This document shows positions 1-14,770 of a stretch of 14,770 nucleotides of DNA, piece by piece. The position numbers and the translations under genes were made by a program. Under the pieces are notes generated by a model. The model had not been told where the DNA came from, did no database searches, and saw only the letters and a program-made list of their open reading frames with translations. The stretch is from Candidatus Latescibacterota bacterium (GTDB taxonomy: Bacteria > Latescibacterota > UBA2968). Every line of letters starts with the position of its first letter. Positions within the stretch are counted from its first letter, which is position 1. Location: the NCBI GenBank assembly GCA_038279365.1, contig JAYODI010000072.1, positions 14,952-29,721 of the forward strand. Direction: 5' to 3'.

Positions 1-57
1 AAAAATCAAGGGCGCGGGGATCGTTAAAAATCGAGGGCGCGGGGACCGCGCCCCTAC
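1..57 (-). repeat. GTAG-type REP-like palindrome (35-57) with a partial tandem duplicate (1-22); may also act as terminator of the upstream gene
   Basis: Minus strand reads GTAG-GGGCGCGG-TCC-CCGCGCCC-TCGATTTTT: GTAG tag, perfect 8-bp stem, then a T-run. It lies 32 nt after the stop at 90. Bases 1-22 nearly repeat 26-47 (AAAAATCRAGGGCGCGGGGAYC). Confidence 0.7.
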
Positions 58-89
58 GGAAAAATGAAAACGTATGAATTTGTTGCGTG

Positions 90-1655
90 TTATTCCTCAT
101 CCTGTGTGGGTGAAGGTTTTTTCTTGAATCTTAAGATGTATGTATCGGGGTTGCGCACAATGTGAATGATGTCGAAACGGTCGCGATTGGCTTCAATGGC
201 GGGATAAAGATATTGGGGTGTTGAACTAAAACCCAGTTGATCAAGAATGACAATGTCGATGTTGTTTTTTTCAAAATCGGCAATGATGGCATCGGGTGAT
301 TCCCAAATATACCCCCCACTTTTGCGATTGGTTATGGCGTTGATTAAAAAGGGTTTGCGGCAGGATATTTTTGTATTGGGATCGGTGTTGTTTTTGATCC
401 ATTCACCCGCTTCAAAATAGTTTTTCCAGTTGGGTGGAAATTGTCCACTGCGTTGATGCAGTTCGTGTGTGGCCACACTGTTGGAAGCCAATGCGATAAA
501 AAAGGCGATGACAACTGCTTTTTGTGTGGTTGATGCACTGAACTTTTGGACGAGGTTGGAAATGCTGTTTAAGAAGGCATAAAAGAGAATGGGTATGGCT
601 GGGATGAGGAATCGGATATCGGACCAGACTTGAGGCCAGAGCATGTAGAGCCCCAAATAACAAATGAGAAAAATGGCGGGGAGTTGGCGTTTTTGAATGC
701 CTATGATGATGGTATAAAAGACGAGACCTGTAAATAGAATGCCAAGAATGATATTGGATTCTGTGGCAATAGAAGGTACAAAAACTTCTGGGATTCTATA
801 GAGGCCATAGATTTGCGCGTTGGCGATGAGGCGTTCTATAAGCGTACCAAAGGTGAGTAGGCCTTCATCGGGTTGATAGGGGTTGATGCTAAAGAGTTGG
901 TTGATGTAGTCGTTGCCACCCAATGCGCGGTTGCGTATTTGCCAAGGCAAAGCAAGTAAAAAGCTGCCCATTGCAATGATGCCGGCTTCTTTCCATTTTT
1001 GGTGAAGGGCAAAGAAGATAATACCTGTACCAACCAACACGATGCCTGCACTGCGAATATAATAGGCGACCATGATGGCAAGGATGGCAAAAAGGAGTGT
1101 TTTGAGAGATTCATTTTCATGAGCGCGTTGTAGCAGGATGAGTGCAAGGATCGAAAAGGGCAAAAATGGGATTTCTGACATGACTTGGTGTGAGAAGTTG
1201 AGCAGGGGTGTTGAGATGAGGCATAACAATGTGACAAAGAGCGATGTAGGTGGTTCTGCATAGTGGCGTATGAGTTTGTAAATGAGTGGTAGGGAGATGG
1301 CATAAAGAAAAACGACAAGACTTTTGAGGGCGATGAGGCTGCCTGGTATGATGATGTCTACAAGGGCGAGAAGAAGTGGAAACCCAAAGGGGTATTTGGT
1401 GTGTGGTGTGGGGGTATCACCCAAGGTTTCGGAAAGGCCAAAACCGGCAGCGAGAGAACGGCCCAGGTTGATAAACTGAGCATTGTCACCGCTTAAGGAG
1501 AGGTTGCTGTCGAAGAGCAAGATGCCCATGAGCAAACCCAAGGCACCCAAAACAGGTAAAAACCACGGGGTGGTTTCGATTTGTTCTATGGTGATTTTAG
1601 AACGCTTGGTTTGGGTGGGCGGTGTGGGTTTGGGACGGTTGGGTTGTTTGGCCAT
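90..1655 (-). CDS. ArnT/PMT-like GT-C fold integral membrane glycosyltransferase (lipid-linked sugar donor), 521 aa
   Basis: Many hydrophobic helices; first loop SLSGDNAQFINLGRSL with acidic residue; KYPFGFPLLL, MSEIPF and DIRFLIP segments; soluble C-terminal domain. This layout is typical of GT-C proteins. Confidence 0.75.
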   Translation of the reverse strand: MAKQPNRPKPTPPTQTKRSKITIEQIETTPWFLPVLGALGLLMGILLFDSNLSLSGDNAQFINLGRSLAAGFGLSETLGDTPTPHTKYPFGFPLLLALVDIIIPGSLIALKSLVVFLYAISLPLIYKLIRHYAEPPTSLFVTLLCLISTPLLNFSHQVMSEIPFLPFSILALILLQRAHENESLKTLLFAILAIMVAYYIRSAGIVLVGTGIIFFALHQKWKEAGIIAMGSFLLALPWQIRNRALGGNDYINQLFSINPYQPDEGLLTFGTLIERLIANAQIYGLYRIPEVFVPSIATESNIILGILFTGLVFYTIIIGIQKRQLPAIFLICYLGLYMLWPQVWSDIRFLIPAIPILFYAFLNSISNLVQKFSASTTQKAVVIAFFIALASNSVATHELHQRSGQFPPNWKNYFEAGEWIKNNTDPNTKISCRKPFLINAITNRKSGGYIWESPDAIIADFEKNNIDIVILDQLGFSSTPQYLYPAIEANRDRFDIIHIVRNPDTYILRFKKKPSPTQDEE

Positions 1656-1663
1656 GAATGTAA

Positions 1664-1745
1664 GGTCTCAGGTCAGCAGGTCGCAGGGCACAAGTCAGAA
1701 CCGTAAGGCATTGTGGTTTTGACTTGTGACCTGAAGACTTGTGAC
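1664..1745. repeat. Long imperfect inverted repeat built from 7-8-nt units, filling the intergenic gap
   Basis: CACAAGTCAGAACC (1689-1702) pairs with GGTTTTGACTTGTG (1715-1728). Left units GGTCTCA/GGTCAGCA/GGTCGCA face right units GACTTGT/GACCTGAA/GACTTGT. Confidence 0.7.
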
Positions 1746-1750
1746 GGTTT

Positions 1751-2707
1751 TTATTTTATCACATTTGCAAAGAATTCTTCGTATTGCGATGCCACGAGGC
1801 GATAGTCGCATTTGGCGAGCACATTTTCGCGGCCTTTGCGACCAATTTCGGGGTCTACGGGGCTGTTTGTGAGTTCGAGAATTTGGTCGGCAAATTTGTC
1901 GGTGTCGTATTGGGGAATGAGGAAGCCACTTTTGCCGTGTTCGATCACTTCGTGGAGTGAGGGCAAGTCGAAAGCAACGATGTTGCGGCCCAATGCCATC
2001 GCGCCTAAGAGCGAGTGCGGAATGAGGTTAAAGGTGGTGGTGATGACCACGCAGCGTGCTTTGGCTTGGTAATCGGGCATTTCGTTTTGTGGCAAAGAGC
2101 GTGTGGAGACATTGGGATAGTCGTTGGGATTGATTTCGGGATTGACGCCGAGGAATTCAAAATGCACTTCGGGGTCTTTTTGATAGACCTTGTCCATAAT
2201 TTGAACGAGGTATTCCCAGCCCATGATGGATCGTGATGGGAAGTGGTTGCCCACGCAGATGACCCGTTTGGGGTCGGGTGCTTCTTCACGCAGGGTGAAG
2301 ATGTCTGGGTTTACAGGGCAATACATGACGGCAGAGTCCATTTTCCAGTGGTCCATGAGGTATTCACGGCCCCATTCGCAGACGCTTACTTGATGGGCAA
2401 ATTTGTAAACGGTGCCCGCAAAGCGTTTGATGGAAGGAATCCACCAGTGGGTGAGCACGAGGGGAATACCGGGTTTGAATTTGGACCATTTGTATTTGAG
2501 GGCTTGGCCCACATCTTGGGGTGAACCGACCCAAATGACGTCGGGATTGGACGGCCATTCGCGCTTCACGCCTTCGGCAATGGCAGCACGTTCTTCGCTC
2601 CATTGCGTAACCCCTTCTGTGAGATAGACTTCGTGGCCTCGGTTGACCCATTCTCGCAATAAACTCTCTTGAACGCCTTCGTGGCAGGCATAGACCTGAA
2701 TTTTCAT
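1751..2707 (-). CDS. GT4-like (GT-B) glycosyltransferase with atypical donor-binding motif, ~318 aa
   Basis: C-terminal Glycos_transf_1-like segment (LLGAMALGRNIVAFDLPSLHEVIEHGKSGFLIP, GRENVLAKCDY). ATG at 2707 is preferred over TTG at 2713 because GGGGA lies 8 nt upstream. Confidence 0.8.
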   Translation of the reverse strand: MKIQVYACHEGVQESLLREWVNRGHEVYLTEGVTQWSEERAAIAEGVKREWPSNPDVIWVGSPQDVGQALKYKWSKFKPGIPLVLTHWWIPSIKRFAGTVYKFAHQVSVCEWGREYLMDHWKMDSAVMYCPVNPDIFTLREEAPDPKRVICVGNHFPSRSIMGWEYLVQIMDKVYQKDPEVHFEFLGVNPEINPNDYPNVSTRSLPQNEMPDYQAKARCVVITTTFNLIPHSLLGAMALGRNIVAFDLPSLHEVIEHGKSGFLIPQYDTDKFADQILELTNSPVDPEIGRKGRENVLAKCDYRLVASQYEEFFANVIK

Positions 2708-2757
2708 GTTCAAATTCCCCGTTCTGCTTGTTTTTTATTGTATTTAGATCGCATCTG

Positions 2758-2786
2758 AATATAGGATTTTAGGCATGAAAGGTCAA
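2758..2786 (-). promoter_or_regulatory. Putative sigma70-type internal promoter
   Basis: Minus strand TTGACC (2786-2781), 17-nt spacer, TATATT (2763-2758); both boxes 5/6 to consensus; about 50 nt upstream of the ATG at 2707. Confidence 0.65.
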
Positions 2787-2794
2787 CTGATGGC

Positions 2795-3823
2795 TTAAGG
2801 TGATGCAATAAATCCAGCATTTTTATAAGCGTTTTCTAATTGGCGACCTACGTTATCCCATAAGAAGGTGTTACGGGCATATTCAATGGTGCCTTCTGGC
2901 AGGTCATTTTGATAGGTTTTTTGGATGGTGTTGCGCATGTCAGATTCAGAATGGGGATCGAAGTAATTGGCGTAGTGTTTGAAGGTTTCTTGTGTGGTGC
3001 CGCCGTTTGTGATGGCGACTTTGGTGCCTGCCAAGAGGGCTTCCATGGCGACCATGCAGGGGTATTCGTAGAAGCTGGGCACCACAAGGGTGTTGGCGGC
3101 GGCAAATGCAGAGGCCAAGAGGTTGTCTTTGGGGTTGAGATAGTCGATGAAGAGGGTGTTGGGCGAAGCTTCTTTTTTGCATTGTTCGAGGTAGTCTTCG
3201 GCACCTGTGATGGGGCGACCGACAAAAACGAGGGGCAGGTCGGTGGTTTTGTTGGCGCGAATGAGGCCGAGTTGGTTTTTTTGGCGGGGGTCAAATCGGC
3301 CAATGCAAAAGAGAAAGTTGTCGATGCCGTAGTGTTTTTTGAAGGGTTCGGGGTCTGCGCCGACAAAGCGATCTGCCACGCCACACGGGACGATGGTCAT
3401 TTTTTCTTTGGGGATGTCGTAGAGGTCGGCAAGCAGGTCTTGTTCGCCTTGGGCATTGGGCAAGATGAGGTCGGCTTCGTTGAGCATGAGGCGTACAAGG
3501 GCAGGTGGGGGTTTGAGGCGTGTGAGGCGGCTGAGGTATTTGCGCGAGAGGCGTTGTGATTTGGGGTGGTCGGGCAGCCAATACATGGTGGTGACGGCGA
3601 GTTTTTTACCTGCGGCTTTGACGGTGAGAAACCAGTCGTAGTTGCCGTAGCCCAAACCAAAGTGGTGGATGAGGTCAAAGTCTTCGAGTTTGTGTGTCCA
3701 GGGGTCGAAGCGGTGAACGTCATAGCCGTTTTGTTGGAGGTATTCGAAGGTTTGGTTGAGGGTGAACATGCCACCACCTGGGTCGAGGCGCATGGTGGGG
3801 TAGGCGAAGACGCCGATTTTCAT
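2795..3823 (-). CDS. GT4 family glycosyltransferase, 342 aa
   Basis: MKIGVFAY start with AAAGGAAG Shine-Dalgarno; IGRFDPRQKNQ and PSFYEYPCMVAMEALLAG (intact EX7E). The ORF-track extension to 3970 runs into the repeat element. Confidence 0.88.
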   Translation of the reverse strand: MKIGVFAYPTMRLDPGGGMFTLNQTFEYLQQNGYDVHRFDPWTHKLEDFDLIHHFGLGYGNYDWFLTVKAAGKKLAVTTMYWLPDHPKSQRLSRKYLSRLTRLKPPPALVRLMLNEADLILPNAQGEQDLLADLYDIPKEKMTIVPCGVADRFVGADPEPFKKHYGIDNFLFCIGRFDPRQKNQLGLIRANKTTDLPLVFVGRPITGAEDYLEQCKKEASPNTLFIDYLNPKDNLLASAFAAANTLVVPSFYEYPCMVAMEALLAGTKVAITNGGTTQETFKHYANYFDPHSESDMRNTIQKTYQNDLPEGTIEYARNTFLWDNVGRQLENAYKNAGFIASP

Positions 3824-3891
3824 GTTTTGACTTCCTTTGTCAATTGCAGGTGTTGCTGTTTTAGGATTTGCATTCACGTTGGTTGCTTGTA

Positions 3892-4114
3892 TTGCCTTCG
3901 GCGACCTACTTCTTTGAGAGACCAAAGAAGTAGGCAAGAAAGTCTCTCGCTGGCCGCGAGGGGCTTTCAATAGTGATCAGAGTTTTTACGGGCGGAGGCC
4001 ACCCTCACCTGCCCGTGCCGTTCCCACCCTTCCGCATATTCCATATGCCCCTTCCACGCCCACCCCAAAGGCCACCACACCAACTGCACAACGGCCCACA
4101 CCACCTGTGGGTGG
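3892..4114 (-). repeat. Copy 1 of a ~220-nt structured dispersed element (candidate ncRNA, leader or non-autonomous mobile element)
   Basis: Shares identical 13-, 23- and 31-nt blocks and hairpin order with 13300-13514; stems show compensatory changes. Begins 3 nt after the flippase stop. Strand assignment is tentative. Confidence 0.85.
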
Positions 4115-4117
4115 TAT

Positions 4118-5668
4118 TCAGGTTTTTTGCTCTTCTCCCTTTGTTGAGGAAGAATTTGGCTTGATGGCGTGAACAATATTTTGAATTTCTTGCATGATGG
4201 TTTTGCGTTCGATTAAGAATAAACCAAAGATGTAGCCTGTGGAAAAGAGGAAACTGCCGATGATGAAATGGGCAAGGGGTGAGACGGTGATAAGTGATGG
4301 GGCGATGGCTTGGTGGCAGGCTACTCCGATGAGGCCTGCGATGAGTGGGGGACCGAAGGTTTTGGTGATGGGGATGTCTACAAATTTTCGTGCATAGATG
4401 AGGGCTAAGATGAGGCCGATGAAGGCCATAATGTTCATGCTGAGTGCAATGCCGTAGATGCCCATTTCGCGTGCGAGTAGGGGGGCGAGGATGAGGAGGA
4501 TGAGGCCTTGTATGGCGGCAAAACGGGCGATGCTTAAGGGCGATCCAACGCTGTAGAAGAGGGCGTGGAGGTCGTCGAGGATGGGGCGGCAGAGGGAGTA
4601 GATGATGAGGGATTGGAGCAGGGGGGCGGCAGAGATCCATTCGTCGCGAAAGATGAGGATCCAGCGGTCGGCTTCGAGGGCAAGTAAAATGGATAAGGGA
4701 ACGGTGGCTCGCAGGATGAGGCGCAGGGCACGGCGATAGGCAGCAGAGAGTTGTTCGCGGTCATTTTGATAGCGGGCATAGACGGCACCAGTGATGCGCA
4801 CGATGGCCAAGGTGATGGCACCCGTGGGAATTTGAGCAAAGTCTTGTGCGGTGTCGTAGAGGCCGCGCCAGTGGAGGCCCAAGTAGAAGCTGATGATGAG
4901 TTTGTCGTAGTGTTGTACAAAGATTTTGGGTACGCCACCGAGCCAAAATTGGAATCCGTATCGAATCATTTGACGGGCGGCTTGGGCATCAAATTGTTTG
5001 AGGCGATGGAGTGGGGGTGGGTGTTTGGACCAGACGACTGCGCAAAAGACCACGACGTAAGCAACGCTGTAGGGATAGAAGCCAAGAATGAGGGCCCATT
5101 TGCCAAAGCCGAAATAGGCGAGGGTGATGCCCACAAGTGCGGCCAAGATGGTGCCACCGGCATGGGCAATTGCCAGGCGACCAAATGCAAGGTCGCGTTG
5201 GAGTTGTACTTCGGCGGTGAGGGCGGCGGTGCGGAAGAAGTCGAAAATGCCAAAGACGGCCAAGGCGAGGGCCACTTTGGGGTAGGCTTCGGTGGCGGTT
5301 GCGCCGCCGAGGTAGGCTTCGAGGGTTTGGGCCACAGCAATGGCTTGGTCGTAATAGACGGCCATGAGCAGTGCCAAGGCGGTGCTGATGCTGCCCAGGC
5401 CAATGCTTAAGACAAAATGTGTGGGCGCAAGGGTGTGGACGCGGTCGTGTTGGTGAAGAAGGGCGTAGTGCAGGCCAAAGTCACGAACGGCAACAGCCAT
5501 GGCAAGAAGTGAAAACGCCGTGCCAACCGCGCCGAAGTCTTCGGGTACGAGAATTTGTAAGAGCAAGAGCCGAACGGCAAGTGTGAGCAACCGTGCGGCA
5601 TAGGCACTGCCAAATGTTTGGATGGCTCCACGTGCAATGCGTTGGATGGCGGATTGTTCATCCGACAT
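4118..5668 (-). CDS. Wzx/MOP-family oligosaccharide flippase, 516 aa
   Basis: Polytopic membrane protein with LLQILVPEDFGAVG, QLQRDLAFGRLA, YDKLIISFYLG...GLYDTA segments. Start MSDEQ at 5668 has GAGGA upstream and overlaps the previous gene by 11 nt. Confidence 0.88.
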   Translation of the reverse strand: MSDEQSAIQRIARGAIQTFGSAYAARLLTLAVRLLLLQILVPEDFGAVGTAFSLLAMAVAVRDFGLHYALLHQHDRVHTLAPTHFVLSIGLGSISTALALLMAVYYDQAIAVAQTLEAYLGGATATEAYPKVALALAVFGIFDFFRTAALTAEVQLQRDLAFGRLAIAHAGGTILAALVGITLAYFGFGKWALILGFYPYSVAYVVVFCAVVWSKHPPPLHRLKQFDAQAARQMIRYGFQFWLGGVPKIFVQHYDKLIISFYLGLHWRGLYDTAQDFAQIPTGAITLAIVRITGAVYARYQNDREQLSAAYRRALRLILRATVPLSILLALEADRWILIFRDEWISAAPLLQSLIIYSLCRPILDDLHALFYSVGSPLSIARFAAIQGLILLILAPLLAREMGIYGIALSMNIMAFIGLILALIYARKFVDIPITKTFGPPLIAGLIGVACHQAIAPSLITVSPLAHFIIGSFLFSTGYIFGLFLIERKTIMQEIQNIVHAIKPNSSSTKGEEQKT

Positions 5669-8069
5669 CTTCGGTGTCCTCGGTGGGTTTTCGGGCAAAC
5701 ACGATGAGACCCATGATGAGTATGGCAACGCCCCCAAAGGTGATCCAACGGGTTGTGGCCACAATGGGGTCGTGGTAGCGCAATTCTACGGTGTGTTCAC
5801 CGGGTGAAAGGGCCACGGCTGTCCAGAGGTAGTTGGCGCGAATGAGAGGTTTTTGCTCACCATCAACAAAGGCTTGCCAGTGTGGGTGGTGGTTTTGTGA
5901 GATGACCAGTATGCGTGGCCCCGATGCGTTGGTGTGGAGTTTGACATGGCCTTGTCGGGCATCGTATTCGAGTTTTTCAACGGTGCCTGGTTCTTGGGCG
6001 TTGGTGTCTTGTGCGATACCTGGGTCTTCTTCTAAGAGGGCCGTTTCTTGTGGGCGGGTATTTGGATCACGTAGGCGCTCGAGAATTTGATCTTCATCAT
6101 TAATGATTTCGTATTGCGGTGCGAGGTAAAACCACGGTAGAGCAAGTGGGTTTTGGTAGATGTGTAGATTATCAGCTTCACCTGCCTTTTGCATCCAAGG
6201 TATATCGAGTGGATTGGTTGAGACAAGGTATTTGGTGTTGAGCAAGTTGAGAATGGTGGGGCGATTGAGGTCGCCAGATTTGAGAATGTGGTCGTAGCGG
6301 CCAATGGCGAAGTCGTTAAAACCTGTAACAAGGTCAATGCCATGAAGAGGAACGTCTTTTGCACTTGGATACGCGAAGACACGAAAAAGATCGGTGTCTT
6401 TTTTGAGGTAGTTGACCACATTGGGGTTGATCTGTTCTTGTGCTTGTACGACGTTGGGATTGACGTAAGAGAGAAACAATTTGTCGATGCGCCATGTGTC
6501 AACGATGATGAGTGGGATAAGAATGAGGGCAAAGACATGAGGTTGTAATTTGTTTTGAAGCCGTAGGTGTGTGAGCAGGGTCATGATGCCCACAAAAAGT
6601 GCGGCCAAAAGTGCGCCTTGTCCGAGATAGCCTAAACTGGCTTGTGCCACTTGCATTTTGGGGGCTGGCATGTCTGTCCATAAAATGCTGCGCCAAATAG
6701 AAAGTAGGGTTGCGGGTGAAAAGGAAAAGATGAGCAGAACAATTGCGGATGCACTGCCTGCAATGAGAAACTTGCGCGCAGTTTCGGGGGCAAGGTCTGC
6801 GTTGAGAATGCGGTGAAGACCATAGGCTGATAAGAGGCACAATGCAAAGGCATATAAGAAGGCGATCATGCCAGGGGCACGCAACACATTAACACCGGGT
6901 ATGAGATAATAAAAGATTTTGTGCAAAGGTGTGTGTGGGCCTAATGCAAAGGCAATGGCAAGAATGAAAAGTGCAAACAGAAAGGCGATATGTGACTTTT
7001 TGCGCATGAATGTGAGCGCAAAGAGACCAAAGAACAACGGAATGATGCCAACATATTCAGAGTTGCCTTTGAACAGGTTTCGCCCCCAATAATGGTAACC
7101 GTCTTCGTTTTGATCTACGCCCGGAAATTTTGAATCAAACCCACCAAATTCGGGAATGACAAGGGCGAAAATTTCTTCGGGGTGGAGCGACCAGGACGAC
7201 GCGTATTCGTAGCCTGCACCAGCTTGTTCTTTGCCAGCCCGTTTGGTTACGGTTTTTGTGTTCCAATATTGTGGAAACACACCTTCGGCTCCAATGGCCA
7301 AACCCAAACAGATGGCACCTGCAGAAAGGAGTGAGCGATAGAGTGCGCTGTTGATGTTTTTGTCTTGGAGATAGTGCTGCACCACTTTGTAAAGATAGAG
7401 CAGGCCCAATGCCCAAAGTGCGAAGTAAACCATTTGCAAGTGAGGGGTATAAATGCTGATGCCTACGGTACCACCAAGTATGAGAAAGTAGATGATTTTT
7501 TTGGTGTCCATGCCTTGGTAGAGAGCCCAATACATGAGTGGTAAAAATGAGATCACAGACATTTTGGCAAAATGTCCGGCATGGGTGAATGTAAGCAATG
7601 TGGGGGTTGATGCATAAGCCACACCGGCAACAAGTGCTGCGAGAGGATGAAGCCCCAAGGCGCGGGCACAGAGAAAGGTGAAGTATCCGGCACAGAACAT
7701 GGCAAAGACATAACGCCAACCAAAGTAACGGTGTTCACTGGTAAAAAGTGCGATAATTTGAAGTGGGAAATATTGTGCACGCAGGCCACTGGATTCAGGT
7801 GTGCCGCCCATATAGCGGCTCCAGTTGGCAGGTGGGATTTGCGCCAATTTTTCAACGAAGGAACCTTGGCCTTTTTGAAGTTCAAAACCCGTGTCGGAAC
7901 CCAGTATGACATCACCTGTAAAGATAAAACGATAAAAATAGATGATGGTGAGGAGAGCAAAGAATGCAACGGGTACCCACGGCTTGGACAATTTTTCTGT
8001 GAGCGATGTTGATTCTGTGGTGTCGGTTGTTTGTGAGGTGGGTCGCGTTTGGCGTGCGCGTTTGCTCAT
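5658..8069 (-). CDS. YfhO-family large membrane protein (GT-C-like), 803 aa
   Basis: SWSLHPEEIFALVIP, YVGIIPL, LNLLNTKYLV, NPLALPWFY and C-terminal HPHWQAFVDGEQKPLIRANYLWTAVALSPGEHTVELRY. ATG at 8069 overlaps the upstream stop (ATGA) and has an AAAGGA Shine-Dalgarno. Confidence 0.85.
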   Translation of the reverse strand: MSKRARQTRPTSQTTDTTESTSLTEKLSKPWVPVAFFALLTIIYFYRFIFTGDVILGSDTGFELQKGQGSFVEKLAQIPPANWSRYMGGTPESSGLRAQYFPLQIIALFTSEHRYFGWRYVFAMFCAGYFTFLCARALGLHPLAALVAGVAYASTPTLLTFTHAGHFAKMSVISFLPLMYWALYQGMDTKKIIYFLILGGTVGISIYTPHLQMVYFALWALGLLYLYKVVQHYLQDKNINSALYRSLLSAGAICLGLAIGAEGVFPQYWNTKTVTKRAGKEQAGAGYEYASSWSLHPEEIFALVIPEFGGFDSKFPGVDQNEDGYHYWGRNLFKGNSEYVGIIPLFFGLFALTFMRKKSHIAFLFALFILAIAFALGPHTPLHKIFYYLIPGVNVLRAPGMIAFLYAFALCLLSAYGLHRILNADLAPETARKFLIAGSASAIVLLIFSFSPATLLSIWRSILWTDMPAPKMQVAQASLGYLGQGALLAALFVGIMTLLTHLRLQNKLQPHVFALILIPLIIVDTWRIDKLFLSYVNPNVVQAQEQINPNVVNYLKKDTDLFRVFAYPSAKDVPLHGIDLVTGFNDFAIGRYDHILKSGDLNRPTILNLLNTKYLVSTNPLDIPWMQKAGEADNLHIYQNPLALPWFYLAPQYEIINDEDQILERLRDPNTRPQETALLEEDPGIAQDTNAQEPGTVEKLEYDARQGHVKLHTNASGPRILVISQNHHPHWQAFVDGEQKPLIRANYLWTAVALSPGEHTVELRYHDPIVATTRWITFGGVAILIMGLIVFARKPTEDTEDVG

Positions 8070-9625
8070 GGTGTGTTTCCTTTGGGTTGACGTTGCCAAA
8101 TGATGAGTTGGCGCATGGTGTATGTGGCAATGGCAATGAGTATGAGAATTGTGAAAAGTAAAACGATTGTAAGTGTTGTGCTTAATAAACCGGTTTGGAT
8201 GGCGTTGAGCCACCAGATGTCGATGATGTCGTAGTTTTCTAATGAGGCCGAGAGTGATCGCTCTGTGCCCGATGAAATGGTGTAGCTAAGTGATGTGCCT
8301 GTGAGGATATGTTTGATGCCTGAGGTGAGTTGATAATATCCACCGAGAATAGGTGAGAGATAAGGCGAAAAGAGCAAGTCGCCTGGGTGACCGGAGTTGA
8401 ATAGAAGGTCGCCTATTTTTTTGTCTTGAACAAAGCGCACAAAAAGATGTGGGTTGATGAGTGCACCGGGTAATTGGGTGATAAGACCTGCGATGCCAAA
8501 TGCCAAGACGCGTTTTTTGGCTGTTGATTGGATGAGGCCGCCAAGTGGAATGATGATATAAGGGATGATGGGAAGGAGGTAACGTGGCCCCCAACTTGAT
8601 CCGGCATGCCAGTCGATCATGAATGTAAAAAAGATAAAGTGGATCGCGATGAGATGTGCAAAGAGTTTGGCTTCTTTGGGGTGTTCTGTTTTGAAGTGAC
8701 GATAGGCAAAAGGAAAGAGGCAAATGGCAGGCAAAAAGAAAACAAGCCCACGTCCAGTACTCAAAAGAAGGCCGTATAAAGCTGTGATGATTTGTGTGGG
8801 CAAAAATGCAAAATAGCCACCTTGTTGTGCCAAGGTATCGAGGTGATATCCTGTGTGAAACATGTTGTTGTATCGTACATGGTTGTGAAAAAGAATCAGA
8901 ACTAAGAAAAAAAACAAGGGTGCAATAATGGTAATGGCTGAAAGACGTTTGTTGGATTGTGTTTTGAAGGTTGGCCAAATGTATAACAAAAAGATGGGCA
9001 AGGTGATGGCGACATAGAGTTTGGTTAAGATGGCAAACCCGATGCAGATGCTTGCGACAACCAAGGCCCAAAGGGATTCGTGTTTAACAAAATAAAAACA
9101 ACCGCCAGTTGCGCCTAAGAGTGCGATGCCCACAAGGGGTTCTGAAAAACCATATCCGGCATAGGGAAAAACCATTGATCCGAAAGCAAAAAAAACCGTG
9201 AGCCACCAGACAGTGTTGTGTCGATATCCGAAACGTATGGCAAGGCGAAAGAACCCGAGGCACCAAAGGGCACAGATGAATACATTGGTGAGTGAGGTGG
9301 TGAACATGGTCAAATAGTCGGCGGGTAATTTTTTTATAAATTGCGATAAGATATGGCCGACCACAAAAAAAGGCAGTTCGGCAAGCGGTAACCCTAAGCC
9401 ATATTTGGAGTAGGTACGCAGAGAAGATGCGACAGATTGGTATTGGCGTTGCATTTCGGGGATGGCAAAATCTTGGTTGGATATGATAAGGTCACCGTTG
9501 TACACCAAACTGCGTGCAGTGAGATAATTCCAAAAACCATCGCCACCATAATGTCCACCAGCTGTGAGCAGGTAGATGCAACTGATGCAGATGAAGAGAT
9601 AGAGAGAGGCGGTTTTGTTGGTCAT
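8066..9625 (-). CDS. GT-C-like integral membrane protein (putative lipid-carrier-dependent glycosyltransferase), 519 aa
   Basis: N-terminal helix followed by GGDGFWNYLTARSLV; YSKYGLG, FSEP, AILTK and SWGPRYLLP segments; many hydrophobic helices; GAGG upstream. Confidence 0.65.
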   Translation of the reverse strand: MTNKTASLYLFICISCIYLLTAGGHYGGDGFWNYLTARSLVYNGDLIISNQDFAIPEMQRQYQSVASSLRTYSKYGLGLPLAELPFFVVGHILSQFIKKLPADYLTMFTTSLTNVFICALWCLGFFRLAIRFGYRHNTVWWLTVFFAFGSMVFPYAGYGFSEPLVGIALLGATGGCFYFVKHESLWALVVASICIGFAILTKLYVAITLPIFLLYIWPTFKTQSNKRLSAITIIAPLFFFLVLILFHNHVRYNNMFHTGYHLDTLAQQGGYFAFLPTQIITALYGLLLSTGRGLVFFLPAICLFPFAYRHFKTEHPKEAKLFAHLIAIHFIFFTFMIDWHAGSSWGPRYLLPIIPYIIIPLGGLIQSTAKKRVLAFGIAGLITQLPGALINPHLFVRFVQDKKIGDLLFNSGHPGDLLFSPYLSPILGGYYQLTSGIKHILTGTSLSYTISSGTERSLSASLENYDIIDIWWLNAIQTGLLSTTLTIVLLFTILILIAIATYTMRQLIIWQRQPKGNTP

Positions 9626-9700
9626 GATGCGCCTCGTAAATCTGCACCGGATGCATTAAAAAACGACGGTGTGGCGTGATGGGTTAAGTGCATGGATTGC

Positions 9701-10813
9701 TCAGGTTTTTTGAATGGCATCGTAAACTTTTTGATAGACACGTTCTTGTTCTGCGGCAATGCGATCCCAGGTAAATTGGTCGGCCCATTTGCGTCCTTCC
9801 TGGCCCAATTTTTGACGTTGTGTGGGGTCGTCTAAGAGTTGTTTCATTGCGTTTGCGAGTGCATTGTGATCTTCGGATGGCACGAGCAGACCGGTTTCAT
9901 TGGGGCGAATGGCATCGGCGAGGCCGGGTATGTTGGTGCCGACGACGGCTTTTCCGGCGGCTCCGGCTTCAATGGCCACAATGCCCCAACCTTCATAGCG
10001 CGAAGGCATGCAGACAAAAAGCGCACTGCCAAAGAGGTCGTTTTTTTGTTCTTGTGTGGCTGGCCCAAAAAATTCTATGCGGTTTTCAATGCCGAGTTCG
10101 GTTGCCAAGTTTTGTAGTTCTTGCTGGCGTTCGGGCGCGCCACGTCCGGCGAGGATGAGGCGCACATCTTTGCGGTTGAGTTGGGCAAATGCGCGAAAGA
10201 GGACGTCGAGGCCTTTGGTGTGAATGTCGAGGCGACCAAAATAAAGGATGTAGTCTTTTTCTTCACCTTGGGCTTGAAAGGAAATGTCATCTACGCCCGT
10301 GTAAACGAGGTTGAGATCGGCGGTGATGCCTTTGTCTTTGAGTTGTTGGGTGACGGTGGGTGAGATGGTAAGGATATAAGGATGCGTTTTGAGCACATGC
10401 TTTTCTGCGTGTTGGGCCACGTGACCGAGTAGTGGAAATTTTTCGGTGGCGTGGTCGCCCATGAGGTGAAAAAATTCGAGCAGACTGCGTTGGCGTAGGG
10501 CTTTGGATGCATGGAGTGGGGCATAAGCTGAAAAACCATACACCCAAAGATCAAAATCGCCTCGGGCCACTTCGCGCGAAGCGGCGGCGGCAAAGCTGAG
10601 TCGGCTGAGCAAGTAGGATCGGTTGGTGCCCACACGTTTGATGTGTACACCGTCGCGTTCAATTTCACGTTTACAATCGGGAAAAGCACCCACAATGCTG
10701 GTGATGTCGTGACGACTGCTGAGTTGACGAGAGATTTCTTGCGTGCGCAAGGCACCTCCGCCCCCGCACCAGGGGTTTTCAAAGTCGTCGTATACGGTGT
10801 GGAGAATTTTCAT
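9701..10813 (-). CDS. GT4 family glycosyltransferase, 370 aa
   Basis: NPWCGGGGA, YFGRLDIHTKGLD and PSRYEGWGIVAIEAGAAGKAVV (intact EX7E), ETGLLV, FTWDRIA. Confidence 0.93.
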   Translation of the reverse strand: MKILHTVYDDFENPWCGGGGALRTQEISRQLSSRHDITSIVGAFPDCKREIERDGVHIKRVGTNRSYLLSRLSFAAAASREVARGDFDLWVYGFSAYAPLHASKALRQRSLLEFFHLMGDHATEKFPLLGHVAQHAEKHVLKTHPYILTISPTVTQQLKDKGITADLNLVYTGVDDISFQAQGEEKDYILYFGRLDIHTKGLDVLFRAFAQLNRKDVRLILAGRGAPERQQELQNLATELGIENRIEFFGPATQEQKNDLFGSALFVCMPSRYEGWGIVAIEAGAAGKAVVGTNIPGLADAIRPNETGLLVPSEDHNALANAMKQLLDDPTQRQKLGQEGRKWADQFTWDRIAAEQERVYQKVYDAIQKT

Positions 10814-10824
10814 AAAGATTCAGT

Positions 10825-11826
10825 TTATGCTTGGGTGGCAACAAGATGAGCTTCTATAATTTCTTCTATTGAAACGGTATCAACACCGACTTTGCCGACC
10901 ACAATGCCACCGGCTAAGTTGCCAATATAAGCGGCTTCGGCGGGTGATGCACCTGAGAGCTGTGCAAGCGTGTAAACGGCGGCGGTGGAATCGCCTGCGC
11001 CAGAGACATCGAAGACGTCGCGTGCGGTGGCGGGGATGTGTGTAACTTGTCCGTTGGCTTCAAAGAGGGCCACGCCTTTTTCACTGCGGGTCATGTAGAC
11101 TTGCTCAATTTCAAATTGTTTGACGAGGCGGTGTCCGATTTCGATGACTGTTTTTTCGTCTGCCTCATCAAGATTAAATACACCGATGGCCTCCGATTGG
11201 TTCGGAGAAATTGCAGTGAGGCCAAAATATTTGTCAAAGTTACGACCTTTGGGGTCTGCCATGACGGGGTAGTTGTGTTGTTTTTTGACTTGGCGCATGG
11301 CGTCCATAAATGGGGCGGTGACCACACCTTTGGCATAGTCAGATACAAAAATGGCATTGAGTGATTGGGCTTGGGTGATGGCATTGATCAATTGTTCCAA
11401 TAATGTATCGTCAATGGGGGTGCTGATTTCTCGATCAACACGTAGCATTTGTTGTTGCTGGCGATATTGGGTGTGTCCCATCACGCGGGTTTTGGTGGTG
11501 GTGGGGCGATTGGCGTCTGTGATGAGAGCCGATGTGTTGATGCCTGATTTTTCGAGTGTATTGGTCAGATGTTTGGCATTGTCGTCATTTCCAACAAGGC
11601 CAGCAATGGTGACGGTGGCACCGAGGAGGCGCAAGTTATAGGCCACATTGGCGGCACCACCTGGGCGGTAGGTTTCTTGTTCGACACTGACCACAGGTAC
11701 GGGGGCTTCGGGTGAGATGCGTTTGGTTGCGCCCCACAGATAGTGGTCGAGCATGACGTCGCCAACGACGAGTACGTGTTGGTTGGGAAATCCGTTGAGG
11801 ATGTCACGGAGACGTTCGGAGGTCAT
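10825..11826 (-). CDS. rfaE1: D-glycero-beta-D-manno-heptose-7-phosphate kinase (HldA / RfaE domain I, PfkB family), 333 aa
   Basis: [62 protein letters not shown] overlap with the upstream gene. Confidence 0.93.
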
Positions 11827-13250
11827 TTGCTTCCTTTGATTTTTTCAACAATGTTGGTGGTGGAGCGGCCTTCGACCAAGGGAATGGTGGTGACCATGCC
11901 CCCTGCGTTTTCGACTTCTTCGCGCCCAACAATGTCTTGCACGTTGTAGTCGCCCCCTTTGATGAGCACGTCGGGTAACAGTGCGGCAATGAGTTCGCGT
12001 GGGGTGTCTTCGTCAAAGGGGATGATGTGGTCGATGCATTCGAGTGCGGCGAGCACACCTGCGCGATCTTCGAGGGGCAAGATGGGGCGGCTGGGGCCTT
12101 TGAGGCGTTGTACGGAGGCATCGGTGTTGAGGCCGAGAAAGAGGACATCGCCTTGTTCGCGTGCTTTTTGAAGGTAGGTGACATGGCCACGGTGGAGGAG
12201 GTCGAAACAGCCGTTGGTGAAGACGGTTTTGATGCCGAGTTCTTTTAAGCGATTGCGTACCGATATGGCTTGTGCGCGAGTTAGGATTTTGTTTTCAGAT
12301 GCAGTTACGCGGTCGTCGAGTGATTCGGCAAGTGCATGGGCAAGGAGAGGGATCATGATTTCGTGGTGGCCGGTGAAGCTGTAGCCTGTGCCGCCTTGCA
12401 TGGTGGGGCGTTGGACGACGTTGACGCGGGGGCGATAGTGTTGGATCATGTCGAAGTTGGCGGTGACAAAGTGATCCACGGTGTGGCCTAAGTTGCGGGC
12501 GACTGTGAGGGCTTTGAGAAATACTTCGGGTAAGAGGACGGCGGAACCGATGTTGAGGTAGGCGCCACCTTCGAGGGAGGCGACAACCGAGCAGAAGGTT
12601 TCGAAGTCTTTGTATGAGGCCCGACCGATGGCTTCACCGTTTGCGGTGGGTTGTTGTTGAACAATGTCGGTGCCAATGGCTACGTGTACGGTGACGGGAA
12701 TGTCTAATTCATAGGCGGTGGCCAAGATGCTGGTGTGGCAATAGGGTTGGCTGGTTTCGACGAGTTTTTGGCCGAGTGTTTTGCCGTATCCGAGGGAGGT
12801 GTTTTCTATGGCGTGGTTGATGAATGTGCCGGTGTCTTGGGCCATACCAAAGGAGCCGTCTTTGAGGCCTTCGGCAACGTCTTCGGAGGTTTGGCCTTGC
12901 ATGGCAATTTCAACATCGTGAATGGATGTGGAGCCGTTCATGGCAATGGCGGAGATCCAACCGCGTTTCATGAGGTCGATGAGGATGGGCGCGAGGCCAC
13001 ATTTGATGACATGGCCGCCGATGCCGATGGCAATGGTTTTGTTATTGCGGATGGCTTGTGAGAGGGTGCGGATGAGGTTTCGAAAGTCGGCACCGATGAG
13101 GATGTCGGGGAGGCTGGTGAGGAAGTGGCCGAAGGAGGCCCCACCATGAGCGGAGGTGGCAAAGGTGGCGAGGGAGACTTTGTTGGGGCGATTGGATAGG
13201 GGATAGGTTTGGACTTTGGAGAGGTCTATTTTGGGGAAGTTTTTGGGCAC
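11823..13250 (-). CDS. rfaE2: Fusion: N-terminal deoxyhypusine-synthase-like domain plus C-terminal heptose-1-phosphate nucleotidyltransferase (HldC / RfaE domain II), ~475 aa
   Basis: C-terminal ~155 aa: [57 protein letters not shown]-terminal: [50 protein letters not shown] start at 13250 chosen for AAGGA 7 nt upstream. The symbol refers to the C-terminal domain only. Confidence 0.82.
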
Positions 13251-13299
13251 TTTTGAGTCCTTGGTAACAATCGGTATTTTTGTATGATTTGTCGTTTTG

Positions 13300-13514
13300 T
13301 TGCCTTCGGCGAGATACATTTTTTTACGGCAAAAAAAGTATCCCAAAAAGCCGCCACTGCGTGGAGCTTTCATTTTGTTCAGTGTTTTTATGGGCGTAGG
13401 CCACCCTCACCTGCCCGTGCAGTTCCCACCCTGCCACGTGTTCCACACGTCCCTTCCACACCCACCCATCACATCCACACCAACTGCACAACGGCCCACA
13501 CCACCCGTGGGTGG
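13300..13514 (-). repeat. Copy 2 of the ~220-nt structured dispersed element
   Basis: Colinear with 3892-4114; identical blocks at 13300-13312, 13398-13420 and 13475-13505. Confidence 0.85.
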
Positions 13515-13530
13515 AATTGAAGTTTTAGAT

Positions 13531-13779
13531 ATGATTCGATTGGCTTTTAATCTTGAGTCCGTAGGATTTTTCCCTAAAATAGCACCGGAATTTATTCCGG
13601 TGCGGTTGATTCGATGATTTTCGAAAGGGTTTTAGGTGTTTTATCCTGTTGGCCATGATTCGATTGTCTTTTGATCTCGAGTCCGTAGGACTTTTCTCTA
13701 AAATAGCACCGGAATTTATTCCGGTGCGGTTGATCGGGCGATGACCGAATTAATATTTCAATCTCCATTATTCCGGTGC
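13531..13779. repeat. Two 80-bp direct repeats (13531-13610, 13655-13734), each with a 22-bp palindrome, plus a half-palindrome remnant (13768-13779)
   Basis: 75/80 identical, period 124 nt. GCACCGGAAT-TT-ATTCCGGTGC at 13582-13603 and 13706-13727; small AGTCC-GTA-GGAYT hairpin in each unit. Confidence 0.9.
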
Positions 13780-13784
13780 AGAGG

Positions 13785-14351
13785 TTATGGGTGTGTATCT
13801 ATAATCCAATTGGCAACATCTAAGAGATCGTTGCCTATGTAGCTGATTTGTTTGCGCGTTTGAGCGTTGGCTTGATTGAGCACGTCTTCACCATAGCCTG
13901 TGCGAACGAGGGCCGATTGGCATCCGGCGTTCCAGCCGGCTTGGAGGTCGCTGAGGCTGTCGCCGATCATGTATGAACGCGAGAGGTCGAGGTTGTGTTC
14001 TTTGGCGGCGCGTTGGAGCATGTGGGGTTTGGGTTTGCGACAGTTGCAGATCACCTTTTCGCCATATTCGGGGTGATGGGGGCAATGGTAGATGGCGTTG
14101 AGGGTTGCGTTTTGGTTTGCCAGTTGACGTTTGAGTTCGGTGTGTATTTCTGTGAGGCCTGCTTCGGTGAGGAGGCCTCTGGCAATGGCCGATTGATTTG
14201 TGATGACAATGATTGCATAACCAGCGGCATTGAGTTTGGCAATGGCTTTGTCTGCGTTGGGGATGAGTTGGAGGTCTTCAACGCGGTGTAGGTGGCGCAC
14301 ATTGACGTTGATGGTGCCATCGCGGTCAATGAATACGGCTGGGTGACTCAT
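13785..14351 (-). CDS. gmhB: GmhB-type HAD phosphatase (heptose-1,7-bisphosphate phosphatase; histidinol-phosphatase activity not excluded), 188 aa
   Basis: PAVFIDRDGTIN, VITNQSAIARG, Zn-site CPHHP...CNCRKPKP, MIGDSLSDLQAG, VRTGYG. ATG at 14351 overlaps the hisB stop (ATGA). Confidence 0.85.
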   Translation of the reverse strand: MSHPAVFIDRDGTINVNVRHLHRVEDLQLIPNADKAIAKLNAAGYAIIVITNQSAIARGLLTEAGLTEIHTELKRQLANQNATLNAIYHCPHHPEYGEKVICNCRKPKPHMLQRAAKEHNLDLSRSYMIGDSLSDLQAGWNAGCQSALVRTGYGEDVLNQANAQTRKQISYIGNDLLDVANWIIDTHP

Positions 14352-14770
14352 AGGCTGCCTTTGGTTGAGGGCACGCCTGTAACCCGTGGGTCTTGTGAAA
14401 CGGCTTGGCGCAAGGCTCGGGCAACGGCTTTGAAGATGGCTTCCATGCCGTGGTGGGCGTTGCTGGCGCGAATGAGGTCGATGTGTAGGTTGAAGCGTCC
14501 GTTTTGTGAGAGTGCGGTGAAAAATTCCATACCGAGTGATGTGGGAAAGGTGCCAATCATTTCTTCGGTGAATGTGGCTTCGTAAACGAGGTGACCACGG
14601 CCAGAGAGGTCGATGACGGCTCTGGCGAGGGCTTCGTCCATGGGCACATAGGCCGAACCAAATCGGGTGATGCCTTTTTTGTCGCCGAGGGCTTTTTCGA
14701 GGGCTTGGCCGATGCAAATGCCTACGTCTTCTACGGTGTGGTGGGCGTCTACTTCCAGATCGCCTTTGCA
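14348..14770 (-). CDS. hisB: Imidazoleglycerol-phosphate dehydratase, 5'-truncated by the window edge
   Basis: Frame is open to the window end: KGDLEVDAHHTVEDVGI...GITRFG...PMDEAL...DLSGR...NAHHGMEAIFKA...PSTKGSL, containing both HHxxE metal motifs. Confidence 0.97.
   Translation of the reverse strand, partial: CKGDLEVDAHHTVEDVGICIGQALEKALGDKKGITRFGSAYVPMDEALARAVIDLSGRGHLVYEATFTEEMIGTFPTSLGMEFFTALSQNGRFNLHIDLIRASNAHHGMEAIFKAVARALRQAVSQDPRVTGVPSTKGSL

What the first reader, a model, noticed from the sequence alone, without database searches (positions are those of the whole stretch)
3892..4114. Unrecognised ~220-nt structured element, duplicated 9.4 kb away, with compensatory base-pair changes
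Seen (plus strand, copy 1 vs copy 2). Identical blocks: TTGCCTTCGGCGA (3892/13300), 23 nt (3996/13398) and 31 nt (4075/13475). Divergent parts keep pairing. Stem CCTACTTCTTTG/CAAAGAAGTAGG (3905-3934) becomes GATAC-a-TTTTTTT/AAAAAAAGTATC (13313-13342), four swapped pairs. Hairpin GCATAT-TCC-ATATGC (4034-4048) becomes ACGTGT-TCC-ACACGT (13436-13450), three swapped pairs. A third hairpin keeps AAAG..CTTT ends with a different top. Inference: selection acts on a single-stranded fold, so this is a functional structured RNA or ssDNA element. I cannot match it to a named family. No terminal inverted repeats or shared target duplication are visible.
Basis: partly seen in the sequence, partly recalled or inferred. 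Interest (0 to 1): 0.9.

Follow-up and report, generated by a model that had tools for sequence, protein, structure and literature searches.

The report
Multi-copy folded RNA element between genes
The two look-alike stretches belong to an undescribed family of about 230-base folded elements, 20 or more per genome, that lie between genes in the direction of transcription; they most likely act as RNA modules that shape the fate of the messenger RNA.

Summary
Both copies exist as described, and their differences keep the base pairing. They are two of 20 full copies in this genome. More copies lie in two sister genomes and in metagenome contigs, giving 157 distinct copies. No Rfam family matches.

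The folding strand is the window's minus strand, the sense strand of the genes (G-U 177 cells, A-C 10). On 50 copies, 97% of cells pair and 21 of 35 pairs change on both sides (0 of 500 shuffles reach this).

New here:
- The element has two parts. A G-rich 5' domain is found only in this genus. An 80-nt 3' module is shared with a second repeat family across several genera.
- The 3' module holds a covarying pseudoknot.
- It also holds a single Watson-Crick pair, kept in 143 of 146 copies.
- A U/C linker mirrors the purine strand of the hairpin, which is the signature of a triple helix.

Copies face the same way as flanking genes (42 sense, 3 antisense). No near-identical copies within one genome were noticed. 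Copies at the same locus in different species show 50 compensatory changes.

Best reading (0.5): a cis-acting RNA module transcribed with the neighbouring genes. The function is inferred, not shown.

The parts
3892..4126 (-). Copy 1 of the element (family A). It lies between the stop codon of the flippase-like gene (4118-5764, minus) and the start of a GT4 glycosyltransferase gene (2795-3823, minus).
   Evidence: D2, D4. Pfam of the neighbouring genes. The upstream gene's stop codon lies inside the conserved 5' leader. The next ATG is 68 nt after the element's end.
13300..13526 (-). Copy 2 of the element. It lies between a HAD-phosphatase-like gene (13785-14768, minus) and a cytidylyltransferase-like gene.
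   Evidence: Pfam. A copy sits at the same locus in a sister genome (L112).
3965..4114 (-). G-rich 5' domain of copy 1, found only in this genus. It has near-invariant unpaired blocks and three covarying helices: a long-range helix 4085-4089 with 4015-4019, a hairpin at 4034-4048, and a helix 4011-4014 with 3990-3993.
   Evidence: helices 1-3. for the helix search. for the distribution.
3946..3960 (-). H1, a GC-rich hairpin followed on the RNA by a U/C run, so it resembles an intrinsic terminator.
   Evidence: flags the stem 3960-3946 with its tail. Its pairs were not counted formally, because length variants break the alignment there.
3935..3941 (-). L1, a U/C-rich linker whose C positions mirror the G positions of the purine strand of H2 in parallel register.
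3942..3947 (-). Pseudoknot strand 'a', which overlaps the 3' side of H1. It pairs with the H2 loop at 3917-3922.
   Evidence: helices 4 and 5: 4 of 6 pairs change on both sides.. The same pairing is seen by eye in family B and in other genera.
3905..3934 (-). H2, an A/U-rich hairpin of 11-12 bp with a 6-nt loop at 3917-3922.
   Evidence: I1. helix 6: 9 of 11 pairs change on both sides, and 97.3% of cells pair.
3892..3904 (-). 3' end of the element. It holds the covarying pair X (3904) with N (3898), which crosses the mini-hairpin H3 (3900-3902 with 3894-3896, loop G-N-A).
   Evidence: helices 7 and 8; the pair is Watson-Crick in 143 of 146 copies, with all four pair types.
11823..13250 (-). 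Gene downstream of copy 2. The listed ORF runs to 13373 into the element. The likelier start is the GTG at 13250, preceded by an AAGGA-like ribosome-binding site, 49 nt after the element's end.
   Evidence: The start codon was chosen by reading the sequence and was not tested.

Best explanation
The finding is two members of an undescribed family of structured elements of about 230 nt (family A). The elements are transcribed on the sense strand together with their neighbouring genes. They most likely act in cis at the RNA level, on the stability, processing or read-through of polycistronic mRNA.

Shown:
- A conserved fold on the window's minus strand, built of two modules.
- Module 1 is a G-rich 5' domain of about 150 nt. 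It has near-invariant unpaired blocks held between covarying helices, the pattern of an RNA with a specific tertiary fold or binding partner.
- Module 2 is a 3' module of about 80 nt, made of five pieces in order. First, a GC hairpin (H1). Second, a U/C linker (L1). Third, an A/U hairpin (H2) whose loop pairs back to the 3' side of H1, forming a pseudoknot. Fourth, a lone covarying pair (X:N). Fifth, a mini-hairpin (H3).
- The linker repeats the purine strand of H2 in parallel register (U opposite A, C opposite G).

Inferred:
- The linker can lie in the major groove of H2 as a U.A-U / C+.G-C triple helix, giving a compact knot.
- This knot, or the H1-plus-U-run terminator-like hairpin, sets where transcripts end or how well they resist 3' exonucleases.
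- The 5' domain binds a protein or ligand that modulates this.

How new copies arise is not known.
For: 1. Fold. 97.0% of 1739 cells pair, 21 of 35 pairs change on both sides, and the covariation score is 0.445 against 0.215 in shuffles. No shuffle of 500 reaches these values, and slid partners pair in 34-55% of cells.
2. Strand. G-U makes up 177 cells and A-C 10, so 97.0% of cells are canonical on the minus strand and 87.3% on the plus strand.
3. Orientation. In G000, 18 of 20 copies have both neighbours on the element's strand, 1 has both opposite, and 1 lacks a flank. In two sister genomes, 24 of 38 are same/same, 2 opp/opp, 4 same/opp and 1 opp/same, and 7 lack a flank. Among copies with two co-directional neighbours, that is 42 sense against 3 antisense.
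4. Spacing. The next start codon is mostly 40-90 nt after the element's end.
5. Constraint in place. In 11 pairs of copies at the same locus in different species, 50 pairs changed on both sides and stayed paired, 23 changed on one side and stayed paired, 14 broke and 302 were unchanged. In 8 such pairs the elements are 0.67-0.82 identical, while the 60 nt upstream are 0.38-0.57 identical, at the level of shuffles.
6. No recent burst. Over 12246 pairs of 157 distinct copies, identity is unimodal around 0.77. The 25 closest pairs listed all involve a copy from a public scan, and none pairs two G000 copies. The most alike pair of G000 copies is 0.88 identical.
7. Not coding. Spacers between conserved blocks vary in 1-nt steps, with remainders mod 3 of 59, 58 and 39.
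8. X:N pair. It is Watson-Crick in 143 of 146 copies.
9. Linker. Swapping linkers among 105 sequence types lowers the mean parallel run from 5.85 to 4.78 (0 of 500 swaps reach 5.85). Of the copies whose purine tract is asymmetric, 36 match in parallel, 0 antiparallel and 7 neither.
10. Pyrimidine third strands parallel to the purine strand, inside H-type pseudoknots, are the known architecture of RNA major-groove triple helices (PMC7583470, passages read).
11. RNA. One 151-nt contig from a metatranscriptome library is 100% identical over 3793-3943 and joins the gene start to the 3' module. A second library holds a contig of another family member.
Against: - No RNA end, strand or level was measured. 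The RNA-library evidence is two short contigs that could come from contaminating DNA.
- By folding energy alone the plus strand stands out more than the minus strand: z = -4.74 against -1.79.
- The second family (B), which shares the 3' module, has no orientation preference: 12 same/same, 19 opp/opp, 6 same/opp, 4 opp/same, and 6 lacking a flank, of 47. The module alone therefore does not depend on the direction of transcription.
- With only 0-1 nt between the H2 loop pairing and the H2 stem, the full pseudoknot, the full hairpin and the triple helix can hardly all form at once. I did not model this.
- The triple-helix signal rests on about four independent asymmetric sequence patterns, not on 36 independent events.
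- When the two tracts are aligned from their 5' starts, 105 of 178 copies give a run of 6 or more compatible positions, 28 give 4-5 and 45 give fewer than 4.
- Downstream genes share no function, so no regulon logic supports a specific signal.
- Gene calls come from my own simple ORF script.
Confidence: 0.5

Rival explanations
1. A cis-regulatory leader or attenuator for the downstream gene. The 5' domain senses a ligand or protein and decides whether the H1 hairpin plus U run terminates transcription, as in a riboswitch or a protein-dependent attenuator.
For: - The element ends at a nearly fixed 40-90 nt before the next start codon, and 46 of 55 downstream genes are co-oriented.
- Near-invariant unpaired blocks sit between covarying helices.
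- H1 plus its tail is flagged as terminator-like in copy 1.
- RNAalifold on 56 copies pairs the invariant 5' block with the H1 region. This competes with the covarying long-range helix, as an antiterminator would.
Against: - The downstream genes are unrelated: four sulfatases, a succinyl-CoA ligase subunit, an E1 dehydrogenase, an FMN reductase, a dipeptidase, a sugar epimerase and others.
- About a third of copies start within 20 nt of the upstream stop codon, leaving no room for a promoter.
- 8 of 35 sister-genome copies have the next gene on the other strand.
- The supposed expression platform is shared with family B, which has no orientation preference.
- The antiterminator pairing has no covariation, because one side never varies.
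- The conserved H2, X:N and H3 parts lie after the terminator-like hairpin and have no role in this model.
- No Rfam riboswitch matches.
Confidence: 0.2
2. A mobile or formerly mobile DNA element (MITE-like, REP-like or IS200/IS605-end-like). Its hairpins would be recognised as single-stranded DNA by a transposase, and the covariation would reflect what the enzyme needs, not an RNA function.
For: - The element is present or absent at the same locus in different species. G000 has gaps of only 13-74 nt at four loci where sister genomes carry the element.
- Copies at the same locus carry different 3' module types, for example 5 double changes in H2 in one pair. This suggests module exchange.
- Small palindromic inserts are nested at different places in several copies.
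- Family B has no orientation preference.
- The genome holds a Y1-transposase-like gene.
- From my own knowledge and untested here: G-T pairs are tolerated in DNA hairpins, and G-N-A triloops closed by C-G are very stable DNA mini-hairpins.
Against: - No terminal inverted repeat was found, and no target duplication could be read from filled and empty sites.
- No near-identical paralogs were noticed among 157 copies.
- The Cas12f1/TnpB-type domain PF07282 and reverse transcriptase (PF00078) were not found in G000, which is 98.5% complete.
- The Y1-like gene is flanked by a different repeat family.
- Y1 genes do not track the module. They are found in 7 of 12 family genomes with the module and in 7 of 12 without. 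Two one-contig genomes rated 97-99% complete (G014, G022) have many module copies and no Y1 gene.
- The strand bias relative to genes is 42 to 3.
- There are 0 matches in viral contigs.
Confidence: 0.15
3. Independent small-RNA genes, each with its own promoter and terminator, acting in trans.
For: - Family B occurs in any orientation and ends with the terminator-like H1 plus U run.
- The fold is conserved across genera.
- A metatranscriptome contig holds a family-A copy.
Against: - No promoter-like site lies upstream of either window copy on the sense strand.
- Many family A copies abut or overlap the upstream stop codon.
- The 42 to 3 orientation bias is not expected for free-standing genes.
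- From my own knowledge: 20-47 or more paralogs per genome would be unusual for a trans-acting sRNA.
Confidence: 0.07

Closest known systems
Pneumococcal BOX elements and similar modular intergenic repeats (RUP, ERIC, Correia). Recalled from my own knowledge, not read here. The earlier scan note e1-4511062 also names pneumococcal repeats.
   Same: Tens to hundreds of copies per genome. Strictly intergenic. Built of modules that recombine. Predicted stable folds. Co-transcribed with neighbouring genes.
   Different: This family shows strong covariation with near-invariant unpaired blocks, a pseudoknot, a 42 to 3 sense bias and a fixed distance to the next start codon. No near-identical paralogs were noticed and no inverted ends were found.
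REP/BIME elements with their RAYT (Y1) transposases. Recalled.
   Same: Intergenic hairpin repeats, often in 3' untranslated or intercistronic RNA, where they can stabilise upstream mRNA. A Y1-transposase-like gene is present in the genome.
   Different: REPs are palindromes of about 20-40 nt, whereas this is a multi-helix fold of about 230 nt. The Y1-like gene is flanked by another repeat family. Y1 genes do not co-occur with the module.
H-type pseudoknots with major-groove triple helices: telomerase RNA, SAM-II and preQ1-II riboswitches, and ENE-type RNA stability elements (PMC7583470, passages read).
   Same: The loop of one stem pairs with an upstream strand, and a U/C-rich linker runs parallel to the purine strand of the second stem, with U opposite A and C opposite G.
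   Different: There is no sequence or family relation. The predicted run of 6-9 triples is long. The linkers on the other side are only 0-1 nt, so the classical geometry may not fit. Nothing was probed experimentally.
EAR (eps-associated RNA) and phage put RNAs: processive antitermination elements inside operons. Recalled.
   Same: A structured RNA lying between genes of an operon in the sense direction. Copy 1 lies inside a polysaccharide gene cluster, as EAR does.
   Different: No Rfam match to EAR or any other family. Most copies lie next to unrelated genes. No NusG-type partner was looked for.
Multi-copy candidate structured RNAs from comparative genomics (PMC2864571 and PMC5737381, seen only as search listings).
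   Same: Same kind of evidence: covariation, intergenic position, many copies.
   Different: None of the 4227 Rfam models, which include those motifs as far as I recall, matches this element.

Membership tests
Any Rfam 15 family | Score at or above the family's gathering threshold | tested here: not met
   There are 0 matches in the window at gathering level. In E-value mode the best match is E = 0.046, 26 bits against an 80-bit threshold, to a structureless eukaryotic lncRNA model. Eight loci with family B or the module gave one unrelated sub-threshold match.
REP/RAYT (REPIN) system | The repeats flank the RAYT (Y1 transposase) gene | tested here: not met
   The Y1_Tnp gene at G000:C91:8020-8361 is flanked by a different repeat, the two-hairpin type also seen at window 13531-13749. 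It is not flanked by family A or its 3' module.
REP/RAYT (REPIN) system | Co-occurrence of the repeat and the RAYT gene across genomes | tested here: not met
   Y1_Tnp is found in 7 of 12 family genomes with the module and in 7 of 12 without. G014 and G022 have many module copies and no Y1 gene.
MITE | Terminal inverted repeats | tested here: not met
   The inverted-repeat search on 3860-4150 returns only the internal H2 stem and one 9-nt internal pair, neither at the ends.
MITE | Target-site duplication at filled against empty sites | tested here: inconclusive
   Four filled/empty comparisons were aligned, but the intergenic DNA is too diverged between species to read the junctions.
MITE | Young, near-identical copies within a genome | tested here: not met
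   The most alike pair of G000 copies is 0.88 identical. The 25 closest pairs among 157 copies all involve a copy from a public scan, and none pairs two G000 copies. Within-record pairs of the public scans were not tallied separately.
IS200/IS605 ends or TnpB guide RNA | A TnpB or TnpA gene carrying the element at its end | tested here: not met
   PF07282 has 0 matches in G000, while the control rings in 8 of 14 genomes. Neither Y1_Tnp hit lies next to family A.
Retroelement-derived repeat | Reverse transcriptase in the genome | tested here: not met
   PF00078 has 0 matches in G000, which is 98.5% complete. Mobile genes are often missing from assemblies.
Intrinsic (Rho-independent) terminator | GC-rich hairpin followed by a U run | tested here: inconclusive
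   H1 of copy 1 is flagged (stem 3960-3946, tail AGACTTTCTT). H1 of copy 2 is not flagged. The alignment shows a U/C run of 7-9 nt after H1 in nearly all copies. No 3' ends were measured.
Riboswitch or other cis-regulatory leader | Sits upstream of functionally related genes | tested here: not met
   The 20 neighbouring genes scanned with Pfam are unrelated in function apart from four sulfatases.
H-type pseudoknot with major-groove triple helix | Two crossing helices supported by covariation | tested here: met
   In the loop-to-upstream-strand pairing, 4 of 6 pairs change on both sides. In H2, 9 of 11 do.
H-type pseudoknot with major-groove triple helix | Pyrimidine third strand parallel to the purine strand, U opposite A and C opposite G | tested here: met
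   Among asymmetric tracts, 36 match in parallel, 0 antiparallel and 7 neither. Among symmetric tracts, 33 of 34 have the same pattern. 79 are homopolymers and carry no information; 17 have different run numbers and 5 could not be parsed, of 178. Only about four independent patterns underlie the 36. The swap control gives 0 of 500.
H-type pseudoknot with major-groove triple helix | Loops long enough to allow both stems and the triplex at once | not testable with these tools
   The linkers on either side of the loop pairing are 0-1 nt. By my own reasoning, full coexistence is unlikely. No 3D modelling tool was at hand.
Integron attC site | A single long imperfect hairpin, arranged in arrays after cassettes | tested here: not met
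   The fold has several helices and the copies are dispersed over many contigs. The attC-specific boxes were not searched.
Protein-coding sequence | Length changes in multiples of three | tested here: not met
   Spacer lengths of 60, 61, 62, 63 and 64 nt are all common, with remainders mod 3 of 59, 58 and 39.
tRNA or tmRNA-derived element | Detected by ARAGORN | tested here: not met
   ARAGORN finds 0 genes in the window.

The most novel reading that the evidence does not exclude
The 80-nt 3' module shared by several genera is a bacterial triple-helix pseudoknot with 6-9 consecutive U.A-U / C+.G-C triples. That would be as long as the longest natural RNA triple helices known. It would serve as a portable knot that protects or defines RNA 3' ends. 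In this genus it has been joined to a G-rich sensor domain, making a new class of portable riboregulator inserted between genes of many operons.
Probability: 0.2. Interest if true: 0.85.

Novelty: new variant of a known kind. Interest (0 to 1): 0.65.

Why it matters
Dispersed structured repeats are known in a few well-studied bacteria, but their function is mostly unclear and their folds are simple. This is a larger, two-module fold in an uncultivated lineage. Each copy has been kept in shape by selection in place. The copies are locked to the direction of transcription. The comparative evidence for a pseudoknot, and possibly a long triple helix, is unusually clean. If the 3' module is an RNA-stability or 3'-end-defining knot, it would be a bacterial counterpart of eukaryotic and viral triple-helix stability elements, and a compact part for RNA engineering. 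If the 5' domain binds a ligand or protein, it points to a global regulator acting on 20-47 or more sites per genome. If it is ordinary after all, it remains a well-defined new RNA family for Rfam.

Tried and rejected
- P1 hairpin at the 5' end. Duplex energies of the variable 5' segment with either candidate partner equal those of shuffles: -8.88 against -8.63, and -8.78 against -8.34, on 131 copies. This helix is unresolved and was left out of the counted structure.
- CsrA sponge idea. A CsrA gene exists, but the GGA motifs are not conserved across copies, so I dropped it.
- G-quadruplex idea. The G runs pair with pyrimidine runs through G-C and G-U (helix 3). I did not pursue it further.
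- T-box or cobalamin riboswitch likeness. This rested on short motifs seen by eye. There is no Rfam match even at E = 10.
- Promoter inside the element. The consensus scans found none on the sense strand.
- Folding energy as a guide to the strand. It favours the plus strand. I gave it less weight than the G-U to A-C ratio, because G-rich shuffles fold well anyway.
- RNA evidence. The four RNA libraries hold only 6 short contigs on the 1.4-kb stretch. Parts without cover say nothing.
- Literature. Searches (terms latescibacter, repeat, intergenic; 7 papers listed; terms multicopy, structured RNA, intergenic, pseudoknot, metagenom; 84 papers found, 12 listed) showed no paper whose title pointed to this element. 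I read listings only.
- Earlier-findings look-up by sequence found nothing.
- Hydrogenophaga. The single hit in the genome scan has a shorter spacer and stands alone. I take it as chance.
Full report
**What is there.** Both lie in gaps between genes of a minus-strand polysaccharide-synthesis cluster. By Pfam the cluster holds GT4 glycosyltransferases, a Polysacc_synt_3 flippase-like protein, a PfkB kinase, a cytidylyltransferase-like protein and a HAD hydrolase. Copy 1 (3892-4126) begins at the stop codon of the flippase-like gene and ends 68 nt before the ATG of a glycosyltransferase gene. Copy 2 (13300-13526) ends 49 nt before the likely GTG start of the next gene.

**It is a family, not a duplication.**
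- BLAST of copy 1 against the window's own genome (6.03 Mb, 199 contigs, 46.5% G+C) gives 43 matches.
- Iterated nhmmer gives 71 hits. Twenty are full length, 4 are cut by contig ends or partial, and 47 match only the last 80 nt or so.
- In 40 related genomes, the full element is found only in the two other genomes of the same genus. The 3' 80 nt are found in three more genera of the same family, in 12 of 24 family genomes in all. They are found in 0 of 16 genomes of the sister family.
- A two-block pattern of the 5' domain, scanned over one genome for each of 185,579 species, hits 71 stretches. Seventy lie in two sets of records titled 'MAG: Candidatus Latescibacterota bacterium'. One is a lone hit in a Hydrogenophaga MAG, which I take as chance.
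- The same pattern hits 119 stretches of metagenome contigs, of which 80 loci were returned, and 0 viral contigs.
- After removing identical sequences I had 157 distinct full copies: 20 from G000, 13 from the regions fetched from G001/G002, 69 from the genome scan and 55 from the metagenome scan.
My results agree with it.

**No known family.** Rfam 15 gives nothing at gathering level. Only chance-level matches appear in E-value mode on both copies and on eight loci carrying the related family. ARAGORN finds no tRNA-like gene. Two literature searches returned no paper whose title pointed to this element; I saw listings only.

**The fold.** I first aligned 58 copies from three genomes and used 56 of them; 2 were dropped for more than 40 gaps. 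Mutual information and stacked-pair searches picked out the helices. I then counted pairs on a tool alignment of 50 of the 58 copies. The 8 left out were four G000 copies and four sister-genome copies with large insertions, deletions or truncation.

The counted structure has 35 pairs in these helices:
- a long-range helix in the 5' domain;
- a 5-bp hairpin;
- a GGGC/GYYY helix;
- a 6-bp pairing between the 3' side of hairpin H1 and the loop of hairpin H2, which is a pseudoknot;
- the 11-bp H2;
- one isolated pair, X:N;
- the 3-bp mini-hairpin H3.

The results:
- 97.0% of 1739 cells pair, against 85.0% in shuffles.
- 21 pairs change on both sides, against 14.8.
- 215 cells change on both sides, against 52.6.
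- The covariation score is 0.445, against 0.215.
- No shuffle of 500 reaches any of these four values. One measure, further pair types, is not above the shuffles (315 of 500).
- With partners slid by 1-3 columns, only 34-55% of cells pair.

The X:N pair has the highest mutual information of all column pairs. It is Watson-Crick in 143 of 146 copies that carry the motif: T:A 78, A:T 30, G:C 21 and C:G 14. Eleven of the 157 copies lack the motif. X:N crosses H3, so the two cannot be nested, and I have no structural explanation for it. The hairpin at the very 5' end could not be resolved.

**Which strand.** Among the counted cells, G-U occurs 177 times and A-C 10 times. So 97.0% of cells are canonical on the window's minus strand and 87.3% on the plus strand. 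Folding energy alone points the other way: z = -1.79 for the minus strand and -4.74 for the plus strand. I give the comparative evidence more weight, because shuffles of a G-rich sequence fold well anyway.

**Two modules.** The 47 short hits are not fragments. They are a second family (B) with its own 5' domain of about 150 nt. That domain includes a long-range stem that occurs in two fully swapped versions. Family B carries the same 3' module, and it is conserved in other genera of the family. The pseudoknot pairing covaries there too, as seen by eye. The 5' domain of family A was found only in this one genus.

**The linker.** Between the pseudoknot strand and H2 lies a U/C-rich linker of 7-9 nt.
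- Its pattern of C interruptions follows the G interruptions of the purine (3') strand of H2. Swapping linkers among 105 sequence types lowers the mean compatible run from 5.85 to 4.78, and 0 of 500 swaps reach 5.85.
- Taken over all 178 parsed copies of families A and B, runs in parallel and antiparallel register are about equal (means 6.10 and 6.21), because most tracts are homopolymers or symmetric.
- In the informative cases, where the purine tract is asymmetric, the linker matches in parallel in 36 copies, antiparallel in 0 and neither in 7.
- Among symmetric tracts, 33 of 34 match. A further 79 are homopolymers, 17 have different run numbers and 5 could not be parsed.
- The 36 copies come from about four sequence patterns, so the number of independent events is small.
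- When the two tracts are aligned from their 5' starts, 105 of 178 copies give a run of 6 or more compatible positions, 28 give 4-5 and 45 give fewer than 4.

A pyrimidine strand parallel to the purine strand, inside an H-type pseudoknot, is the known architecture of major-groove RNA triple helices (PMC7583470, passages read). One caveat is that only 0-1 nt separate the loop pairing from the H2 stem. By my reasoning the full pseudoknot, the full hairpin and the triplex cannot all form at once. They may be alternative states. This was not modelled.

**Context.** I called genes with a simple ORF script of my own.
- In G000, 18 of 20 family A copies have both neighbours on the element's strand, 1 has both opposite, and 1 lacks a flank.
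- In the sister genomes, the 38 copies split as same/same 24, same/opp 4, opp/opp 2 and opp/same 1, with 7 lacking a flank.
- Among copies lying between two co-directional genes, that makes 42 sense and 3 antisense.
- The upstream gene is co-oriented in 49 of 53 cases and the downstream gene in 46 of 55.
- The distance to the next start codon is mostly 40-90 nt. The distance from the upstream stop codon ranges from overlap to several hundred nt.
- Pfam of the 20 neighbouring genes shows unrelated functions.
- Family B shows no preference: 12 same/same, 19 opp/opp, 6 same/opp and 4 opp/same, with 6 lacking a flank, of 47.

**Evolution.**
- Mapping the flanks of the 38 sister-genome copies onto G000 shows 10 at loci where G000 also holds a copy (one of them partial).
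- At four G000 loci, matched by six sister-genome copies, G000 has a gap of only 13-74 nt. Several other sister-genome copies map to larger or unclear gaps.
- Alignments of filled and empty sites are too diverged to read the junctions.
- Copies at the same locus are no more alike (0.75-0.88) than copies at different loci (mean 0.75).
- In 11 same-locus pairs, 50 pairs changed on both sides and stayed paired, 23 changed on one side and stayed paired, 14 broke and 302 were unchanged. One pair was left out because its G000 copy was not in that alignment.
- In 8 such pairs the elements are 0.67-0.82 identical. The 60 nt upstream are 0.38-0.57 identical, at shuffle level, and the 45 nt downstream are 0.43-0.77 identical.
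- Pairwise identity over 12246 pairs is unimodal around 0.77. The 25 closest pairs listed all involve a copy from a public scan, and none pairs two G000 copies.
- Spacer lengths vary in single-nucleotide steps, so the element is not coding.

Together this describes old copies. Each has been kept in shape where it sits, with some gain, loss and exchange of modules. It does not look like a recent burst of a selfish element.

**Mobile-DNA partners.** G000 has no match to PF07282 (the Cas12f1/TnpB-type domain) or to reverse transcriptase. It has two Y1-transposase-like matches. The strong one is flanked by a different repeat, the two-hairpin type also present in tandem at window 13531-13749 next to copy 2. 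Across 24 genomes of the family, Y1 genes do not follow the 3' module: 7 of 12 with the module have one, and 7 of 12 without. Two one-contig genomes rated 97-99% complete have many module copies and no Y1 gene.

**RNA evidence.** This is thin. In four metatranscriptome libraries, one 151-nt contig is identical to 3793-3943 and joins the downstream gene's start to the 3' module. Another library holds a contig of a different family member. Contigs show neither strand nor ends, and DNA carry-over cannot be excluded.

**Verdict.** The element is a new, well-supported structured family of two modules. My best reading (0.5) is a cis-acting RNA module transcribed with its neighbours, whose 3' part forms a compact knot that may include a triple helix. 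The rivals are a conditional terminator or leader (0.2), a mobile ssDNA element (0.15) and free-standing sRNA genes (0.07). The fold and its context are shown. The function is inferred.

Noticed in passing
window 13531-13749: Two tandem copies, 124 nt apart and 87% alike, of another repeat with two hairpins. One hairpin is a 9-bp GC-rich stem flagged as terminator-like. The same hairpin types flank the Y1-transposase-like gene at G000:C91:8020-8361, and pieces of this repeat lie just upstream of at least three family A copies. This is a candidate REP/RAYT-type system.
   Followed up: partly
G000, 47 places (for example C114:14503-14585, C73:21817-21895); also L053-L077 in other genera: Family B is a second structured repeat of about 230 nt or more that shares the 3' module. 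Its 5' domain is closed by a 9-10-bp long-range stem that occurs in two completely swapped versions. One relative had 270 first-look candidates. In one genus the repeated unit is 340-400 nt.
   Followed up: partly
G000 C113:8740-8992, C34:30759-30863, C36:15014-15118, C175:577-678, C45:22681-22735, C191:184-242, C111:26823-26925: A small palindromic insert of about 23-25 nt (6-bp arms, 11-nt centre) is nested at different positions and in both orientations inside copies of families A and B. This suggests a still smaller mobile or recombining hairpin unit.
   Followed up: no
window 1-48: Two tandem 25-nt repeats, 91% alike, at the very start of the window (D6).
   Followed up: no
window 11823-13373: The longest ORF of the gene downstream of copy 2 runs 70 nt or more into the element. 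The likelier start is the GTG at 13250, after an AAGGA-like site.
   Followed up: partly
whole window and flanks of other copies: Read by eye and not quantified: the sense strands of genes and their leaders are C/A-rich and G-poor, while the 5' domain of the element is very G-rich on the same strand.
   Followed up: no
G003 (a relative in the same family): One 8.4-Mb one-contig genome of the family gives 75 Y1-transposase matches, many with the same E-value and score. This suggests a multi-copy IS200-like element. That genome had no match to the repeat studied here.
   Followed up: no

Follow-up and report, generated by a model that had tools for sequence, protein, structure and literature searches.

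The ADP-heptose pathway is an antibiotic target, ADP-heptose is itself an innate-immune signal, and the enzymes of the pathway (GmhA, HldA or HldE, GmhB, HldC and HldD) are treated as fully known. HldE (RfaE) is the bifunctional kinase/adenylyltransferase of E. coli, and HldD (RfaD/GmhD) is the ADP-L-glycero-D-manno-heptose 6-epimerase, an SDR enzyme with tightly bound NADP. Deoxyhypusine synthase (DHS) carries a conserved catalytic lysine near its C terminus.

The TIGR00300 family, which includes the C-terminal domain of ArgZ-AgrE, is named nickel-pincer-dependent ornithine cyclodeaminase in NCBIfam, and its cofactor is the nickel-pincer adenine dinucleotide (Desguin 2025, as cited in an excerpt of PMC13524815). 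The GSU2086 family (NF052581) is named without an assigned function, and our literature search for the name GSU2086 found it only as a hypothetical in a Tn-seq table. Its namesake in Geobacter sulfurreducens lies between hldE and gmhA and appears in one table with both, according to an excerpt of PMC5585712. A literature search combining "deoxyhypusine synthase-like" with "heptose" found nothing.

A GSU2086-HldC fusion gene in a heptose operon

The window, by which we mean the whole stretch of 14,770 nucleotides that was analyzed, contains a GSU2086-family domain fused to HldC, with the following features around it:

13785..14768, minus strand, gmhB-like HAD-IIIA phosphatase (NF006506, 185.8 bits against a cut-off of 178, ORF residues 141-324)
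11823..13250, minus strand, fused gene GSU2086-domain::HldC, 475 codons from a GTG at 13250
12333..13232, minus strand, GSU2086-family domain with a modeled DHS / ornithine-cyclodeaminase fold (ORF residues 48-347; NF052581, AF2 model, fold matches)
12255..12332, minus strand, interdomain linker between the two profile matches (ORF residues 348-373), including [10 protein letters not shown]
11835..12254, minus strand, HldC domain, predicted D-glycero-beta-D-manno-heptose 1-phosphate adenylyltransferase (ORF residues 374-513; TIGR02199, Pfam CTP_transf_like)
10825..11826, minus strand, hldA, heptose 7-phosphate kinase (TIGR02198, 354.3 bits against a cut-off of 345)
9701..10813, minus strand, first downstream glycosyltransferase gene, GT4 (Pfam Glycos_transf_1, 143.5 bits)

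The longest ORF of the fused gene, from the ORF list and its translation, is 516 aa long and covers 11823..13373 (minus strand). Relatives are 473-479 aa long, and an AAGGA lies 8 nt 5' of the GTG that forms codon 42 of this ORF (window position 13250); thus, the gene most likely spans 11823-13250. Its N-terminal domain matches NF052581 ("GSU2086 family protein") over profile positions 1-301 of 301 with 419.2 bits (cut-off 250; 421.1 bits when the whole genome was searched), and its C-terminal domain belongs to TIGR02199 (rfaE domain II; 195.9 bits, cut-off 181.5) and matches Pfam CTP_transf_like with 60.6 bits, which predicts HldC activity. The linker between them, ...[13 protein letters not shown]..., was confirmed in the translation. 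An earlier note, made from the letters of the window, had given exactly this span and described a single continuous ORF joining an N-terminal domain to HldC and coupled to the kinase gene. Both points held: the two profile matches fall within the same span, and the stop of the fused gene shares four bases (ATGA) with the start of hldA. The C-terminal domain corresponds to the HldC half of HldE, and the kinase half is here the next gene, translationally coupled to the first; unlike in HldE, the partner fused to HldC is the GSU2086 domain rather than the kinase.

The GT4 gene is tightly packed on the same strand as the fused gene and hldA, and the order fused gene, hldA, GT4, membrane glycosyltransferase also occurs in the closest complete relative (L012). 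The gmhB-like ORF runs off the end of the window; 140 aa or more precede its phosphatase domain, and this N-terminal extension matched no family in the profile searches. An Rfam scan of the window gave 0 matches.

The same fusion recurs in approximately 50 protein clusters among the 120 listed (P0001-P0055, 46-94% identity). These span several phyla, and some of the relatives come from complete chromosomes.

Fold of the GSU2086 domain

The earlier note had seen a DHS-like fold by eye, and modeling confirmed the resemblance. The AF2 model of the domain (pLDDT 93.5) retrieves DHS as its top Foldseek matches (E 2e-9, TM 0.58-0.64), and in VIA-align comparisons the model scores highest against the AgrE C-domain (Z 20.7), followed by DHS (Z 19.5, 19.1 and 18.9) and 3c2q (Z 19.2), with sirtuins then near 11. 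The domain thus has, as modeled, the DHS / ornithine cyclodeaminase fold, a DHS-like Rossmann fold.

By sequence it is not a true DHS. It scores 23 bits against Pfam DS (PF01916; gathering score 27) and 18-22 bits against the DHS and homospermidine equivalog models, whose cut-offs are 364-450 (the NCBIfam DHS models NF002006 and NF002630 gave 18-20 bits against 364-434). The EAxSWGK catalytic-lysine motif is missing, as the earlier note had said: no SWGK occurs in the translation of the fused gene, and across an alignment of 40 sequences the sole invariant lysine is K247. Toward the C terminus of the domain only one position has a lysine majority (GGKGY), and it is a T in the fused protein. 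The N-terminal half does align with DHS and homospermidine synthase in its glycine-rich loops and in an HD motif; however, the GSU2086 family lies in a heptose context rather than one of polyamines or a translation factor. We considered the HD motif as a signature common only to nickel-dependent cyclodeaminases and dropped it because the archaeal DHS 8put has HD at the same place.

The closest structure is that of the TIGR00300 / ArgZ-AgrE cyclodeaminases (AgrE, with 3c2q at Z 19.2), which also provide the best PDB profile match of the domain (E 0.005-0.05). Nonetheless, the fused copy does not match TIGR00300, and the second GSU2086 copy of the genome scores 18 bits where 410.8 are required. 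The two families would share hydride-borrowing chemistry, as proposed below for GSU2086, and both co-occur with lar genes, whereas their substrate classes differ and a nickel cofactor is only a candidate for GSU2086. Searches of the fused protein against Pfam and NCBIfam detected neither an epimerase or SDR family, including HldD (TIGR02197), nor a SIS family, including GmhA (TIGR00441).

Heptose-gene linkage and the distribution of HldD

In many phyla, both gene order and fusions link the GSU2086 family to heptose genes. A GmhA-like gene lies directly upstream of the GSU2086 gene in 22 of 69 loci (those where ORF calling kept the GSU2086 gene), and other heptose neighbors in the same set include HldA or HldE (13), GT9 heptosyltransferase-like genes (10) and GmhB (4); the remaining recurrent neighbors are housekeeping genes. 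Most members stand alone at about 315 aa. Extra domains in 96 long relatives were SIS (61), HldC (7), PfkB (4) and HAD (2), with no SDR epimerase (0), and we confirmed the fusions HldC-GmhB-GSU2086, GSU2086-HldC-KdsB, GSU2086-HldE and GSU2086-SIS. The earlier note's statement that GSU2086-type genes resemble this domain and neighbor heptose genes is supported, given also the NF052581 match; the domain here has the same heptose-gene surroundings as the Geobacter gene but differs from it in its fusion to HldC.

We then compared the family with HldD. The source genome encodes a GmhA-like gene, HldA, GmhB, HldC and two GT9 genes, one of them approximately 500 bp beyond the left edge of the window, but no HldD over the cut-off (best TIGR02197 match 143 bits against 274.6). 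Judged by these profile searches, HldD is the one canonical heptose step without a gene. The same pattern extends to other carriers of GSU2086. HldD exceeded the cut-off in 3 of 44 carrier genomes from mixed phyla. Among 201 sampled Desulfobacterota (132 carriers), 9 encode both proteins, 123 GSU2086 only, 38 HldD only and 31 neither (Fisher p 5e-14, kinship ignored); the corresponding numbers for 151 sampled Acidobacteriota (50 carriers) are 2, 48, 29 and 72 (p 2e-4, kinship ignored). Five of the 11 genomes with both have only the second, kinase-cassette subfamily of GSU2086. The Gammaproteobacteria were set aside as an independent replicate: G014 (labeled "Chromatiales") belongs to the same taxonomic order as G020 (labeled Ignavibacteria), and 28 of the 30 members of that order are carriers, which leaves no contrast.

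The simplest explanation for the mutual exclusion seen in two phyla is a shared function. Our leading reading, which we hold tentatively, is that the domain epimerizes a heptose phosphate by shuttling a hydride, takes the place of HldD and possibly depends on a nickel-pincer cofactor. Of the two roles that the earlier note had offered for a domain acting on a heptose intermediate, replacement of HldD fits the genome counts and replacement of GmhA does not fit the gene adjacencies and fusions. The proposed equivalence to HldD would lie in C6 inversion of heptose by transient oxidation. The folds are unrelated (a Rossmann SDR in HldD, DHS-like in GSU2086), and the substrate of HldD is ADP-heptose whereas that of GSU2086 is probably a heptose phosphate.

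It is also conceivable, if somewhat unlikely, that GSU2086 is a catalytic enzyme of the heptose pathway that is not equivalent to HldD and performs another epimerization, forms a keto intermediate or isomerizes a heptose phosphate. In that case the heptose made by carriers would be another one, for which HldD would have no use. The linkage to the pathway is the same under either reading, and several observations point this way. Six Desulfobacterota keep HldD alongside a GmhA-adjacent GSU2086 gene, and the operon in the window does not lead into a classic inner-core set but goes on with genes for GT4, a membrane glycosyltransferase and a flippase. Moreover, of 80 loci of the second subfamily taken from metagenomes, 51 contain an HldA-like kinase, 15 a SIS gene and only 2 HldC, which suggests that the family also acts on sugar phosphates outside ADP-heptose synthesis. 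Against this stand the mutual exclusion itself and the fact that no other missing step was identified. Two further points, like the genomes that keep both enzymes, weigh against replacement of HldD. Among genomes with an HldC-like gene, 27 of the 192 Desulfobacterota and roughly 69 of the 146 Acidobacteriota have neither HldD nor GSU2086, so a heptose pathway needs neither enzyme, and in Coxiella loss of HldD simply leads to a D,D-heptose LPS (according to an excerpt of PMC13252051). In addition, the HldD counts, like those for LarC below, are uncorrected for phylogeny, and clade effects could yield both associations.

A non-catalytic role appears distinctly unlikely. The domain could be a module binding nucleotides or ADP-sugars, such as a regulator or scaffold that senses NAD(H) or ADP-heptose and tunes neighboring enzymes, since the DHS/sirtuin-type fold binds ADP-containing ligands and fusion to four different pathway enzymes resembles the behavior of a regulatory module. 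However, 46 columns are invariant across the 40 aligned sequences, which share 38-62% identity with the query; among these columns are four His and several Asp, Glu and Arg, as well as Lys and Asn, and this enzyme-like conservation occurs in a family that usually stands alone.

Replacement of GmhA, the sedoheptulose 7-phosphate isomerase, is very unlikely. The family often adjoins the gene for the isomerase step and the modeled domain has a weak fold likeness to GmhA (VIA-align Z 7.4-8.1), but a domain that is usually beside GmhA (22/69 loci) or fused to it (SIS in 61/96 long forms) is not its substitute; a GmhA-like gene is present elsewhere in the source genome (NF010546, 118 bits, under the cut-off of 276), and the excerpted Geobacter table likewise lists gmhA and hldE with GSU2086. 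Finally, two of the outcomes that the earlier note had set against its own proposal, namely that the domain is a genuine deoxyhypusine or homospermidine synthase and that the fusion is an assembly error, are scarcely credible, as the common fold and weak sub-threshold DS matches are outweighed by scores of 18-23 bits far under every cut-off, the lack of a conserved C-terminal lysine and the recurrence of the fusion in approximately 50 clusters, complete chromosomes included.

A candidate nickel-pincer cofactor and the proposed reaction

To return to the epimerase reading, we infer the following catalysis, substrate, carbon acted on and cofactor. GSU2086 would form a third, catalytic branch of the fold shared by DHS and ornithine cyclodeaminases; the two branches already known "borrow" a hydride by means of a dinucleotide cofactor that they bind tightly. 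It could then oxidize a single carbinol carbon and reduce it again, with no net redox change, in a heptose phosphate, which may be its substrate rather than ADP-heptose. The likeliest reaction would be epimerization at C6, turning D-glycero-D-manno-heptose 7-phosphate, or a phosphate intermediate further along the pathway, into its L-glycero form, from which ADP-L,D-heptose would be made by HldA, GmhB and the fused HldC without the SDR epimerase HldD. The cofactor could be NAD or, as in the TIGR00300 cyclodeaminases, a nickel-pincer nucleotide supplied via LarB/C/E.

Nickel-pincer dependence is possible, as suggested by the co-occurrence of GSU2086 with larC, which makes this cofactor a live alternative to NAD. 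LarC was detected in 130 of 132 carriers versus 50 of 69 non-carriers among Desulfobacterota (p 3e-8, kinship ignored, against a high background frequency of 90%), in 47 of 50 versus 61 of 101 among Acidobacteriota (p 6e-6, kinship ignored, background 72%), and in 39 of 44 carriers from mixed phyla. LarB is retained in 4 of the 9 LarC-negative carriers. Against nickel stand that background frequency and the five carriers without either gene (G095, G389, G398, G009 and G010), one of which has a genome of 1 Mb and a complete heptose operon. The source genome encodes LarC (201.8 bits), LarE (319.2 bits) and LarB (292.9 bits), all over their cut-offs. It also speaks against nickel that, by tblastn, no LarB, LarC or LarE gene lies within 8 kb of GSU2086 in 82 genome loci (the 80 fetched plus two of the source genome) or in the 80 second-subfamily loci from metagenomes. 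Our literature searches found nothing linking the nickel-pincer cofactor to heptose or DHS.

Two other observations concern LarA. One LarA gene is located approximately 6.5 kb from a GSU2086 gene (L172). The idea that GSU2086 is the sole client of orphan LarBCE was rejected, as LarC-positive, LarA-negative genomes are not enriched in GSU2086 (50/68 vs. 80/112), a result that likewise counts against nickel.

The family is strongly conserved, is present in many of the sampled genomes and is fused to all four early enzymes across lineages, which indicates that the textbook pathway is incomplete for much Gram-negative diversity. If GSU2086 does replace HldD, this would be a clean case of non-orthologous displacement. 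The strongest version is speculative and in our view rather unlikely: the family would be a new class of nickel-pincer enzymes, heptose-phosphate 6-epimerases with a DHS fold, and would take over from HldD, an NADP-dependent SDR, in a large part of the bacterial tree. If true, the very small family of enzymes with this cofactor would gain its third protein scaffold and its first substrate that is a sugar phosphate, and many cofactor makers that lack LarA would be accounted for, given that GSU2086 occurs in 50 of 68 such Desulfobacterota. HldD would then be replaced in roughly two thirds of the Desulfobacterota and a third of the Acidobacteriota that were sampled, and their synthesis of LPS heptose would be nickel-dependent, linking envelope synthesis to the supply of nickel.

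The fused gene and its surroundings

The earlier note described a deoxyhypusine synthase (DHS)-like domain fused to HldC and coupled to the kinase gene. Family scans and the sequence bear this out, and the fusion is real. Both halves match NCBIfam families within a single open reading frame (ORF; 11823..13373 at its longest, minus strand, 516 aa), in which Pfam places the HldC half alone above threshold, and the stop codon of the fused gene overlaps the hldA ATG as ATGA. Close relatives are 473-479 aa long, a size that only one in-frame start would give: the GTG of codon 42 (window 13250), with AAGGA 8 nt upstream of it. The gene thus most likely spans 11823-13250, as originally proposed.

Features of the heptose genes (residues count along the 516-aa ORF)
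10825..11826, minus: hldA, heptose 7-phosphate kinase (TIGR02198, 354.3 bits; cut-off 345)
Residues 48-347, minus: GSU2086 domain (NF052581 "GSU2086 family protein", 419.2 bits; cut-off 250)
Residues 374-513, minus: predicted HldC adenylyltransferase domain (TIGR02199, 195.9 bits; cut-off 181.5)
13785..14768, minus: GmhB-type phosphatase gene, upstream of the fused gene (NF006506, 185.8 bits; cut-off 178)

The homology search listed 120 protein clusters, of which P0001-P0055 (46-94% identity) contain the HldC Pfam domain. Most of these are 473-495 aa long and align over 90-92% of the query, and sources labelled Latescibacterota and Gemmataceae are among them. Of the complete chromosomes, the closest (L012, with a Latescibacterota label) also has the fusion; there it comes after a histidine operon and opens the same order as in the window: fused gene, hldA, GT4 and membrane glycosyltransferase.

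Downstream of hldA, the window encodes three GT4 glycosyltransferases, two large membrane glycosyltransferase-like proteins, a YfhO-like protein and a Wzx-type flippase, and a GT9 heptosyltransferase-family gene lies ~500 bp past the left edge on the same strand as the fused gene. Two large membrane proteins of this operon (5658-8213 and 8066-9625, minus strand) have weak family support; one, of 851 aa, has a YfhO-like tail (38 bits), and the other, of 519 aa, has a sub-threshold match to an LA_3751/LA_3752-like glycosyltransferase (48.5 bits vs 200).

The GmhB-type gene is separated from the fused gene by ~530 bp, and its ORF runs off the window end with at least 140 residues before the HAD domain (14349-14768, minus strand) that match no Pfam or NCBIfam family. 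Between the two genes is a 124-bp tandem direct repeat (13531-13749; two copies, 87% identical); in each copy, a T-rich tail (minus strand) comes after a perfect 9-bp-stem hairpin. The hairpin recurs at ~22 distinct sites in this genome (≤2 mismatches), and a reversed control at none, which suggests a dispersed element, REP-like or terminator-like. Upstream of the fused gene, just before the ATG of the long ORF, the sequence is rich in G and T and repeats the words GGGTG/GTGTGG (13385-13520, minus strand); this stretch matched no Rfam family, and the coding strand showed no sigma-70-like site.

Relationship to deoxyhypusine synthases and ornithine cyclodeaminases

From an alignment of 40 sequences, AlphaFold2 gave a confident model of the GSU2086 domain (pLDDT 93.5, pTM 0.90). 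Foldseek ranked DHS structures at the top (E 2e-9, TM 0.58-0.64, 10-16% identity), and in an all-against-all structural search the C-terminal domain of AgrE (Z 20.7), Trypanosoma brucei DHS (Z 19.5), Methanococcus maripaludis 3c2q (Z 19.2) and two further DHS (Z 19.1 and 18.9) tied at the top, followed by sirtuins near Z 11. Among proteins of solved structure, sequence profiles put ArgZ, AgrE and 3c2q (E 0.005-0.05) closer than DHS (E 0.89). Because of this structural tie and the nearer profile matches, the GSU2086 family, which has no member of solved structure, forms a third branch of the DHS/ornithine-cyclodeaminase fold.

The fold is thus common to DHS and this domain, but a true DHS or homospermidine synthase was rejected: scores for the models of both enzymes lie at 18-23 bits, whereas 27 (Pfam) or 364-450 (NCBIfam) would be required, and the 40-sequence alignment contains no conserved lysine in the C-terminal part of the domain. 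The sub-threshold Pfam matches are to DS, the DHS family (23 bits vs 27), and ArgZ-like_C_2nd (17.7 vs 27). The earlier view of a DHS-like fold in a protein that is not a true DHS therefore holds.

Heptose linkage and two subfamilies

The GSU2086 family is large and is catalogued yet uncharacterised; clustered at 50% identity, the profile matches with E ≤ 1e-30 in a set of 1.84 billion representatives number 1068. We compiled 80 loci from named genomes with at least a dozen phylum-level labels, plus the two copies of this genome; with a simple greedy ORF-calling script, the gene was retained in 69 of the 82 and lost from 13, where a longer spurious ORF displaced it. A GmhA-like SIS gene occurs in 24/82 loci, directly upstream on the same strand in 22. 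The counts are 13 loci for HldA or HldE, 10 for GT9-like genes and 4 for GmhB, the remaining recurrent neighbours being housekeeping genes such as uvrA, hemC, cobA/hemD, adk and mtnA. Relatives longer than 546 aa (n = 96) carry SIS domains (61), HldC (7), PfkB (4) or HAD (2), and none has an SDR epimerase domain; family scans confirmed HldC-GmhB-GSU2086, GSU2086-HldC-KdsB, GSU2086-HldE and GSU2086-SIS architectures. In Geobacter sulfurreducens, GSU2086 stands between hldE and gmhA in a listing in PMC5585712, and its Tn-seq defect there, for which polarity is possible, resembles theirs.

These neighbourhood and fusion counts support a role inside the heptose pathway, in line with the earlier proposal of action on a heptose intermediate, which is well supported, and rule out the GmhA substitute offered with it, since the domain so often adjoins or is fused to GmhA/SIS. 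In one long protein, P0178 (614 aa, 3.7-kb contig), an apparent fusion links the NAD(P)HX-repair protein YjeF, in truncated form, with a GSU2086 domain starting at profile position 51. Since neither part is intact where the two meet, this architecture is probably not real and stems from a chimeric contig or gene call.

This genome encodes a second, stand-alone copy (contig C109:4608-5534; 1486-2463 in its fetched locus L002; 325 aa; 391.6 bits in the genome search), 38% identical to the fused domain and flanked by a HAD hydrolase gene and cutC, next to a DUF6298/apiosidase-like glycoside hydrolase gene. The 80 metagenome loci closest to it contain an HldA-like kinase in 51 cases, a SIS gene in 15 and HldC in only 2. 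The family is split into two subfamilies, the second of a kinase-cassette type, and would therefore also work where no nucleotide sugar is made, a sign that its substrate is probably a sugar phosphate and not ADP-heptose.

Absence of HldD and a candidate cofactor

This genome encodes HldA, GmhB, HldC, two GT9 genes and a GmhA-like gene (118 bits to NF010546, above its DiaA match and below the cut-off of 276), and no HldD was found in it (best TIGR02197 match 143 bits vs 274.6). HldD exceeded the cut-off in 3 of the 44 genomes holding the fetched loci.

Genomes with GSU2086 and HldD, by phylum label of the seed record. Fisher p-values overstate the evidence because shared ancestry is uncorrected.
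201 Desulfobacterota: both 9; GSU2086 only 123; HldD only 38; neither 31; p 5e-14
192 Desulfobacterota with HldC (subset of the 201): both 9; GSU2086 only 118; HldD only 38; neither 27; p 2e-14
151 Acidobacteriota, including three HldD-negative genomes flagged unpublished (G320, G417, G295): both 2; GSU2086 only 48; HldD only 29; neither 72; p 2e-4
Acidobacteriota minus these three: both 2; GSU2086 only 47; HldD only 29; neither 70

Replacement of HldD is the best-supported specific role among those suggested earlier, given its absence here and the mutual exclusion in two phyla. Of the 11 genomes with both, five (including both Acidobacteriota) carry the kinase-cassette subfamily only, but six Desulfobacterota have a GmhA-adjacent copy alongside HldD, and both genes are missing despite an HldC-like gene in 27/192 Desulfobacterota and about 69/146 Acidobacteriota. 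Loss of HldD can also leave a bacterium simply using D,D-heptose, as PMC13252051 describes for Coxiella. The main rival, in which the domain tailors a heptose phosphate in another way, would keep the domain within the pathway and is somewhat unlikely.

Candidatus Saccharibacteria are usually described as lacking LPS. A 1.0-Mb genome with this label (G010) has a compact operon of GSU2086, an HldC-GmhB fusion, GmhA, HldA and two GT9-like genes (L024), and no HldD, LarC or LarB was found in it; as such an operon is odd in this lineage, the label or binning may be wrong.

For an HldD-replacing epimerase, the cofactor could be a nickel-pincer nucleotide or NAD. NCBIfam names TIGR00300, which is among the two nearest families, a nickel-pincer nucleotide-dependent ornithine cyclodeaminase, and the source for this cofactor is Desguin 2025, as cited in PMC13524815. 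The genome-level co-occurrence of LarC with GSU2086 is striking: 130/132 carriers vs 50/69 non-carriers in Desulfobacterota (Fisher p 3e-8) and 47/50 vs 61/101 in Acidobacteriota (p 6e-6; 46/49 vs 60/99 minus the flagged genomes), both with shared ancestry uncorrected, and 39/44 in a mixed-phylum set that sampled carriers alone. Four of nine rechecked LarC-negative carriers have LarB, so that LarC was probably missed there, and five have neither; most LarC-negative Desulfobacterota (17/21) are HldD genomes. In the genome studied here, LarB, LarC and LarE are accompanied by a LarA homologue, and hence by another possible client of the cofactor.

Against nickel, LarC is common in both phyla anyway, LarC-positive genomes without LarA show no enrichment of carriers (50/68 vs 80/112), and G010 combines a complete heptose operon with no lar gene. 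LarB, LarC or LarE occurred within 8 kb of GSU2086 in none of 162 loci, and we found no literature linking nickel-pincer cofactors to heptose or DHS.

Overall, the observations of the earlier note stand and its interpretation does so in part, without the GmhA substitute. Our analysis adds an implication of LarC, with counter-evidence, the split of the GSU2086 family into two subfamilies and a quantified exclusion of HldD in two phyla. On our best explanation, which is tentative, the GSU2086 domain may be a hydride-borrowing heptose-phosphate 6-epimerase that would make HldD unnecessary.
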